Positions 1-64,000 of a stretch of 64,000 nucleotides of DNA are shown here, piece by piece. Position 1 is the first letter of the stretch. The number at the start of each line of letters is the position of its first letter. The DNA lies in the NCBI GenBank assembly GCA_036276175.1, contig DATBEH010000040.1, positions 1,935-65,934 of the forward strand. Direction: 5' to 3'. The DNA is from Lichenihabitans sp. (GTDB taxonomy: Bacteria; Pseudomonadota; Alphaproteobacteria; Rhizobiales; Beijerinckiaceae). Below the pieces are notes generated by a model. It worked only from the letters and a program-made list of their open reading frames with translations. It was not told where the DNA came from and did not search any database. The translations under genes were made by a program, and so were the position numbers.

Positions 1-143
1 ACACGCTGGCCCTGGCGAACCGCCTCAGCGACGTTCTCGGCCTGCGTGTCTCCCTCGAACCGTGCCCGGACGGCGGGGAACTCAGGATCCGCTATCGCAC
101 CCTGGAGGAACTGGAACAGGTCTGCCGGCGCCTCATCCGTTGA
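1..143 (+). CDS. parB: ParB/Spo0J partition protein, C-terminal end (5'-partial)
   Basis: Frame 3 reads TLALANRLSDVLGLRVSLEPCPDGGELRIRYRTLEELEQVCRRLIR*, the typical ParB C-terminal dimerisation segment; not in the ORF track because it is truncated by the window edge. Confidence 0.8.
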   Translation, partial: TLALANRLSDVLGLRVSLEPCPDGGELRIRYRTLEELEQVCRRLIR

Positions 144-173
144 TCCGTTGAGAAGTCAAGAACCTTCGGAGAA

Positions 174-695
174 TCAATGGATTGACCGGTCGTCATCGGC
201 GTCCGGCGCATGCGTCGGCCTCGTGCTGGGCGCCGGGGTCGGCTTCACGCCGGACGTCGGCGTCGCGGGACGGATCGGCGGTGCGGCGAGCTTCGGTGCC
301 GGGGTCATGCAGCGGGAATATCTTCGGCCGCGAGGGATCTTCAGGCGATTGAGCTGACGCTTCACGATCATCTGGTCCGCGCCCATCATGCGGATCTTCT
401 CGATGACATTGCCGGAACGTTCCGAGCGGCGACAATCCTCGAACAGCTCCCATTCCCCCGAGCCGAAGACCGCCTTGCGCAGCATGCAGCGGCCGGCCGG
501 AGAGATGATCTCCCTGGCCGTGTAGGTCCGTAGGCTGGGCGCGGCCGGCGAGCAGATCCGATCGGCCCGGACCCATGTGCCCTCGAAAGGGTAGGGCGTG
601 GTAGCGGCCGCCGCGGAGCCACCGAGCAGGACCAGGACCACCAGCGTGAAGCCGGCACGGCGATGCGACGCGATCGAAGGGCGGGACGGGCTCAT
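174..695 (-). CDS. Secreted hypothetical protein with Pro-rich tail
   Basis: Signal-peptide-like RRAGFTLVVLVLLGGSAAAA, GTW..C motif, four Cys; ATGA overlap with the upstream HTH gene. Confidence 0.7.
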   Translation of the reverse strand: MSPSRPSIASHRRAGFTLVVLVLLGGSAAAATTPYPFEGTWVRADRICSPAAPSLRTYTAREIISPAGRCMLRKAVFGSGEWELFEDCRRSERSGNVIEKIRMMGADQMIVKRQLNRLKIPRGRRYSRCMTPAPKLAAPPIRPATPTSGVKPTPAPSTRPTHAPDADDDRSIH

Positions 696-958
696 TCGTC
701 GTTCGCCGCGTTGAGCTCTTCGAGCGGCAGGGTGCGGGCCGCATCGGGCCTCCCGTCGCGGAAGGTCACGCCGTCCTCGCCCAGAAACGCCACCCCTGCG
801 GCCTCGAACGTGGCGCGGAGCTTCGCGGCCGCCTCCGGTTCACCATGGCCCTGCTCCATTGCCGCGATCGCTTCCGGCGGAACGACCGCATCCCTCGCCA
901 GGCGCTCGACCGTGAGGCCAAGGGCAGCGCGGGCCATTCGGGCTTGAGCAGGTGTCAT
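692..958 (-). CDS. XRE/Cro-like helix-turn-helix protein
   Basis: MTPAQARMARAALGLTVERLA...FEAAGVAF, the pattern of small rhizobial XRE proteins; start set at ATG 958 inside the longer ORF. Confidence 0.85.
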   Translation of the reverse strand: MTPAQARMARAALGLTVERLARDAVVPPEAIAAMEQGHGEPEAAAKLRATFEAAGVAFLGEDGVTFRDGRPDAARTLPLEELNAANDE

Positions 959-1238
959 GCTGGACGTCTCCTTGGGTCCTGTAATGAAGCACGACGCCCC
1001 GCCGGATGCGACACCGTGCTCGCGCCGATCGTCCCGGCCCGGCCGGTCCGGCCTGCGCTGGTGAGATAGAGCGTCGCATCCGCCGCGCAATGTCAACCGC
1101 GAGACATTCAGGCGTGGCACGGACCTTGCTAAACGACGAATGACAGCCGCCGGCGGACCCGAGGGTCCACGGCTTGCGAATGCCCCATTTGAGCCCTATC
1201 ACGTCGTGGGCGATAAGGCGGAGACATAGCGCAGCGCA

Positions 1239-2039
1239 ATGAGACCGTGGCTTCCGGCGCCTTCGACATTCGCGACCTTTCCCGACATCGAGCCATGCCG
1301 GCCCGAGCCGCCCGTCCCCGCGTCGCGCGACGAGCGTCCTCGCAAGCCCGTGCTGATCGTCCTGCACCAGGAGCATTCGACGCCCGGCCGGATCGGCAGG
1401 CTGCTGAGGCTCCTCGGCCACGACCTCGACATCCGCCGCCCTCGTTTCGGCGATCCCCTGCCTGAGACGCTCGAGCAGCACGCCGGCGCCGTCGTCTTCG
1501 GCGGTCCGATGAGCGCCAACGACCCCGATGCCTTCATCAAGGCCGAGATCGACTGGCTCGACGTGCCGCTGAAGGAATCCGTACCGCTGATTGGCATCTG
1601 CCTCGGAGCGCAGATGCTGGCCATGAAGCTCGGCCAGCCCGTGGTCTTCCACCCGGCGGCGCGCGTCGAGATGGGCTACTACCGGGTCGTGCCGACCTCG
1701 GCCGCGGCGGCGGTCGCGGCCGCTCCCTTTCCGACTTGGGTCTATCACTGGCACAGCGAAGGCTTTCAGCTGCCGCACGGCGCCGACTGCCTTGCCGTCG
1801 GCGAGGATTTCGCGTGCCAGGCCTTCGCCTATGGCGACGCCGCCTTCGGGCTGCAGTTCCACCCGGAGGTCACCTACGCGATGATCTGCCGCTGGACGGT
1901 GCGCGGCGCCGCGCGGCTCGCGCTGCCGAATGCCGCTCCGCCGCACAGCCACAAGGAGGATTGGTTCCTGCACGATGCCGTCGTGGCCCGCTGGACCGGA
2001 GCCTTCCTCGCGGCTTGGCTGCGGCGAGGGCGGGCCTGA
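1239..2039 (+). CDS. Class I glutamine amidotransferase-like protein
   Basis: FGGPMSAND, GICLGAQ (catalytic Cys) and QFHPE (His-Glu) motifs. Confidence 0.9.
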   Translation: MRPWLPAPSTFATFPDIEPCRPEPPVPASRDERPRKPVLIVLHQEHSTPGRIGRLLRLLGHDLDIRRPRFGDPLPETLEQHAGAVVFGGPMSANDPDAFIKAEIDWLDVPLKESVPLIGICLGAQMLAMKLGQPVVFHPAARVEMGYYRVVPTSAAAAVAAAPFPTWVYHWHSEGFQLPHGADCLAVGEDFACQAFAYGDAAFGLQFHPEVTYAMICRWTVRGAARLALPNAAPPHSHKEDWFLHDAVVARWTGAFLAAWLRRGRA

Positions 2040-2061
2040 AAAGGTCGCCGCGTCGGTCGGT

Positions 2062-4488
2062 CTATTCGGCGGCGGCGGACCGGCCTTTCCGAGCATCGCC
2101 GGGCTCGGCCTCCCTGGCCTTGGCGCTCAGCCAGGCATCGAGCTTGTCGAGCGCGGGGCTGGTCACGGTCGGCGGGGCGGGCGCTGCAATCAGCCCCATC
2201 TGCTTGAAGCCGGCATAGATCTCGAACAGCAGGTCGCTCGTGACCCGCGTGGCCCCGTCGACATCCTCGACGTAACAGATGAGCTCCAGGTGGATGTGCG
2301 TCTCCGTCATGGCGGTGAAGAAGAGCTGCGGCGTCGGGATGGCGAGGACCAGGTCGTGCGCCTTGGCGGTCTTGACCAGCATGGTCCGAATGTCTTCCGG
2401 GTCGGTCGTCACCGGCAGGACGAAGGGCAGGTCGATGCGGCCGATGCGGTCGTTGCGCACCCAGTTCTTGACCGTGCCGGTGACGAGGCTCGCATTGGGC
2501 ATGACGACGAGGGCGCGGTCGAAGGTCTCGATCTCGGTCGAGCGCACGTTGATGCGCCGCACGTAGCCCTGCTCGCCGCCGACCGTGATCCGATCGCCGA
2601 CCCGCACCGCCCGCTCCCACAGCAGGATCAGCCCGGAGACGAAATTATTGGTGATCGTCTGCAGGCCGAGACCGATGCCGACCGACAGGCCGCCGGCCAC
2701 GATGGTGAGCTTCTCGAGCCCGACGCCCATGTGAGCCAGGCCGACCGCCAGCGCGAGCACGGCGCCGACATAGCCGAGCGAGGTCTTGATCGAGTTGCGC
2801 AGGCCGGCGTCGAGCTTGGTGTGCGGCAGATACTTGACGTCGAGCCAACGCTGCAGGGTGCGCGTGGCGCCGATGCAGAAGGCGAACAGCAGGATCGAGA
2901 CGACGATCGTCGAGATCGAGATGGTGACGTCGCCGACCGAGAAGCCGAAGAAGGCGGCGTTCAGGGTGGCGAGCATATCGCCCGATTCGAACTGCCAGGG
3001 CGCCAGCACCAGCAGCACGGTCGCCACATAGAGCACGATCTTGGCGAGGCCGGCGAACAGAATGCCAATCTGCTCCAGCGTGGCGGCGCGCAGGCCCATG
3101 CCGGCGATCAGCATCCGGCCGAGGCCGCCCTTGGGCCGGAGCGCGAAGGCGATCCCTTCGTCGGCCAGCGTCAGCAGGATGTAGAGGAGTGCCAGCGTGC
3201 CTGCGACGGCGATGACCTGCTCGACCAGGAACGAGGCGAAAGCCACATAGCCGATCACGACCGCGCCGATCAGCGCGGCGATGACCGACCAGGCGATCAA
3301 CCGCAGGATCGTCGTCCAGTGGTTCATCTGCGGCGTGCGGACCATGTCCTTGATCGCCGCCGCGGCTCGATGCGCCTTGCGGGTCTCGAGCAGCAGGACG
3401 ATCGCCACCGCGAGGGCGCCGAGGCCGCGCGTCGCCACCGCCGTCGGCACGGCGACGCCGATCAGCTCGTTGAGCGCCTCGACGAGCTTCTGCACGGCGA
3501 CCACGACCGAGACCGAGATGGTCACGTGGTAGAGCGTCTTGGCGCCGATGTCGGAGAGCGGGACCAGACGCCAGTTCGGGCTCTTCGGCGCCAGCAGGCC
3601 GCGGCTGATCCCGGTCATCACGGCCACGACCGCAACGCCGATCGTCAGGGCATGCCCGATCTGCTGGAACTGGGTCGGCAGGCCGAAGAGCTCGACGAGA
3701 CCGCCGAGCGCCAGCACCGCGAGGATCGGCACGCTCGCCGTGGCGGCAGCGACCCGGATCGCCGCCAGGGCCTTGCGCAGGCGGCTCGGGTCGGCGGTCT
3801 CCCCCCGGCTGCGGATGCGGCACGCGACCAGCCACGACGGCCAGTAGAGCAGCGCCAGCGCGGCGAGAAGTCCGCCGAGACCGCCGCGCTGCAGGCCCGA
3901 CAGCCTGTTCCACGAGGCCTCGGTGAAATCGACGGTCAGTGTCGACAGGGCGCGGTAGTCCGAAGGCAGGTCGGCGACGACACCGCTCCACAGGGCCGGG
4001 CTGAAGAGGCTGGCCGAGCGGGCCAGCAGCGCGTGGGTGAAGAGCGCCCGGCGGCGCGCCACGAGCCCGTCGCTGATCTGACCCGCCTGCACGGCGAGCA
4101 CCCTGGCGCGTTTGACCGCCGCGTCGAGGTCGTCGAAGAGCTTCTGTTGCGCGGACCGTTCCTTCGACACGTCCGCGGGCTCGGGCGGCGCCTTGGGGTC
4201 GGGGGCCGGGCCGAGCTGGGTCAGGCGCGCCTTGACCGCGTCGACCCGGGGCGCCAGTTCCGCGGCGATGCCGGTGGCCTGGGCGGCGACCGGGTCGATC
4301 TCGTTGCGCAGCGCCACGAGCGTCGCGTCGGACAGGTCGCCGCGTCCCAGCCGGGCCTCGACGCCGTCGATCGTGGCCTTCAGCGCATCGAGCTTCGCGC
4401 CGGCGCTCGGCGACACCTGCTCCTGCGCCAGGGCAGGGGGCAAGGCCAGGAAGACCAGAGCCAGCAGAGCGAGAGCCAGTTGCCGCAA
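2062..4488 (-). CDS. Large MscS-family mechanosensitive channel with periplasmic N-terminal domain (DUF3772-like)
   Basis: Signal peptide, coiled-coil region, many TM helices and MscS core GLSVGIGLGLQ...NFVSGLILLWER..VGD. Confidence 0.92.
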   Translation of the reverse strand: MRQLALALLALVFLALPPALAQEQVSPSAGAKLDALKATIDGVEARLGRGDLSDATLVALRNEIDPVAAQATGIAAELAPRVDAVKARLTQLGPAPDPKAPPEPADVSKERSAQQKLFDDLDAAVKRARVLAVQAGQISDGLVARRRALFTHALLARSASLFSPALWSGVVADLPSDYRALSTLTVDFTEASWNRLSGLQRGGLGGLLAALALLYWPSWLVACRIRSRGETADPSRLRKALAAIRVAAATASVPILAVLALGGLVELFGLPTQFQQIGHALTIGVAVVAVMTGISRGLLAPKSPNWRLVPLSDIGAKTLYHVTISVSVVVAVQKLVEALNELIGVAVPTAVATRGLGALAVAIVLLLETRKAHRAAAAIKDMVRTPQMNHWTTILRLIAWSVIAALIGAVVIGYVAFASFLVEQVIAVAGTLALLYILLTLADEGIAFALRPKGGLGRMLIAGMGLRAATLEQIGILFAGLAKIVLYVATVLLVLAPWQFESGDMLATLNAAFFGFSVGDVTISISTIVVSILLFAFCIGATRTLQRWLDVKYLPHTKLDAGLRNSIKTSLGYVGAVLALAVGLAHMGVGLEKLTIVAGGLSVGIGLGLQTITNNFVSGLILLWERAVRVGDRITVGGEQGYVRRINVRSTEIETFDRALVVMPNASLVTGTVKNWVRNDRIGRIDLPFVLPVTTDPEDIRTMLVKTAKAHDLVLAIPTPQLFFTAMTETHIHLELICYVEDVDGATRVTSDLLFEIYAGFKQMGLIAAPAPPTVTSPALDKLDAWLSAKAREAEPGDARKGRSAAAE

Positions 4489-4549
4489 ATCTACACCTTC
4501 CCGTCACGACGCGGCGGACCTCGCCGTTCGGCTCCGGACCGTCCGGTCC

Positions 4550-5605
4550 TCAATAGAGCGGATCGAGGCGTACCGGCGTCTTGAACGGTCCGATCGACAT
4601 CCGACCGTCGGCGAGGGTCACCGGCAGGGGAATGGCTCCGATCATCGACTTCCCTGGCTCGGACGATTTGCGTCCGAGCAGACCGGCCAGGGCACCGCCG
4701 ACCGACACGGCGTGGAGCGGCAATCCCAGGCGGGTCGCGACGCTCTCGTAGCCCGAGACCGCGGTCTGCAGACGGCCGCTCAGCCGGTGCTCCGCATCGA
4801 GCCCGAGCACCCCCTGCGCCTCTGCCTTCAGGTCACCCTTGGTCAGTTTCAGCGTATCGAGATCGAAGGCGCCGCCGCCCTGGCGCCATCGCTCGAGCAG
4901 CCGCGGCCAAGGCTCGAACGCCGTGTCCTGAACCGCCGTGACGACCCCCCGCTGTTCGACCGAGAGCGGATCGGGCGTCCCCAGAACGGCGTCGAGGGCC
5001 GGACACGCGGCGTCGAAAAGGTCGAGCCAGATTTCGTAGGCCCGGTCCGCCGGCGGCCGGGACGGTGCCGGCCCGGCGCGCAATTCCGCATGACGGACGC
5101 GGTTCGTGCGGCCATCGGCACCGGTCGCCGTCAGGTCGTCGGCCACCAGCGCGACGCGGGCGCGATCGTCCGAGAGCAACCTCGCCTCGATCAGCAAGGC
5201 GGCCCAGTTCGCCGCCATATCGCCCTCGCCCTCGCGCGTGAGGGTGAGGGGACCTCTGATCCAGGCGTCGACCGCCTTGGGCTGGTAGAGCACGACCTCG
5301 GCATCGAGCGCGCCGAAGGTCGCCGTCACCTCGACTCCGCCCACCTTGCCGCTGAAGGCCGGATGGGTGCAGGAGATGTGCAGGTCGAGGGGGAAGCCGG
5401 CGATGGTGCGGTTGGGGCATGACCAATCGCGGCCGTGCGTCGCCTCGGACGCCATCCACCGGTCCATGCGGCTGGCGGCTTCATAGCGGGCGAACAGCCA
5501 GAGAGCCGACCAGCCGACCACCAGGATCGTCAGCGACAGCAGGCACAGCGACAGCCAGGGCCGGCGTCGGCGGCCGGTCCGTAGGACGAGCGTATCGAGC
5601 GTCAT
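4550..5605 (-). CDS. DUF2125 family protein
   Basis: N-terminal TM anchor WSALWLFA, IAGFPLDL, ending GPFKTPVRLDPLY; usual neighbour of chaC; start set at ATG 5605. Confidence 0.8.
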   Translation of the reverse strand: MTLDTLVLRTGRRRRPWLSLCLLSLTILVVGWSALWLFARYEAASRMDRWMASEATHGRDWSCPNRTIAGFPLDLHISCTHPAFSGKVGGVEVTATFGALDAEVVLYQPKAVDAWIRGPLTLTREGEGDMAANWAALLIEARLLSDDRARVALVADDLTATGADGRTNRVRHAELRAGPAPSRPPADRAYEIWLDLFDAACPALDAVLGTPDPLSVEQRGVVTAVQDTAFEPWPRLLERWRQGGGAFDLDTLKLTKGDLKAEAQGVLGLDAEHRLSGRLQTAVSGYESVATRLGLPLHAVSVGGALAGLLGRKSSEPGKSMIGAIPLPVTLADGRMSIGPFKTPVRLDPLY

Positions 5606-5736
5606 GGCGCCTCGCCGGGCGGGGCGACATCGGTGCGCCGACTTGACGCGGCGCCATCTTTCCCGCGAAGCAGGCGATGCCGCCACCGCCGAGCGGTCGG
5701 CGGGGCGAGGCTGGGCCCGAAACGGAGAGAACGACG

Positions 5737-6336
5737 ATGCCGCAAGCGGGCGCCGATCGGGACCTGTGGATCTTCGCCTACGGCTCTTTGATGTGGCGTC
5801 CCGATTTCGCCTATGCGGAGCGGCGAAGAGCGCGCGTCTACGGCTTCCATCGGGCCCTCTGCATCTATTCGCACCACTGGCGCGGCACCGCGGAGCGTCC
5901 GGGCCTGGTGCTCGGCCTCGACCGCGGCGGCTCCTGCGTTGGACTGTGCTTTCGTATCGCACGAGAGGCGTCGGCCGCAACCCTCGCCGCGGTCCGCGAG
6001 CGCGAACTGGTGACCGGGGTTTACGAGGAAATTGCGGCGCCCGTGCGCCTCGAGCATGGAGAGCGCCTCATGGCGCTGACCTATGTGGCCCGTCGCGGCC
6101 ACGCCCAATATGCCGGCGGACTGCCGGCGGCCGAACAGGCGCGGCTGGTCCGCCAGGGTCGCGGCATCGCCGGCTCGAACCTCGACTATATCCGCAATAC
6201 CTGCCGCCACCTCGAAGACCTCGGCATCCGCGACGCGCGGCTCGGCGGTCTGACGGCCGCGGTCACATCCCCCGTAGCTGGCTCAGGCGAGGCCGAGCAG
6301 CGCCCGGCCGGCATCGGTGAGGACATAGAGCACTGA
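5737..6336 (+). CDS. chaC: Gamma-glutamylcyclotransferase (ChaC-like)
   Basis: LWIFAYGSLMWRP, RGTAERPGLVLGLDRGGSC, G.N.DY motifs. Confidence 0.92.
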   Translation: MPQAGADRDLWIFAYGSLMWRPDFAYAERRRARVYGFHRALCIYSHHWRGTAERPGLVLGLDRGGSCVGLCFRIAREASAATLAAVRERELVTGVYEEIAAPVRLEHGERLMALTYVARRGHAQYAGGLPAAEQARLVRQGRGIAGSNLDYIRNTCRHLEDLGIRDARLGGLTAAVTSPVAGSGEAEQRPAGIGEDIEH

Positions 6337-6549
6337 GACGCCGCCGCGGATCTCCTTCGGCGGATCGACGATCAACGCCCGGCACCAGCCGCGCTTGACG
6401 CAGCGCCCGATCGGCCCGGCGCTGATCTGGCGCGGGCCGCCGAGCAGGGTGCGCATGAGGGCGATTTCCGCCTGCCGGGGGCCGCGGCGGGTTGTGGAGC
6501 GGCGTGACAGCGGCAGGGTTTCGTCTCCGTCTCGAACGCGCTGCAGCAT
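6283..6549 (-). CDS. Small hypothetical protein, possible winged-helix
   Basis: Ends VKRGWCRA...YVLTDAGRALL, a wing-type motif; overlaps the chaC 3' end by 54 bp; start uncertain. Confidence 0.4.
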   Translation of the reverse strand: MLQRVRDGDETLPLSRRSTTRRGPRQAEIALMRTLLGGPRQISAGPIGRCVKRGWCRALIVDPPKEIRGGVSVLYVLTDAGRALLGLA

Positions 6550-6640
6550 CGTTCGCTTTCCCGTCGCCCGCGGATCCGGCGGACCCGCAACTTTTGTCGC
6601 GTCTCCAGCGTCTTCGCTCAACACGGCGTAATTGTGTTAG

Positions 6641-6657
6641 AACGATACGGTTACGTT
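6641..6657. promoter_or_regulatory. Imperfect palindrome, putative TetR operator
   Basis: AACGATACGGTTACGTT is dyad-symmetric and lies about 95 bp upstream of the TetR gene. Confidence 0.5.
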
Positions 6658-6750
6658 ATGTTATCGGCCTCGGGGTCGACCGGGTGTCGCGGTTCACGTT
6701 GGAGCCACGGGCAGGCTCGGCCGACGCACACGACGGGAAAGCGCGACACC

Positions 6751-7419
6751 ATGGCGGAGGCGGCGGTCAGGACGCGGCGCGGGGCAGGGGGCCGCCCCAC
6801 GCGTGAGGAGGCAGTCCGGCGTGAGGAACGCGTGCTCGACGTCGCGTCCGCCATGTTCCTGGACCACGGGTTCGACGGCACGGCGATCGATGCGATTGCC
6901 GCGAGGGCCGGCATCGGCAAGCCGTCGCTCTATGCGCGCTACGGTGACAAGCAAGGCCTGTTCATCGCCGTGCTGCGCCGCCGGCTCAAGCAATGGATCA
7001 GACCCTTCGCCGGGCTGACCCCCGACCATGACCGGCCCCTTGGGCGGGCGCAGGTCCGCGAGGTGCTGGAATCCTTCGGCCGGCACATCGTCGACGGCTG
7101 CCTGAAACCCGAGACGATCGCGCTCGGCCGTATCCTCACCTCGGAGGCCACGCGCTTTCCGGAGCTCGCGCGCGTCCTGCACGAAGAGGGCTGGATGCAG
7201 GGCGTTCGCTGCCTCGCCGCCTTCCTCGAACAGGCGATCGATTTCTCGAAGAGCGAGGTCGGCGATCCGGAGCTCGCGGCCGACCTGTTCTTCAGCTTGA
7301 TGCTCGGCCGGCTGTCACGCCAGGCGCTGCTCGGCATCCCGGTCGATCCGTGCACCCTCGACGCCCGCGTCGAGGCGGCGGTGGCGATCTTCCTCGGTTC
7401 AGGCTTTGCCTTGCGGTAA
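6751..7419 (+). CDS. TetR/AcrR family transcriptional regulator
   Basis: F..HGFDGTAIDAIAARAGIGKPSLYARYGDKQGLF HTH; C-terminal E..RFPELA. Confidence 0.93.
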   Translation: MAEAAVRTRRGAGGRPTREEAVRREERVLDVASAMFLDHGFDGTAIDAIAARAGIGKPSLYARYGDKQGLFIAVLRRRLKQWIRPFAGLTPDHDRPLGRAQVREVLESFGRHIVDGCLKPETIALGRILTSEATRFPELARVLHEEGWMQGVRCLAAFLEQAIDFSKSEVGDPELAADLFFSLMLGRLSRQALLGIPVDPCTLDARVEAAVAIFLGSGFALR

Positions 7420-7757
7420 CGTTGACAGCGGCCGACCAGACTCTTCAGATCGGCACAGTTCGCAAGATCGGACCGAACGTGTCGAACACTATACGGCCCG
7501 ATTCGCCGCCGCCGAACCGAAATGTGGCCCCGTCTGTGCCACGTGACCTGCGACGCCTCGAATTTTCGAGCGAACTTACAGGGCAGCGACGAATCTATAC
7601 ACAAAATAATTTAGCAAGCTAAGAGCCTATCGCGTCTCACGATTTTTTTAATGAATCGTATTTTCTTAAATTGCCATCTTTGTGAACAATAATCCATCAA
7701 CCATTCGGTAATTATCGTTAATTATCTACTTATTATGAAGACCAAACAGGCGCGACC

Positions 7758-8225
7758 ATGAACTGTTTTCGTCACCTCAAAGTCCTAGTCGTCGACCATG
7801 ACCCCATATTCCCGATACTTACACGGGAGTTTCTCAAGCTTATCGGATTCGAATCCGTAAGTACTGCCAGCGATGTCGTCCAAGCAATCGATATTGTGAC
7901 GACTGATCGGCATGATGTGGTGATCGTGGAAGACGAGAAGGCATACGATGGTCTGCTCGATGTCTTGCGACGACGGCAACACAAGGATTGTCTCATCCTG
8001 ACGTGTGCTTTCGCTCGGAGCGACGAACACGTCCTGAAGCCGATCAAAGGTGGAACCGACGGTTTCATCGGCAAGCCGTTCACGCCGTCGATGCTCCATC
8101 GATCGCTGACGGCAGCGTTGGCCGGCCCCGCCGGGCGTCGCCTCAAGGTCGTGGATCTCTCGGCGGTGCGCAGGTCCAACCGGAGCGTCGCCGCATCCTC
8201 CGGGCGCGGAGGCCTCGCCCGATAG
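7758..8225 (+). CDS. Single-domain response regulator (atypical receiver)
   Basis: LKVLVVDHD...DVVIVED...LT...FIGKPF receiver fold; lower GC than neighbours, AT-rich upstream. Confidence 0.8.
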   Translation: MNCFRHLKVLVVDHDPIFPILTREFLKLIGFESVSTASDVVQAIDIVTTDRHDVVIVEDEKAYDGLLDVLRRRQHKDCLILTCAFARSDEHVLKPIKGGTDGFIGKPFTPSMLHRSLTAALAGPAGRRLKVVDLSAVRRSNRSVAASSGRGGLAR

Positions 8226-8409
8226 CCGCGAACGCGTCGGCGCCACGTGGGGCAATCGGGTGAAGCTTCCTCCCCTGCGCAGCGGATGAATGGGGGAGGA
8301 CGCGCCGTGCCTCCTTTACCCGATTGCCCTGCGACGCCGCGTGTCCGCGATTGACTTTGGTCGGAACGGTCCGGTAGATCGCCCGGCCCGCCGCTCAAGC
8401 CCGCATCGG

Positions 8410-9597
8410 ATGACCTCCACCTCTCGACCCTCCGCGGGCCTGTCGCCCGTCGATCGCGCCGCGACCATCGTGGCCCATGACGGCGATCACGCCTTCGAGG
8501 CGGTGGTGCCGCCGATCGTCCAGACGTCGCTCTTTACCTTCGCCTGCGTCGCCGACATGCGCGACACCTACGCGGGCCGCAAGAGGCGGCCGGTCTATTC
8601 GCGCACCACCAACCCGACGGTCGAGGCCTTCGAGGCCAAGATGGCGGCGCTCGAAATGACCGATGCGGCCATCGGCTTCCCCTCCGGCATGGCGGCCATT
8701 TCCGGCGCGGTGCTGGCCTTCGTCGAGCCCGGCGATCGCATCGTCGCGGTGCGCCATCTCTATCCCGATGCCTACCGCCTGTTCGAGACGCTGCTGAGGC
8801 GCCTGCGCGTTACCGTCGATTACGTCGACGGCAACGATCATGCGGCGGTCGAGCGCGCCCTTCCCGGCGCCAGGCTGTTCTACATGGAGAGCCCGACCTC
8901 CTGGACCATGGAGGCGCATGACGTCGGCGCCCTGGCGGCCCTCGCCAGGCGGCACGGCGCGCTGAGGCTCATCGACAACAGCTGGGCGACGCCGGTCTTC
9001 CAGCAGCCGGCGGCGCTCGGCGTCGACCTCGTCATCCATTCGGCCTCGAAATATATCGGCGGCCATTCCGACACGGTGGCGGGCGTCGTGGCGGGCCGCG
9101 CCGACCTCATCGACACCATCCGCCGCACCATCTGCCCCTATATCGGGGCCAAGCTCGCGCCGTTCGAGGCTTGGCTGCTGCTGCGCGGGCTGCGCACGCT
9201 TCCCGTGCGCATCGTCCAGCACCAGGGATCGGCGATGATGATCGCCCAACGCCTGCACGATCATCCGGCCGTCACCGCGGTTTTTCATCCCGGGCTGCGC
9301 GGCCCGCTGCCCCCCGGCCTCTACGGCACCTCGGGCCTATTCTCCTTCACGGTCGACGGCTCGATCGACATTCCGCGCTTCTGCGACGCGTTGCGCTATT
9401 TCAAGCTCGGCGTCTCGTGGGGCGGCCACGAGAGCCTCGTCGTGCCGGCGCTCGTCGCCCGCGCCCAGGCGGCGGGTCCCAATTCGGCGCTCGATTTCGG
9501 CGTGCCCGACACGATGGTCCGGCTGCATGTCGGACTCGAAAACCCGGACGTCCTGTGGGAAGATCTCGCCAACGCCATGGGCGAGGCCCGCTTCTGA
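8410..9597 (+). CDS. PLP-dependent Cys/Met metabolism enzyme (cystathionine beta-lyase/gamma-synthase family)
   Basis: YSRTTNPT, SGMAAI, ESPTS, IDNSWATP, HSASKYIGGHSD (PLP lysine), LGVSWGGHESL, RLHVGLE. Confidence 0.93.
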   Translation: MTSTSRPSAGLSPVDRAATIVAHDGDHAFEAVVPPIVQTSLFTFACVADMRDTYAGRKRRPVYSRTTNPTVEAFEAKMAALEMTDAAIGFPSGMAAISGAVLAFVEPGDRIVAVRHLYPDAYRLFETLLRRLRVTVDYVDGNDHAAVERALPGARLFYMESPTSWTMEAHDVGALAALARRHGALRLIDNSWATPVFQQPAALGVDLVIHSASKYIGGHSDTVAGVVAGRADLIDTIRRTICPYIGAKLAPFEAWLLLRGLRTLPVRIVQHQGSAMMIAQRLHDHPAVTAVFHPGLRGPLPPGLYGTSGLFSFTVDGSIDIPRFCDALRYFKLGVSWGGHESLVVPALVARAQAAGPNSALDFGVPDTMVRLHVGLENPDVLWEDLANAMGEARF

Positions 9598-9619
9598 AGG
9601 CCGCATAGGGGGAGTTCCG

Positions 9620-10891
9620 ATGAAACGCCTGACCACGACACTCATGGCGGCGAGCGCGCTCGCCCTGCTTCTCGGCGCGCCGGCCCGGGCCGACACCACC
9701 CTCAAGCTGACCGAGGTGATCACCAGTCCCGAGCGGACCGACACGCTCAAGCAGATCGTCAAGACGTTCGAGGACGCCAATCCGGGCGTCCATGTCGAAA
9801 TCACCTCGCTGCCCTGGGGCCAGGCCTTCGAGAAATTCGCCACCATGGTCTCGGCGGGCGACACGCCCGACGTCGTCGAGATGCCCGACCGCTGGCAGGC
9901 GCTCTACGCCAACGGCGGCCGCCTCGAGAATCTCGAGCCCTATCTGGCCAAATGGGACCACACCGCCGAGCTCAACGAGCGCGCCCTGCAGATGGGCCGC
10001 TACGTCAAGAACACCGCCTACGCGCTGCCCTACGGTTTCTACCTGCGGGCCTTGTTCTACAACAAGATCCTGTTCAAGCAGGCCGGCGTCGATGCGCCAC
10101 CCAAGACGATGGACGAGTTCGTCGCGGCGGCCAAGAAGGTCTCCGCGCTGCCGGGCAAGTCGGGCTATTGCTTGCGCGGCGGCCCCGGCGGCCTCAACGG
10201 CTGGGTGATGTTCGCCGCGACGGAGGCCGGCTCCAACCAGTTCTTCAAGGAGGACGGCACCTCGACCTTCGCCGATCCGGGCTGGGTCAAGGGCGTCGCT
10301 TGGCTGGTCGATCTCTACAAGAACGGCTATGCGCCCTAGGACAGCGTGAACTGGGGCTTCAACGAGATCGTCGCCGGCTTCTATTCAGGCGCCTGCGCCA
10401 TGCTCGACCAGGACCCCGATGCGCTGATCGCCGTCGCCGAGCGCATGAAGCCCGAGGATTTCGGCGTGGCGCCGATGCCCAAGGGGCCGTCCGGCAAGGC
10501 TTTCACCACCATCGGCTATGCGAGCTGGTCGATGTTCGCCTCGAGCCAGCACAAGGACCTCGCCTGGAAGCTCATCGCCACGCTCGACGGACCCGAAGGC
10601 AACCTGACCTGGAACAAGCGCACCGGCGCCCTGCCGATCTACAAGTCCGCCGAGAAGGACCCGTTCTACGCGGGCGACCAGTTCAAGGGCTGGTTCCAGG
10701 AGCTGGCCGATCCGGACGTGGTGCCGACGGTGATGCCGACCTACCTCCAGGGCTTCGCCTATTTCGCCGATTCGCTCGCGGTCAAGACCAGCCAGCAGGC
10801 GCTGCTCGGCCAGATCAGCCCGGAGGAGATGGCCAAGCAATGGGCCGACTACCTCACCAAGCAGCAGAAGAAGTTCCTGGCGACCAAGTGA
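9620..10891 (+). pseudogene. CUT1 sugar ABC substrate-binding protein interrupted by in-frame TAG at 10337-10339
   Basis: One continuous frame from ATG 9620 to TGA 10891; ...KNGYAP-TAG-DSVNWGFNE... joins ORF-track entries 9527..10339 and 10346..10891. Confidence 0.85.
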
Positions 10892-10901
10892 GGGCCGACC
10901 A

Positions 10902-11028
10902 CCCCTCATTCGTCACCGCGCCGCGGTGCCAACTTCTCCCGCCGGAGGAGAAGGGCGATCCTCGTTCTGTGGCCCTGGCGCCCTTCTCCCCTTGCGGGAG
11001 ACGGTGGCGCGTAGCGCCGGATGAGGGG
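10902..11028. repeat. REP-like extragenic palindrome pair (CCCCTCAT...CTTCTCCC/GGGAGA...ATGAGGGG type)
   Basis: Terminal inverted CCCCTCAT/ATGAGGGG and two internal CTTCTCCC..GGAGA(A/C)GG hairpins. Confidence 0.8.
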
Positions 11029-11039
11029 CCGGCTCCCGC

Positions 11040-11969
11040 ATGACCACCCTTGCCGAGCCGCGCGCGCGGCGGCGCGAGGGCGGCCTGCGCCGTATGACGC
11101 TCCGCATCGAACCCTACGCCTATACGGCTCCGGCGCTGGTTCTGATCTGCGCCGTCATGCTGGTGCCGCTCGTCATCGGCTTGAGCTACGCCTTCCGCGA
11201 TATCACGCTGCTTGATCCGATGAGCGGCGATTTCGTCGGCCTCGATCATTTCCGCGACATCTGGAACGACCCCAATTTCTGGAACGCGCTGCGCAACACC
11301 GTCGTGTGGACCGTCGCCTCCGTGGTGCTGCAATTCGGGCTCGGGTTGGGGCTGGCGTTGCTGCTCAACCGGCCCTGTCCGGGCCGCGGCCTCATCCAGG
11401 CCCTGGTCTTCCTGCCTTGGGCGGTGCCGACCTTCCTGTCCGGCCTCAACTGGGCCTGGCTGTTCAATCCCGTCGTGGGGCCGATCCCGCACTGGCTCTA
11501 CGGGCTCGGTCTCGTCGCCGCGCCGAACAACATCCTGTCCGATCCCGCCCATGCGCTGTGGGGGCCGATCACGGCCAGCGTCTGGTGGGGCGTGCCGTTC
11601 TTCGCCATCACGCTGCTCGCGGCGCTGCAGTCGATCCCGGCCGACATCTACGAGGCCGCGGCGATCGACGGCGCTGGCGCCTTCGAGCGCTTCCGGTCGA
11701 TCACCGTGCCGTTCCTGGCCCCGACCGTCGCCATCACGGTGATGCTGCGCACCGTCTGGATCGCCAATTCGGCCGACCTCATCGTCGTCATGACGCGCGG
11801 CGGCCCGGCCGATTCGACCCAGATCTTGGCGAGCTACATCTTCACCCAGGCCTTCCAGCGGCTCGACTTCGGCTATGCCTCGGCGCTGGCCGCGGTCCTG
11901 CTGGTGCTGCTGCTCGTCTATGCGATGAGCATCGTGGCGCTTCGCCGCACCCTGATCCGGAGCCTGTAG
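11040..11969 (+). CDS. CUT1 ABC permease
   Basis: EAA loop LQSIPADIYEAAAIDGAGAFERFRSITVP; six TM helices. Confidence 0.93.
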   Translation: MTTLAEPRARRREGGLRRMTLRIEPYAYTAPALVLICAVMLVPLVIGLSYAFRDITLLDPMSGDFVGLDHFRDIWNDPNFWNALRNTVVWTVASVVLQFGLGLGLALLLNRPCPGRGLIQALVFLPWAVPTFLSGLNWAWLFNPVVGPIPHWLYGLGLVAAPNNILSDPAHALWGPITASVWWGVPFFAITLLAALQSIPADIYEAAAIDGAGAFERFRSITVPFLAPTVAITVMLRTVWIANSADLIVVMTRGGPADSTQILASYIFTQAFQRLDFGYASALAAVLLVLLLVYAMSIVALRRTLIRSL

Positions 11970-12086
11970 AGCATGATGCCGAAAAGTCAGAATGGGTTTT
12001 CGGGTGACATCGTGCTCCATGCTATTGGACTCGATCACGTTCATGGTTTTAGACCGATCGGATCCAAAATCATGGACGTGATCTAG
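11967..12086. repeat. RIME-like 120-bp double-hairpin element (TAG...CTAG)
   Basis: Hairpin 1 GAGCATGATGCCGAAAA/TTTTCGGGTGACATCGTGCTC; hairpin 2 GATCACGTTCATGGTTTT/AAAATCATGGACGTGATC; begins at the permease stop codon. Confidence 0.8.
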
Positions 12087-12088
12087 CC

Positions 12089-12931
12089 ATGCGCGGCCCG
12101 CCATGGCGGCGCCGCGCCGGCTGGACCGTGCATTACGGGCTGCTGGCGCTCTATGTCGGCTTCGCGCTGTTTCCGCTCTATTGGCTGTTCAAGGTCTCGG
12201 TGACGCCGAACGACCTGCTCTACAGCGAGGGCGTGCGGCTGTGGCCGTCGCACATGACGCTCGATCATTACGCCTCGGTCATCCGCCACACCGATTTTCC
12301 GCTCTATTTCGAGAACTCCACCATCGTGTCGACCGCGACGGCGGCGTTCGCGACCGCCTTCGCGGCGCTCGCCGGCTATGCCTTCTCGCGCTTCGCCTTC
12401 CGGGGCAAAACCGGCCTCGTCGGCCTGATGCTGCTGACCCAGATGTTCCCGCTGGTGATGATCATCGCGCCGATCTTCCGCCTGCTGGCGCCACTCGGCC
12501 TCACCAACAGCCTGACCGGGCTGGTGCTGGTCTACACGGCCTTCAACGTGCCTTTCGCGACCTTCCTGATGCAGAGCTTCTTCGACGCCATCCCGAGGGA
12601 GCTCGAGGAGGCGGCGATGATCGACGGCGCGACGCGGCTCGGCGCCTTGTTGCGCATCATCCTGCCGCTGACCTTGCCGGGAGTCGCGGCGACGCTCGGC
12701 TTCGTCTTCACCGCCGCCTGGAGCGAGCTGCTCTTCGCGCTGATGCTCAATTCCTCGCCCGAAGCCAGCACCTTCCCGGTCGGGCTGCTCTCCTTCGTGT
12801 CGAAATTCTCGGTCGACTTCGGACAGATGATGGCGGCAGGCGTCCTGGCCCTCATCCCCGTCTGCGCCTTCTTCTTCCTGATCCAGCGCTATCTGGTGCA
12901 GGGCTTGACGGCCGGCGCCGTCAAGGGTTGA
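12089..12931 (+). CDS. CUT1 ABC permease
   Basis: FDAIPRELEEAAMIDGA EAA motif; ends GLTAGAVKG. Confidence 0.93.
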   Translation: MRGPPWRRRAGWTVHYGLLALYVGFALFPLYWLFKVSVTPNDLLYSEGVRLWPSHMTLDHYASVIRHTDFPLYFENSTIVSTATAAFATAFAALAGYAFSRFAFRGKTGLVGLMLLTQMFPLVMIIAPIFRLLAPLGLTNSLTGLVLVYTAFNVPFATFLMQSFFDAIPRELEEAAMIDGATRLGALLRIILPLTLPGVAATLGFVFTAAWSELLFALMLNSSPEASTFPVGLLSFVSKFSVDFGQMMAAGVLALIPVCAFFFLIQRYLVQGLTAGAVKG

Positions 12932-12945
12932 GCCTGGAGGGCCAA

Positions 12946-14025
12946 ATGAGCGCCATCGACATCGTCGGGGTCCACAAGCAGTTCGGCGCGACCCAGGTGC
13001 TGCGCGGCATCGACCTCGCGATTCCCTCGGGCGAATTCGTCGTGCTGGTTGGCCCCTCGGGCTGCGGCAAGTCGACCCTGCTGCGCGTCATCGCCGGACT
13101 CGAGGACGTCTCCGCCGGCGACATCACCATCGCCGGCCGCCGGGTCAACGACCTCGCGCCGAAGGACCGCGACCTCGCCATGGTGTTCCAGTCCTACGCG
13201 CTCTACCCCCACATGACGGTGCGCGACAACATGAGCTACAGCCTCAAGCTGCGGCGCACGGCGCCCGAGGCCATCGCCTCGGCGGTCAAGCGCGCCGCCG
13301 CCAAGCTCGGCCTCGCGGGCCTGCTCGAGCGCAAGCCGCGCGCCCTCTCGGGCGGGCAGCGCCAGCGCGTCGCCATGGGGCGCGCCATCGTGCGGGCGCC
13401 CAAGGCCTTCCTGTTCGACGAGCCGCTGTCGAACCTCGATGCGCGGCTGCGCGAGCAGATGCGCTACGAGATCCGCAAGCTGCACCGCGATCTCGGCGCG
13501 ACCTCGATCTATGTGACCCACGACCAGATCGAGGCCATGACCATGGCGGACCGCATCGTCGCCATGAACGAGGGGGTCGTGCAGCAGGTCGGGACGCCCG
13601 ACGCGCTCTACGACGACCCGGCCAACACCTTCGTGGCGGGGTTCATCGGCTCGCCGGCCATGAATTTCCTCGTCGGCACGGCGACGTCGCGCGACGGCGG
13701 CACCGACATCACGGTCGGCCGGGAGCGCCTGGTGCGGCTGCGGCTCATGCCGCCCACGAGCGACGGGCAGGTCACGGTCGGGCTGCGCCCAGAGCGGACC
13801 ATGCTGTCCAGGTCCGGGGCAGGGGCCAGGGCCACGATCGATCTCATCGAGCCGACGGGCCTCGGCTCGGTGGTCCATCTCGACCTCGATGGGCAATTGC
13901 TGAAGCTCTTCACGACTGATCGGGCGCGGCTCGAACCCGCAGAGGCCGTGGTCATCGACGTCCGGCCGGACGACGTGCTGCTGTTCGATCCCGCCACGGG
14001 CGCCCGGCTGCGCCCGCTTTCCTGA
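12946..14025 (+). CDS. MalK/UgpC-type ABC ATP-binding protein
   Basis: GPSGCGKST Walker A, LSGGQRQR signature, DEPLSNLD; GGAGG RBS before ATG 12946. Confidence 0.95.
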   Translation: MSAIDIVGVHKQFGATQVLRGIDLAIPSGEFVVLVGPSGCGKSTLLRVIAGLEDVSAGDITIAGRRVNDLAPKDRDLAMVFQSYALYPHMTVRDNMSYSLKLRRTAPEAIASAVKRAAAKLGLAGLLERKPRALSGGQRQRVAMGRAIVRAPKAFLFDEPLSNLDARLREQMRYEIRKLHRDLGATSIYVTHDQIEAMTMADRIVAMNEGVVQQVGTPDALYDDPANTFVAGFIGSPAMNFLVGTATSRDGGTDITVGRERLVRLRLMPPTSDGQVTVGLRPERTMLSRSGAGARATIDLIEPTGLGSVVHLDLDGQLLKLFTTDRARLEPAEAVVIDVRPDDVLLFDPATGARLRPLS

Positions 14026-14061
14026 GCCGACCGGGGACGAGATCCCGTCGCGCCGCCGGCC

Positions 14062-14490
14062 TCAGCCCATCAGATCCGCCACGATCGCCGCACGAGCGGT
14101 GGCATCAGACGCCAGAAGGTGCAGGTGGATCTCGTTGGCCCCGGCCGCGACGGCCGCCGCGAGCGTCACGCCGCCGAAGACCACCTCCGGCAGGGGGCCG
14201 GTATCGCCGGCGTGGAGGATGCGGCGGCGGCCGTCCGCCTGTCGCAGCACCGCCATCACCACGCTGTCCGCGTAGAAAGGACAATCGTCGAGCCCGCGGC
14301 GCCCATCGACCGGAAAGACCGAGAACAGATAGCGCCGGCCCGAGGCGCCGCACCAATAGCGGAAGCGCTCGGCGAGACCGCTTCCCGCCAAGCCGGCCAG
14401 CGGCGCGTCGACGCTCGATGCCCCGGCCGCTTCCCGCCGCCTGGACGAACCGGGTGCTGAGACCACGGTAACGGACAGGGCCTGTCCCAT
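14062..14490 (-). CDS. Conserved hypothetical protein, probably LexA-regulated
   Basis: W.GASGRRY.FSV...GANEIHLHLLA pattern I recognise from rhizobial hypotheticals; LexA box directly upstream of ATG 14490. Confidence 0.75.
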   Translation of the reverse strand: MGQALSVTVVSAPGSSRRREAAGASSVDAPLAGLAGSGLAERFRYWCGASGRRYLFSVFPVDGRRGLDDCPFYADSVVMAVLRQADGRRRILHAGDTGPLPEVVFGGVTLAAAVAAGANEIHLHLLASDATARAAIVADLMG

Positions 14491-14510
14491 CTTTGTTCTC
14501 CCGAAAGCGA

Positions 14511-14525
14511 GAACAAACATAGAAC
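14511..14525 (-). promoter_or_regulatory. Alphaproteobacterial LexA (SOS) box
   Basis: GAAC-AAACATA-GAAC, i.e. GTTC-N7-GTTC on the minus strand, an exact match to the alpha-group LexA direct repeat. Confidence 0.8.
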
Positions 14526-14573
14526 TCTCGCGCCCTTGCCGTCAATCCGGCTGGCCGGTTTTCCAATGCTGTT

Positions 14574-15344
14574 TTACGCGAGCCGATCGGTCGACGGTGC
14601 CGCGTGGGTCGGCGCCAATGAGGGGTCCTTGGCCACGGCTTCGTGCAACAGCCGGTTCGAGGCGGTCTCGATCCGCTGCTCGAGCAGGCGGAGGAATTGC
14701 GTGCGCTCGAGGCCGGGCTCGATCGGCTCGAGGAATTCGATCACGACGGTGCCGGGGCGGCGCAGGAAGGAGCGGCGCGGCCAGAACAGGCCGGAGTTCA
14801 GCGCCACCGGAACGCAGCGGGTCGCCGTCTCGCCATAGATGAAGGAGACGCCGAACTTGTATTGCGGGGGCGCCCCGGGCGGGCGGCGCGTCCCCTCGGG
14901 AAAGATGATGAACTGCCGTCCGTCGGCGAAGACGCGCTCGGCCGCCTGGCAGATCTGGGCCAGCGCCGCCCGGCCCCGCGCTCGATCGATGGCGATCTGC
15001 TCGGAGCGCGTGACGTAGAGGCCGAAGAGCGGGATGCGCGAGAGCTCGCGCTTCAGCACATAGGTGAAATCGGGAAGGATCGTCGGCAGCACGAACACGT
15101 CCCACAGCGACTGATGCTTGGCGGCGACGATCGTCGCGCCGGACCTTAGATGCTCGCGTCCCCGAACCTCGATGTCGACGCCGCAGACGAGGCGCAGCAG
15201 GACCAGCGAGGAGCGCCCCCACAGTGCCGCGAGGCGCATGATGGCGCCGCGCCCGAACAGCAGCGTCGGCAGTCCGAAGACCATCAGCCCGAGCAGGTTG
15301 AGATAGAAGAGGACGTTGAACAGGGCGGAGCGCAGGACCAGCAT
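14574..15344 (-). CDS. plsC: 1-acyl-sn-glycerol-3-phosphate acyltransferase
   Basis: AKHQSLWD (HX4D), VLKREL..IPLFG, IFPEGTR motifs; start set at ATG 15344. Confidence 0.92.
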   Translation of the reverse strand: MLVLRSALFNVLFYLNLLGLMVFGLPTLLFGRGAIMRLAALWGRSSLVLLRLVCGVDIEVRGREHLRSGATIVAAKHQSLWDVFVLPTILPDFTYVLKRELSRIPLFGLYVTRSEQIAIDRARGRAALAQICQAAERVFADGRQFIIFPEGTRRPPGAPPQYKFGVSFIYGETATRCVPVALNSGLFWPRRSFLRRPGTVVIEFLEPIEPGLERTQFLRLLEQRIETASNRLLHEAVAKDPSLAPTHAAPSTDRLA

Positions 15345-15585
15345 CGATCCCTTGTGCCAAAGCCGGCCCGGCGTGGGAAGGGAGCTTGCGCGTCTTTTCG
15401 GAGCAGGGCCGTCCGTCAACGGCCGAACATGCTCCGGGCCGGCGCCCGAGCCTTGCGCTCGCTGCATGCCAGTGCTGTTTTGCAGTGCAATATACATCTC
15501 TTGCGGTGCAAAAAACAGGCGCGTGCCTATATCAGGGGCGGCGGAGCCGAAGGCGCCGCCATCCACCCTCAAGCAACAAGAAACC

Positions 15586-15783
15586 ATGAAGACCGACACC
15601 AAACTTGCCCCGTTCCGGGGCGCCCTGCAGAAGCTGCATCTCCACGCCGTCGTGACCACCGCCCGCCGGGCGATCGAAAGCACGATGGAGCGCTACGGCC
15701 AAAGGCCGCTGCGCGATGTCGACGGCTGGTCGGACCAGGCCGAAGTGGCGTTCTACGAGGAGCGCTGCAACCTCAAGGCTTGA
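15586..15783 (+). CDS. 65-aa hypothetical protein
   Basis: ATG 15586 after purine-rich AAGAAACC; occupies its own intergenic slot; two TGC-N3-GCA boxes upstream. Confidence 0.55.
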   Translation: MKTDTKLAPFRGALQKLHLHAVVTTARRAIESTMERYGQRPLRDVDGWSDQAEVAFYEERCNLKA

Positions 15784-15789
15784 CGCGCG

Positions 15790-16701
15790 TCAGGCCTTCC
15801 GCAGCATGAGCGTCGCCCAGCCTTCGAGGTCGCGGCGGCGCTCGAGCCGGAAGCCCTGCGGGCCGTAGGCCGACAGGATGCCGGCGACATCCGCCGGCAA
15901 CAGGCCGGACAGAACGAGATCGGCGCCCGGTGCCGCATGGGCCGCGATCGACGGTGCCAGACCGCGCAGGGGACGCGCCAGGATGTTGGCGAAGATCAGG
16001 TCGTAGGGCGCGCCGTGGCGAAGCGCCGGGTGCCCCAGCCCGGCCGCGACGACCGGGCGGACGAAGGCTGCGACGCCGTTGAGGCGGGCGTTGGCGGCGG
16101 CGGCTTCGACCGCGACAGCATCGAGATCCCCGCACCGGACGGGCCGTTTCAGCGCCTTCGCGGCCGCCATGGCCAGCACGCCGGTGCCGGTGCCGAGGTC
16201 GAGGATGCGGCGCGGACGGCGCCGCTTGAGCACGCGATCGAGCGCCAGGAGGCAGCCGCGCGTCGTGCCGTGATGGCCGGTGCCGAAGGCGAGCGCGGCC
16301 TCGATTTCCAGTGCAAGATCATTCGGTTCGACCGCGGCGCGGCCGTGGCGTCCGTGCACCAGGAAGCGGCCGGCCCGCACCGGCGACAGGCCATCGAGCG
16401 CCTTCGCGATCCAGTCCTGCTCGGCCACGGTCTCGCTGACCAGCCTGCCTGCCATGTCGTCGCCGATGACCGGGGCGAGAAGCTCACGGACCATCGAGGC
16501 GTCGATTTTGGGCGCCAGATAGATTTCCAGCACCCACGGCCTGGGCCGGAGCGGGCTCGCCTCGTCCTCGAATGCCGCGGCGGCGCTCTCGGCCGGGTCG
16601 AGCAGTTCCACGATGGCATCGGCGGCGCGCCGGGCGGCGGCTTCGTCGCAGACGAGACGCAGCAGCGACGCGGCATCGTTGGGAGGCAGGCCTTCGAGCA
16701 T
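15790..16701 (-). CDS. prmA: Ribosomal protein L11 methyltransferase
   Basis: EAALAFGTGHHGTT, LDLGTGTGVLA, DLIFANILA, LSGLL motifs. Confidence 0.93.
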   Translation of the reverse strand: MLEGLPPNDAASLLRLVCDEAAARRAADAIVELLDPAESAAAAFEDEASPLRPRPWVLEIYLAPKIDASMVRELLAPVIGDDMAGRLVSETVAEQDWIAKALDGLSPVRAGRFLVHGRHGRAAVEPNDLALEIEAALAFGTGHHGTTRGCLLALDRVLKRRRPRRILDLGTGTGVLAMAAAKALKRPVRCGDLDAVAVEAAAANARLNGVAAFVRPVVAAGLGHPALRHGAPYDLIFANILARPLRGLAPSIAAHAAPGADLVLSGLLPADVAGILSAYGPQGFRLERRRDLEGWATLMLRKA

Positions 16702-16846
16702 GGTCGTCAGGATCCGACGTCGAGCCCGGGCAGGCTCGCGCCGAATGCGCTAGCACGGGCCCGGCGCATCGTCATGCTCGAGAGGTGGCTGTCTTGGACG
16801 TTGTCCTGCTTGTCCCGGCGTCGATCCGTGCTATGCGGCCGGGGCG

Positions 16847-17092
16847 ATGTCCGACGTGCCCACGCCTCTCCCGCCTCCCGCGCCCAGAGCCGCGGCTCGC
16901 GTCCACGACACTGAGCCTTCCATCGAACGCGGCACCGGCGCGTTCAGACGCGCCGACCTGGTTGTGTTCGCCGCCGGCTCGCTCTGCGGCATCGCTTTCG
17001 AACGCGACGGCTGGACCGGCCTCGTGGCATTGTGCTCGCTCGTCCTCGTCGCGGCGCTGGCTCTGGCGCTGACGATGCGGCGGGCGGCTTGA
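16847..17092 (+). CDS. Small membrane protein
   Basis: Two hydrophobic segments; fills the gap just upstream of rnhB on the same strand. Confidence 0.5.
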   Translation: MSDVPTPLPPPAPRAAARVHDTEPSIERGTGAFRRADLVVFAAGSLCGIAFERDGWTGLVALCSLVLVAALALALTMRRAA

Positions 17093-17107
17093 GGAGGCCC
17101 GATCGAC

Positions 17108-17743
17108 GTGCCGCCCCACGACCTTTTCGAGCGACGCCTGAGGGCGCGAGGCGCGCGCATCATTGCGGGAATCGACGAGGCCGGGCGCGGCCCGCTCGCC
17201 GGCCCGGTGGCGGCGGCCGCGGTGATCCTCCATCCCGACGACCTGCCGGACGGCCTCGACGATTCGAAGCTCTTGCCCGCTGTCCGGCGCGAGGAACTCT
17301 ACGGCGAGATCGTGGCCCGGGCGCTGGCGGTCGGCGTCGGCTTCGCCAGCGTCGCCGTGATCGACCGAATCAACATTCGTCAGGCGACCTTCGCGGCGAT
17401 GCGGCAGGCGGTGGCGGCGCTCTCGCTCAGGCCGGCCTGCCTGCTGATCGACGGCAACGACGCGCCGCCGCACCTGCCCTGTCCGGCCGAGACCCTGATC
17501 AAAGGCGACAGCCTGTCGGTGTCGATCGCGGCGGCCTCGATCGTCGCCAAGGTGCTGCGCGACCGGATGATGGTGCGGCTGCACGACGCCCATCCGGTCT
17601 ATGATTTCAAGGCCCACAAGGGCTATGGCACCGCGGCTCACCGCGCCGCCATCGCGACACACGGGCTTTCGCCCCATCATCGCAAGTTGTTCTGTACGCC
17701 GCGGGCCGAGGACGCTCGTAACGTTTTGGCAAAGAAGTCGTAG
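17108..17743 (+). CDS. rnhB: Ribonuclease HII
   Basis: AGIDEAGRGPLAGPV, DDSK, IDGN, IKGD..S.SIAAASIVAKV.RD, HKGYGT. Confidence 0.97.
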   Translation: MPPHDLFERRLRARGARIIAGIDEAGRGPLAGPVAAAAVILHPDDLPDGLDDSKLLPAVRREELYGEIVARALAVGVGFASVAVIDRINIRQATFAAMRQAVAALSLRPACLLIDGNDAPPHLPCPAETLIKGDSLSVSIAAASIVAKVLRDRMMVRLHDAHPVYDFKAHKGYGTAAHRAAIATHGLSPHHRKLFCTPRAEDARNVLAKKS

Positions 17744-17816
17744 CGAAACAGGACAGCATTTTTTTCAAATGCTCAACGTGGGCTTTACCTTAACGCCGGC
17801 ATAGTCGCGACTGTGA

Positions 17817-19025
<1,209 letters not shown>

Positions 19026-19152
19026 ACCATCTCCGGGAAGCATTCGCTAAGCCTTCCCGACGATGAGGCAAATCGGCGCTGGCGGAACCTTGGGCGACGG
19101 TGCAGCATTGCGTTCGGGAAGGCCTCGTCCGAGGCAGCCCGTGGAGCGCGAC

Positions 19153-19350
19153 ATGACCCGCTGGATTCTCGCACTGACCGCCATCTGCGTATCATCGGCT
19201 GCGCTGGCTCTGAGCGGGGCCGTGTCACCCACGAACCTTCTTGGTGCGGTCTGCCTTGGCGCGCTGGCGTCCTGCGCCGCCGTCCTGCTCTCGGACCGCC
19301 ACGAGACCCGGCAGCTGCAGCCGGTCCGGATCCGCCGCAGGAACCGGTGA
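19153..19350 (+). CDS. Small two-TM membrane protein
   Basis: MTRWILALTAICVSSAALAL...LGAVCLGALASCAAVLL plus basic tail; GGAG RBS; antisense to the mutY ORF 3' extension. Confidence 0.55.
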   Translation: MTRWILALTAICVSSAALALSGAVSPTNLLGAVCLGALASCAAVLLSDRHETRQLQPVRIRRRNR

Positions 19351-20433
19351 GCCCGCGGCGAGCGCGAGGACCTTGACCATCAGGTTCGGCAAGGCTTCCG
19401 ATCCCAGATCTGCCTTGGCGACCCAGCGCCACCCGACAGGCGCATCGAGCCGGGACGTACGGCCGGCATAGACATCGAGCCGCAGGGCGAAATGCGTGAA
19501 GACGTGGTCGACGGTACCGCGCCACGCGATGTCGTGATCCGGCAAAGCTTCCAACCCCGAGAGTGCGGGTGGCGCCTCGGTCCAGTCGGTCCCGAACACC
19601 TCCGTCATACCGCCGAGCAGGCCCGAGCTTGGCCGCGTGCGGACCAGAATGGCGCCGTCCGGCCGGCGCAGCACCACGGCGGCGCCGAAGCGCTGCGGCC
19701 GCATCGCCCTGGGCGATCGACGCGGCAGGTCCTGCTGCACGCCACGGACGCGGGCCTGGCATTCCCTCCGCACCGGGCAGATGGCGCAGGCCGGCGACCT
19801 CGGCGTGCAGAGGGTCGCGCCGAAATCCATCGTGGCCTGGGCGAAATCGCCGGGCCTGTCGGCGGAAACCAGGGTCGCCGCCAGCCGGCGGATGGCGGGC
19901 CGTGCTTCGGGCAGCGGCGTCTCGAGGGCGAACAGCCGCGCGACGACGCGTTCCACATTGCCGTCGACCACCGTCGCGGCCTCCCCGAAGGCGATGGCCG
20001 CGACGGCCGCCGCCGTATAATCGCCGATGCCGGGCAGGGCGCGCAACGCCGTCTCGGTGGGCGGGAACCTGCCGCCGAAGTGAACCACGACCGCATTGGC
20101 GCAGGCGTGGAGATTTCGGGCGCGGGCGTAATAGCCGAGGCCGGCCCATTCGCGCATCACCGCCTCGCTCGGGGCCTCGGCGAGATCCGCGACCGTCGGC
20201 CACAGCGCGAGGAAGCGGGCGAAATAGGGTTTGACAGCGGCGACGGTCGTCTGCTGCAGCATGACCTCCGACAGCCAGATCCGGTAGGGATCGGGGGTTT
20301 CGCCCGGCTTGGCCCGCCACGGCAGGATCCGGCGATGCCGGTCGTACCAATCGAGCAGGCTTCGGGTTATGCTCGACGCGCCGGCCGGTGCCGCGGCAGG
20401 GACAGGGTCGGCTCTCTCGATCTTGCGCGGCAT
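19225..20433 (-). CDS. mutY: A/G-specific adenine glycosylase
   Basis: WLSEVMLQQT, GLGYYARARNL, LPGIGDYT, VDGNVERV, 4Fe-4S CTPRSPACAICPVRREC; start set at ATG 20433. Confidence 0.96.
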   Translation of the reverse strand: MPRKIERADPVPAAAPAGASSITRSLLDWYDRHRRILPWRAKPGETPDPYRIWLSEVMLQQTTVAAVKPYFARFLALWPTVADLAEAPSEAVMREWAGLGYYARARNLHACANAVVVHFGGRFPPTETALRALPGIGDYTAAAVAAIAFGEAATVVDGNVERVVARLFALETPLPEARPAIRRLAATLVSADRPGDFAQATMDFGATLCTPRSPACAICPVRRECQARVRGVQQDLPRRSPRAMRPQRFGAAVVLRRPDGAILVRTRPSSGLLGGMTEVFGTDWTEAPPALSGLEALPDHDIAWRGTVDHVFTHFALRLDVYAGRTSRLDAPVGWRWVAKADLGSEALPNLMVKVLALAAGSPVPAADPDRLQLPGLVAVREQDGGAGRQRAKADRTKKVRG

Positions 20434-20482
20434 GCGATCCGGGACACGGCGGCGGGACAGGAGCGGGACGGAACCACGCGCG

Positions 20483-20986
20483 ATGCGCAACTTCAACGCC
20501 AAATCCGCCTGGTCGCGCCCGCTGGCCGATCTCGTCGACGGCTGCATCGGCCCGGCGCTGGCGCGCCAGGGTTTTGCCCAGGCGGATCTCGTCACCGTCT
20601 GGCCCGATATCGTCGGCGAGCGGATCGCCGCCTATACGGAGCCGATCAAGCTGCAATGGCCGCGCGGCACGGCGCGCGCCGATGCGGCGGACGGCCGGGT
20701 GCCGGCGACGCTTGTGCTGCGCGTGGAGGGCGGGGGAGCGCTCGAGCTCCAGCACATGGCCGCGACCGTGATCGAACGGATCAACGCGCATCTCGGCTGG
20801 CGCTGCGTCGGCAGGCTGGCCGTCCGGCAGGGGCCACTCGTCGGACGCCGTCCCCGCGAGCCCGGGCCGAAACCGCCGTCTCCGGCCGCCCTCGACGCGG
20901 CGCGCGGCGCGACGGTGGGCATCGCGGACGACGCGTTGCGCGGCGCGCTGACGCGCCTCGGCGCGCGAATCGTCAAAAGCCCCTGA
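20483..20986 (+). CDS. dciA: DciA (DUF721) helicase-loader family protein
   Basis: WPDIVGERIAAYTEPIKLQW...ALELQH...IERINAHLGW; divergent from mutY, the conserved arrangement. Confidence 0.88.
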   Translation: MRNFNAKSAWSRPLADLVDGCIGPALARQGFAQADLVTVWPDIVGERIAAYTEPIKLQWPRGTARADAADGRVPATLVLRVEGGGALELQHMAATVIERINAHLGWRCVGRLAVRQGPLVGRRPREPGPKPPSPAALDAARGATVGIADDALRGALTRLGARIVKSP

Positions 20987-21086
20987 GCCGGGTCGCGGGC
21001 CGATTTCCACGGCGCACGGCTTCCGCTAAGGATGGCGGGATGGCGGGTCCGGGCGAACCCTTCGGCACTGTGCAAGCGAGGTTTTC

Positions 21087-21737
21087 ATGAACCAGGATGG
21101 TTTCTCCGGCCGCAGGCGGTTCCTGCGCATCGGCGCGGCGGCGGGCCTGGCGCTGGCCTGCGGCGCCTCCCGGGCGCTGGCCGACAGCGTGCCGATCGCC
21201 ACGCTCATGGCCGAGGGTCCGCTGCCCGACGTCTGGCTCGGCCCGAAGGACGCGCCCGTCACCATCATCGAATATGCGTCGATGACCTGCACGCATTGCG
21301 CCGCCTTCAATGCCGAGACCTGGCCGACGCTGAAGTCGAAATATATCGACACCGGCAAGGTGCGCTACACGATGCGCGAATTCCCGCTCGATCCGCTGGC
21401 GACGGCCGCCTTTATGCTGGCGCGCTGCGCGGGGCCCGACAAGCGCTATGCCATCATCGACCTTCTGTTCAGCCAGCAGCAGAACTGGGCCTTCGTGCCG
21501 AAGCCCGTCGAGGCGCTGGCCAGCACGGTCAAGCAGGCCGGCATCACCCAGACCGATTTCGAGACCTGTCTCAAGGACCAGAAGCTCTACGATCAGGTCA
21601 ACAAGGTCCGCGACGATGCCGACAAGGCCTTCAAGGTGAATGCGACGCCGACCTTCTTCATCAACGGCGAGAAGCATGCGGGCGAGTTGACCGCCGCCGA
21701 GCTCGACAAGATCCTGGCGCCGCTGGTCAAGAGCTGA
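21087..21737 (+). CDS. DsbA/thioredoxin-fold protein with Tat-like signal
   Basis: SGRRRFL signal, EYASMTCTHC CxxC, REFPLD, TPTFFING. Confidence 0.92.
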   Translation: MNQDGFSGRRRFLRIGAAAGLALACGASRALADSVPIATLMAEGPLPDVWLGPKDAPVTIIEYASMTCTHCAAFNAETWPTLKSKYIDTGKVRYTMREFPLDPLATAAFMLARCAGPDKRYAIIDLLFSQQQNWAFVPKPVEALASTVKQAGITQTDFETCLKDQKLYDQVNKVRDDADKAFKVNATPTFFINGEKHAGELTAAELDKILAPLVKS

Positions 21738-21743
21738 GACGGC

Positions 21744-22178
21744 ATGACGGACGGGCTGCGGATCGAGCTGACCGACGCGCCGGCCGAGGACGACATCGCT
21801 TTCGTCGAGCGGGAGCTGATCGGCTTCAACGAGGCCCGCGCGCTGCCCTACGACCGGCGGCCGCTCTGCGTCTTTGCCCGCGATGACTTGGGCACGCTGA
21901 TCGGCGGGGCGACGGGCGAGACCAACTGGGGCTGGCTCTACCTCGACTGCTTCTGGCTGCCGGACACGTTGCGCCAAGAAGGCGTTGGCGGCCGGATCCT
22001 CGCCATGGCCGAAGCGGAGGCGGTGGCGCGGGGCTGCACGCGTGCGCGCCTTTTCAGCTACAGCTTCCAGGCGCCGGGCTTCTACGAGAGGCACGGCTAT
22101 GAGGTTTTCGGCACCCTCGACGACTATCCGCCGGGCCATGCGCAGATCTGGCTGCGCAAGCGGCTTACCGGCGATTGA
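21744..22178 (+). CDS. GNAT N-acetyltransferase
   Basis: LRQEGVGGRIL acetyl-CoA motif; SFQAPGFYERHGYEVFG. Confidence 0.9.
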   Translation: MTDGLRIELTDAPAEDDIAFVERELIGFNEARALPYDRRPLCVFARDDLGTLIGGATGETNWGWLYLDCFWLPDTLRQEGVGGRILAMAEAEAVARGCTRARLFSYSFQAPGFYERHGYEVFGTLDDYPPGHAQIWLRKRLTGD

Positions 22179-22184
22179 TGCTCC

Positions 22185-23192
22185 TCAGGCCGGCAGCGTC
22201 AGCAGGCCGGCCTTGCCGCCCCGCGTGCCGAAGAGCAGGCGCCGGCCCTCGCGGTCCCAGGCGAAGGCCGAGACCGCGCCGCCCTCAGGATCTTCCCGGC
22301 GCACGGGAATTTCCGAGCCGTCGGTGAGTCGGGCGAGCAGGATGAAGCCATCCTCATAGCCCAGCGCCACGACGGCCGCCGCCGGATGAAACGCCACCTG
22401 CGACACCCGCGCCGGGCGCACGCCGCATTCGCGCGGCGCCTTGCCCATCGGCCCGTCCTTGCTGTCGAACGGCCAGATCACGCAGGCATCGGCGCCCGAG
22501 GTCGCCAGCCACTTGCCGTCCGGCGACCAGGACATCGAGCGCACCTTGGCCGGATAGCCCGACATGCGCATGTGCTTGCCGTCGGCGAGCCGCCAGCCGT
22601 GCATGGCATTCTCCTGCATCGAGGTGACCAGGAAGGCGCCGTCGGGCGAGAATACCGCGTCGAGATGCGAGCCTTTCCAGCTCAGCGTCTCGGGCGCCTC
22701 GACGCTGTTCGGGAACCACAGCGAGGCGCCATTGTAATGCGAGAAGGCGAGCCGGTAGCCCTTCGGCGCGAAGGCAAGGCCGCGAGCGGAGGAGGGGGCG
22801 GTCGCGGATTTCACCTCGCCCTTGGCCGAGCGGGCCTGCACGCTGCGCCCCGACGCCCAGGCGACCGCGCCGGAGGAATGGATCGCCACGGCGTCGACCC
22901 ACCCGTTCGGCAGAGCGGCGAGTTCCGTCGACGATCCGTCCGCCGCGACCGCGACGACGCGGCCGTCGTCCCCGCCGGTGACGATGCGGCCGCGGTCGGA
23001 GGCCGCCGACAGGATGGCGCCCTCCGGATGAGCCGCGACCCGTCGCCCGTCCGCGAACAGCACCGCACCGTCGCCGAGCGCCAGCACGGCGGTATCGCCC
23101 CCCAAGAAGGCTGCGGCCGTGACATGCGCGCCGGCCTCGATCGGCTGAACGGCGGCGGCGAGGCCGTCCGCGGGAGAGGGGACGCTCGGCAT
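22185..23192 (-). CDS. WD40-repeat beta-propeller protein
   Basis: Repeated WS/FSPDG units, WKGSH, MSGYPAKVRS, GADACVIWPF. Confidence 0.88.
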   Translation of the reverse strand: MPSVPSPADGLAAAVQPIEAGAHVTAAAFLGGDTAVLALGDGAVLFADGRRVAAHPEGAILSAASDRGRIVTGGDDGRVVAVAADGSSTELAALPNGWVDAVAIHSSGAVAWASGRSVQARSAKGEVKSATAPSSARGLAFAPKGYRLAFSHYNGASLWFPNSVEAPETLSWKGSHLDAVFSPDGAFLVTSMQENAMHGWRLADGKHMRMSGYPAKVRSMSWSPDGKWLATSGADACVIWPFDSKDGPMGKAPRECGVRPARVSQVAFHPAAAVVALGYEDGFILLARLTDGSEIPVRREDPEGGAVSAFAWDREGRRLLFGTRGGKAGLLTLPA

Positions 23193-23197
23193 GGCCG

Positions 23198-23944
23198 TTA
23201 TAGCGCGAAGCCGCCGTCCGCCAGATGGATCTGGCCGGTCGTATAGCTCGATTCGTCCGAAGCCAGATAGACGGCCAGCATGGCGATCTCATGCGCCGTG
23301 CCGAGCCGGCCCATCGGCTGGCGGTCGACGAAGGCCTGCTGGACGGCATCGCGCCCCTGGTTGGTGGAGCGGGCCAGCGTATCGATCCGCTCACCGAGCG
23401 AGGGGCTCTCGATCGTCCCCGGACAGATGGCGTTGCAGCGGATGCCGCGCTTGATGAAATCGGCCGCCACGGCCTTGCTGAGACCGATCACCGCGGCCTT
23501 GCTCGCACCGTAGACGTAGCGGTTGGGGATGCCGCGCACCGAAGACGCGCCCGACGCGACGTTGACGATCGAGCCCCCGCCCTTCTCCAGCATGCCGGGC
23601 AGCACGGCCTTGATGGTCCGGTGCATGGACTTGACGTTGAGATCGAACGAGAAGTCCCAGTCCTGATCGCTGCAGTCGAGAACACTGCCGTGATGCACGT
23701 AGCCCGCGCAATTGAACAGGATGTCGACCGGGCCGAGCGTCTTCGCCAGGGCCTCGACCGCAGGCGTCGAGCGGACGTCGAGCGCATGGATCTCGGCGCC
23801 CTCGAGCCCGGCCATCTTGCCGACGTCGAGGTCGGTCGCGATCACTCGCGCGCCTTCCGCCAGGAAAGCTTCCGCCGTCGCGCGGCCGATGCCCTGGCCC
23901 GCCGCCGTCAACAATGCCGTCTTGCCGGCCAAACGTCCCGTCAC
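23198..23944 (-). CDS. SDR oxidoreductase (BDH2 / 2-keto-3-deoxy-L-fuconate dehydrogenase-like)
   Basis: TAAGQGIG, NCAG, YGASK catalytic motif, CPGTIESPS. Confidence 0.9.
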   Translation of the reverse strand: MTGRLAGKTALLTAAGQGIGRATAEAFLAEGARVIATDLDVGKMAGLEGAEIHALDVRSTPAVEALAKTLGPVDILFNCAGYVHHGSVLDCSDQDWDFSFDLNVKSMHRTIKAVLPGMLEKGGGSIVNVASGASSVRGIPNRYVYGASKAAVIGLSKAVAADFIKRGIRCNAICPGTIESPSLGERIDTLARSTNQGRDAVQQAFVDRQPMGRLGTAHEIAMLAVYLASDESSYTTGQIHLADGGFAL

Positions 23945-24115
23945 CCCGCGCTCCCTCTCGATCGCCGCATGTGTCGCATCCGGGTAGGAGCCTCGCGCCG
24001 GCTTGTCAAACGCCCGGCCGCCACGCAGACATGGGGCGGCGCGGGCTTGTGCTTGGATTTCCGGTCGCAGCGGCTAGGATCGCCAGGTTTCAAGGTTCCT
24101 CGTGGGGTCGAGACC

Positions 24116-24574
24116 ATGATCTATCCCGTTCTCGAATTCGATTATCTTAGACACGGCCATCTCGCGACGAACGTCTGGCATGCTCAGATGGCCGGACACC
24201 CGAAAATACTGACCTACAACGGACCGGACATGGGGCGCGCCAATCGCCGCGCATCGATGAGGATCGAGCACGATGACGGGCGGACAGAGGCGATCCCGCG
24301 TATCTTGAGCCGGGACGAATATCCGTTCGCGTGCACCGTCGAAGGGGGGCGCTCCGCCTGGGTCGGACACATCCCGCCCGAGCAGAACAGCGCGCAAGGA
24401 GGGCTCATCGCGGCTTTTCTGCGCTCGAAGCACGTCTTCCCCGACAATGGGCCGCGCTCGAGATTCGTCGCGGCGGTGACGAACTATCCGGATGGCCCGG
24501 TGACAAATCCATGCAAGCCGGCCTGCAAGCCCCTGTGCTCCGAGGGCGATTGCAGGTTGGTGAGCGGCACCTAG
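24116..24574 (+). CDS. Standalone NucA/NucB-like DNase with Cys-rich tail
   Basis: LTYNGP...ANRRAS...SRDEYPFACTVEGG..A.V..IP..QNSAQG matches the NucA/NucB RDE(Y/W)P..EGG...N core; tail CKPACKPLCSEGDC; ATG at 24116. Confidence 0.75.
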   Translation: MIYPVLEFDYLRHGHLATNVWHAQMAGHPKILTYNGPDMGRANRRASMRIEHDDGRTEAIPRILSRDEYPFACTVEGGRSAWVGHIPPEQNSAQGGLIAAFLRSKHVFPDNGPRSRFVAAVTNYPDGPVTNPCKPACKPLCSEGDCRLVSGT

Positions 24575-24672
24575 CCTTGCGTAGCAAAGGCCACGATTGG
24601 TTTTGCTTTTGCAAGCAAAATCAATGCTGCTAACGTCTCCAAGTGTAAGCAAACTCGCGAGAGTTTGCTTAG
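24573..24672 (-). repeat. ~100-bp palindromic element, copy 1 (inverted relative to 35193..35296)
   Basis: By-eye alignment to the reverse complement of copy 2 gives roughly 80% identity; internal hairpins ATTGGTTTTGCTT/AAGCAAAATCAAT and TAAGCAAACTC/GAGTTTGCTTA. Confidence 0.85.
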
Positions 24673-24835
24673 GCGTGCGGCCCGGAGCCGAGACGCGTCG
24701 AGTCCCGCGGCTCGATCGACGTTGCCGCCCGAGGCAACGCCGGGCGGAGCCACCGCTGGACCGCGTCGGACATGAGCTATAGTTTCACGGAGATCGGCGC
24801 GCCCGCACGGCCGCCGGCGCCTATGGGAGAGCGCC

Positions 24836-25717
24836 TTGGTCGAGATCCGATGTGCCGTCGGCGCCAAAGCCCGGCTGGGCGAGAGCACCTATTGGGATCC
24901 GGCGGCGGGCGTCCTGTGGTGGATCGACATCTACGGCCCGACCATCCACCGCTATGACCCGGCGAGCGGGCAGGACGACACGTTCGAGGCGCCCGAATAT
25001 CTGGGCTGCCTGGCGGTGCGGGCCAAGGGCGGCCTCGTCGTCTCGATGGCCAGCGGGTTCCATTTCTTCGATCCGGCGACGCGGCGCTTCGAGCCGATCC
25101 ACGATCCCGAGGCCCATCTCGCCGACACCCGCTTCAACGACGGCAAGACCGACCGGCAGGGACGCTTCTGGTCGGGCTCGATGTTCGAGGCCGCCGGCAA
25201 GACGCCCGCGAAGCTCGGTGCGCTCTACCGCCTCGATACGGACCTGACCTGCCACCGCATCATCGAGGGCGTCGGATGCTCCAACGGCCTCGCCTGGAGC
25301 CCGGGCAGCCGCGTCATGTATTTCACCGACAGCCACGCGCCGTACGTCTGGGCCTATGATTTCGACGCCGCGACAGGCGCGGTCGAGGGTCGTCGCACCT
25401 TCGCCGACCTCAGCGCCATGGACGCGATCGTCGACGGCGCCACCGTGGATGCCGAGGGCTGCTACTGGGCCACGATCCCGTTCAAGGGCAAGGTGATGCG
25501 CTTCGATCCCGACGGCCGGCTCATGAGAACGATCGACCTGCCGACCGAAATCCCCACCTGCTGCGAATTCGGCGGCCGCGATCTCGACGTGCTCTACGTC
25601 ACGACCGCCGTCTACGACCGCACGCCCGAGCAGCTTGCGGTCCAGCCGCTGGCCGGCGCCCTCCTGGCGCTCGAGGTCGGCGTCAAGGGCCTGCCGCTGA
25701 CGCCCTTCGCCGGTTAG
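24836..25717 (+). CDS. SMP-30/gluconolactonase/LRE family protein
   Basis: LGESTYWD, RFNDGKTDRQGRFW.GSM, SNGLAWSP, DGATVDAEG, FGGRDLDVLYVTTA; TTG start after GGAGA. Confidence 0.93.
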   Translation: MVEIRCAVGAKARLGESTYWDPAAGVLWWIDIYGPTIHRYDPASGQDDTFEAPEYLGCLAVRAKGGLVVSMASGFHFFDPATRRFEPIHDPEAHLADTRFNDGKTDRQGRFWSGSMFEAAGKTPAKLGALYRLDTDLTCHRIIEGVGCSNGLAWSPGSRVMYFTDSHAPYVWAYDFDAATGAVEGRRTFADLSAMDAIVDGATVDAEGCYWATIPFKGKVMRFDPDGRLMRTIDLPTEIPTCCEFGGRDLDVLYVTTAVYDRTPEQLAVQPLAGALLALEVGVKGLPLTPFAG

Positions 25718-25726
25718 GCTGGCACG

Positions 25727-26902
25727 TCAGGACGAGACCGGCGGCACGTCGCTCGCGCCGGTGAAGTTCCGCTCCCATCCCTGATCCCACAGCGATGGAA
25801 ACGACAGCGGCCGATAGCCGTGCCGCTCGATGGCGGCGATATCGAGATCGAGGCCGAGCCCCGGCGCCTCGGGCAGGAGGAAGGCGCCGTTCCGCAGCGG
25901 AGTCCAGCCCGCCACGAGGTCGTCGCGCCAGTCGACGTCGAATTCGGCGAAACATTCGAGCAGCCGCATGTTCGGGGTCGACCAGGCGAAATGCAGCGCC
26001 GCCGCGAGCGCCACCGGGCCGATCGAGCAATGCGGCGACACCCCGAGATCCTGCGCGGCCGCGAAGGCCGCGACCTTCTTGGCCTGGGCGAGGCCGCCGC
26101 AATGGGCGACGTCCATCTGCACGACGTCGCAGGCCCGCAGGCCGATGAGCCGGGCAAAATCGGCGAGCGTGTAGAGCCGTTCCCCCGAGGCGATCGGCAC
26201 GGCGGAGGCGCTTTTCACCTCCTTGAGGAGGTCGAGGCTTTCGGGCGCGACGGGCTCCTCGCACCAGACGATATTGTGGCTCGCGAGCTTGCGGATGAAG
26301 CGGATCGCGTCGTCGGCTCCGAACCGTCCGTGCATCTCGATCATCAGGCCGACCGCGGGGCCCACGGCACGCGCGACCGCCTCGATCACCGCCAGCGCGT
26401 GCTGCTCTTCGACAGGGTCGAGCGATTTCCAGGCGGTGGCGAAGGGGTCGAACTTGAGGGCGCGATAGCCGCGGGCCGTGACATCGGCGGCCCGCCGGGC
26501 GAAGTCCTCGGGGGTGCGGCAGCCGCCGTACCAGCCGTTGGCATAGGCGCCCTGTGTCTCGCGGCAGCGGCCGCCGAGCAGCCGGTAGACGGGCTGGCCG
26601 CAGGCCTTGCCGATCAGGTCCCACAGCGCGATCTCGGTGCCGCTGATGGCCGTCATGACCGTCGCGCCGCCCTGATACTGGTCGCGGATCATGCCGCCGA
26701 CGACGGATTCGACGTCGAACGGATCGCGGCCGACGATGCGCGAGGCGACCCATTCGTTGAGCAGCACCTCGACGGCGCGCTCCTGCCATTCGAGCGACGC
26801 CTCGCCGATCCCGTGAAGTCCCGTGTCGGTCGTCAGGCGCACGAACAGATAGTTGCGCAAGCCCGCGTTGCACATGAAGGTCTGAAGCGAAGTGATCTTC
26901 AT
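25727..26902 (-). CDS. Enolase-superfamily sugar-acid dehydratase (DgoD/mandelate racemase-like)
   Basis: GIGEA, AISGTEIALWDL.GK, KFDPF, IEMHGR, WCEEP, GERL, HCSIGP, PGLG. Confidence 0.92.
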   Translation of the reverse strand: MKITSLQTFMCNAGLRNYLFVRLTTDTGLHGIGEASLEWQERAVEVLLNEWVASRIVGRDPFDVESVVGGMIRDQYQGGATVMTAISGTEIALWDLIGKACGQPVYRLLGGRCRETQGAYANGWYGGCRTPEDFARRAADVTARGYRALKFDPFATAWKSLDPVEEQHALAVIEAVARAVGPAVGLMIEMHGRFGADDAIRFIRKLASHNIVWCEEPVAPESLDLLKEVKSASAVPIASGERLYTLADFARLIGLRACDVVQMDVAHCGGLAQAKKVAAFAAAQDLGVSPHCSIGPVALAAALHFAWSTPNMRLLECFAEFDVDWRDDLVAGWTPLRNGAFLLPEAPGLGLDLDIAAIERHGYRPLSFPSLWDQGWERNFTGASDVPPVSS

Positions 26903-26933
26903 GCGGGGTCTTCCGGTTCGAGAGGGAGCGCCG

Positions 26934-28903
26934 TCATGATCGGCGTCCCGGCAGCAGCGTCACGCCGGCGCGCAGCGCCAGCGCCCCGAGAATGGCCGCG
27001 CCCTTGACCATGTCGAAGCCCGCATCGCTCATCTGCAGGCCCGAGAGCCCGTCGTTCAGTACGGCGAGAAACAGCACGCCGCAGGCCGTGTCGCCGAGCC
27101 GGCCGGAGCCGCCCCGGAACGAGGCGCCCCCGATGACGACGGCCACGATGGCGTCGAGCTCGAGCCCGAAGCCGGCGGTCGGGGCGGCCGCCCCGAGCCG
27201 TCCGAGCATGACCAGCATGCCGGCGGCCGTGAACGCGCCCATGGTCAGCAGCACGAGCAGGCGCGTGCGACCGACGTCGACCCCCGCCTGGCGCAGCATG
27301 CGGGCGTCGCCGCCGAGCGCGTAGAGGCGAAGGCCGAGCCTCGTGCGGGACAGGATCAGCCACCCGCAGGCGAAAGCCAGGGCCGCCAGCGCGGCGCATG
27401 GGGTGAAGCCCAAAATCACCGGCCGCGTCATCAGGCTGACGAAGGCCGGGCTGACCGGCAGGGTGCTGGCGCCGGTCAGCGACACGGCGAGCCCTCTGGC
27501 CCAGATCCAGGCCGCGAGCGTCACGATCAGCGGATCGAGCCCGAGCCGGCCGACCACGACGCCGTTGAGACCGTAGACCATGAGGCAGGCCAGCACGCCG
27601 GCGACGAGCGAGGGGAGCACGCCCCAGCCGGCCCCGAAGGCCAGCGCGACGGCCACGGCACCGAGCGCCACCACCGAGCCGGGCGAGAGGTCGACGGTGC
27701 GCGACACGATGCCGAGCATCGCGCCGACCGCCACGATGGCCAGCGCCGCGTTCTGCTCGACCAGCGCCACGACATTCGCCCAGGTCGCGAAGGCGGGGTT
27801 GACGATGGCGAAGGCGAGCCCGAGCATCACCGTCGCGCCGATCAGGGTGTGGCGGGCGACGGCGGCCCAGAGGCGGCTGCCGATGACGTCCTGGAGCGCC
27901 TCGGCGATTCCCGCCTCGCCCGGCGCGCCGCCCTGGAGCAGCCGCCCCGCCACCATGGCGGCGAACAGCAGCGCGCCGGTCACCGTGGTCTGCCAGGTGC
28001 CCGGCACGCCATGGATCGTCATGACGTTGAAGACCATCATCAGGGTGATGGCGCCGGCGGCTGTCTGGCCGACCTTGACCTGGCCCGAGGGCAGGCCGCC
28101 CGCACCGAGCGCCACGATCGCGACGGCATAGAATTCGAGCCCGAGACCGACCGAGGGGCTGATGACGCCGGTGCGCGCCGCGACCAGCACGCCCGCCAGC
28201 CCCGCCAAGGCCCCGCAGGCCACATAGGCCGCCACGCGAACGAGGCGGACGCGAACGCCCGACAGCCGTGCCGCAGCGGCGCCATCGCCGACCGCATAGA
28301 GCCTTCGCCCCGCCGCCATGCGGCCGAGGACGACGAAGCAGGCGAGGGCCACGCCGCCCGCGACCAGCGCATCGAGCGGCAGCGGCCCGAGACGGCCGCC
28401 GGCGAGATCGTTGAACACCGGTGCGTCGATGTCGATCCAGGACTGAAAGCGGGCCAGGACGGCGAGGCCGATGCCCCGCACCCCGATCATCGTGCCGAGC
28501 GTCACGATCACCGGGCTGATGCGCAGGCCCTCGACGAGCGCCGCATTGAGAAGGCCCACGAGCGCACCGGCGCCGAGCGCGCCGGCGATGGCCAGCAGCG
28601 GATCGACCCCGTCGACGAGCAATCCGCCGGCGACCGTGGCGGCGAGCAGCACGACCGAGCCGACCGACAGGTCGATGCCGCCGACCAGGACGACCAGCAT
28701 CATCCCGAGCCCGAGCACCAGGACGGAGGCGGTCTGCCTGGCGATATTGGCGACGTTGCCGAGCGTGCCGAAGGGCGGCGACACAGCGGCGAAGAGCACG
28801 AAGAGCAGAAGGGCGGTGACCACCATGGGATGGCGCGCCAGGACGGTCGCCACGATCCCGCGCAGCGGGCGGCCTTCGACCTCGATGGGGGAGGCCGCGA
28901 CCT

Positions 28904-28907
<4 letters not shown>
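26934..28907 (-). CDS. CUT2 ABC permease with two fused RbsC-like domains (657 aa)
   Basis: Two tandem permease units, each with G.DLS.GS..., YA.G....AAR.SGV/RQAGV and LE...(V/I)A..A/V..G motifs, with no stop between them. Confidence 0.9.
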
Positions 28908-30418
<1,511 letters not shown>

Positions 30419-30420
30419 GG

Positions 30421-31425
30421 CTACTTGTAGCTCGCCAGGATGTCCTTGAGCGGTTTCTCGAACGGGAAGGCCTCGAGCTTGTGGACCTGGTCGTCGGCGA
30501 CCTTGAGCGCCGTGTCGACATTGTCCTTGGTCACGAGGACGCCCTGGATCATGATCTCGTCCGGGTGCGGCTTCTTGGCGGCGATGAGGTAGGGCAGATA
30601 GGCCTTCCAGAACCCGGAATATTGCGGCGCCAGGAGAACGGTGCTCTCCATCTTGCCGCTCTTCACCGCCTGCAGTCCCCCCTCGGTGCCATCGACCGAG
30701 ACCAGCATAACCTGGTCCTGCTTGCCCACCCGGTCGATGACCTTGGCGGCCGGCACGGTCAGGCTGTCGCTGTTGCCGTAGATGAGATCGAGATGCGGAT
30801 AGGCCGTCAGCCAGTTCTCGGTGATCGAGACGGCCTTGCCGGGATCCCAGCCGGTCGGCTCCTGCGCCACGACCTTTACCTCCGGATACTGCTTCATCAC
30901 GTCGGTGAAACCACCCGAGCGGTCGGTGTTCAGTCCCTGCCCGAGAAGCCCCTCGAGATTGGCCACCTCGCCCTTCACGACGCCGTTGTAGCGGGCCTTG
31001 AGCAGGCCGGCCGCGAAGGTGCCGACCATCTTGCCCGTGTAGCGCTCGTCGAAGCCGAGCACCGCGGTACAGCCGTCGATCTTGGAATGCAGGCAGATGA
31101 CGGGCGTATGGGCGGCGGCGGCCTTCTTCATCGTCGGGCCGAAGGCCTTGGCGTCGATGAAGTTGACGGCGATCGCGTCGACGCCCTCGTTGATCATGTT
31201 CTCGAAGACCTGGATCTGCTTGTTGACGTCGCCGTCGCCGCTCGCCACCACGAGCCGAAAGCCGAACCGGCGCGCTGCCTCCTTGGCCCCCTCGACCTCG
31301 CCGAGATGGAACGGGTTCGACAGGTCGATCTGAACCAGCCCGATCTTCGGGCCCTGGTCGGCGGCCGAAGCCTCGCCGATCGACATCAGGCTGGCCGCGA
31401 CCGCTGCGGCAAGAGCTTTGCGCAT
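30421..31425 (-). CDS. RbsB-like sugar-binding protein
   Basis: Signal peptide, SNPFH, GD..KQI..FENMI..GVDAI, VSVDG. Confidence 0.92.
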   Translation of the reverse strand: MRKALAAAVAASLMSIGEASAADQGPKIGLVQIDLSNPFHLGEVEGAKEAARRFGFRLVVASGDGDVNKQIQVFENMINEGVDAIAVNFIDAKAFGPTMKKAAAAHTPVICLHSKIDGCTAVLGFDERYTGKMVGTFAAGLLKARYNGVVKGEVANLEGLLGQGLNTDRSGGFTDVMKQYPEVKVVAQEPTGWDPGKAVSITENWLTAYPHLDLIYGNSDSLTVPAAKVIDRVGKQDQVMLVSVDGTEGGLQAVKSGKMESTVLLAPQYSGFWKAYLPYLIAAKKPHPDEIMIQGVLVTKDNVDTALKVADDQVHKLEAFPFEKPLKDILASYK

Positions 31426-31493
31426 GAGATCCTCCCTGAAGGCCGGCCATTCTGGGGGCCGGTCTAGTCTGCTCCAAAAGGCAGTTTTTCGAT

Positions 31494-31505
31494 GTTACCG
31501 GTAAC
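31494..31505. promoter_or_regulatory. GntR-type LacI operator
   Basis: Perfect palindrome GTTACCGGTAAC within ATGTTACCGGTAACC, matching the ATGTTA-N4-TAACAT GntR consensus; about 70 bp upstream of the binding-protein gene. Confidence 0.8.
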
Positions 31506-31542
31506 CAGATTCTTGTCAAGCCATGATTGCGAGCCGATCAAG

Positions 31543-32586
31543 TCAGCGACGCGTGCTGCTCCGCATGACGATCCGAAAGGGGAATTCATGTCGCCTGTCC
31601 GCGACCAGCCTGCCGTTCAGCCGCGCCACGATCATCTCGCCGGCCTTCTGGCCGATTTCGAGCGCCGGGACATGCACGGTGGTCAGTTGCGGGGTGACGA
31701 TCCGTCCGACGTCGAGGTCGTGGAAGCCCGCGATCCCGAGCCGCTCGGGAACATCGAGGCCATGCGCACGGCAGGCCAGCAGCGCGCCGACGGCGTAGAT
31801 GTCGCTGGTGAAGAAGACCGCGTCGATGGCCTGGTCGCGCTTGATGAGCGACAGCAGCGCCGTGGCCCCCGTCTCGGGGCGGATCGCCTCCTCGTCGCGG
31901 ACGATATGGACCGGGAGGGCGTCGAGCCCGCTCTCGACCATGGCCTGCCCATAGCCGGCCGCGCGGTGCCGGGCGCGCTCGTTGGTTTCGCTCGGACCGT
32001 TGACGAAGACGATCCGGCGGTAGCCGGCCTCGACCAGGGCCAGCGTCATCCGCCGGGCCGCCTCCCGATTGGAGAAGCCGACCGCCATATCGATAGGTGC
32101 GTCGCTGCTTTCCCAGGTCTCGACGACGGGGATGCCGACCGTCTCGAGGAGCGTGCGGATCTCCGCCGTGTGCGTCAGGCCGGTCAGGACCAGGGCATCG
32201 GGCCGACGTTCGAGCATCGCGCGGATCTGCATCTCCTCGACATCGGCCCGATAGGAACTGGCGGCGACGATGAGGCCGATGCCGCTCTCGGCCAGCACGT
32301 CGCCGACGCCTTCGAGCGTATCGGCGAACAGCGAATGGCGCAGCGTCGGCACAATGGCGGCGACGAGGCCCGAGCGCCCGCGCGTCAGGCTTCCGGCCAC
32401 CTGGTTAGGGATGTAGCCGAGACGCTCGATCGCCAGGGCGACGCGCGCCCGCGTATCCGGGTGCACGCGCTCGGGCTGGCGCAGCACGCGCGAGACCGTC
32501 ATCTTGGTGACGCCGGCGAGCGCCGCCACATCGGTCATGGTGGCGCCGAGCCCCTTTCGATCCGGCTTCGCCGACCTGTCGTTCAC
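31543..32586 (-). CDS. LacI family regulator (GntR/IdnR-like)
   Basis: ATMTDVAALAGVTKMTVSRVL HTH, LGYIPNQVAGSL, IAGFHD, PQLTTV; start GTG 32586 or ATG 32538. Confidence 0.93.
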   Translation of the reverse strand: MNDRSAKPDRKGLGATMTDVAALAGVTKMTVSRVLRQPERVHPDTRARVALAIERLGYIPNQVAGSLTRGRSGLVAAIVPTLRHSLFADTLEGVGDVLAESGIGLIVAASSYRADVEEMQIRAMLERRPDALVLTGLTHTAEIRTLLETVGIPVVETWESSDAPIDMAVGFSNREAARRMTLALVEAGYRRIVFVNGPSETNERARHRAAGYGQAMVESGLDALPVHIVRDEEAIRPETGATALLSLIKRDQAIDAVFFTSDIYAVGALLACRAHGLDVPERLGIAGFHDLDVGRIVTPQLTTVHVPALEIGQKAGEMIVARLNGRLVADRRHEFPFRIVMRSSTRR

Positions 32587-32883
32587 GCCCGCTTTCCTTC
32601 CGCAGCCAGGCCGAGGACAATGGCTCATGGCGCCGCCCGGATCGAGCCTTAGCACGGGCCGGCCGATCCCGGGCGTGTGACGGAGCGGGCTCTGTCAAAC
32701 TCGGCGACACGACGGGCGCCGACAAGCGGGCCGCCTGCACGACCGGGTCGGGCGGGAAGCAGACCCTCCTTCCGGGTGTGTCCGCCAGGCCAACGGGTTC
32801 TGGCACAGAACATGCGCCTCGCTCAGCCAGGTTGAACTCGATCACCGAAAAAACCAGGGCACCGGGTGAAGGTCTCGAGAGCT

Positions 32884-32978
32884 CCTCATCCTGAGGAGCG
32901 CGCGAGCGCCGTCTCGAAGGACGAGGAGCCACCCTCGTACTTCGAGACGAATGCTATCGCATTCGGCTCAGTATGAGG
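32884..32978. repeat. REP-like palindromic element (CCTCATCCTGAGGAGC...GTCTCGAAGGA...TTCGAGACG...ATGAGG type)
   Basis: Nested inverted repeats CCTCAT/ATGAGG and CGTCTCGAAG/CTTCGAGACG. Confidence 0.8.
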
Positions 32979-33024
32979 GTGCAAAGGGCTTCACCCGATC
33001 GCCTGCCGAAGGGACTGGAAGGCA

Positions 33025-33053
33025 TTGCACGGTGACTCCTTTGAGCATATAAT
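33025..33053 (+). promoter_or_regulatory. Sigma70-type promoter of the RES-Xre operon
   Basis: TTGCAC-N17-TATAAT, followed immediately by palindrome TTGCGCAA, 21 bp before ATG 33075. Confidence 0.75.
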
Positions 33054-33074
33054 TTGCGCAATGGAGCATTTGTA

Positions 33075-33560
33075 ATGACTAAGACTGCTGCTCGATCCGG
33101 CAGAAGCCAGCGGTTCCGCGCTGGGCCTTCGGTAGGCTTCTACCACGATCTCTACCGGACCCAGGTCATAGATCGTATCAAAATGGTCACTGCGGGTGTG
33201 TCAGCGGCCGATGCTAAGCTGTGGCTCAACATTCCCGCCCTGGGCCGAAACTTCACGCTCAACGCCCTGGATCTGTCGATCGCCACCTTCAACAAGAAGG
33301 TGAAGGCGAACGCCAAGCTCTCTCCGGCGGAGAGCGAACGGGTTGTCGGATTCGCCCGGCTGGTCGGTCAAATCGAAGCCATGATCGAGGAAGCCGGTGG
33401 CCCGTCGGATTTCGACGTGCAGGCATGGCTGGCGCGCTGGCTCACCGAACCTCTGCCAGCCCTCGGCAATGCCAAGCCGATCGACTTCATGAACACCATG
33501 GAGGGTCAAAACTTAGTTTCCGAGAAGCTCGCCCAGGTCGCCAGCGGCGCGTACGCATGA
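33075..33560 (+). CDS. Xre/MbcA/ParS-type antitoxin
   Basis: LSPAESERVVGFARLVGQ...WL..PLPALGNAKP.D.MNTMEGQ.LV...GAYA C-terminal domain. Confidence 0.9.
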   Translation: MTKTAARSGRSQRFRAGPSVGFYHDLYRTQVIDRIKMVTAGVSAADAKLWLNIPALGRNFTLNALDLSIATFNKKVKANAKLSPAESERVVGFARLVGQIEAMIEEAGGPSDFDVQAWLARWLTEPLPALGNAKPIDFMNTMEGQNLVSEKLAQVASGAYA

Positions 33561-34039
33561 GCCAGATCGTCTGGCGCATCGCAGCCGACACTGCGACGTA
33601 CCAAGCGGACGATCTTTCCGGCGGTGGGGCTAAAGCGACAGGAGGGCGGTGGAATGAGAAGGATTACGCGGTCCTCTACACGTCGACGACGCGCGCCCTC
33701 GCTTGCCTCGAAACGCTCGTACACTTGAACGCTAGCGGGTTGCCGCTGAACCGCTACTTGGTCGAATTCACAATTCCGGATCCGGTATGGGCAGCGGCGC
33801 AGCGAGAATCCCAAGAGAGCCTGCCTGTCGGCTGGGACGCCGAACCGGCCAGCGTGACCGGCATCCAGTTCGGCACCGATTGGATCATCAACAGCAGCTC
33901 CGCCCTGCTGGTCCTGCCCTCGGTGGTTGTTCCGGAGGAGTTCAACGTCCTCATCAATCCCGCACATTCCGATGTGGGGCGCATCACGTGCAGGAAGGTC
34001 CGGAAATGGCTCTACGACCCGCGCTTGCACCGGCCCTGA
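33557..34039 (+). CDS. RES-domain toxin (ParT/MbcT-like, NAD+-consuming family)
   Basis: VWRI, GGRWN, LACLETLVH, LPSVVVPEEFNVLINPAH; ATGA overlap with the antitoxin. Confidence 0.92.
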   Translation: MSQIVWRIAADTATYQADDLSGGGAKATGGRWNEKDYAVLYTSTTRALACLETLVHLNASGLPLNRYLVEFTIPDPVWAAAQRESQESLPVGWDAEPASVTGIQFGTDWIINSSSALLVLPSVVVPEEFNVLINPAHSDVGRITCRKVRKWLYDPRLHRP

Positions 34040-34224
34040 TGAAAGTCCGCTTCGCAAGCGAGATCATTGGTCGTCAGCCGTGGATCTCGATCCAACAACA
34101 TCATCGGTGAGCAGCCGCTTTGGGTCGGAGGCGGTCCAAAGCTTTCGACTGAAAACCGGACGCCATGCCGCCGGCCTGCTCTGTTCAGTCCGTTCGGGTT
34201 TTTGCACGGCCTGGGAGCCGAGTC

Positions 34225-35196
34225 ATGAACATCACCAAGATCGAGACACTCTGGTTCGAGGCGGTGCCCGATGCCGCGTGGCGTGCCGCCCATGGAGCCC
34301 CGGCAGGCGCTGCCCAACAATCTGTGGGTCAAGCTCCACACGGATCGGGGTCTCGTCGGGCTCGGCGAGACCTACTACGTCCCGCGGGCGACGGCCGCGG
34401 TCGTGCACGACGTCTTCGCGCCGCTCTTGATCGGGCGCGACGCCCGCGACATCGAGAACCATTGGGCCAACCTCTTCGCCCTCGTGAGCTTCTGCGGCGC
34501 CATGGGGGCGGAGATGCGGGCGCTCTCGGCCATCGACATCGCGCTGTGGGATCTCGCCGGGCAGAACGCCGGAGAGCCGATCTACAGCATGCTCGGCGGC
34601 CGCAGCCGCGACCGCATCGCGGTCTACAACACCTGCGTCGGGGCGGGTGCCTACGACGATCTCGAGGCCCGCTCGGCGGGCGGGCGCCTTGGCCGAAAGC
34701 CGCCTCGGCGAGGGCGTCAAGGCGATGAAGATCTGGCCCTTCGACCAGTTCGCGCCGACCCTCGCCGGTCCAGCGCAATCGCGCGCGCCGATGACGATCT
34801 GGGGCGCCCAGAGCGCGGCGGGCGTGCTCGGCCAGCGCATCGAGACCGACGACCTCAAGGCGGGAATCGCGATCGTCGCCGACATCCGGCGCGCGGCCGG
34901 CGATCGGATGGCGATCGCCATCGAGGGGCATGCCCGCTGGGGGCTGCCGGCGGCGACCCGCATCGCCCGGGCTCTGGAGCCCTACGACATCCTCTGGCTG
35001 GAAGAGATCATGCCGCCCGACAATGTCGAGAGCTACGTCCGGCTGAAAGCGGAGACGGCCATCCCGATCTGCCAGAGCGAACGCGTCTTCACCCGAGCAG
35101 CCCGGGCTCGGCACGCGCCTGCGTGACGACCTGGCGAGCCGCCCGGGCGCCCATGTCGAGATCTCGACGGCCGAGACGCTGGCCCAGCGGCGCTAA
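34225..35196 (+). pseudogene. Mandelate racemase/enolase-superfamily pseudogene (two frameshifts plus internal deletion)
   Basis: MNITKIETLW, then shifted frame WVKLHTDRGLVGLGET...SAIDIALWDL, then KAMKIWPF...WLEE...ERVFTR, then fused to C-terminal EQPGLG...QRR-TAA. Confidence 0.88.
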
Positions 35197-35296
35197 GCAG
35201 GCTTTCACAAGCTTGCTTGCACTTGGAATGTTGAGCGGCATTGATTTTGCTTGGAAAAAAAATCAATCGTAGCGTTCGCCACGCAGGGCTGCTTAA
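35193..35296 (+). repeat. 104-bp palindromic element, copy 2
   Basis: Terminal inverted repeats CTAAGCAG/CTGCTTAA; internal hairpins; homologous to 24573..24672. Confidence 0.85.
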
Positions 35297-35363
35297 GGGA
35301 TGGCGAGAGGCGCGCCTCCTCGCCCATGGTGGACGCGCGGGGTCCGTATCAGGAGCGGCCATC

Positions 35364-36227
35364 ATGTCCAGCGATCCCGACGCTCTCGACCTCGGCGCGC
35401 TGAAGGCTTGGATCGGCCGCCGGGAAACGGCCACCGATATCGTCACGCCGCGTCTCGACGCCTCGCTGCGCGCGGTCTTCGATCGGCCGCCGGGCGAGCC
35501 GGCCGCCGGCGATCCGGCGACGCCGACGATCCACTGGTGCCTGACCCCGGCCATCGCGCGCATGTCCGAACTCGGCGAGGACGGCCATCCCCGGCGCGGC
35601 GGCTTCCTGCCGCCGGTGCCGCTGCCGCGCCGCATGTGGGCCGGCGGCGAGTTGACGATGACGGATCCGCTGCGGGTCGGCGACACGGTGACGCGCCAGT
35701 CGCGGATCGAGGCGGTGGAGGCCAAGACGGGACGCTCCGGTCCGCTCTGCTTCGTCACCGTGCGGCATCTCTATTCGACCGGCCGCGGGCCGGCGATCGA
35801 GGAGCGGCAGGACATCGTCTACCGGGGCGAATCGCCGAACGGAGCAGGTGCTCCCGCGGCGCCCGCATCCGTCCCGCCGGGAGCGGAGCGGCAGCGCGGC
35901 TTTCCCTGCGATCCCGTGCTGCTGTTCCGCTACTCCGCGCTGACCTTCAACGGCCATCGCATCCACTACGACCTCGACTATGCCATGCGTCAGGAAAGCT
36001 ATCCCGGCCTCGTGGTCCACGGCCCGCTTCAGGCCGCGGCGCTGATCGGCTTTGCGGCCGATATCCACGGCGCCGTGCCGCGTACCTTCTCCTTCCGGGG
36101 CGTGAGCCCGCTCATCGCCGGCGTCTCCGTCACGCTCAATGCGGCGAGCGATGCCGACGGCCTTCGGCTCTGGGCGAGCGACGTGGAGAGACGCGTCACC
36201 ATGCAGGCCGCCGCCCGATGGAGCTGA
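35364..36227 (+). CDS. Double hot-dog acyl-CoA hydratase (MaoC / mesaconyl- or itaconyl-CoA hydratase-like)
   Basis: LPPVPLPRRMWAGG, LFRYSALTFNGHRIHYD, GLVVHGPL motifs. Confidence 0.88.
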   Translation: MSSDPDALDLGALKAWIGRRETATDIVTPRLDASLRAVFDRPPGEPAAGDPATPTIHWCLTPAIARMSELGEDGHPRRGGFLPPVPLPRRMWAGGELTMTDPLRVGDTVTRQSRIEAVEAKTGRSGPLCFVTVRHLYSTGRGPAIEERQDIVYRGESPNGAGAPAAPASVPPGAERQRGFPCDPVLLFRYSALTFNGHRIHYDLDYAMRQESYPGLVVHGPLQAAALIGFAADIHGAVPRTFSFRGVSPLIAGVSVTLNAASDADGLRLWASDVERRVTMQAAARWS

Positions 36228-36253
36228 CCGATCCGGAATGATCGGTGGCGATC

Positions 36254-36883
36254 TCAGCGTCCCGCCTGTCGCCCGCGCCGGCGCTTCTGCTTGGCCCGGT
36301 TGCCGCAGACCTCCATCTCGCACCACCGGCGGTTGCTGCTCTTGGTCGTATCGAGGAACAGCCAGCCGCAATGATGGCCCTGGCATTGCTTGAGCCGAGC
36401 GCGGTCGGCGGCCGTGATGATCGCCATGGCGGAGGCGGCGATCGGGCCGAGGACCGCCTCCTCGGGGGCTTGGTCGACTTCCCATGTCCAGCCGAAGCCG
36501 CCGTCGCGCGTGGTCAGCCGGCCGTTGGCCAGACAATCCGCATGGGTCGCGGCCACGACGTCGATGGCAGGCTGGTCGGGCGTCCGGCCCTGCACCAGCG
36601 CGGTATCGACGTCGTAGATGGCGTCGCGCAGGCGCAGCGCCCGCTCGAACAGGCGCGTGGCGATCGCTGCATCGGCATCGCACCGGTGGCGCAGTCGCGC
36701 TTCCCTCGCCGCGTCGAGGACGCCGACATGGCGCGCCCAGGCCACCAGATTGTCGATCGTCCGGAGATGGTCCTGGTGATCGGGCGTGCCGCGCCCCGAC
36801 GACGTGTTGCAGAAGTCGAAGGCCAGGACGCCGCCGATCAGCGGCAAGGATCCGGCGCGGGACGGCGGCATCTGCGAAGTCAT
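36254..36883 (-). CDS. ABATE / CGNR zinc-finger protein
   Basis: LAFDFCNT at the N-terminus; C-terminal CQGHHCGWLFLD...RRWC.MEVCGNRAK. Confidence 0.92.
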   Translation of the reverse strand: MTSQMPPSRAGSLPLIGGVLAFDFCNTSSGRGTPDHQDHLRTIDNLVAWARHVGVLDAAREARLRHRCDADAAIATRLFERALRLRDAIYDVDTALVQGRTPDQPAIDVVAATHADCLANGRLTTRDGGFGWTWEVDQAPEEAVLGPIAASAMAIITAADRARLKQCQGHHCGWLFLDTTKSSNRRWCEMEVCGNRAKQKRRRGRQAGR

Positions 36884-36948
36884 GCCCCAAGCAGAGCGGG
36901 CAAACGGGTGCTGCCGTCAATGCCGTTCGGCACGACCGCGGCGCTTTT

Positions 36949-37521
36949 CTACCGGCCGGCCGTGGGCCGGCGGTGGGGGCCCAAGACCTTGCAGAACATG
37001 GTCGTCTCGGCGAGCCGCCCGTCCGCCCTGTAGGCATGGTCGGGGACTCGGCCGTAGTCGATCCAGCCGCAGCTCCGGTAGAGCCGCTCGCCGGCGCTGC
37101 CGCTTTCCGTATCGAGCAGCAGCAGTGTGCGGCCGGCGGCGCGGGCCGCGGCCTCGACTGCCGTCAGCAGGCGGCGGCCGAGCCCTTGGCGCCGCGCCGA
37201 GAACAAGACCAGCATCTTGCCGACCTCGGCGCGATGCGGCGCATTGGGCTGGCGCGCCGGGAACAGAAGCGCCGTCGCGACGAGACGCTGCCCATCGTCG
37301 CCGACGAAGAGCCGCGTCTCGCCTGCCGCGAGCGCGGCAAGCTGATTGCGCCAGAAGGCCGATCCCTCGTGCCGGGAAAATCCAGCCAGGAAATTGACCG
37401 ATGCGCCATGCTCGACGGCATCGACCAGAATGTCCGCAAGCTCGCCGAGGCGCGCTTCGGCCTCGGGAGCGTCGATCTCGCGGATCGCGACGGCGGTCGG
37501 CGGAGCAGCGGGACCGGTCAC
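36949..37521 (-). CDS. GNAT acetyltransferase (TtR-like)
   Basis: GASVNF, PNAPHRAEVGKMLV...ARRQGLG, LLLLDT. Confidence 0.9.
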   Translation of the reverse strand: MTGPAAPPTAVAIREIDAPEAEARLGELADILVDAVEHGASVNFLAGFSRHEGSAFWRNQLAALAAGETRLFVGDDGQRLVATALLFPARQPNAPHRAEVGKMLVLFSARRQGLGRRLLTAVEAAARAAGRTLLLLDTESGSAGERLYRSCGWIDYGRVPDHAYRADGRLAETTMFCKVLGPHRRPTAGR

Positions 37522-37618
37522 GATCTCGGCCCCCCACGACAGACGATGACGGCATAGCGGACGACGTGCCGGGTGGGGTTGGTGAAGCGGATCGGGCGGT
37601 CGAAGGTCATCCTGAGCC

Positions 37619-39112
37619 CTAGCGGAACGGCGGTTCGTCGAAGCTGCGCAGCTTGCGCGAATGAAGGCCCCCCCGGTCCCGCCGCAGCGCGTCGAGCGCC
37701 GCGAGGCCGATCAGCAGATGCTCGCCGACCGCCCGCTCGTAGAAGGCATTGGCCGAGCCCGGCAGCTTGATCTCGCCGTGCAGCGGCTTGTCGGAAACGC
37801 AGAGCAGCGTGCCGTAGGGCACCCGCAACCGGTAGCCCTGCGCCGCGACCGTGCCGCTCTCCATGTCGACGGCGATCGAACGCGACAGGTTGATGCGCCG
37901 CCGCTCCTGCGAGAAGCGTAGCTCCCAGTTGCGGTCGTCGTAGGTCACGACGGTACCGGTGCGCAGCCGCTGCTTGAGGGCCTCGGCCTTCTCGCCGGTG
38001 ACGGAGGCGGCGGCCGACTGCAGCGCCATCTGCACCTCGGCGAGGGCCGGTTCCGGCACGTCCGTCGGCACGAGCTCGTCGAGGATGCGGTCGCGCCGCA
38101 TGTAGCCGTGGGCCAGCACATAATCGCCGATCGATTGCGACTGCCGCAGGCCCCCGCAATGGCCGACCATCAGCCAGCAATGCGGCCGCAGCACCGCCAG
38201 ATGATCGGTGATCGTCTTGGCGTTCGACGGCCCCACCCCGATGTTGACCAGCGTCGTGCCGCTCGGGGCGCCGTTGGGATCGCGGCCGACGAGATGATAG
38301 GCCGGCATCTGGAAGCGATGCCAGGGCGAGGCCGCGATGACGGCCGCGGGATCGGCCGAGGCCGCCTCGCTTCGCTCGACGCTGATCCCGCCCGGCAGGA
38401 TCAGCCGCTCGAAACCGCCCTCTCCTTTCGCCATCGCCGCCAATCCGACGCGCACGAACTGGTCGACGTAGCGGTGATAATTGGTGAGCAGGATCCAGGG
38501 CTGGATGGTGCGCCAGTCGGAGCCCGTATAGTGGACGAGGCGCCGCAGCGAGAAATCGATGCGCACGGCGTCGAAGAGCGCCAGCGGCCGCGGCGCCTGC
38601 GAGTCGTTCGTCAGCCACAGGCCGTCGGCGATCTCGTCACCGACGGCCGAGAGCAGCGGCGTCGGGAAGAAGCGGGCGAGATCGGTCGCGCTGACGCCGC
38701 CGGCGAGGTCGGTGCCGGGCTCGACGACGTAAGGGTAGGGGATCTCCTGGGCGCTCGAACCGACCTCGATGGCGACGCCGTAATCGTCGGCCAGCGGACG
38801 CAGTTGCTCGAGCAGGTACGGACGGAAGTAATCGGGCTGCGTCACCGTCGTCGCATAGATGCCGGGCGCCTGGAATTTTGCCGTGGCGCGCTTGATGCGC
38901 GGCATCGGCCCGTCCGGCGCATAGGTGACCCGCAACTCGGGATAGCGGAAGCTGAGCCGGGTCGCGAGGTCGGGCGGCGGGCCGCCGTCGATGAAGCTCG
39001 ACAGCGCCTCGCGCAACGCCTCGGTGGCTCCGGCATGCAGGCGGCTCAGCCGATCGACGGCCGCCTCGGGCGAGGCCATCGTCTCGATCGGCCGAAGTTC
39101 TTCGCTCTGCAC
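37619..39112 (-). CDS. amn: AMP nucleosidase
   Basis: LTNYHRYVD, QMPAYHL, NIGVGPSNAKTITDH, GHCGGLR, DMES, VSDKPLHGEIKLPG; GTG start. Confidence 0.96.
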   Translation of the reverse strand: MQSEELRPIETMASPEAAVDRLSRLHAGATEALREALSSFIDGGPPPDLATRLSFRYPELRVTYAPDGPMPRIKRATAKFQAPGIYATTVTQPDYFRPYLLEQLRPLADDYGVAIEVGSSAQEIPYPYVVEPGTDLAGGVSATDLARFFPTPLLSAVGDEIADGLWLTNDSQAPRPLALFDAVRIDFSLRRLVHYTGSDWRTIQPWILLTNYHRYVDQFVRVGLAAMAKGEGGFERLILPGGISVERSEAASADPAAVIAASPWHRFQMPAYHLVGRDPNGAPSGTTLVNIGVGPSNAKTITDHLAVLRPHCWLMVGHCGGLRQSQSIGDYVLAHGYMRRDRILDELVPTDVPEPALAEVQMALQSAAASVTGEKAEALKQRLRTGTVVTYDDRNWELRFSQERRRINLSRSIAVDMESGTVAAQGYRLRVPYGTLLCVSDKPLHGEIKLPGSANAFYERAVGEHLLIGLAALDALRRDRGGLHSRKLRSFDEPPFR

Positions 39113-39196
39113 CTGACGATCCCCTGTTTCGGTTTGGTTTTGCGTCTCGACCAGCCGCGATCATATCCTACGCGGATGGTAAAGGCAGGCAGGCGA

Positions 39197-39442
39197 ATGG
39201 CTCTCTACGTGAAAAGCGCCGAGGTCGATGCGTTGGCCGAGCGCCTGGCCGCTCGCAAACGCGTCAGCAAGACGGAGGCCGTCCGGGTGGCGCCTTAGAC
39301 CGAGTGGGACCGGGAGCAAGCCGCGGACGACTTGGTGGAGATTGCGGTTGCATTTTGCCGCGATCTTCGGGCGCGAGCGCCCATGTTCGATCCGGAGGCG
39401 GCCGGCAAGGATTTCATCGACAGTCTCTCCGAAGAAGGCTGA
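39197..39442 (+). pseudogene. vapB: VapB-type antitoxin with in-frame TAG at 39296-39298
   Basis: MALYVKSAEVDALAERLAARKRVSKTEAVRVAP-TAG-TEWDRE...KDFIDSLSEEG-TGA, with the TGA overlapping the vapC ATG. Confidence 0.8.
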
Positions 39443-39837
39443 TGTTCGTCGACGCCTCCGCGCTCTGTGCGATGCTCGCCAGCGAGAAGGACGCCAGACT
39501 TTTGGCGGCTCGGCTGCGGCGGGATGCGACGAGGATCACCTCGCCCGTGGCGATTTGAGAGACGGTTGTGACGCTCAGGCGGATTTTCGGCCTGCCGGTC
39601 GGCGAGGCTCGAGCGATCGCCGACCGCTATCTGGTCGTCACAGGCATCGAGGTCCGGGCGATCCCCCCGCAAGCTGCGGCCCTGGCCCTGCAGGCCTTCG
39701 ATCGCTTCGGAAAAGGACGGCATCCGGCCCGGCTGAATTTCGGCGATTGCTTCGCCTACGCCTGCGCCCGATGTTTCGGCACGACGCTTCTCTGCAAAGG
39801 TGACGGTTTCCCGCAGACCGACATCGAGCTGGCCTGA
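39442..39837 (+). pseudogene. vapC: VapC PIN-domain toxin with in-frame TGA at 39556-39558
   Basis: MFVDASAL...SPVAI-TGA-ETV...FGKGRHPARLNFGDCFAYA...LLCKGDGF; the stop sits where homologues usually have Trp. Confidence 0.85.
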
Positions 39838-39840
39838 CGG

Positions 39841-41238
39841 TCACACGTGGATGGCGCGCTTGTCGACCGCCATGGCGGCCTCCTTCACGGCTTCCGACAT
39901 GGTCGGATGGGCATGGCAGGTGCGGGCCAGGTCCTCGGCCGAGCCGCCGAACTCCATCAGCACCGAGGCCTCCTGGATCAATTCGCCGGCGACGGCCGAG
40001 ATCATGTGGACGCCAAGCACGCGGTCGGTCTCGGCATGGGCCAGCACCTTGACGAAGCCGTCCGTGTGGCGCATCGCCCGCGCCCGGCCGTTCGCCGTAT
40101 AGGGGAACTTGCCGACCCGGTAGGGCGTGCCGGCGGCCTCGAGCTCCTCCTCGGTCGCGCCGACGGCGGCGACCTCCGGCATGGTGTAGATCACCGACGG
40201 GATGACGCCGTAGCTCACATGTCCGGCCTGGCCGGCCAGGATCTCGGCCACGGCGATGCCCTCGTCCTCGGCCTTGTGGGCCAGCATCGGCCCGCGCACC
40301 ACATCGCCGATGGCGTAGATGCCCGGCACGTTGGTGGCGAAATGATCGTCGATCACGACCCGGCCCCGCTCGGTCGCGACGCCGGCCTCGTCGAGCCCGA
40401 GCCCGTCCGTGACGGCGCGTCGACCGGTCGCGACGAGCACCACGTCGGCGTCGAGCGTGCGGGCGTCGCCGCCCGCGACGGGCGCGAAGCTCACGGTCGC
40501 GCCGTCCCCCCGCGCGGCGACTCCCGAAACCTTCTGGCCGAGATGGAATGTCAGGCCCTGCTTCTCCAGCATGCGCTGGAACTGCCTGGCGATCTCGCCG
40601 TCGATGCCCGGCAGGATGCGGTCGAGGAATTCGACGACCTCGACCTCGGCGCCGAGCCGCTGCCACACCGAGCCGAGCTCGAGCCCGATGACGCCCGCGC
40701 CGATCACCACCATCCGTTTCGGCACGGCGGGCAGCACCAGCGCGCCGGTCGAGGAGACGATCGTCGTCTCGTCGATGGCGACGCCCGGCAGGGTTGAGGC
40801 CTCCGAGCCCGTGGCGATGACGATGGCCTTGGTCTCGATCGTCTCGGTCTTGCCATCATCGGCCTTGACCTCGACGCGGCCGGCGGCCGCGATGCGCCCG
40901 GTGCCGCGGAACGTGTCGACCTTGTTCTTCTTGAACAGGAAGGCGACACCGTTGACGTTGGCCGCCACCGTGTCGTCGCGATGCCGGCCCATCGCGGACC
41001 AATCGAGCTCGGGGGCGGCGGTCTTGATCCCCAGGGCCGAAAAGTCGTGGCCGGCCGCCGCATACATCTCGGAGGCATAGAGCAGCGCCTTCGACGGGAT
41101 GCAGCCCACGTTGAGGCAGGTTCCGCCATAGGTCGCGCGCTTCTCGACGACGGCGGTCTTGAGGCCGAGCTGGGCCGCCCGGATGGCGCAGACATAGCCG
41201 CCGGGGCCGGTGCCGATCACAACGAGGTCGTAGCTCAT
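39841..41238 (-). CDS. lpdA: Dihydrolipoyl dehydrogenase (E3)
   Basis: GTGPGGY, GGTCLNVGCIPSK redox CxxxxC, MLAHKAEDEG, HAHPTMSEA. Confidence 0.97.
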   Translation of the reverse strand: MSYDLVVIGTGPGGYVCAIRAAQLGLKTAVVEKRATYGGTCLNVGCIPSKALLYASEMYAAAGHDFSALGIKTAAPELDWSAMGRHRDDTVAANVNGVAFLFKKNKVDTFRGTGRIAAAGRVEVKADDGKTETIETKAIVIATGSEASTLPGVAIDETTIVSSTGALVLPAVPKRMVVIGAGVIGLELGSVWQRLGAEVEVVEFLDRILPGIDGEIARQFQRMLEKQGLTFHLGQKVSGVAARGDGATVSFAPVAGGDARTLDADVVLVATGRRAVTDGLGLDEAGVATERGRVVIDDHFATNVPGIYAIGDVVRGPMLAHKAEDEGIAVAEILAGQAGHVSYGVIPSVIYTMPEVAAVGATEEELEAAGTPYRVGKFPYTANGRARAMRHTDGFVKVLAHAETDRVLGVHMISAVAGELIQEASVLMEFGGSAEDLARTCHAHPTMSEAVKEAAMAVDKRAIHV

Positions 41239-41348
41239 CGAGGATTGTCAGCCTGATTGTTTGCCTGGAGATTCAATGGCATCCAGGCGCAGCCGCTGCA
41301 AGGTCGCGTGCCATCCGTGGAAGCATGGAGCAGCCATGCGCGGGCCGT

Positions 41349-42779
41349 CTAGACGCCGCCGTCCGGCCCGACGAAGGCGATGCGGATCATGTTGGTGGCG
41401 CCGGGCGAGCCGAAGGGGACGCCGGCGACGACGATGACCCGCTCGCCCACCGCCGCGAAGCCTTCGCTCGAGGCGGCACGGCAGGCGCGCTCCGCCATGT
41501 CGTCGGCGTCATGCGCGTCCTCGGTCACATAGGCGTGGACGCCCCAGACGAGCGCCAGGCGCCGCGCCGTGTCGACGAGGGGCGTAAGCGCCATGATCGG
41601 GATTCGAGGCCGCTCGCGGGCGATGCGGATGCCGGTCGAGCCCGAGGCGGTCCAGGCCACGACCGCCTTGAGGTCGAGCGTCTCGGCGACGTCGCGCGTC
41701 GCGAAGGCGATGGCATCGGCGCCGGTCGGCTCGGGCGCCGTGCGCTGCGAGGCGATGATGCCGTCGAACAGCGGATCGCGTTCCACCTCCTCGGCGATCC
41801 GGTTCATCGTCGCCACGGCCTCGACCGGGAACTGGCCGGAGGCGCTCTCCGCCGAGAGCATGACCGCGTCGGCACCTTCGAAGACGGCGGTGGCGACGTC
41901 GGAGACCTCGGCGCGGGTCGGCACCGGCGAGGAGATCATCGATTCGAGCATCTGCGTCGCGACGATCACCGGCTTGCCGAGGCGGCGGGCGTTGCGGGTC
42001 ATGCGCTTCTGCAGGCCCGGCACCTTCTCGAGCGGCATCTCGACCCCGAGGTCGCCGCGCGCCACCATCAGCGCGTCCGAGATCTCCATGATCTCGTCGA
42101 GCCGCGCGATGGCCTGCGGCTTCTCGATCTTGGCCATGACCAGCGCCCGGCCGCGGGCGATCTTCTTGACCTCGGCGACATCGTCGGCGCGCTGCACGAA
42201 GGAGACGGCGATCCAGTCGACGCCCTCGTTCAGCGCCGCATCGAGGTCCGAGCGGTCCTTCGGCGTCATGGCCGCGACCGGGATCTCGGTATCGGGCAGG
42301 CTGACGCCCTTGCGATTCGAGATCCTTCCCGGGACGTCGACCGTCGTCACCGCGCGGTCGGGCGCCGCCTCCTCGACCACCAGCCTGACCTTGCCGTCGT
42401 CGATCAGCATGGCATGGCCGGGCCGCAGCGCCTGCAGGATCTCGGGATGCGGCAGGTGGACGCGCTCGGCATTGCCCGGCGCCGGATCGGCGTCGAGGAT
42501 GAAGCGCGCGCCCCGCGCCAGGGTGACGCCGCCCTCGGCGAACTGGCCGACACGGAGCTTGGGTCCCTGCAGGTCGACCAGGATGCCGATCGGCCGGCCG
42601 AAGTCCGGCTCGAGCGAGCGGATCATGCGGATGCGTTCGCGCATCGCATCGTGGGTGGCGTGGCTCATGTTGATGCGGAACACGTCGGCGCCGGCCTGGA
42701 ACAGCCTCGCCAGCATCGCCCGGTCGGCCGATGCGGGGCCAAGGGTCGCCAGGATCTTGACGCGACGCATTCTTCTCAT
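41349..42779 (-). CDS. pyk: Pyruvate kinase
   Basis: KILATLGPAS, FRINMSH, DLQGPKLR, MVARGDLGVE, ATQMLESM, MLSAESA; ATG at 42779. Confidence 0.97.
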   Translation of the reverse strand: MRRMRRVKILATLGPASADRAMLARLFQAGADVFRINMSHATHDAMRERIRMIRSLEPDFGRPIGILVDLQGPKLRVGQFAEGGVTLARGARFILDADPAPGNAERVHLPHPEILQALRPGHAMLIDDGKVRLVVEEAAPDRAVTTVDVPGRISNRKGVSLPDTEIPVAAMTPKDRSDLDAALNEGVDWIAVSFVQRADDVAEVKKIARGRALVMAKIEKPQAIARLDEIMEISDALMVARGDLGVEMPLEKVPGLQKRMTRNARRLGKPVIVATQMLESMISSPVPTRAEVSDVATAVFEGADAVMLSAESASGQFPVEAVATMNRIAEEVERDPLFDGIIASQRTAPEPTGADAIAFATRDVAETLDLKAVVAWTASGSTGIRIARERPRIPIMALTPLVDTARRLALVWGVHAYVTEDAHDADDMAERACRAASSEGFAAVGERVIVVAGVPFGSPGATNMIRIAFVGPDGGV

Positions 42780-42813
42780 CGTCAGCCCTCTCGCTCTGCG
42801 CCCAGTCTCGGCG

Positions 42814-43242
42814 TCACTGCGCCGCCGCGCCGGGCTTGGCCGGATCGGTGAGCTCGACAGTCCAGTTCTTGGCGTCCTTGCCGGTGTCGACCTCGAAGAA
42901 CCCCGTGCGATCGTAGCCGCGCACGAAGCAATCCTGCCGCCCGTCGATCTTGAACTCGCGGTCGCGGGTGCACATGAAGGCTTTGCCCTTCCACTCGCCG
43001 CCGCTCTCGTCCATGCCGTAGACGTAATAGAACTCCGCCGCAAGCGGGCCGCGCAGCAGAGTCTCGCAGGCGCTGGCCTTGAGATTCCACCAGCCTTCCG
43101 TCATCCAGGCCTGGCCGTTGGTATAGGCCAGCGCGATGGAGACGCGGCTCGCGGTATTGTTGCACAGGCGGAAGTCGGCGCGCGCCAGGCCGGGAAGCCC
43201 GACGATGGCGGCGACGCAGAGGATCGGGGTCAGGGGGCGCAT
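42814..43242 (-). CDS. DUF1036 family secreted protein
   Basis: Signal peptide, FRLCNNT...TEGWWN...C, GFFEVDTG..NWTVEL; conserved upstream neighbour of pyk. Confidence 0.88.
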   Translation of the reverse strand: MRPLTPILCVAAIVGLPGLARADFRLCNNTASRVSIALAYTNGQAWMTEGWWNLKASACETLLRGPLAAEFYYVYGMDESGGEWKGKAFMCTRDREFKIDGRQDCFVRGYDRTGFFEVDTGKDAKNWTVELTDPAKPGAAAQ

Positions 43243-43321
43243 GGCGGTGTCTTCGGCTCCGGATCGGGATCGCGCTGGATAGTCCGATGAAAGGACGGCA
43301 AGAAGGCCGAAATACCGCCGA

Positions 43322-44188
43322 TCATTCCGCGGTCCGCTCGCGCGGCCGCGCGATCCAGATCCCGGCCACGATGACGAGGCCGCCCACGGCCTGGACCGGC
43401 GTCACCGGCTCGCCGAGGACGATCCACGCGAAGACCGCCGCGGCGACGGCCTCGAGGAAGATGACCAGCGACGAAAAGGCGGCCGGGAGACGCCCGAGCG
43501 CCACCGACAGCAGGCCTTGCCCAGCCGAATGGCTGACGAAGGCCAATGCCGCCAGGATCGGCCAGCCGCTGGGAGAGTGTGGCAGGATGCGGGGCTCGAA
43601 GGCGAAGGCCACGCCGCCCAGGACGACGGCCGTGACCAGCGTGAGCTCGAAGGTGACGCGGGCCGCGCTGGCGCGCCCTCGCGCCGCCCGCACGGCCAGG
43701 AAATAGAGCCCGAAGAAGATCCCCGTGACGATGCCGAAGGCATCGCCGGGCAGGCGGCCCGGATCGAAGGCGAAGCTCTGCACGACCAAGGCCGCGCCCC
43801 CGCCGATGCAGAGCGCAAGCCCCGCCAGCACGGCGCGCTCGACCCGCTGGCCGAGCAGCAACCAGCCGAAGACGACGACCCAGATCGGCGCCGTGGTGGC
43901 GAAGAAGGTGGCGTTGGCGATCGTCGTGTGCCGCGCCGCGAGATGCCAGAAGAACAGGTCGCCGGCGAAGCTGAAGCCCGCCAGGATGGTCGGCAGGGTG
44001 AAGCGCGCCGCAGCCGCGCGCGCCGCGGGCGTCTCGGCCGCCCGCATCCAGGCCCAGAGCAGCGGCAGCGCCAGCGCGACGCGCCAGAAGGCGCTGGCGA
44101 AAGGCCCGACATCGCTCAGGCGCACCAGCGTCGGCGAGATGCTCATGGCGAGCGCCGCGCCGAGCAGGGCCGCGAAACCGGTCAGCAT
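43322..44188 (-). CDS. DMT/EamA family transporter
   Basis: Ten TM helices in two repeats, FWRVALA, GQGLL, EAVAAA; true start may lie upstream, for example TTG 44239. Confidence 0.88.
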   Translation of the reverse strand: MLTGFAALLGAALAMSISPTLVRLSDVGPFASAFWRVALALPLLWAWMRAAETPAARAAAARFTLPTILAGFSFAGDLFFWHLAARHTTIANATFFATTAPIWVVVFGWLLLGQRVERAVLAGLALCIGGGAALVVQSFAFDPGRLPGDAFGIVTGIFFGLYFLAVRAARGRASAARVTFELTLVTAVVLGGVAFAFEPRILPHSPSGWPILAALAFVSHSAGQGLLSVALGRLPAAFSSLVIFLEAVAAAVFAWIVLGEPVTPVQAVGGLVIVAGIWIARPRERTAE

Positions 44189-44379
44189 CTGCGGCGAGGG
44201 CGCGGCAAGCGCGCGGCGCGTGGCGAGGCTCGGGGTCAAGGACGGGCTCGGCAGAATGGGGAGGACGCGAGGAGGACGACAGCGACGGCCGGACCGCTGT
44301 CCGGAGCGCAAGGCGTGTCCCTGGCGGAGCGGCCCGCCGGTGACTATTGTCATGCGCGAGCTTCCCTTAGGCCGAATCG

Positions 44380-45261
44380 ATGCGCTTCAGCAATACCGAC
44401 TGTCCGTCGTCCGCGAGACCTGCCGCTTTCCCGCCCACGGCGGCGGACACGGTCGCGCCGGTGCGCGCCATCGATGGCCGTCCCGAGGCCGGCGTCCTGC
44501 TGCTCTGCGATCATGCCTCGAACGCCCTGCCGCCCGCCTACGGACGGCTCGGCCTGCCCGACGCGCAGTTCGACCGCCATATCGCCTACGACATCGGTGC
44601 CGCCACGGCGACGCAGGCCATGGCGGAGGCGCTCGGCGCGCCGGCGCTGATGACCACGTTCTCGCGCCTGCTGATCGACCCCAATCGCGGGGCCGACGAT
44701 CCGACGCTGGTGATGCGGCTTTCGGACGGCGCCATCGTGCCGGGCAACGCGCGCGTCGGCTCGGACGAGATCGAGCGCCGCCGCCGCCGCTTCTGGCAGC
44801 CCTACCACGACGCGATCGAAGCGAGGCTCACCGCCATGCTGGCGACCGGGATCGTGCCCGCCGTCGTCTCGGTCCACTCCTTCACGCCGATGTGGAAGGA
44901 TGTGCCGCGCCCCTGGCACGTGGGCCTCCTCTGGGACAACGATGCGCGGCTGGCCGCCCCGCTCCTCGCGGCGCTCGGTCGCGAGCCGGACCTGCAGCCG
45001 GCGGACGAGAAGGTCGGCGACAACGAGCCTTACGACGGTGCCCTGCCCGGCGACACGATGGACAGCCACGCCACCCGCCACGGTCTCGCCAATGTCTTGA
45101 TCGAAGTGCGTCAGGATCTGATGGCGAGCGAGCGCGCGGCGCGCGCCTGGGGCCTGCGGCTGGCGCGGCTCCTCGGACCGGTGCTGGAGCGGCCCGAGGT
45201 GCATGCGATCGAGATCCACCCGCCGCGGACCGGCGCCCGACGCCGCCTCGATGCGTTATGA
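44380..45261 (+). CDS. N-formylglutamate amidohydrolase family protein
   Basis: CDHASN, RHIAYDIG, SRLLIDPNR, PYH, SVHSFTP, NEPY, IEVRQDL. Confidence 0.9.
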   Translation: MRFSNTDCPSSARPAAFPPTAADTVAPVRAIDGRPEAGVLLLCDHASNALPPAYGRLGLPDAQFDRHIAYDIGAATATQAMAEALGAPALMTTFSRLLIDPNRGADDPTLVMRLSDGAIVPGNARVGSDEIERRRRRFWQPYHDAIEARLTAMLATGIVPAVVSVHSFTPMWKDVPRPWHVGLLWDNDARLAAPLLAALGREPDLQPADEKVGDNEPYDGALPGDTMDSHATRHGLANVLIEVRQDLMASERAARAWGLRLARLLGPVLERPEVHAIEIHPPRTGARRRLDAL

Positions 45262-45275
45262 AGGATGACAGGCCC

Positions 45276-45584
45276 ATGGATCTCGACACGGCGACCAGGA
45301 CCGAACTCGAGGCGGCGGTGTTCCGCCGGCTCGTCCAGCACCTGCGCACCCGCAGCGACGTGCAGAACATCGACCTCATGAACCTGGCCGGGTTCTGCCG
45401 CAATTGCCTCGGCAACTGGTATGCGGAGGCCGCCGCCGAGCGCGGCCTGACGATGAGCCGCGACGAAGGCCGCGAGGAGGTCTATGGCATGTCCTATGCC
45501 GAATGGAAGGAGCGCCATCAGCGTGAGGCCGCGCCTGAAAGCCTGGCGGCCTTCGAGGCGGCGGCCGCCAAGCCCGAAGGCTGA
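45276..45584 (+). CDS. DUF1244 family protein
   Basis: ELEAAVFRRL..HL..R.DVQNIDLMNLAGFCRNCL..W...YGMSY.EWK. Confidence 0.9.
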   Translation: MDLDTATRTELEAAVFRRLVQHLRTRSDVQNIDLMNLAGFCRNCLGNWYAEAAAERGLTMSRDEGREEVYGMSYAEWKERHQREAAPESLAAFEAAAAKPEG

Positions 45585-45596
45585 GGCGGACCCCTC

Positions 45597-46472
45597 TCAG
45601 GCGGCGCGCACCTCCGCGGCATAATCTTCGAGCATGGCGCGCGAGATGTTGCCGGGCCGGAACCGATAGGGGCCGATCTCCGACACCGGCGTCACTTCCG
45701 CGCCGGTGCCGCAGATGAAGCACTCGTTGAAGCCTTCGAGCTCCTCGGGCTGGATGCGCCGCTCGACGACGTCGATGCCGCGCCGCCTGGCGAGGTCGAT
45801 GACCGTGCGCCGCGTGATGCCGTCGAGGAAGCAGTCGGCGATCGGCGTATGCAGGGCCCCGTCCTGCGTGAAGAAGATGTTGGCGCCGGTGCATTCGGCG
45901 ACGCGGCCCTGCCAGTCGAGCATCAGCGCATCGGCATAGCCCTTGCGCTCCGCCTTGTGCTTGGAGATCGTGCAGATCATGTAGAGGCCGGCCGCCTTGG
46001 AGCGGCAGGGCGCCGTCTGCGGATCGGGACGGCGGTACTCGGCGATGTCGAGCCGGATGCCCTTCATCTTCTGCTCGAGGTCGAACATCGACGGCCATTC
46101 CCATGTCGCGATGGCGACATGGATCGTGGCGTTCTGCGCCGCCACCGCCATCATCTCGCTGCCGCGCCAGGCGACCGGGCGCACGTAGACGTCCCCGAGG
46201 CCGTTGGCCGCGACCACCTCGTCCTTGGCCTTGACGAGCGCGTCGACCGTATAGGGGATCTCGAAATCGAGGATCTCGGCGGAGCGGCGGAACCGCTCCG
46301 AATGCTCGGCGGACTTGAAGATCCTGCCGCCGTAGGCCCGCTCGCCCTCGAAGACGGAGCTGCCGTAATGCAGGCCGTGGCTCAGCACGTGCAGCCTGGC
46401 GTCCTTCCAGGGAACGAGCGTCCCGTCCACCCAGATCACGCCGTCGCGCTGGTCGAAGGGCAGGATGGACAT
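45597..46472 (-). CDS. ilvE: Branched-chain amino acid aminotransferase
   Basis: HGLHYGSSVFEG, SKAAGLYMI, ECTGANIF, LDGITR, GTGAEVTPV. Confidence 0.96.
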   Translation of the reverse strand: MSILPFDQRDGVIWVDGTLVPWKDARLHVLSHGLHYGSSVFEGERAYGGRIFKSAEHSERFRRSAEILDFEIPYTVDALVKAKDEVVAANGLGDVYVRPVAWRGSEMMAVAAQNATIHVAIATWEWPSMFDLEQKMKGIRLDIAEYRRPDPQTAPCRSKAAGLYMICTISKHKAERKGYADALMLDWQGRVAECTGANIFFTQDGALHTPIADCFLDGITRRTVIDLARRRGIDVVERRIQPEELEGFNECFICGTGAEVTPVSEIGPYRFRPGNISRAMLEDYAAEVRAA

Positions 46473-46592
46473 GACGGGCTCCCTTTCGGTTATCTTGGAT
46501 AGCCGGGACGGTGGAGCGCCGCGGCGAAAGCCGCATGCAGGCTGGTCCGGCCCGTCCGGTCGCGCGCAGGTTTAACCACGCGCCCCAAATCA

Positions 46593-46607
46593 GTCAACAT
46601 TACTGAC
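46593..46607. promoter_or_regulatory. GTCA-N7-TGAC palindrome, putative operator of the MarR protein
   Basis: GTCAACATTACTGAC in the divergent ilvE/MarR intergenic region. Confidence 0.45.
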
Positions 46608-46774
46608 CAAACCTCCAAGGCTCCGACCTCGGGATGAGCGGATGGTGTTGGCCGGACGCGCTAACCTGAATTCGGCGCCCCGCCAAATGCCAGGGTGGCC
46701 GGGCGGGTGACGCGCGCCCGGCGATATGCGAAAATCGCAAACGCAGACAGGGGGTCCTCTTGGCCGGACAGGCG

Positions 46775-47296
46775 ATGATGCTCGATCGGACCACAAGGCC
46801 CGCCGGCGAGGCCGAGCCGGCGCCCATGTTCGACCTGATCGAGCTTCTGTTCTTCGCCTACCGGGATTTCGTCGGCGACGCCGACCGCCTGCTCGAGGCC
46901 TACCGATTCGGACGGGCGCATCATCGCGTGCTCCACTTCGTCCATCGCCATCCCGGGCTGACCGTGGCCGAGCTCCTCGACATCCTGAAGATCACCAAGC
47001 AGAGCCTCAACCGGGTGATGAAGGACCTGATCGACGGCCATTTCGTGGCGGTCGAGGCAGGGGTCGACGACCGCCGTCGGCGCCTGCTCTATCCGACCCC
47101 CAAGGGCCATGCCCTGGCGCTCGATCTGGCGAGGCTGCAATCGGAGCGCTTCAGGCGCACGCTCGGCGACCTGCCGGCGGGCACGCGGGCGCATGCGGTC
47201 GACTTCCTGCTCGGCATGATCGACGCGAGCGAGCGCGCCAAGGTGATCGAGCTCGTCTGGGCCGGCGGCCCGACCGACCCGGGCAGCGCCCCATGA
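46775..47296 (+). CDS. petP: MarR family regulator (PetP-like)
   Basis: IELLFFAYRDF...FGRAHHRVLHF...LKITKQSLNRV..DRRRRLL; first gene of the MarR-OmpR-EnvZ operon. Confidence 0.85.
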   Translation: MMLDRTTRPAGEAEPAPMFDLIELLFFAYRDFVGDADRLLEAYRFGRAHHRVLHFVHRHPGLTVAELLDILKITKQSLNRVMKDLIDGHFVAVEAGVDDRRRRLLYPTPKGHALALDLARLQSERFRRTLGDLPAGTRAHAVDFLLGMIDASERAKVIELVWAGGPTDPGSAP

Positions 47297-48021
47297 GCGA
47301 GCCGCGCCGCGCCGAGCCCGAGGCCCATCCCCTGACCGACGACGCGGCCCATCTGCTCCTCGTCGACGACGACCGCCGCATCCGCGAGCTCCTGAGCCGC
47401 ATCCTCCAGCGCAGCGGCTACCGGGTGACGGTCGCCGGCGACGCCGCCGAGGCGCAGACCCATCTGCGCTCCTTCGCCTTCGACCTCCTGGTGCTCGACG
47501 TGATGATGCCGGGGGAGAGCGGCGTCGAGCTCGCCGCCGCGGTGCGCGAGACCTCCGACGTGCCGATCCTCATGCTGACCGCCCTGACCGAGGTCGAGGA
47601 CCGGGTGCGCGGCCTCGAGGCCGGCGCCGACGACTACCTGGCCAAGCCCTACGAGCCGCGCGAGCTCGTGCTGCGCATCGCCTCGATCCTGCGCCGGGCG
47701 ACGGCGCGGGTGCCGCGCGGCGAGGCGGCGACGGTGCGCTTCGGACCCTTCGCCTTCACGGCCGAACGTGGCGAGCTACGCCAGGGCGAGGAGGCGGTGC
47801 GGCTCACCGAGCGCGAGCGCGAGATGCTCCAGCTGCTCGTCGCGACCCCCAACGCCACCGTCTCGCGCGAGGCGCTCTGCGGCACCGGTGGCATCGCCAA
47901 CGAGCGCACCGTGGACGTGCAGGTCAACCGCCTGCGCCGCAAGATCGAGAGCGACCCGGCCAATCCGGCCTATCTGCAAACCGTCCGAGGGCTCGGCTAT
48001 CGGCTTCTTATCGACGCCTGA
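47293..48021 (+). CDS. OmpR-family response regulator (PetR-like)
   Basis: LLVDDD, LDVMMPGESG, GADDYL.KP, R.VDVQVNRLRRKIE.DP..P.YLQTVRG.GY. Confidence 0.95.
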   Translation: MSEPRRAEPEAHPLTDDAAHLLLVDDDRRIRELLSRILQRSGYRVTVAGDAAEAQTHLRSFAFDLLVLDVMMPGESGVELAAAVRETSDVPILMLTALTEVEDRVRGLEAGADDYLAKPYEPRELVLRIASILRRATARVPRGEAATVRFGPFAFTAERGELRQGEEAVRLTEREREMLQLLVATPNATVSREALCGTGGIANERTVDVQVNRLRRKIESDPANPAYLQTVRGLGYRLLIDA

Positions 48022-48091
48022 CGGGCGGGGGCGGCGCGCCGTGCTGCCGCCGCTCGCGCTGTTCCGGCCGCGCCGCTGGTGGGTGCGGGCG

Positions 48092-49402
48092 ATGCGCTTC
48101 ATCGCCGACCGGTTGCCGAAGCGCCTCTATTCGCGCGCCCTGCTGATCCTGGTGATCCCCATGGTGATCCTGCAATGCGTGATCGCCTATTTCTTCATGG
48201 AACGGCACTGGCAGTCGGTCACCTTCCGGCTGTCGCAGGCGCTGGTGCAGGACGTCTCGGCGCTGATCGACCTCCACCGCAGCTTGCCGCCGGGCGCCGA
48301 CGACGCGGTGCTGGAGCGCATCGGCTCCGACCGGCTCGGCCTCGACATCGATTTCCTGCCCAAGCAGTCGCTGCCGCCGGCGTTGCCGAAGCCGTTCTTC
48401 CTGCTGCTCGACCGGTCGTTGTCGAACGAGATCCGCAAGCAGATCGGCCTGCCCTTCTGGATCGATACCGTCGGGCGGTCGAACTTCATCGAGATCCGAG
48501 TCCAGCTCAACGATACGGTGCTGCGCGTCATCGCGCGCCGCAGCGCCGCCTACGCGTCGAACTCCTACATCTTCATTCTCTGGATGGTCGGCACCTCGGC
48601 CGTGCTGCTGGGAGTGGCGGTGCTGTTCCTGCGCAACCAGATCCGGCCGATCCTGCGCCTCGCGGTCGCGGCCGAGGACCTCGGCAAGGGCCGCTTCCGG
48701 GACTACCGGCCGAGCGGCGCGCTCGAGGTGCGGCGCGCCGGCTATGCGTTCCTCGAGATGAAGCGGCGCATCGAGCGCGCCATCGAGCAGCGCACCACCA
48801 TGCTCAACGGCGTCAGCCACGACCTGCGCACCATCCTGACCCGGTTCAAGCTGTCGCTCGAACTGCTCGACCAGGGCCAGGAAGGCGAGGCGATGCAAGG
48901 CGACGTCGACGAGATGGGGCGCATGCTCGAAGCCTATCTGGCCTTCGCGCGCGGCGACGGGGGCGAGAGCTCGGCGCTGACCGACATGCGGGCGCTGCTC
49001 GAACAGCTCAAGTCCGACGCCGAGCGCCACGGCCACGCGACGCGCATCGAGGTCGCGGGCGAGACGGCGGTGATCGTGCGGCCCGACGCCTTCAAGCGCT
49101 GCCTCGCCAACCTCGTCGGCAACGCGCAGCGCCACGGCAACAAGATCCAGCTCCAGGCGGCGCGCGACGGCCGCTTCCTCATCGTCCATGTCGACGACGA
49201 CGGACCCGGCATCCCGCCCGAAAAGCGCGAGGAGGTGTTCCGGCCCTTCTACCGGCTCGACGAGGCCCGCAACCAGGACCAGGGCGGCACCGGCCTCGGC
49301 CTCGCCATCGCGCGCGACATCGCGCGCTCGCACGGCGGCGACATCCAGCTCGGCGAGAGCCCGCTCGGCGGCCTGCGCGCCACGGTGCGCGTGCCGGTGT
49401 GA
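48092..49402 (+). CDS. EnvZ-like sensor histidine kinase
   Basis: Two TM helices, HAMP, GVSHDLRT H-box, NL..NA, DDDGPGIP, GTGLGL; start uncertain. Confidence 0.94.
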   Translation: MRFIADRLPKRLYSRALLILVIPMVILQCVIAYFFMERHWQSVTFRLSQALVQDVSALIDLHRSLPPGADDAVLERIGSDRLGLDIDFLPKQSLPPALPKPFFLLLDRSLSNEIRKQIGLPFWIDTVGRSNFIEIRVQLNDTVLRVIARRSAAYASNSYIFILWMVGTSAVLLGVAVLFLRNQIRPILRLAVAAEDLGKGRFRDYRPSGALEVRRAGYAFLEMKRRIERAIEQRTTMLNGVSHDLRTILTRFKLSLELLDQGQEGEAMQGDVDEMGRMLEAYLAFARGDGGESSALTDMRALLEQLKSDAERHGHATRIEVAGETAVIVRPDAFKRCLANLVGNAQRHGNKIQLQAARDGRFLIVHVDDDGPGIPPEKREEVFRPFYRLDEARNQDQGGTGLGLAIARDIARSHGGDIQLGESPLGGLRATVRVPV

Positions 49403-49533
49403 GGGGGTCCCGTTCACGGACCCTACTTGGACATTCGCATGTTCGGCTGCGAACGTCTGGTTGCACGGTAGCAGCGGCCACTCGGCTTGGTGCATAACTC
49501 AAGAATTACGCACGTTCGCACGGCTTAACGCGC

Positions 49534-50418
49534 TCAAGCGGGTTCGAGCAGACCGAAAGCCGAGACCAGACCGATCACCATAGCGCCAAGCACGATCTCG
49601 GTTATGGCGATGTCCCTTATGATGCGGGCGGCCGATCCTGAATGCGGGGCCAGCCGAGGCACGACGACATAGCGGTTGAGAAGAGCCAGGGCGACCATGG
49701 TCAGCACGAGGACGACCTTGATCGCGAGCAAGGCTTGGTAGGGCGAGGTCCAGTCTAGCGGCCATCGGCCCAGCACCAGTGCCGTATTGAGAATGCCGGT
49801 GGCGATCACGAGGGCTACCGCCCCGTGACCAGCCGCCGAAAACCGCCGCAGCGCCAATCCTGCCGCGCGATGGCTTTTCGGGTCGTCAAACGCCCGCAGG
49901 ATCGGCAGGAGGGGCACCAGCGCTCCGAACCATGCGCCGCCTGACAGCAGGTGCAGGCCATCGTTGAAACGGTGGGCCGCACCGAGCCATCCCTCACGCA
50001 TTACGGCATGACCGGTGAAGGTCAGCGCGATCAGAGCCAGCCCAGCTGCTGCCGCCGTTGCGATGCGCCGGGCCCGGACTGGCATCCAAAGTGTTGCGGC
50101 GAGCAGCACCGCCGCCCCGCCCTGGATTTGCCAGGCATGGCCGACACTGGTCTCGAACAGCACCGCCCGGAGCGTGACGGTATTCAGCGCGTCGTTCCAG
50201 CCGTCACCGATCATCGCGGTTTCGAGCGGGAGGGCCATGATCGTCGTGACGATCGCAAGAACGAGCGCACTGACCCGCAGGGTGTTCAGCCGCTCCGTGA
50301 CGTCAAGCGCCAGGTCTCGCGGCACCAGGGCCGCGAGATAGGCGAAGGCACCCCAAAGACCCAGCAGGGCCACGTCGTGAACGAAGCGGCCGATGCCCAG
50401 GGCTTCATCGGGCGTGAT
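49534..50418 (-). CDS. copD: CopD-family metal transport membrane protein
   Basis: TGHA..GWL..H..ND.LHLL.GGAW.GAL, RRFS..GH..VA.V..TG..N; frame extends to ATC at 50418 overlapping the copC stop; first canonical start is GTG 50373. Confidence 0.88.
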   Translation of the reverse strand: MTPDEALGIGRFVHDVALLGLWGAFAYLAALVPRDLALDVTERLNTLRVSALVLAIVTTIMALPLETAMIGDGWNDALNTVTLRAVLFETSVGHAWQIQGGAAVLLAATLWMPVRARRIATAAAAGLALIALTFTGHAVMREGWLGAAHRFNDGLHLLSGGAWFGALVPLLPILRAFDDPKSHRAAGLALRRFSAAGHGAVALVIATGILNTALVLGRWPLDWTSPYQALLAIKVVLVLTMVALALLNRYVVVPRLAPHSGSAARIIRDIAITEIVLGAMVIGLVSAFGLLEPA

Positions 50419-50789
50419 CAGGGCTTAACCGTGAATTTGTAACTGCCGCTGGTCTTGTGCCCATCGGTGGAGAGCGCGTGCCAGCTGACCGTATAGGTTC
50501 CGGCCGAAAGCGGCGCAGAGACCGGCACCACGAGCGTCGTGTCGCCGCCGGCGCCCAGGCTCGCGTCGCCGGTCGCGACAGCTTTCTTGCCGGGTCCCGT
50601 CACCTTGACGCCGGTGAACTTCAGGTTGAGACCTTCCGAAAACATGAGGTCGAGCTCGGAAGGAGCTGCCGCGACCGTTTCCCCCATGGGCGGAGTCGCC
50701 GACTTCAGATGCGCGTGAGCGAAGGCCTGGCCGGTCAGGGCGATGAAGCAGAGAGCCGCGAGACCGGACGTATGCGTAAGCGTTGTCAT
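50418..50789 (-). CDS. copC: CopC periplasmic copper-binding protein
   Basis: Signal peptide ...AFA-HAHLKSATP (N-terminal His), YTVSWHALSTDGHKTSG.Y.F.V. Confidence 0.94.
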   Translation of the reverse strand: MTTLTHTSGLAALCFIALTGQAFAHAHLKSATPPMGETVAAAPSELDLMFSEGLNLKFTGVKVTGPGKKAVATGDASLGAGGDTTLVVPVSAPLSAGTYTVSWHALSTDGHKTSGSYKFTVKP

Positions 50790-50882
50790 GATGAGATCCT
50801 CGAATATGCCGACCGGCACACCGACGTCATTCAAGCGCGTTGTGAGAGCGGTCGGACTGAAAAGGAATCGGGGCGTGTCAGA

Positions 50883-51257
50883 TCACGCCGCCGGAGGACC
50901 CTGAGATTGACGAGGCGTACGCAGGCGCGCAAGGAGGGGCACCCACGCGACAGCGGTCGTATGCCGCGCAAAATGCGTAACGGACACTGGCCCGGTGAGC
51001 GGCAGGGGGTCCGCCAGCACAACCGGGACCAGAAGGGCGCAGGCATCGCAGCAATCGTGATGTGACGGAGTGCCGGGCACCGACCTGTCGCCCGCACCCG
51101 TGTGGCAGATCGGCGCTGCAACGGCTCCGGCGCCGAAAGCGGGAGACCCGAAATCACACGCCATCGCGAGACTTCGTCCGGCGCCGGCCAGCGTCAGGAC
51201 GAGGATCAGGAACGAAGAGACGAGGTGCCGCAGCGTGACGGCCCGATGATCGGTCAC
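50883..51257 (-). CDS. DUF2946-like Cys/His metal-binding membrane protein
   Basis: N-terminal TM helix, ICH, HHDCCDAC, C-terminal RQSQGPP (RAPP-like); start uncertain. Confidence 0.75.
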   Translation of the reverse strand: MTDHRAVTLRHLVSSFLILVLTLAGAGRSLAMACDFGSPAFGAGAVAAPICHTGAGDRSVPGTPSHHDCCDACALLVPVVLADPLPLTGPVSVTHFARHTTAVAWVPLLARLRTPRQSQGPPAA

Positions 51258-51310
51258 GGCCGGAGACGAGACCAGCGGCACCTCTCTGTCAAGAGGCGCA
51301 GCGCCGCGGC

Positions 51311-52375
51311 TCAGGCGCGGGTTGCCGTATGCACCTCCGCAGCATCCAAGCCTTTGAGCTTATAGACCGCATAGGAGATCACCCAGGCGAGGATGAACAC
51401 GCCGATGATGGCGAAGCCGAGATTGTTGAAGTTGTCGTTCAGCGCGCCAACGCCATCCCAGAATCCGCCCTTCAGGTCGAGTTGATCGCCGACCAGACCG
51501 AGCGCCTCGATGCCGCCGATCAGGACGGCCACGACCACCGAAACCAGCGTAATGGTCATGTTGTAGTAGAGCTTCCGCATCGGCTTGACGAAGGCCCAGT
51601 CGTAGGCGCCGAGCATCATCACCCCGTCCGTGGTGTCGATCAGCGACATGCCTGCCGCAAACAGCACCGGGAATACCATGATGGCGCTGATCGGAATGCC
51701 CTTGGCGGCCTGGGCCGCCGAGACACCGAACATGGCAATTTCGGTCGCGGTGTCGAACCCGAGACCAAAGAGAAAGCCCAGCGGGAACATGTGCCAGCTT
51801 TTGGTCACGAGCCGGAACAGCGGCCGGAAGATGCGCGCCAGGAATCCTCGGTTGTTGAGCAGGATGTCGAGATCCTCCTCGACATAGCTGCCTCCGGCGC
51901 GAACCCGGCGGTAGCTCTTATAGATCGAGGAGAAAATGAAGATGTTCATCACCGCGATGGCGAGGAGGAACAGAGCCGAGATGCTGGTGCTGATCGTGCC
52001 GCCGACGCTCTGAAAACTCTGGAAGGTGCCCATCATGGTCGCCGCCCCAGCGACCGCTGCGGCGACGAAGATCACGATCGTCGAATGGCCCAGGGCAAAG
52101 AAGAACCCGACCGAAACGGGCCGCTGCTTCATTTGCATCAGCTTACGCGTCACGTTGTCGATGGCGGCGATGTGGTCGGCATCGACCGCATGGCGAAGGC
52201 CTAGGCCGTAGATGACCAGCGCGACGCCGAGGAGCGTCGGGTTGCCGTGGAACGCGATGAGCGCCCATGACCATGCCCCGACATTCAGCAGGGCAAGGAC
52301 AGCATAGATGGCAACGAGGCGGCCTTTGAGATCGGGCGTGCTCTCGTTGAAGAGCCGCTTGATGGTTGTCAGCAT
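51311..52375 (-). CDS. NiCoT (HoxN/HupN/NixA/NhlF family) Ni/Co permease
   Basis: Signature GLRHAVDADHIAAIDN, FFALGHS, FLFGLGFDTATE. Confidence 0.95.
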   Translation of the reverse strand: MLTTIKRLFNESTPDLKGRLVAIYAVLALLNVGAWSWALIAFHGNPTLLGVALVIYGLGLRHAVDADHIAAIDNVTRKLMQMKQRPVSVGFFFALGHSTIVIFVAAAVAGAATMMGTFQSFQSVGGTISTSISALFLLAIAVMNIFIFSSIYKSYRRVRAGGSYVEEDLDILLNNRGFLARIFRPLFRLVTKSWHMFPLGFLFGLGFDTATEIAMFGVSAAQAAKGIPISAIMVFPVLFAAGMSLIDTTDGVMMLGAYDWAFVKPMRKLYYNMTITLVSVVVAVLIGGIEALGLVGDQLDLKGGFWDGVGALNDNFNNLGFAIIGVFILAWVISYAVYKLKGLDAAEVHTATRA

Positions 52376-52479
52376 GGAGGTTTCTGCCTTTGACGTCTCA
52401 AGTCATCGCAGGAACTCGTCCCACTCTTGTGGGATTCGCACGCCAGGACACCCCGCCCGGCGTTTCCGCTTTGACGTCC

Positions 52480-52655
52480 GTGATGGCAGGTCTCCTGGCT
52501 CGCGGGTCGGTGCCCCCTTCGCCTTCCCGGGTCCATGTGGCCCAGTGGCTTCGTGAAAGAAGCTCGTCGCTTACAGTTGCGGGGACAGCCGCGGCGTTGG
52601 ACGTTGCCGCCCGCGCCGCATTCCCTTTTGAGCCCTCGCGGGCACCATCTGCGCT
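52480..52655 (-). ncRNA. Cobalamin (B12) riboswitch
   Basis: Minus strand shows GGTGCC...AAAAGGGAAT.CGG...GCCGCGGCTGTCCCCGCAACTGTAAGCG...GCCACTG...GGGAAGG...GAGCCAGGAGACCTGCC, the conserved B12-box elements. Confidence 0.93.
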
Positions 52656-52699
52656 ACGATAACGGGCTGACATGGCCACGGTCAACGTGGCAAGGTCTG

Positions 52700-52765
52700 G
52701 TAACCATCACGATGGATGATTCCTTGCTGGTCGAGCTGGATGCGCTCGTGGCGCGCAAAGGGACA
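52700..52765 (+). pseudogene. nikR: nikR N-terminal (ribbon-helix-helix) remnant
   Basis: VTITMDDSLLVELDALVARKG closely resembles the NikR start R-V-T-I-T-(L/M)-D-D..L..ELD....RG; no intact start or metal-binding domain follows. Confidence 0.65.
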
Positions 52766-53049
52766 ACGGCGACGTTGCGTAAATCAAAAGCTGCGCACCG
52801 CTTCCGGTGACGAGCGACATCAAGGCGTTGCTCTGTGCAAAACTTCGGTGCGGATGTCCGCTGATGGATCGGCAAGCCGACGTCCCTCGGCGACTGCGCC
52901 ATCGGCTGCTTCCCACCCCCATCGGGCCTCCGACGCAAGTCCCACGCGTCCGGTTTCCGCCACCGGCATGGATCGGGCCGCCGGTTTGCCGTAGAGGTCG
53001 GCGGGCGGCCGCTGTCCGGGCGACGCGCACCATGGCACGATGGGACGGC

Positions 53050-54492
53050 ATGCGACAGCTCTTCGACAACCTCGCTTCGGCCCGCATCGCGGTCATCGGC
53101 GACCTGATGCTCGACGTCTACCTGCAGGGCGAGGTCGAGCGGATCTCGCCCGAGGCGCCGGTGCCGGTGGTGCGGCTGAGCTCGGAGCGCGCGGTGCCGG
53201 GCGGCGCCGCCAATGTCGCGGCCAACGTGGCCCATCTCGGCGGCCGGGTGCGCCTCGTCGGCGTCGCGGGCCGCGACGATGCCCATGCGACGCTCTCGCG
53301 CCTGCTCGACGCCCATGGCGGCGTCGACCGCTCCGGCATCGTGCTTGCGCAGGATTATCCCACCGTCAGGAAGACGCGCCTGATGGGCCACCATCAGCAG
53401 ATCGCCCGCATCGACCAGGAACGTCGCGAGCCGCCGCCCGCGGAGGTGCAGGACGAGGTCGTCCGCAACGCCGTCGCGGCGCTCGACGCCTGCGACGTCG
53501 CCATCCTCTCCGATTACGGCAAAGGCGCCCTGACCGAGCGCGTCCTCGCCGCCATCCTGGCCCATGCGGCGGCCACGGCCAAGCGCGTCGTGGTCGACCC
53601 GAAGAAGCGCGACCTCGGCGCCTACAAGGGGGCGAGCCTCATCACGCCCAACCGGCACGAGCTGGCGCTGGCTACCGGCCGTCCGTGCGAGACCGACGCG
53701 GAGGCCGCGGAGGCCGCCGCCATCGCTCACCGCCTGTCGGGCGCCGACGTCCTGCTGACGCGCTCCGAGAAGGGCATGTCCTATTTTCCCGTCTCGGGCG
53801 AGCCCATCCACCTGCCGACGGTCGCCCGCGAGGTGTTCGACGTGTCCGGCGCCGGCGACACGGTGGTTGCCGTCCTGGCGCTGAGCTTCGCCGTGGACCT
53901 TTCGGTGCCGGACGCCATGAAGGCCGCCAACCATGCGGCCGGCATCGTGGTCGGCAAGGTCGGCACGGCGCTGGTGTCGGCGGAGGAGCTGTTCATCGAT
54001 CTCGCGGTCGACGGCGAGCACGATGTGCAGGACGGGCGCCTCGTCGACCTCGAGACGCTGAGCGTGCTGCGCGCCTATTGGCGCAAGCGCGGCCTCTCCG
54101 TCGGCCTGACCAACGGCTGCTTCGACCTCGTCCATCCCGGCCATGTGGCGCTGATCCGGCAGGCGGCCGGGAGCTGCGACCGGCTCGTCCTGGCGCTCAA
54201 CACCGATGCCTCGGTGCGCCGGCTCAAGGGGCCGTCGCGGCCGGTGCAGGGGGAGGCCGCGCGGGCCGAGGTCGTGGGCGCGCTCAAGGGCGTCGCCGTC
54301 ACCGTGCTGTTCGGCGAGGACACGCCGCTCGAGCTGATCCGGGCGCTGCAGCCCGATCTCCTGGTCAAGGGCGCCGACTATACCGAGGCCACGGTGGTCG
54401 GGGCCGACATCGTCAAGGCGGCGGGCGGCAAGGTCCTGCTGGCGGGGCTGGTGCCGGGCCAGTCCACGACCCGGCTGATCGCGGGGCGATAG
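53050..54492 (+). CDS. hldE: Bifunctional heptose-7-phosphate kinase / heptose-1-phosphate adenylyltransferase
   Basis: GDLMLDVY..G.VERISPEAPVP, SDYGKG, DVSGAGDT, then TNGCFDLVHPGH, LNTDASVRRLKG..RP, LVKGADY. Confidence 0.95.
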   Translation: MRQLFDNLASARIAVIGDLMLDVYLQGEVERISPEAPVPVVRLSSERAVPGGAANVAANVAHLGGRVRLVGVAGRDDAHATLSRLLDAHGGVDRSGIVLAQDYPTVRKTRLMGHHQQIARIDQERREPPPAEVQDEVVRNAVAALDACDVAILSDYGKGALTERVLAAILAHAAATAKRVVVDPKKRDLGAYKGASLITPNRHELALATGRPCETDAEAAEAAAIAHRLSGADVLLTRSEKGMSYFPVSGEPIHLPTVAREVFDVSGAGDTVVAVLALSFAVDLSVPDAMKAANHAAGIVVGKVGTALVSAEELFIDLAVDGEHDVQDGRLVDLETLSVLRAYWRKRGLSVGLTNGCFDLVHPGHVALIRQAAGSCDRLVLALNTDASVRRLKGPSRPVQGEAARAEVVGALKGVAVTVLFGEDTPLELIRALQPDLLVKGADYTEATVVGADIVKAAGGKVLLAGLVPGQSTTRLIAGR

Positions 54493-54549
54493 AAGTTTGC
54501 GCGCCGAAAATTCCCGGCTATGTTGTCGGCGACAACATAGGAGGATCGA

Positions 54550-55476
54550 ATGTCCGCGGGCGCGACCGACGAGGTGCGGAGCTTCAACCGCTTCTACACG
54601 CGCGAGATCGGCCTTCTCAACGCGCATCTCCCCGCGAGCCGGCTGTCGCTCGCCGAGGCGCGGGTGCTCTACGAGATCGCCCATGGCGAGGGCATGACGG
54701 CGGCGGAGATCGGCCGCCGGCTCGCGATGGACAAGGCGCATCTGAGCCGCATCGTGGCACGCTTCAGGGCCCGCGGCCTGGTCGAGAGCCGCGCCAGCCC
54801 GGATCACGGCCGGCGGCTCGCCCTGTCGCTGACCGACGCGGGCGGGGCCGCCTTCGCGGCGCTCGACCTTGGCACCCGCACGCAGATCGACGCCATTCTG
54901 CAGCCGCTCGACGAGGCCCGCCGGCGGCGCCTGGTCTCGGCCATGGGCGACATCCGCGCCGTCCTCGGTGTCGACCACGCGCGCTCGGGCGACATCCGTC
55001 TTCGCGGCCTGGAGCCGGGCGATCTCGGCTGGATCATCCACCGTCAGGCGCTGCTCTATCATCGCGAATACGGCTGGGACCGGAGCTACGAGGGACTGGT
55101 CGCCGGCATCTTGGCCGATTTCGTGGCCGGCTACGATGCCGCGCGCGAGGACGCGTGGGTCGCGGAGCACCTCGGCACCGTCGCCGGATCGGTCTTTCTG
55201 GTGAAGAGCGCCGATCCCGTCGAGGCGAAGCTCAGGCTGCTCTATGTCGATCCCGATGCCCGCGGCCTCGGGATCGGCCGGGCGCTGGTCGAGCGATGCA
55301 TCGCCCGGGCGCGGGAGATCGGCTACGGCCGGCTCACGCTGTGGACGAACGACGTGCTCGTCGCCGCGCGGCGGATCTATCAGGCGGCCGGCTTCCGCCT
55401 GGTGAGCGAGGCGCCGCATCGCTCCTTCGGCCACGACCTGGTCGGCCAGACCTGGACGCTCGATCTCGCCTCGTGA
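54550..55476 (+). CDS. Bifunctional MarR-HTH / GNAT acetyltransferase
   Basis: VRSFNRFYT..IG, EARVLYEI HTH, then GDLGWIIHR, LRLLYVDP.ARGLGIG, LWTNDVL.AAR.IY. Confidence 0.92.
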   Translation: MSAGATDEVRSFNRFYTREIGLLNAHLPASRLSLAEARVLYEIAHGEGMTAAEIGRRLAMDKAHLSRIVARFRARGLVESRASPDHGRRLALSLTDAGGAAFAALDLGTRTQIDAILQPLDEARRRRLVSAMGDIRAVLGVDHARSGDIRLRGLEPGDLGWIIHRQALLYHREYGWDRSYEGLVAGILADFVAGYDAAREDAWVAEHLGTVAGSVFLVKSADPVEAKLRLLYVDPDARGLGIGRALVERCIARAREIGYGRLTLWTNDVLVAARRIYQAAGFRLVSEAPHRSFGHDLVGQTWTLDLAS

Positions 55477-55502
55477 CGGACCTTTGGATCCGGTGTCCTC
55501 CG

Positions 55503-56123
55503 CTACGGCGTCGACGTGCCACCGTTCTGGGCCAGGATCGATCGGGCGATCTGGTCCACCATGGACGCGGGCAGGTCGATGCCGGAGAGACGCCAGGTCA
55601 AGCCGTCGAGCCGCAGATGCACGGCGTAATTGTCGGCGGCGGCGCCCCGGGTCTCGGCCGGGATGACGAAACTGGTGAGCCCGTCGAAATAGGACCCGGT
55701 CAGCATCGACAGCCAGTCGCCGTGCAAGAGGCTCGCAAAGCCCGGCAGGTCGCGGTTGACGGCGACGTCCTTGTCGCCGAGCTTGACCGTGCCGATCTTG
55801 CCGCGGCCGATCAGGGCGGTGATGTTCTCGGGCGTCAGCAGCTCGGCCACGTAAGGGTCGGCCACCGTCGTCGCGGCGGCTCCCATGAGGTTGCGCCCGA
55901 TGCTGCCGAGCTTGCCGCCCTTGCCGGTCGCCTCGAGATAGGCCAGCGCGATCTGGCGAGCCAGCGACCGGCGCAGCGCCGGAAGGTCGACCCGCTCGAT
56001 GACCGCGGCGCTGTCGCCCCGTTGCGCCGCCGAGGCGAGACCGGCTGCGCCGACGAAGGGCCAGGTCCAATAGGCGGCCGCCAGAACCGCCAGGATCACC
56101 AGTGTCCAAATCCAACGTCGCAT
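55503..56123 (-). CDS. DUF2939-like membrane-anchored protein
   Basis: TM anchor, WPF.....L..A...GD...V..RVD.PALR.SL..Q, WRLSGIDLP; ATG at 56123. Confidence 0.8.
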   Translation of the reverse strand: MRRWIWTLVILAVLAAAYWTWPFVGAAGLASAAQRGDSAAVIERVDLPALRRSLARQIALAYLEATGKGGKLGSIGRNLMGAAATTVADPYVAELLTPENITALIGRGKIGTVKLGDKDVAVNRDLPGFASLLHGDWLSMLTGSYFDGLTSFVIPAETRGAAADNYAVHLRLDGLTWRLSGIDLPASMVDQIARSILAQNGGTSTP

Positions 56124-56242
56124 GAAAACCTGTCCCGTGCCCTTCTCGACGAAAGTCGCAGCGTGCCTTCGACCGCGAGGCGCCTCCTCTTGGCCGGGCT
56201 CTATGGAGGAAACAAGGCCGGCCCCGCCGCGGACGTGGCGCA

Positions 56243-56345
56243 TAGAGCATGTTCGGCTGTTGCCGAACTGCTCCAGCTTTGACATGCGGGCCGTTTCATC
56301 GGGATGAAATCGCGATGCGATTCCATCTTATCCGATACTGCTCTG
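56243..56345. repeat. RIME/MITE-like palindromic element
   Basis: Imperfect terminal inverted repeats TAGAGCATGTTCGG / CCGATACTGCTCTG; internal hairpins GAGCATGTTCGGC/GCCGAACTGCTC and TTTCATC/GATGAAA. Confidence 0.6.
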
Positions 56346-56358
56346 GCGCCGAACGCCG

Positions 56359-57273
56359 ATGAGACGCGCCGGACCGGTCGCGCCACCGCGACGGCTTGCC
56401 GTCATCGACGCGGCGCGCGGCCTCGCGCTCTGCGGCATGGTGGCCTTCCACGCCGACTGGGACCTGGCCTACGGCGGCTGGATCGCCTCCGGTCCGGCGG
56501 AGTCTCCGGTCTGGAGCCTGTTCGGCCAGTGCGTCGCCGTGACCTTTCTGGCCCTTTCGGGGTATTCCCTGGTCCTGGCGCGGGACCGCGGCCTGCGCGC
56601 CGCGGTGACCCGCATCGGCCGTGTGGCCGCAGCGGCGATGCTGATCACCGGGGTCACCGGCTGGCTGTTTCCGCAGGATGTCGTCACCTTCGGCATCCTG
56701 CATTGCATCGCGCTGTCGAGCCTGCTGGCGCTCCCCTTGCGGCGCGCCCCGGTCGCGGCCGTCCTCGGCGTGGCGCTGCTCTGTCTCCTGGCGCCCAGGA
56801 TGTGGTCGACCGCGGCGCTCGATGGGCCGCTCTGGGCTTGGCTCGGGCTCGGCCTGTCGCCGCCCCGGACGCTCGATTACCGGCCGCTGCTGCCGTGGAT
56901 GGGTGCGGTGCTCGTCGGCATGGCCACGGCGTTGAGCCCGCTGCCGCGGCCCGGCCGGCGGATCCGCACGCCGGCGGGGCGATCGCTCGCCGTTCTCGGA
57001 CGCCACAGCCTGCTGATCTATTGCCTGCATCAGCCGCTTCTCTTCGGGCTGGTGATGCTCGCCAGCTGGCTGCACGTCGCGCCGCTCGGTCAAGCGCGCG
57101 ATACGTCACGGCAGTGCGCGACGCGCTGCGTGGCGGAGGGCGCCGGCGAAGCGGGATGCATGGCGGCCTGCCGATGCCTGCTGGCGCGGCCCGTGCCGGA
57201 GCCCGGGGTCTGCCTCGCCCCATCGGTACCCGAGCCCTTCCGGGACGCGACACAGCCCGAGGCGCAACCCTGA
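56359..57273 (+). CDS. DUF1624 / HGSNAT-like membrane acyltransferase domain protein
   Basis: R...IDAARGLA..GMV.FH..WD, FGILHCI, DYRPLLPW, GRHSL.IY..HQP. Confidence 0.88.
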   Translation: MRRAGPVAPPRRLAVIDAARGLALCGMVAFHADWDLAYGGWIASGPAESPVWSLFGQCVAVTFLALSGYSLVLARDRGLRAAVTRIGRVAAAAMLITGVTGWLFPQDVVTFGILHCIALSSLLALPLRRAPVAAVLGVALLCLLAPRMWSTAALDGPLWAWLGLGLSPPRTLDYRPLLPWMGAVLVGMATALSPLPRPGRRIRTPAGRSLAVLGRHSLLIYCLHQPLLFGLVMLASWLHVAPLGQARDTSRQCATRCVAEGAGEAGCMAACRCLLARPVPEPGVCLAPSVPEPFRDATQPEAQP

Positions 57274-57278
57274 CCCCG

Positions 57279-57536
57279 TCAATGGCCGGCGGATTCGAGC
57301 TTCTTCATCAGTTCCAGGAAGCGGTCCGGTACAGGCTGCCGCGCCACGTCGTCGTAGACCGCACGGAGCTGGCGTCCGATATAGGCCTGGAGATCGCCGC
57401 CCTTGGGCGGGCGCGCCGCTCCCGTCGGCGTTGCGCCGCTCGCGCCTCCTCCATCCTCCGCCGCTTCGCATGTCTCGGCCATGCTGTTGGCCGCGGCGGT
57501 CCGGTTCACCTCGTCATCGCCTGTCAAAATCTCCAC
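57279..57536 (-). CDS. nepR: NepR anti-sigma factor
   Basis: IGRQLRAVYDDVARQPVPDRFLELMKKL is the NepR core; divergent from phyR; start uncertain. Confidence 0.9.
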   Translation of the reverse strand: MEILTGDDEVNRTAAANSMAETCEAAEDGGGASGATPTGAARPPKGGDLQAYIGRQLRAVYDDVARQPVPDRFLELMKKLESAGH

Positions 57537-57648
57537 TCCTCACTGCCCCTGGTCGCGGAGCGACTTGCGATTGGCGGGTCCGCCCTGTACCATGCGCGGG
57601 TATCGGGCAGCGGGTTCGCGGACTGGTCTCGGTGGATCGCCGAAGCTG

Positions 57649-57674
57649 AACGTCTGCAAGGAAAAACTTGTTCC
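57649..57674 (-). promoter_or_regulatory. EcfG (general stress sigma) promoter for nepR
   Basis: Minus strand GGAAC-N17-CGTT. Confidence 0.75.
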
Positions 57675-57681
57675 TTGCCCT

Positions 57682-57706
57682 GCAACTTTTTTTGGCATCG
57701 CGCGTT
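57682..57706 (+). promoter_or_regulatory. EcfG promoter for phyR
   Basis: GCAAC-N16-CGTT, one mismatch to GGAAC. Confidence 0.65.
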
Positions 57707-57754
57707 GAAAGGAGCAGGTCTGCGCTTATTGCAGCTCCCGTTCCGAGGTCCAGT

Positions 57755-58576
57755 ATGTCGATTTCGCAGGCGATCGCTCCGCATCTCCCTCACCTTCGCC
57801 GCTTTGCCCGGGCCCTGACCGGGACACAGCGCGGCGGCGACGCCTACGTGGTCGAGACGCTCGAAGCGATCGTCGCCGATCCCGCCAACCTCGATGCCGC
57901 AAGCGATCTCCGCTGTTCGCTTTATCGCCTGTTTCTCAATATCTGGACGTCGGTCGCGGTCAACAAAGCCAGCGACGGCGGCGCGAGCCCGACCGACGAG
58001 CCCGGCGCCGCACGCCGCATCGAGGCCATATCGCTGCGCCCGCGCATCGCCCTCCTGCTCACCGCGGTCGAGGGGTTCGACGTCAATGAAGTCTCGCGGA
58101 CGATGGAATGCCCGCCCGACGAGGTCAGAGGCCTGATCGAGGCGGCCAACGTCGAGATCGCCGCGCAGATCTCCACCGACGTGCTGATCATCGAGGACGA
58201 GCCGCTGATCGCGCTCGACCTGCAGAATGTCGTCGAGGACCTGGGTCACCGCGTCGTCGACGTCGCCCGCACGCATCGCGAGGCGCTCAAGGCGGTGCAG
58301 CATCATCAGCCCGGCCTGATCCTGGCCGACATCCAGCTCGCCGACGGCAGCTCCGGTCTCGAGGCCGTCAACGAGATCCTCGGCGCCTTCGAGGTTCCCG
58401 TGATTTTCATCACGGCCTATCCGGAACGTTTCCTCACCGGAGCGCCGCCCGAGCCTGCCTTCCTGATCGCCAAGCCGTTCTCGATCGAGACGCTGCGGGC
58501 CGTGATCAGCCAAGTCCTTTTCTTCGATCGCAAGTCTCACCGCCGATCGACCGAGGCCGTGGCGGCACGCGCCTGA
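57755..58576 (+). CDS. phyR: PhyR anti-anti-sigma response regulator
   Basis: Sigma-like N-terminus HLPHLRRFARALTG.Q..GD.YV; receiver IIEDEPLIA.D, LADIQLADGSSG, FITAYPER, LIAKPF. Confidence 0.96.
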   Translation: MSISQAIAPHLPHLRRFARALTGTQRGGDAYVVETLEAIVADPANLDAASDLRCSLYRLFLNIWTSVAVNKASDGGASPTDEPGAARRIEAISLRPRIALLLTAVEGFDVNEVSRTMECPPDEVRGLIEAANVEIAAQISTDVLIIEDEPLIALDLQNVVEDLGHRVVDVARTHREALKAVQHHQPGLILADIQLADGSSGLEAVNEILGAFEVPVIFITAYPERFLTGAPPEPAFLIAKPFSIETLRAVISQVLFFDRKSHRRSTEAVAARA

Positions 58577-58666
58577 GGCGCCTGCGACGGGCCCCGCTGC
58601 GGTTCCTCCACTTTTGCGTTTTTGCAACACCCGACGACATTCGGATGCGAGCTACCGTGTCCGAAT

Positions 58667-58752
58667 GAAAAACCCGCAACGGCCGGGAGGCCGCTGCGGG
58701 TTTAATGCCGCGCCCGCGAAATGGGAGGGGACAGCATTCCGCGGGCGCGTTT
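58667..58752 (-). ncRNA. Candidate EcfG-dependent sRNA with C-rich loops
   Basis: Exact GGAAC-N16-CGTT upstream, a long stem-loop with loop CUGUCCCCUCC, then a terminator hairpin with CCUCCC at its apex and a U-run; ends approximate. Confidence 0.7.
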
Positions 58753-58758
58753 CGGTGT

Positions 58759-58783
58759 AACGCGCTGTGCCTACGGGTGTTCC
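58759..58783 (-). promoter_or_regulatory. EcfG promoter for the candidate sRNA
   Basis: Minus strand GGAAC-ACCCGTAGGCACAGCG-CGTT (N16). Confidence 0.75.
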
Positions 58784-59063
58784 GAGCTTTGGCCGCTTTC
58801 CGCCATGCCTCGCGGCGGCAGTCGGTCGCACCCTGTGCATTCCACGGGGGAAGTTCGCGCCAGACCGTCGGGCGCCGTTCTATTGGGATGGTCATGGGGC
58901 TATAAAAAAGCCTACGAGGTGATTCGTTCGGCGGCGGAGCGACGCCCGACGATCACGCTCGGTCGCGGGATCGGAGAGACCCGCCAGCTGGCTTGTCGCC
59001 GGAGGTCGACGCGGGGTTCGTCCTGTCCTCATTTGCCCTTCCCCCAAGCCCGGTGAGTACCGA

Positions 59064-59564
59064 ATGTCGCTTATCTCCATCGAACCGGACCGCGCCGAAC
59101 ATCCCGTGGACGTCGTCGAACGGCTGGCGGCGCTGCGCGAATGGTCCTTCGACCGCGAGGACGAGGACGAGATCTCCATTTCGGTCGACGGCGAGGTCGC
59201 CGACTACCATGTCGCCTTCACCTGGCTCTCCGACCTCGAGGCGCTGCATGTCGGCTGCGCCTTCGACCTCAAGGTCCCCGACCGGCGACGAGCCGTGATC
59301 CACTCGCTGGTGGCCCTGATCAACGAGCAGCTGTGGATCGGCCATTTCGACCTGTGGAGCACCGAGAACGTCGTCATGTTCCGGCATTCCCTGCTGATGT
59401 CGGGCGGCGCCGACCCGGACGGCCGGCAATGCGAGGCGATCCTCAAGATGGCGGTCGCCGCCTGCGACCGTTACTACCAGGCCTTCCAGTTCGTGCTCTG
59501 GGCCGGCAAGTCGCCGCGCGAGGCCCTCGACAGCGCCATGTTCGAGACACAGGGCGAAGCGTGA
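59064..59564 (+). CDS. YbjN family protein
   Basis: HPVDVVERLA....WSFDR..EDEI, EALH..CAFD, INEQLWIGHFDLW, YYQAFQFV.WAG. Confidence 0.9.
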   Translation: MSLISIEPDRAEHPVDVVERLAALREWSFDREDEDEISISVDGEVADYHVAFTWLSDLEALHVGCAFDLKVPDRRRAVIHSLVALINEQLWIGHFDLWSTENVVMFRHSLLMSGGADPDGRQCEAILKMAVAACDRYYQAFQFVLWAGKSPREALDSAMFETQGEA

Positions 59565-60385
59565 CCCGTCTTGCCGAGGCGTCGATCGCGCTCGTCGGCG
59601 CCGGCCGCATGGGCGGCGCCATGTTGCGCGGCTGGCTCGATCTCGGCATCGCCGCCGAGCGGCTGAGCGTCTTCGATCCGCAGCCGGGCCAGGATATCGC
59701 GGCGCTTTGCGGCACGCGGGGCCTGGCGCTCAATCCCCCGCCGGAGCGCGTCGGCGCGGTCGATATCGTCATCCTGGCCGTGAAGCCGCAGACGCTCGAC
59801 GCGGTTGCGCCGGGCGTCGCGCCGATGGTCGGTGCCGAGACGCTGCTGCTCTCCGTCATCGCGGGCAAGACCATCGCCGATCTCGCCGCCCGCCTCCCGG
59901 CCGCGGGAGCGATCGTGCGGGCCATGCCCAACACGCCGGCCGCGGTCGGGCGCGGCATCACCGGCGTCGCCTTGGGCGGCCCGCTCTCGGCGGAACGGCG
60001 CGAGAGCGTCGACCGTCTGCTCCAGGCGGTGGGACGCGTCGAATGGCTCGATGACGAGCGGCTGCTCGATGCGGTGACCGCCGTGTCGGGTTCGGGACCG
60101 GCCTATGTGTTCTACCTGGTCGAGTGCCTGGCCAAGGCCGGCGAACGGGCCGGGCTCGAGCCGGGGCTCGCGATGCGGCTGGCGCGCGCCACCGTGGAAG
60201 GGGCGGGAGAGCTGATGTATCGCGAGGCGGGGGTCGAGCCGGCGATGCTGCGGCGCAACGTCACGTCGCCGGGCGGCACGACGGCGGCCGGGCTCGAGAT
60301 TCTCACCGGCCCGGCGGGCCTCGATGAGCTGATGGGGCGCGCCGTCGCCGCCGCCAAGCGTCGCTCCGAGGAGCTCGCCGGGTAG
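59561..60385 (+). CDS. proC: Pyrroline-5-carboxylate reductase
   Basis: LVGAGRMGGAM, LAVKPQ, RAMPNTPA, AVTAVSGSGPAY, VTSPGGTT; GTG start overlapping ybjN. Confidence 0.96.
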   Translation: MTRLAEASIALVGAGRMGGAMLRGWLDLGIAAERLSVFDPQPGQDIAALCGTRGLALNPPPERVGAVDIVILAVKPQTLDAVAPGVAPMVGAETLLLSVIAGKTIADLAARLPAAGAIVRAMPNTPAAVGRGITGVALGGPLSAERRESVDRLLQAVGRVEWLDDERLLDAVTAVSGSGPAYVFYLVECLAKAGERAGLEPGLAMRLARATVEGAGELMYREAGVEPAMLRRNVTSPGGTTAAGLEILTGPAGLDELMGRAVAAAKRRSEELAG

Positions 60386-60558
60386 AGCATGGCCGTGGAA
60401 AGCCGGCAAGGCCCTGCGGTCGGCATCATGGGCCGAACCACCGACTCGGGCTTTCGGACAGCCTCGCTGCGTGCCGGGCGGCGGACGGGGCTCCTGCGGC
60501 TTGGACATGGGTCGCCTCACGCCTTATCTAGCTCTCTTGAGACGATCGGAGACGAGCC

Positions 60559-61332
60559 ATGACGCCCGACGAGCCCAACGACGCCCGCCCGCCCGGCCCG
60601 AAGGCCGGCCGCGGCGGCAAGGTATCCGCCGCCGGCAAGCCCGTGCCGCCCCGCGACCGCATCATCGAAGCCCTGATGGACCTCGCGGCCGAGCGCGAGT
60701 GGGATGATTTCGGCATCGCCGACATTGCCGAGCGGGCCGGTCTGTCGCTGGCCGACTTCCGCGATGCCTTCCCGTCCAAAGGCGCCGTCCTGGCCGCCTT
60801 CTCGCGCAAGATCGACCGACTGGTGCTCGACGGCACCGGCAATGCGCTGGCCGAGGAGGCGCCGCGCGAACGGCTGTTCGACATCCTCATGCGCCGGCTC
60901 GACGCGCTCGCGCCCTACAAGCTGGCGTTGCAGAGCGTGGCGGACTGGATCAGGCGCGACCCGCTCTCCGCGACGGCGCTCAACGGGGTCGCGATGAATT
61001 CCATGCGCTTCATGCTGGTGGCGTCCGGGATCGACAACGAAGGGCCGACGGGGCCGATCAAGCTGCAGGGTCTGGTGCTCGCCTGGTCGCGGGTGCTCGA
61101 CGTCTGGTTCGACGATGACGATGCGGGCCTCGCCCGCACCATGGCGGCGCTCGACAAGGAGCTGGTGCGGGGCGCGACTCTGGTCGCGCGGATCGACGAT
61201 CTCGACCGGCTGGTGTCGCCGCTGCGGCTGCTCGGCCGCGCGCTGATCGACGCGCGCCGCCGGCGCCGTGATCGCCGGGGGGCGCCGTCCCGCGACCCGG
61301 GCGCCGACCTCGATGCCGATCCGGTGCTCTGA
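60559..61332 (+). CDS. TetR-like regulator
   Basis: IADIAERAGLSLADFRDAFPSKGAVL HTH; RERLFDILMRR.D.L. Confidence 0.85.
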   Translation: MTPDEPNDARPPGPKAGRGGKVSAAGKPVPPRDRIIEALMDLAAEREWDDFGIADIAERAGLSLADFRDAFPSKGAVLAAFSRKIDRLVLDGTGNALAEEAPRERLFDILMRRLDALAPYKLALQSVADWIRRDPLSATALNGVAMNSMRFMLVASGIDNEGPTGPIKLQGLVLAWSRVLDVWFDDDDAGLARTMAALDKELVRGATLVARIDDLDRLVSPLRLLGRALIDARRRRRDRRGAPSRDPGADLDADPVL

Positions 61333-61334
61333 GC

Positions 61335-61694
61335 GTGCCGCCTGACGCAGGCTTGGCGCCGGTCGTCGCGTTCGAGGATTTCCTGAAGGTCGACGTGCGG
61401 GTCGGCACGATCGTCGCGGCGGAGCCCTTCCCGCAGGCCCGCAAGCCGGCCTTCAGGCTCGTGATCGATTTTGGTCCGCCGATCGGCACAAAAAAATCCT
61501 CGGCGCAGATCACCCGGCACTACGATGCCGCGGGGCTGATCGGGCGCCAGGTGGCGGCCGTGGTCAATTTTCCGCCACGCCAGATCGGGCCGTTCATGTC
61601 GGAGGTGCTCACCCTGGGTTTCCCGGATGAGACCGGCGAGGTCGTGCTGATCGGGCCGACGCGGCCGGTCCCCGACGGAGGCCGGCTCTTCTGA
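61335..61694 (+). CDS. csaA: tRNA-binding protein / CsaA chaperone
   Basis: F.KVDVRVGTI...ARKPAF, SSAQIT, VVNFPPRQIGPFMSEVLTLG. Confidence 0.93.
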   Translation: MPPDAGLAPVVAFEDFLKVDVRVGTIVAAEPFPQARKPAFRLVIDFGPPIGTKKSSAQITRHYDAAGLIGRQVAAVVNFPPRQIGPFMSEVLTLGFPDETGEVVLIGPTRPVPDGGRLF

Positions 61695-61860
61695 GCGGCG
61701 GCCGCGTCCGAGGACGGCAATCGGGGCAACCTTGACGTATGATCTCGAAGTCCGATAGACACCGCGCGCGATTTTCCCGTCGGATATAGAGCGTCGATCA
61801 TTGGAATTCGGGTTCGGGATGCGTGGTCACGGCGCCCTCTGCTCCGTCGAGGGACATTGA

Positions 61861-62670
61861 ATGTATCTGCAACCAAGCATTCGCGAGTGGAGGCTGGCCT
61901 CGGCCGACGTGGCACGCTGTTTCGTCGGCTGGCACGTCTGGGCGCTGCTCGGCGTGAGCGACGTCCGCCAACGCTACAAGCGTTCGCGATTCGGCCAGTT
62001 CTGGATCACGTTGAGCATGGCCATCTTCGTGGGCGGCATCGGCCTCGTCTACGGCGTCCTGTTTCACAACAAGATCCACGACTACATCCCCTACCTGGCG
62101 GTCAACATGACCGTGTGGACCTTCATCTCCGGCACGATCTCGGACGGCACCTCGACCTTCATCGAGGCATCGCCCTATCTCAAGCAGGAGGCGCTGCCCA
62201 AGACCGCCTTCGTGATGCGCATCCTGGTGCGCAACATCGTGGCTCTGGCCCACAACCTCCTGATCATCCCGATCGTCTTCATCGTTTTCCTGATTCCGCC
62301 GAGTCCCGTGGCCCTGCTGGCCATCCCGGGATTCGCGCTCGTGCTCGTCGGCACCTTCTTCTCGACCCTGATCCTCGGCATCCTGTGCACGCGCTTCCGG
62401 GACATGCCGCAGATCGTCACCAACATGATGCAGCTCGCCTTCTTCGTGACACCCATCATGTGGCGCATCGAACAGCTCGGCACGAAGGGTGAATACATGA
62501 AGCTGTTCAACCCCTTCGCCGCCTTCCTGAGAATCGTCTCCGAGCCCCTGCAGGGCCGGTTGCCCGACCTTGCCACCTACCTGGCGGTCCTGGTCTATCT
62601 CGCGCTCCTGTTCCTCATTGCCTGGCCTCTCTTCGCGCGCTTCCGGGCCAGGATCGTCTATTGGCTGTGA
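61861..62670 (+). CDS. wzm: Polysaccharide ABC exporter permease
   Basis: DVRQRYKRSRFGQFW, RFRD...V...Q..FFVTPIMW, NPF. Confidence 0.92.
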   Translation: MYLQPSIREWRLASADVARCFVGWHVWALLGVSDVRQRYKRSRFGQFWITLSMAIFVGGIGLVYGVLFHNKIHDYIPYLAVNMTVWTFISGTISDGTSTFIEASPYLKQEALPKTAFVMRILVRNIVALAHNLLIIPIVFIVFLIPPSPVALLAIPGFALVLVGTFFSTLILGILCTRFRDMPQIVTNMMQLAFFVTPIMWRIEQLGTKGEYMKLFNPFAAFLRIVSEPLQGRLPDLATYLAVLVYLALLFLIAWPLFARFRARIVYWL

Positions 62671-62685
62671 CCGGGGACACGCATC

Positions 62686-63441
62686 TTGGCTTCCATCGAA
62701 CTCGTCAACGCCTCGGTCGATATCCCGATCTACAACTCGCGCGGACGCTCGCTCAAGACGACGCTGCTGCGCCGGGTCGGCGGCCAGGTCGAGACGTCGA
62801 GCCGCGACGTCGTCACGGTCAAGGCGCTCCGCGACATCTCGCTCTCGCTCGCGCCGGGCGACCGCATCGCGCTGATCGGTCACAACGGCGCCGGCAAGTC
62901 GACCCTGCTGCGCGTCTTCTCCGGCTCCTACGAACCCTCGAGCGGCCACGCCGAGGTGCAGGGCAGCGTATCCTCGCTCATCGATATGATGATGGGGATG
63001 GATCCCGAGCTGACGGGGGCCGACAATATCATCCTGCGCGGCGTGTTCGTCGGCATGTCGCTGAAGGAGGCCCGGATGGCGATCCCCGAGATCGCCGAAT
63101 TCTCCGAGCTCGGGCCCTATCTGCATCTGCCGATGCGGACCTATTCGAGCGGCATGCTGATGCGGCTCGCCTTCGCCATTTCGACGACCCGCTTCCCCGA
63201 AATCCTGCTGTTCGACGAGATGATCAGCTTCGGCGACCTCTCCTTCGCCTCGAAGGCCAAGGCGCGCGTCAACGCCATGCTGGGCAAGGCCTCCATCCTG
63301 GCGCTCGCCTCCCATGACCTCGGCTCGCTCAAGACCTATTGCAATCGCGCCATCCTGCTGCGCCAAGGGGAGATCATCTCGTCAGGCTCCGTTCAGGACG
63401 TATGGGATCATTATCTCGAGGCTCAGCGTCAGAGCGCTTGA
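62686..63441 (+). CDS. wzt: Polysaccharide ABC exporter ATPase
   Basis: GHNGAGKSTLL, P.RTYSSGM..RLAF, LLFDE, LASHD; TTG start. Confidence 0.93.
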   Translation: MASIELVNASVDIPIYNSRGRSLKTTLLRRVGGQVETSSRDVVTVKALRDISLSLAPGDRIALIGHNGAGKSTLLRVFSGSYEPSSGHAEVQGSVSSLIDMMMGMDPELTGADNIILRGVFVGMSLKEARMAIPEIAEFSELGPYLHLPMRTYSSGMLMRLAFAISTTRFPEILLFDEMISFGDLSFASKAKARVNAMLGKASILALASHDLGSLKTYCNRAILLRQGEIISSGSVQDVWDHYLEAQRQSA

Positions 63442-63524
63442 GCCGGCGGGCCGGCAGGGTCCGGGTCGGGCGCGCAGGCCGCCCGGCAGCCGGGGACGGC
63501 GGGTCGAGAGGTGACGGAACAGTC

Positions 63525-64000
63525 ATGATCCTGGCCAGGAAACTGCAATCGGCCGCCAAGCTCTACCGCCAGGGCGGATGGCCGATCGTCGCCGGCATGG
63601 CCTGGGACCAGTCCGTGGCCTATATGGCGGCCAATCCCGTTCTGCCGCGCGGCGCGCATTCGCAGCTGCGGGCCTTGAACCGCCTGTTCAACGACCGGCC
63701 CGAATATTCGGTCGTGATCTTCGACGTCGACGACCTGCGCCAGTGCCGCCCCGGTCTCCTGTTCTCCTATCTGCGCCGCCAGTTCTTCGACGCGACGGCG
63801 GCGGTGCCGGACCGCGACGCCATGCGCGACGCGGAGATCCCGATCCTCGCCGACGCGCTCTACCGGCGCTGGGATTTCGCCGCCCTCGACGCCGCGCTGC
63901 CGCGGTGGCGGGACCGCCTCGCGGGCACCAAATTCGCGCCCATGCTGGCGCAGCTCGCCCGCCGCACCGCCCTGCGGCTCGGCCGTCTCGGGGAGGCCGG
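63525..64000 (+). CDS. Hypothetical protein in surface-polysaccharide locus (3'-partial)
   Basis: Open frame MILARKLQSAAKLYRQGGW... from ATG 63525 to the window end, directly after wzt; family not recognised. Confidence 0.65.
   Translation, partial: MILARKLQSAAKLYRQGGWPIVAGMAWDQSVAYMAANPVLPRGAHSQLRALNRLFNDRPEYSVVIFDVDDLRQCRPGLLFSYLRRQFFDATAAVPDRDAMRDAEIPILADALYRRWDFAALDAALPRWRDRLAGTKFAPMLAQLARRTALRLGRLGEA

Follow-up and report, generated by a model that had tools for sequence, protein, structure and literature searches.

Organization of the locus

The window analyzed here is a 64,000-nt stretch of contig DATBEH010000040.1 from Lichenihabitans sp., and its minus strand carries, in order, a cobalamin riboswitch, a NiCoT gene, a small gene of 124 amino acids (ORF2), copC, and copD. 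These genes and the elements around them are as follows.

52656..52685, minus strand: promoter-like site TTGACC-18 nt-TATCGT, upstream of the riboswitch and placed to start the leader RNA
52468..52664, minus strand: cobalamin riboswitch aptamer (RF00174), full length by Rfam
52376..52467, minus strand: expression platform, 92 nt from the aptamer to the NiCoT ATG
51311-52375, minus strand: NiCoT (HoxN/NixA family) permease gene (PF03824, TIGR00802)
51286..51291, minus strand: -35-like TTGACA, 19 nt past the NiCoT stop and 29 nt before the ORF2 GTG
50883..51257, minus strand: ORF2, predicted CruR/CutF-like (divergent DUF2946) leader peptide of 124 aa, from motifs and a family alignment
50872..50889, minus strand: hairpin GGCGUG-AUCUGA-CACGCC, whose 5' arm contains the ORF2 stop codon
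50790..50882, minus strand: ORF2-copC spacer of 93 nt, C rich and G poor (31 C, 22 G)
50418-50789, minus strand: copC, periplasmic Cu(II)-binding protein (NF033814 equivalog)
49534-50421, minus strand: copD, inner-membrane copper importer component (NF033808 equivalog)
49509..49522, minus strand: terminator-like hairpin with a T-rich tail, 12 nt past the copD stop

The first-pass annotation had described this run with gaps of about 50, 90, and 0 bp, and both the layout and the gene assignments hold: the measured gaps are 92 nt between aptamer and NiCoT, 53 nt between NiCoT and ORF2, and 93 nt between ORF2 and copC, with a 4-nt overlap of copC and copD, and the family profiles match. The first in-frame GTG of the ORF2 region lies 29 nt past the NiCoT stop. 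The four genes are co-oriented as claimed, and no terminator is recognizable between NiCoT and ORF2 either in the window or in the related genome G019, although the simple scan used is weak evidence in a high-GC genome. No regulator of the CopRS/CusRS or CueR type adjoins the genes; the adjoining convergent two-component system was considered as a copper regulator and rejected, its histidine kinase and response regulator being EnvZ/OmpR-like and scoring well under the cutoffs for heavy-metal subfamilies (105.9 bits against a TIGR01386 cutoff of 292.55).

A probable riboswitch-controlled cobalt permease

The aptamer matches RF00174 over all model positions (1-189 of 189) with 118.6 bits, compared with a gathering score of 31.5 (E = 3.9e-29), and contains the B12 box AGCCAGGAGACCUGCC. 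The promoter-like site preceding it is the sole sigma-70-like match within positions 49300-52900. There is no U-tract terminator in the expression platform, and the AACCUCC directly 5' of the NiCoT AUG is paired in the minimum-free-energy fold; we infer that control is translational, possibly followed by Rho action. A 91-aa open reading frame in this region (52535-52810) has no Pfam or NCBIfam match.

The permease itself is assigned by PF03824 (342.9 bits, E = 1.9e-102) and TIGR00802 (407.7 bits; cutoff, 333), and it carries all four signature motifs of the family, RHAVDADHI, FALGHSTIV, LGFDTATE, and GMSLIDTTD, which correspond to the published TM2 RHAxDADHI, TM3 FxxGHSxxV, TM5 LGxDTxxE, and TM6 GMxxxDxxD (PMC7689651). 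When 80 related NiCoT genes were scanned with a covariance model built from four related riboswitch aptamers (R1), most had a B12 riboswitch immediately 5' of the gene, and the riboswitch-NiCoT pair is a widespread stand-alone unit. The only other strong B12 riboswitch in the genome precedes an aerobic cob operon (cobW-cobN-cobG-like-cobH). The context is that of a cobalt-preferring NiCoT, with a B12 riboswitch and cob genes instead of genes for NikR, hydrogenase, or urease. Since the genome has an aerobic B12 pathway to supply, NiCoT is best read as a B12-repressed cobalt importer, its metal preference and its repression being predicted from context, and on this point the earlier reading of the riboswitch is upheld. 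A second NiCoT paralogue, on contig C140, shares 58% identity and has no riboswitch.

Copper genes downstream

Both copC (124.2 bits; NF033814 cutoff, 95) and copD (252.8 bits; NF033808 cutoff, 195) score well within their families. Predicted cleavage of CopC between AFA and HAH gives a mature N-terminal histidine, and a D-G-H lies near the C terminus (STDGHKT); from these ligands, CopC looks like a copper protein. This Cu(II) site of N-terminal His plus D-x-H is kept in all relatives, whether or not they adjoin a NiCoT gene, and an altered metal site in the NiCoT-adjoining copies was accordingly rejected. The open frame of copD extends back to a CTG overlapping the copC stop (CTGA), with the first canonical start being a GTG at 50373; at this overlapping position relatives carry ATG, GTG, TTG, or CTG, and the CTG is taken as the probable start. 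A second, complete copper module is present in the genome on contig C159.

ORF2 resembles copper-sensing leader peptides

The ORF2 frame is open over 50883-51281 (132 aa), and the GTG at 51257 is the likely start, giving 124 aa. Its match to DUF2946 (PF11162) falls below the gathering threshold (16.9 versus 23.7 bits; E = 0.011), but all 15 aligned members of the ORF2 family match PF11162 only, with a best E value of 3e-4. By hydropathy window and alignment, the N terminus resembles an export signal, having a positive stretch, the hydrophobic core LILVLTLAG, and an A-x-A. A CxxC (CDAC, residues 78-81 of the 132-aa frame, with C78 and C81 invariant) is separated by exactly 45 residues from a QGPP at residues 127-130, which is followed by two alanines and the stop codon. 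Overall identity within the family is only 40 to 62%, yet ICH, HDCCDxCA, and the Gly-Pro-Pro core are invariant, and the remainder of AR.R[TS]PRQSQGPP is nearly so. ORF2 does not have the RAPP of CruR: the Pro-Pro is kept and the Arg is replaced. Some relatives have RGPP and L069 has QAPP, always at the same position, two residues before the stop.

From these motifs, ORF2 is a divergent leader of the CruR/CutF type, with copper sensing predicted. DUF2946-type copper-responsive cis-regulators are already known (CruR, PMC9426467; CutF, PMC9973294), such that the first-pass statement that no copper-sensing regulator is present overlooked the DUF2946 gene, itself a predicted regulator of this known kind.

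The end of ORF2 also carries signals at the level of RNA. Helices of at least 5 bp cover the leader stop codon in 12 of 20 loci, compared with a mean of 3.5 and a maximum of 9 in 300 shuffles. The Gly-Pro of the motif is often encoded by rare codons: 11 of 20 loci use GGT and 9 of 20 use CCT, codons whose genome usages are 6.6% and 4.6%. The spacers downstream of homologous leaders, which range from 52 to 295 nt, have more C than G in 16 of 17 cases. In the window, the spacer contains GAGGAUC, the Shine-Dalgarno sequence of copC, and the codons for Gly-Pro-Pro (GGUCCUC) are able to base pair with it; this pairing was tried as a universal feature and rejected, since it is present in the window, L053, and L040 and absent from most loci, and it is a local feature.

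Alternatively, ORF2 might be a stable, exported protein that binds copper, acts together with CopC and CopD, and plays no part in regulation. The signal-peptide-like N terminus, the conserved cysteines and histidines (in ICH and HHDCCDAC), and a length of 124 aa, which is long for a leader peptide, would all suit such a protein. But its best-conserved part is the extreme C terminus (...PRQSQGPPAA-stop), the rare codons and the stop-codon hairpin are features of RNA and ribosomes, the fixed 45-residue spacing fits the distance from ribosome tunnel to translocon, and Bp2923, the 145-aa Bordetella counterpart, was undetected by proteomics (PMC9426467). We regard a stable protein as very unlikely.

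A probable separate promoter for the copper unit

The TTGACA preceding ORF2 belongs to a conserved arrangement, TTGAC[ACGT]-N29/30-ATG/GTG, that is shared by about 20 homologous loci, including the window, with a single exception (Faunimonas pinastri), compared with a background rate of 4.5e-5 per nt. The sequence around the box is otherwise not conserved, and the genes upstream are unrelated in most loci. A -35 box 29 to 30 nt before the leader start codon is consistent with a promoter separate from that of the riboswitch and with a nearly leaderless transcript, the ORF2 start codon lying at the predicted transcription start. ORF2 therefore probably has its own promoter, as judged from this conservation, although TCGTCT makes a weak -10 region, lacking the A at -11. 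In half of the ORF2 family the start codon is GTG, which supports leaderless translation poorly in E. coli.

Gene neighborhoods in related genomes

In about 20 related loci the leader heads a (PCuAC)-CopC-CopD series, most with neither NiCoT nor a riboswitch nearby. The order is ORF2-PCuAC-CopC-CopD in L039 and ORF2-CopC-CopD in L040. Each of the 16 loci L044-L059 has PCuAC and/or CopC(-CopD) downstream of ORF2, and NiCoT occurs only in L054, which is the G007 locus. No Rfam riboswitch lies near the ORF2 homologues in L001-L006. In G019, the series ORF2-PepSY_TM-CopC-SCO1-CopD forms a plain copper and cytochrome-oxidase gene set.

These contexts weigh against the proposal of the first-pass annotation, in which all four genes form one B12-repressed metal-uptake operon whose DUF2946, CopC, and CopD products aid cobalt acquisition or offset Cu/Co competition. 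The proposal draws on the co-orientation of the genes behind the riboswitch, on a survey of the CutF family in which some such leaders precede Ni/Co genes (PMC9973294), and on NiCoT and copper modules being neighbors more often than chance would predict (see below). However, the CutF-like leaders linked to Ni/Co genes are of the His-only type and ORF2 is rich in Cys (CxxC); the leader family precedes the copper-specific partners PCuAC, SCO1, and PepSY_TM; the His-brace Cu(II) site of CopC is unchanged; and the ORF2-(PCuAC)-CopC-CopD module, with its own conserved promoter-like element, normally stands apart from NiCoT and the riboswitch. A single operon of this kind is highly improbable, and separate copper-responsive control of copC, which the first-pass annotation had itself set against its proposal, is what the sequence evidence favors. 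The use of CopCD for cobalt fares no better: the Cu(II) site of CopC is intact, and the leader of G019 heads an ordinary copper set. With copCD having a predicted promoter and leader peptide of their own, nothing suggests that CopCD handles cobalt.

The junction of NiCoT and ORF2 is nevertheless found outside the window as well, in G019, G007, and L069, giving at least four genomes in all, and its tight form is seen again in G007 and L069. The unconstrained NiCoT tree scatters these four; independent origins of the junction were considered and not upheld, as the AU test does not reject a single clade (P = 0.19 and 0.11). In G007, Rfam detects no riboswitch in front of NiCoT even at E = 1, and R1 detects only a 26-bit remnant; the genome retains NiCoT-ORF2-copCD despite this decay. 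Among the 80 related NiCoT genes, 16 have a copper-uptake module within 5 kb, compared with about 0.5 expected, as computed from two copper modules in 4.8 Mb. These modules occur in every orientation, including convergent (G022, L068, and L117), divergent (L104 and L108), and upstream (Mesorhizobium L061 and L093). This enrichment hints at some link that a model of two separate units does not explain. No description of a NiCoT-CopCD link, or of copper-module enrichment around B12-controlled permeases, was found in the literature searched.

One rival arrangement is a composite unit with two inputs, in which transcripts reading through from NiCoT into ORF2-copCD have their output set both by B12 status and by the copper leader, thereby coupling the supply of cobalt and B12 to that of copper. 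With only 19 nt from the NiCoT stop to the ORF2 -35 box and no recognizable terminator, read-through from the riboswitch promoter is physically likely, and the recurrence of the tight junction in G007 and L069, together with the 16 of 80 NiCoT loci near copper modules, would accord with it. But neighborhoods in all orientations mean that cotranscription cannot be their general basis, and in G007 the arrangement persists behind a decayed riboswitch. On a read-through RNA, moreover, the ORF2 GTG has no Shine-Dalgarno sequence, and the first part of ORF2 is C rich and G poor, such that an untranslated leader would invite Rho termination. A composite unit is thus plausible but unlikely.

Two probable units placed head to tail

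The arrangement that we consider most probable, from the sequence features above, is a B12-controlled cobalt importer adjoining a separate copper-gated copC-copD unit. The first unit, consisting of the promoter, an adenosylcobalamin (AdoCbl)-type riboswitch, and NiCoT, would provide cobalt. When B12 is plentiful, the riboswitch would shut off NiCoT, probably by blocking translation initiation and possibly with subsequent Rho termination; when B12 is scarce, NiCoT would import cobalt for the aerobic cobalamin pathway encoded in the genome. The second unit, made up of ORF2, copC, and copD behind a putatively active promoter (-35 TTGACA, 51291-51286) and presumably insulated from B12 control, would serve copper acquisition.

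In this second unit, the CxxC of ORF2 would sense periplasmic copper during translation and export of the peptide and thereby alter ribosome pausing at the C-terminal ...PRQSQGPPAA-stop. A ribosome paused there would sit over the stop-codon hairpin together with the GGUCCUC codons and the first part of the C-rich spacer, which would allow translation of copC and copD and keep Rho from loading on the spacer. If ORF2 acts as CruR does, copper would relieve the pause and turn copCD off, and CopC and CopD would consequently be made when copper is scarce; this direction is taken from CruR, whereas CutF works in the opposite way. CopC would then bind periplasmic Cu(II) and pass it to CopD for import.

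Recruitment of CopCD for cobalt is an attractive but probably wrong idea, corrected here, and the seemingly missing copper regulator would be the small ORF2 itself. The analysis adds a divergent CruR/CutF subfamily marked by QGPP, a start codon that coincides with the predicted transcription start, a stop-codon hairpin, and rare Gly-Pro codons, features that offer concrete handles on how such peptides pause ribosomes. The copper-module enrichment around B12-controlled cobalt permeases is a cheap lead on cross-talk between two trace metals. That the placement is functional, with a B12-reading RNA and a copper-reading nascent peptide acting in series on one transcript, is decidedly unlikely; if true, it would tie cobalt and B12 supply to copper supply and might balance Cu/Co competition or match B12 demand to copper-dependent respiration.

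Comparison with known systems

The first unit does not differ materially from known B12-riboswitch NiCoT cobalt permeases (PMC7689651, PMC2667541), having the same full-length aptamer about 90 nt 5' of the gene, the same motifs, and a genome with aerobic cob genes. The copC-copD pair likewise resembles characterized import pairs, namely, YcnJ of Bacillus subtilis and YobA-YebZ of E. coli (PMC8689200, PMC12362106) and pcuABCDE of Bradyrhizobium (PMC6669012), in the N-terminal His plus D-x-H site of CopC, in a CopD membrane partner translationally coupled to copC, and in the partnership with PCuAC and SCO1 seen in relatives of the locus. It differs in that the window copy is without both PCuAC and SCO1, and in its predicted control by a leader peptide in place of a YcnK-type or CsoR-type repressor.

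Like CutF, the leader of cutFOG in Rhodobacter capsulatus (PMC9973294; bioRxiv 10.1101/2025.02.05.636593), ORF2 is predicted to be a cotranslationally exported, copper-sensing leader with a C-terminal proline motif, and the mRNA can form a stem that masks the downstream gene's ribosome-binding site and would be opened by a pausing ribosome. CutF turns on a copper-detoxifying oxidase at high copper, whereas ORF2 precedes genes for copper uptake, and the opposite polarity is therefore expected.

The closest likeness is to CruR (Bp2923), the DUF2946 upstream ORF of cruR-crtA(bfrG)-bp2921 in Bordetella pertussis (PMC9426467; PMC12914433), in which a CxxC is followed by 45 residues and RAPP (PMC9426467). 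Both are small exported peptides with a CxxC, a 45-residue interval, and a C-terminal Pro-Pro near the stop; both head copper-acquisition genes, the usual partners of CruR including CopC, PCuAC, and PepSY_TM; and both precede a long C-rich spacer. As in CruR, ORF2 is the first gene of a copper-handling operon, and in the window it follows NiCoT and keeps its promoter-like box. ORF2 departs from CruR in ending with QGPP plus two residues rather than RAPP plus three, in its Pfam score under the gathering threshold, in a predicted transcription start that falls on the start codon, where Bordetella has a 5' UTR of 45 nt, in the conserved hairpin over its stop codon, in having copC-copD and no TonB-dependent transporter downstream, and in its position directly behind a riboswitch-controlled NiCoT.

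Organization of the locus

The locus comprises the following elements.

52685-52656, minus strand: promoter-like site TTGACC-18-TATCGT, by sequence match
52664-52468, minus strand: full-length cobalamin riboswitch (RF00174, 118.6 bits against a gathering score of 31.5)
between riboswitch and NiCoT, minus strand: platform of 92 nt, without a U-tract terminator
52375-51311, minus strand: NiCoT permease (PF03824, E = 1.9e-102; TIGR00802 above cutoff)
ending at 50883, minus strand: ORF2, a small open reading frame
50789-50418, minus strand: copC (NF033814 equivalog, above cutoff)
50421-49534, minus strand: copD (NF033808 equivalog, above cutoff)
49522-49509, minus strand: terminator-like hairpin

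The first-pass annotation, which described a riboswitch followed by minus-strand NiCoT, DUF2946, copC and copD genes, was accurate as to layout, with 53 nt separating NiCoT from ORF2, 93 nt separating ORF2 from copC, and a 4-nt overlap of copC and copD. Its weak point is the DUF2946 label, since ORF2 matches PF11162 with a score (16.9 bits) below the threshold of 23.7. It viewed all four genes as one B12-repressed operon, whereas we consider it fairly probable that there are two adjacent units with separate sensors, such that an RNA reads B12 and governs cobalt import and a nascent peptide reads copper and governs copper import.

At the conserved site where copD overlaps the copC stop codon (50418-50424), the window has CTGA, without a canonical start codon, and its relatives have ATGA, GTGA or TTGA. 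Two related loci (L057 and L106) also have CTG at this position, suggesting a codon tolerated for re-initiation rather than a lesion. Were copD to begin at its first canonical start, GTG at 50373, it would lose 16 conserved N-terminal residues. The adjoining two-component system is EnvZ/OmpR-like, and neither it nor the adjacent MarR gene is a copper-type regulator. A plus-strand open reading frame (52535-52810; …VTITMDDSLLVELDALVARKG…) is ribbon-helix-helix-like by eye, and searches of Pfam and NCBIfam returned no match to it.

The riboswitch-NiCoT unit

The window protein carries each of the four signature motifs that PMC7689651 gives for NiCoT. The genome contains only one other strong cobalamin riboswitch (92.3 bits), which heads DUF1636-cobW-cobN-cobG-like-cobH-precorrin methylase (contig C152:3318-11648, minus strand), a gene set for aerobic cobalamin synthesis by the CobNST chelatase route. 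When the 80 closest NiCoT loci in representative genomes were scanned with a covariance model built from four related aptamers (R1), a riboswitch lay directly 5′ of most of them, with 63 matches at an E value of ≤0.01. No riboswitch was found for a second NiCoT paralogue (58% identity, contig C140) or its orthologues in the genus. Given the aerobic cob operon, the widespread pairing of riboswitch and NiCoT, and the paralogue that lacks a riboswitch, the window NiCoT is best read, from sequence, as the cobalt importer repressed by B12, an arrangement that is well known (PMC7689651, PMC2667541).

In the congener G019 (L035, 12264-14839), a second cobalamin riboswitch (100.9 bits) is divergent from that of NiCoT and heads a Peripla_BP_2/FecCD pair resembling a BtuF/BtuC-like B12 ABC importer.

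The riboswitch preceding the orthologous NiCoT of G007, a Lichenihabitans metagenome-assembled genome, has decayed (L036, 9760-9921): it scores 26 bits with a covariance model from close relatives, and Rfam gives no match in the region upstream of this NiCoT at E values up to 1. Despite this decay, NiCoT, leader and copCD are intact in G007. A Methylovirgula NiCoT is sister to the window NiCoT (SH-like support, 97), which shares 85% identity with a NiCoT from Mesorhizobium; the NiCoTs of the congeners fall in other subclades of the free tree. This pattern suggests a riboswitch-NiCoT cassette that moves from one alphaproteobacterial family to another. An AU test, however, does not reject monophyly of the window, G019 and G007, whether L069, from an uncultured alphaproteobacterium, is excluded or included (P = 0.19 and 0.11).

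The copper module without NiCoT

The leader family to which ORF2 belongs heads PCuAC and/or CopC(-CopD) in Lichenifustis, other Lichenihabitans, Lichenibacterium, Labrys, Faunimonas and several metagenome-assembled genomes. The genes 5′ of these leaders are unrelated, an Rfam search of loci L001-L006 found no riboswitch, and NiCoT lies upstream in only 1 of 16 representative-genome leader loci, that of G007, a congener of the window's genome. In G019 the leader is followed by PepSY_TM-CopC-SCO1-CopD. The window's own genome has a second copper module (contig C159:549-2765, minus strand), in which a DUF2946-like leader precedes PCuAC-CopC-CopD; the contig ends about 550 nt past copD. This leader differs from ORF2 (121 amino acids, CCQHGCC, and a C terminus of ...RSTRGPPPAA-stop) and has neither a Pfam match nor a TTGACA-N29 box. 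ORF2-copC-copD can thus be taken as a self-standing copper module. The proposal that CopCD assist in cobalt handling finds no support in the sequences, the mature N-terminal His and the D-x-H being retained in every CopC examined, whether beside NiCoT or not.

Copper genes in the vicinity of NiCoT

CopC, CopD or PCuAC occurs within 5 kb of NiCoT in 16 of the 80 loci, counting every orientation, against a chance expectation of about 0.5 loci calculated from two such modules in 4.78 Mb. In the survey proposed with the first-pass annotation, of how often copCD follows a riboswitch-NiCoT, the same-strand order NiCoT, leader, (PCuAC), copC, copD was seen in the window, G019, L069, Jiella L106 and G007, the last with its riboswitch decayed. 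In all five cases a leader ORF with a promoter-like box of its own intervenes between NiCoT and the copper genes. The riboswitch is present in G019, in L069 (leader C terminus ...SQAPPIA), and in Jiella, which also has a hairpin 3′ of NiCoT, TTGGCA-N30-ATG, and a leader ending in ...PRGPPFLSA. Elsewhere, copper genes lie on the same strand 5′ of NiCoT (two Mesorhizobium loci), convergent with it (L066, L068, L086, L091, L107 and L117) or divergent from it (L104, L108 and L136). In a further congener outside the 80 (G022; L140, 6324-9556), riboswitch-NiCoT faces PCuAC-CopC-CopD in convergent orientation, and the two stop codons are only 3 nt apart. This module is orthologous to the one on C159 and not to that of the window, and therefore two different copper modules adjoin riboswitch-NiCoT within one genus.

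On the NiCoT tree, copper adjacency is scattered, requiring 16 state changes for 18 adjacent taxa, similar to shuffled labels; the AU result given above tempers this for the window, G019, G007 and L069. The neighborhood is nonrandom, but its occurrence in all orientations argues that a shared transcript is not its basis. The simplest explanation would be cotransfer in trace-metal islands, of which L039, also carrying znuABC, cobW and a metallothionein gene, is an example.

A probable promoter preceding ORF2

In all homologous loci but one, TTGACA or a one-base variant (TTGACT, TTGACC or TTGACG) is situated 29 or 30 nt 5′ of the ORF2 start, defined as the in-frame ATG or GTG yielding a product of 122 to 128 amino acids. 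The exception is Faunimonas pinastri, where a TTGACG box was seen at locus L006 and ORF2 was undetected on rescanning (L059). The background frequency of this pattern is 4.5e-5 per nt; the flanks of the box are otherwise unconserved, and the upstream genes vary between loci. The distance equals that of a -35 hexamer, a 17-nt spacer, a -10 hexamer and 6 to 7 nt, so the start codon would fall at the predicted transcription start and the mRNA would be leaderless or nearly so. In the window, the TTGACA box (51291-51286) is only 19 nt past the NiCoT stop codon, and its position makes GTG at 51257 the likely start of ORF2. ORF2 thus appears to have its own promoter, the activity of which is inferred, its -10 region (TCGTCT) being weak.

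Transcription continuing from the NiCoT unit could couple the copper genes to B12, and no terminator separates the two units. We regard such read-through coupling as rather unlikely. Two features speak against a strong form of it: on the read-through RNA no Shine-Dalgarno sequence precedes the start of ORF2, and ORF2 is rich in C and poor in G toward its 5′ end, so that Rho could act on the leader if it went untranslated. Separately sensed units remain our preferred reading.

ORF2 as a putative leader peptide

A literature search found two experimental systems for DUF2946 proteins, CruR and CutF. In Bordetella pertussis, the upstream ORF CruR (Bp2923) encodes an exported product whose nascent chain senses copper through a CxxC; copper relieves ribosome arrest at a C-terminal RAPP motif, leading to Rho-dependent termination in the long spacer preceding copper-uptake genes (PMC9426467). 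The 45-residue spacing from CxxC to RAPP is kept throughout the family, whose genes come first in operons with TonB-dependent transporters, PepSY_TM, PCuAC, Sco, YcnI and CopC (PMC9426467). In CutF of Rhodobacter capsulatus, related stalling opens a stem that masks the ribosome-binding site of the next gene (PMC9973294; bioRxiv 10.1101/2025.02.05.636593).

The N terminus of ORF2 is signal-peptide-like, and CDAC (residues 78-81) and QGPP (127-130) are separated by 45 residues, with two residues after QGPP. It has 28 homologues in a large protein database. In the alignment, overall identity is only 40 to 62%, with ICH, HDCCDxCA and a C-terminal Gly-Pro-Pro core invariant and the remainder of the C terminus (...AR.R[TS]PRQSQGPP[AT]A-stop) nearly so. 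The 15 aligned members all match PF11162 (best E = 3e-4) and virtually no other family. From the export-signal-like N terminus, the CxxC, its spacing, the conserved C-terminal motif and the PF11162 matches, we read ORF2 as a putative, divergent leader peptide of the CruR type, with another residue in place of the Arg of RAPP.

Several features accumulate at the 3′ end of ORF2. For 12 of 20 loci, folding predicts a stop-codon helix of 5 bp or more that includes the UG (mean of 3.5 and maximum of 9 loci in 300 trials with the noncoding half shuffled). Its stems vary, being GGCGUG/CACGCC in the window and CGCGUG/CACGCG in L044 and reaching 8 to 9 bp in the extended forms of L047 and L052. In the adjoining spacer, C outnumbers G at 16 of 17 loci, which would fit a Rho loading site. 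Within the last five codons, those of the arrest-like motif (50886-50900), Gly is GGT in 11 of 20 loci and the first Pro is CCT in 9 of 20, both rare codons by genome usage (6.6% and 4.6% within their codon families), although, the loci being related, binomial P values make this bias look stronger than it is. In the minimum-free-energy fold of the window, GGUCCUC (the Gly-Pro-Pro codons) pairs with GAGGAUC (the copC Shine-Dalgarno sequence), a pairing that is not general across homologous loci. A ribosome pausing at the Pro-Pro codons or at the stop codon would cover all of these elements, an arrangement compatible with either a CruR mechanism, through Rho, or a CutF mechanism, through unmasking of the ribosome-binding site. 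CruR and ORF2 are alike in their CxxC, 45-residue spacing and C-terminal Pro-Pro, and they differ in the motif itself, which is RAPP in CruR and QGPP in ORF2.

Follow-up and report, generated by a model that had tools for sequence, protein, structure and literature searches.

The spacer between phyR and a ybjN-family gene in Lichenihabitans sp. probably carries a gene whose product, about 85 nt long, would be a non-coding RNA that regulates in trans within the alphaproteobacterial general stress response (GSR). Comparison with related genomes points to a real, conserved gene. It is predicted to represent a sequence family not described before, of a type of regulator that is already known (GsrN, ReC64), with members in roughly half of the Lichenihabitans species and in no fewer than five other genera of the GTDB family. 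Everything that can be checked in silico fits, and supports, an EcfG-driven small RNA (sRNA) gene of a general-stress locus; its transcription, EcfG dependence, start site, pairing mechanism and direction of regulation we infer from the nucleotide sequence.

Promoter, hairpins and gene context

The window analyzed here is a single stretch of DNA of 64,000 nt. The predicted sRNA sits in the 487-nt spacer between phyR and the ybjN-family gene, and the features of the locus are as follows.

58779-58783, minus strand: -35 box GGAAC of the EcfG-type promoter, read directly and exact in homologues
58778-58763, minus strand: 16-nt spacer of the EcfG-type promoter, read directly
58759-58762, minus strand: -10 box CGTT of the EcfG-type promoter, read directly and conserved
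58668-58752, minus strand: predicted sRNA transcript of about 85 nt, from promoter geometry and terminator
58709-58749, minus strand: hairpin 1, a perfect 15-bp stem with arms 58749-58735 and 58723-58709
58734-58724, minus strand: 11-nt apical loop of hairpin 1, CUGUCCCCUCC, the proposed seed
58708-58704, minus strand: 5-nt linker GCAUU between the hairpins
58668-58703, minus strand: Rho-independent terminator, a stem of 15 pairs with a U-run
57755-58576, plus strand: phyR, anti-anti-sigma response regulator (Pfam PhyR_sigma2 1e-23, Response_reg 5.7e-15, PhyR_sigma-like 6.4e-13)
57279-57536, minus strand: nepR, anti-sigma factor, divergent from phyR (Pfam NepR 5.2e-16)
57649-57674, minus strand: second exact EcfG box, GGAAC-N17-CGTT, upstream of nepR and found at the same place in relatives
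59064-59564, plus strand: ybjN-family gene on the promoter side of the sRNA, divergent from it (Pfam YbjN 9.8e-30)

The initial annotation had proposed an exact EcfG promoter, a hairpin and a terminator on the minus strand. The promoter was confirmed at 58783-58759, and both structures were recovered in place by direct reading and by minimum free energy folding. GGAAC-N16-CGTT corresponds to the sigma-EcfG1 consensus (PMC3892343). Nine nucleotides separate CGTT from hairpin 1, and the transcript is predicted to start 6-9 nt past CGTT and to end in the U-run (UUUUU, 58672-58668, minus strand) of the terminator, whose stem-loop reads AAACCCGCAGCGGCC-UCCC-GGCCGUUGCGGGUUU (58703-58670, minus strand). 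The minimum free energy structure of a 101-nt stretch consists of exactly these two hairpins (-62.6 kcal/mol; z = -7.7 against dinucleotide shuffles), and none of 200 shuffles folds equally well. A simple terminator scan did not flag the sRNA terminator, in our reading because three of its Us are base-paired to an AAA at the base of the stem. Of the two C-rich loops originally described, that of hairpin 1 holds, the second being merely a tetraloop, UCCC in the window and AGCCCCUG in most relatives.

Exact GGAAC-N16-CGTT matches number 41 in the 4.78-Mb genome (68% G+C), which is no enrichment, as arbitrary spacer lengths give 11-43 matches; the significance of the promoter therefore rests on its conservation. 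The chance expectation of such a box within the phyR-ybjN spacer is about 0.004. The absence of an ORF, also claimed at the outset, is upheld: mechanically called ORFs of 48-129 aa overlap the sRNA region, and none is conserved, since homologues differ in length by steps of 1-2 nt (89-97 nt).

The placement of the sRNA in the core GSR locus is correct as regards nepR and phyR, both present, and incorrect as regards ecfG, which lies elsewhere. The box upstream of nepR shows the same type of promoter to be used, by prediction, within the locus. The gene after nepR is not ecfG but a convergent gene for an acyltransferase of the HGSNAT type; the best match to an EcfG-like sigma factor is encoded away from the locus, on contig C148 (about 31.9-32.8 kb), beside a putative anti-sigma protein. 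Hfq is encoded in the genome.

Other motifs were observed on both sides of the sRNA. Between its terminator and the phyR stop codon there are an 8-bp inverted repeat, CATTCGGA-N14-TCCGAATG (58668-58639, minus-strand reading), and a small palindrome, TTGCAAAAACGCAA; repeats such as those of this region (58617-58668) are kept in the two closest relatives only (L009, L010). The region upstream of ybjN (58890-58935, and the same place in L089-L103) carries a genus-conserved motif, GAATCACC, followed after about 12-16 nt by ACTATAG (minus-strand reading). This motif contains a GANTC site and persists in species devoid of the sRNA.

Conservation and covariation

Homologues of the sRNA were recovered by BLAST in other Lichenihabitans species, most of them matching in the RNA body only. 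Both promoter boxes are present in all 13 genus homologues found through the RNA body, at a constant distance from the RNA and with spacers that are unrelated in sequence; the spacer is usually 16 nt long, with 17 nt in a small number of homologues. The -35 box GGAAC is also exact in 11 family-level homologues, again with a variable spacer sequence. Among 15 aligned sequences the loop UCCCCUCCCAU is invariant except for one U-to-C change.

A covariance model (R1) was built from a MAFFT alignment of 15 sequences and calibrated. Searched against its own genome, R1 finds the sRNA as a single copy (82.3 bits, E = 4.9e-16); a second match (contig C143, 31 bits) was rejected as a look-alike terminator that has neither promoter nor C-rich loop. 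A crude scan of the same genome for paralogous hairpins with C-rich loops gave nothing convincing under a filter so strict that it missed the sRNA itself. Exactly one copy (69-101 bits) occurs in 15 of 31 Lichenihabitans species genomes, and beyond Lichenihabitans R1 detects homologues in other genera that belong to its GTDB family. The sRNA is thus missing from about half of the genus and so is dispensable, and the pattern shows gain or loss of the family between close relatives. In the Lichenibacterium-type clade of the genus phyR-ybjN synteny is kept, and the spacer is devoid of the promoter, of a C-rich hairpin and of such a terminator.

Covariation in relatives, suggested earlier as a check on the gene, was found in both helices. 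In the MAFFT alignment of 15 sequences 93.6% of the cells pair, against 86.7 ± 0.9% in shuffles and 37-48% in controls with slid partners, and 11 pairs change on both sides, a count matched by none of 500 shuffles. The stem of hairpin 1 shows double changes in seven of 14 pairs in this genus-level alignment. A model-guided alignment covering 26 sequences from seven genera has them in 13 of 14, and 83% of the cells of this stem pair there against 32-49% with slid partners; covariation counts of the latter kind are biased towards the structure of the model. The terminator stem pairs in 100% of cells within the genus, with four pairs changed on both sides, and in 98% across genera in the model-guided alignment. 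Also, 29 homologues from seven genera, folded independently, share one architecture of two hairpins in which an apical loop presents the C-rich motif, their stem sequences differing widely. Across genera MAFFT misregisters stem 1, and RNAalifold there recovers the terminator alone; for this reason model-guided rows and independent folds were used at that level. Promoter and hairpins, whose lack of conservation had been named beforehand as part of the grounds for abandoning the sRNA, were both found to be conserved across genera.

Linkage to phyR and alternative readings

The sRNA is convergent with phyR, with 91 nt between its 3' end and the phyR stop codon, and ybjN is syntenic in all genus homologues. 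Linkage was assessed in 151 genomes of the GTDB family with a pattern consisting of an EcfG box, 15-45 nt and CCCTCCC, which gave 39 matches versus 23 for a reversed control. A PhyR match is found 0.8-2.2 kb away in 16 of these 39 cases, and the excess over the control is also 16. All 16 are located 3' of phyR on the opposite strand, in six genera, bearing out the convergence initially reported for the window. Homologues of the sRNA convergent to phyR occur in five further genera of the same GTDB family. In other Rhizobiales lineages a strict scan of 80 phyR loci yielded nine units of promoter, C-rich hairpin and terminator in eight loci, every one of them convergent with phyR and downstream of it. 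In one genome the sRNA keeps its place beside ybjN, and the only phyR relative detected on that contig is about 130 kb away.

Several further loci were recorded in the course of these searches. One contig of another genus of the family (G190:C11) carries two phyR paralogues about 26 kb apart (386300-387660 and 411970-413500), each with its own convergent EcfG-driven C-rich-loop sRNA (L120, L121, L132, L133). Two genomes of another genus (L126, G127:C9; L127, G077:C13) share, away from phyR, a different conserved unit, in which a C-rich stretch with little structure, ACUUCCAUGCUUAUUCCCUCCCC, sits between an EcfG box and a terminator, with a second EcfG box after the terminator; this unit is a candidate for another stress sRNA. 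A Lichenihabitans-type phyR-ybjN locus (PhyR identity 82%) was found on JBPBQY010000058.1 (L098), labelled 'MAG: Janthinobacterium lividum', which is probably a contig of alphaproteobacterial origin assigned to the wrong bin.

In about half of the sRNA-bearing Lichenihabitans species a second exact EcfG promoter is found right after the sRNA terminator, driving an operon of 1.2-1.5 kb between the sRNA and phyR (seen in L011, L013-L016, L018 and L021; L104:3832-4898, minus strand). Its first gene encodes a DUF883/ElaB-like protein of 123 aa (23 bits, slightly below the Pfam cut-off) and its second product is a holin-X-like membrane protein (PF07332). The operon is absent from the window, and tblastn of its first gene against the whole genome returned no homologue.

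Convergence in 16 of 16 family-level cases and in nine of nine units from other families, together with the short distance to the phyR stop codon, would also suit an RNA that acts in cis, convergent transcription or antisense read-through damping phyR as a negative feedback with no targets in trans. This is unlikely, given that little read-through is expected from a terminator as strong as this one (12 G-C-rich pairs and U5), that the separate EcfG-driven operon intervenes in many species, that in one species the sRNA lies far from phyR, and that the invariant part of the RNA is its apical loop and not the 3' end that faces phyR.

The presence of the DUF883-like and holin-X-like operon downstream on the same strand raises the question of whether the sRNA is a 5' leader or attenuator of a downstream minus-strand gene and not an independent unit. 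Such a role is very improbable: the operon has its own exact EcfG promoter past the sRNA terminator, its first gene has no counterpart in the genome of the window, and neither the window nor its two closest relatives have a gene downstream, where phyR comes next with its 3' end, on the opposite strand.

Hairpin 1 also contains an 11-codon frame (AUG CUG UCC CCU CCC AUU UCG CGG GCG CGG CAU UAA), and action as a protein sponge is known for some sRNAs, so that a tiny peptide, or protein binding in place of base pairing, was considered. The chances of either are slender. The AUG is buried in the stem, lacks a Shine-Dalgarno sequence and is absent from other genera; in relatives the frame has no conserved stop and is broken by length differences of 1-2 nt, and the substitutions follow the pattern of a paired RNA. 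Protein-binding motifs of the GGA type are absent from the sRNA.

Least probable is that the region is only a bidirectional intrinsic terminator for phyR, with the promoter-like string and the upstream hairpin arising by chance: a plus-strand hairpin (58670-58703) does lie 94 nt past the phyR stop and runs into UUUAAU, R1 also matches the reverse strand of sRNA terminators and the genome-wide statistics of exact EcfG boxes are chance-like, yet the comparative data strongly disfavour this reading, since different genera keep both the promoter boxes and hairpin 1, with covariation, sRNA-less relatives with phyR-ybjN synteny have no such hairpin after phyR, the intervening operon separates terminator from phyR in many relatives and in the genome mentioned above the unit stands far from the one phyR relative found on its contig. 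Read on the plus strand, the sRNA terminator could also stop transcription of phyR.

Relation to known RNAs and presumed mode of action

By design and position, the closest precedents of the Lichenihabitans sRNA are ReC64 of Rhizobium etli (Vercruysse et al. 2010; Jans et al. 2013, PMC3892343) and the GsrN-like RNAs. ReC64 is an 88-nt non-coding RNA downstream of phyR-tcrY, with a start site (5' RACE) that fits an EcfG1 box, a Northern signal and an expression that is lost in an ecfG1 mutant (PMC3892343). It resembles the sRNA described here in size (88 versus about 85 nt) and in lying downstream of phyR, and differs in following phyR-tcrY, whereas no kinase gene intervenes in Lichenihabitans; the comparison is one of design and position, between ReC64 and a predicted RNA. 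The idea of a stress sRNA encoded in the core locus, put forward in the initial annotation, is accordingly not new, being already present in the work on ReC64 (PMC3892343) and in PMC5869019.

GsrN-like sRNAs adjoin GSR loci across Alphaproteobacteria, and two of them were predicted purely by position and promoter (Tien et al. 2018, PMC5869019). In Caulobacter crescentus, GsrN (CCNA_R0081) uses its C-tract to pair with G-rich sites in mRNAs, the katG leader among them, and is stabilized by Hfq, its homologues being typically proximal to ecfG, nepR or phyR (PMC5869019). The Lichenihabitans sRNA shares with it a promoter of the sigma-EcfG/SigT type whose boxes are 16 nt apart, a 5' hairpin exposing a C-rich loop and an intrinsic terminator; it has the features that characterize sRNAs linked to GSR loci, namely an EcfG promoter, proximity to a core GSR gene and an exposed 5' C-rich loop. 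In contrast, GsrN is longer (about 100-106 nt), its 5' loop is composite and encloses a nested hairpin, a second long region of it is single-stranded, and cleavage yields a stable 5' isoform, where the Lichenihabitans RNA has a simple apical loop of 11-13 nt and a 5-nt linker. No sequence similarity to C. crescentus gsrN was detected by local alignment (score 11 versus 15.4 ± 2.4 for shuffles), for which the gene block of Tien et al. supplied the gsrN sequence; the GsrN family itself was defined by BLASTn. Judged on these comparisons, the sRNA is GsrN-like by design and not a demonstrable homologue.

At gathering thresholds no Rfam family in the whole window corresponds to the sRNA, the only match above threshold being a cobalamin riboswitch at 52468-52664 (minus strand, 118.6 bits). 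The best match of the sRNA region is ar14 (cuckoo, RF02344), aligned over both hairpins at 29.6 bits against a gathering threshold of 58.8, with an E-value of 0.0012 that applies within a 601-nt search only; searched across the whole genome, ar14 gives no match at E <= 1. Cuckoo RNAs are defined by two to four adjacent hairpins, each with CCUCCUCCC in a loop of 9-27 nt, and their published range does not extend to Beijerinckiaceae or Lichenihabitantaceae (Reinkensmeier and Giegerich 2015, PMC4615179). These stress-induced, Hfq-associated sRNAs (ar14/SmrC14/NfeR1 of Rhizobiaceae, CcsR1-4 of Rhodobacter) share with the Lichenihabitans sRNA adjacent hairpins separated by a short linker and an anti-Shine-Dalgarno-like loop (CCUCCUCCC in cuckoo, UCCCCUCCC here), and the two 15-bp helices and 5-nt linker agree with the cuckoo limits of at least 6 bp and at most 10 nt. 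However, the motif-like UCCCCUCCC occurs in hairpin 1 only, the second loop is a terminator loop of 4-8 nt, the gene is single-copy and not part of a clustered multicopy family, and its promoter is of the EcfG type, not of the RpoHI/HII type of CcsR. Membership in the cuckoo family, a type cited in the initial annotation, was rejected on the score and on the single motif-bearing loop.

Working in the manner of GsrN is, by analogy, the most likely mechanism. Stress would lead to phosphorylation of PhyR, which would capture NepR and free sigma-EcfG; EcfG-RNA polymerase would then initiate at GGAAC-N16-CGTT, a few bases ahead of the long 5' hairpin, and transcription would stop at the intrinsic terminator. 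Hairpin 1 would display its nearly invariant loop, UCCCCUCCC(AU), for pairing with G-rich stretches of mRNAs, either ribosome-binding regions of the GGGAGGGG type or 5' leaders, and this pairing would alter translation or stability of the targets, probably with Hfq.

Target prediction, another of the checks suggested earlier, gave candidates and no statistically supported target. Exact complements of at least 9 nt to the sRNA loop number 209 genome-wide, about ten of them at ribosome-binding sites, including a handful of the GGGAGGGG type; these plain counts are not taken as evidence. A literature search found no transcriptome of Lichenihabitans. The best of several windows in each case gave duplex energies with the sRNA of -13.9 (phyR leader), -23.2 (within nepR) and -24.5 (ahead of the C148 ecfG); against a background with a mean of -15.4 and a 1% tail at -25, none of these pairings with the core genes is significant. 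That the tight linkage to phyR, with its fixed orientation, is itself functional and more than co-inheritance, the RNA feeding back on the partner switch, for instance through translation of an EcfG paralogue, for which this family would be an evident candidate, is doubtful; a weaker variant would make the sRNA a single-module cuckoo offshoot under EcfG control.

Read as an EcfG-driven trans-acting sRNA, the gene leaves the general concept unchanged, EcfG-dependent sRNAs beside phyR having been shown in R. etli in 2013 and generalized in 2018. It contributes a sequence and structure family that falls below every Rfam threshold, described by a calibrated covariance model with about 30 members in seven genera. 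Lichenihabitans, a lichen-associated genus of the Hyphomicrobiales, is one of the bacterial partners most often met in lichens. Its members live there with recurrent desiccation, light and oxidative stress, conditions under which the general stress response should matter. To that response in Lichenihabitans, the predicted sRNA adds a well-supported RNA gene.
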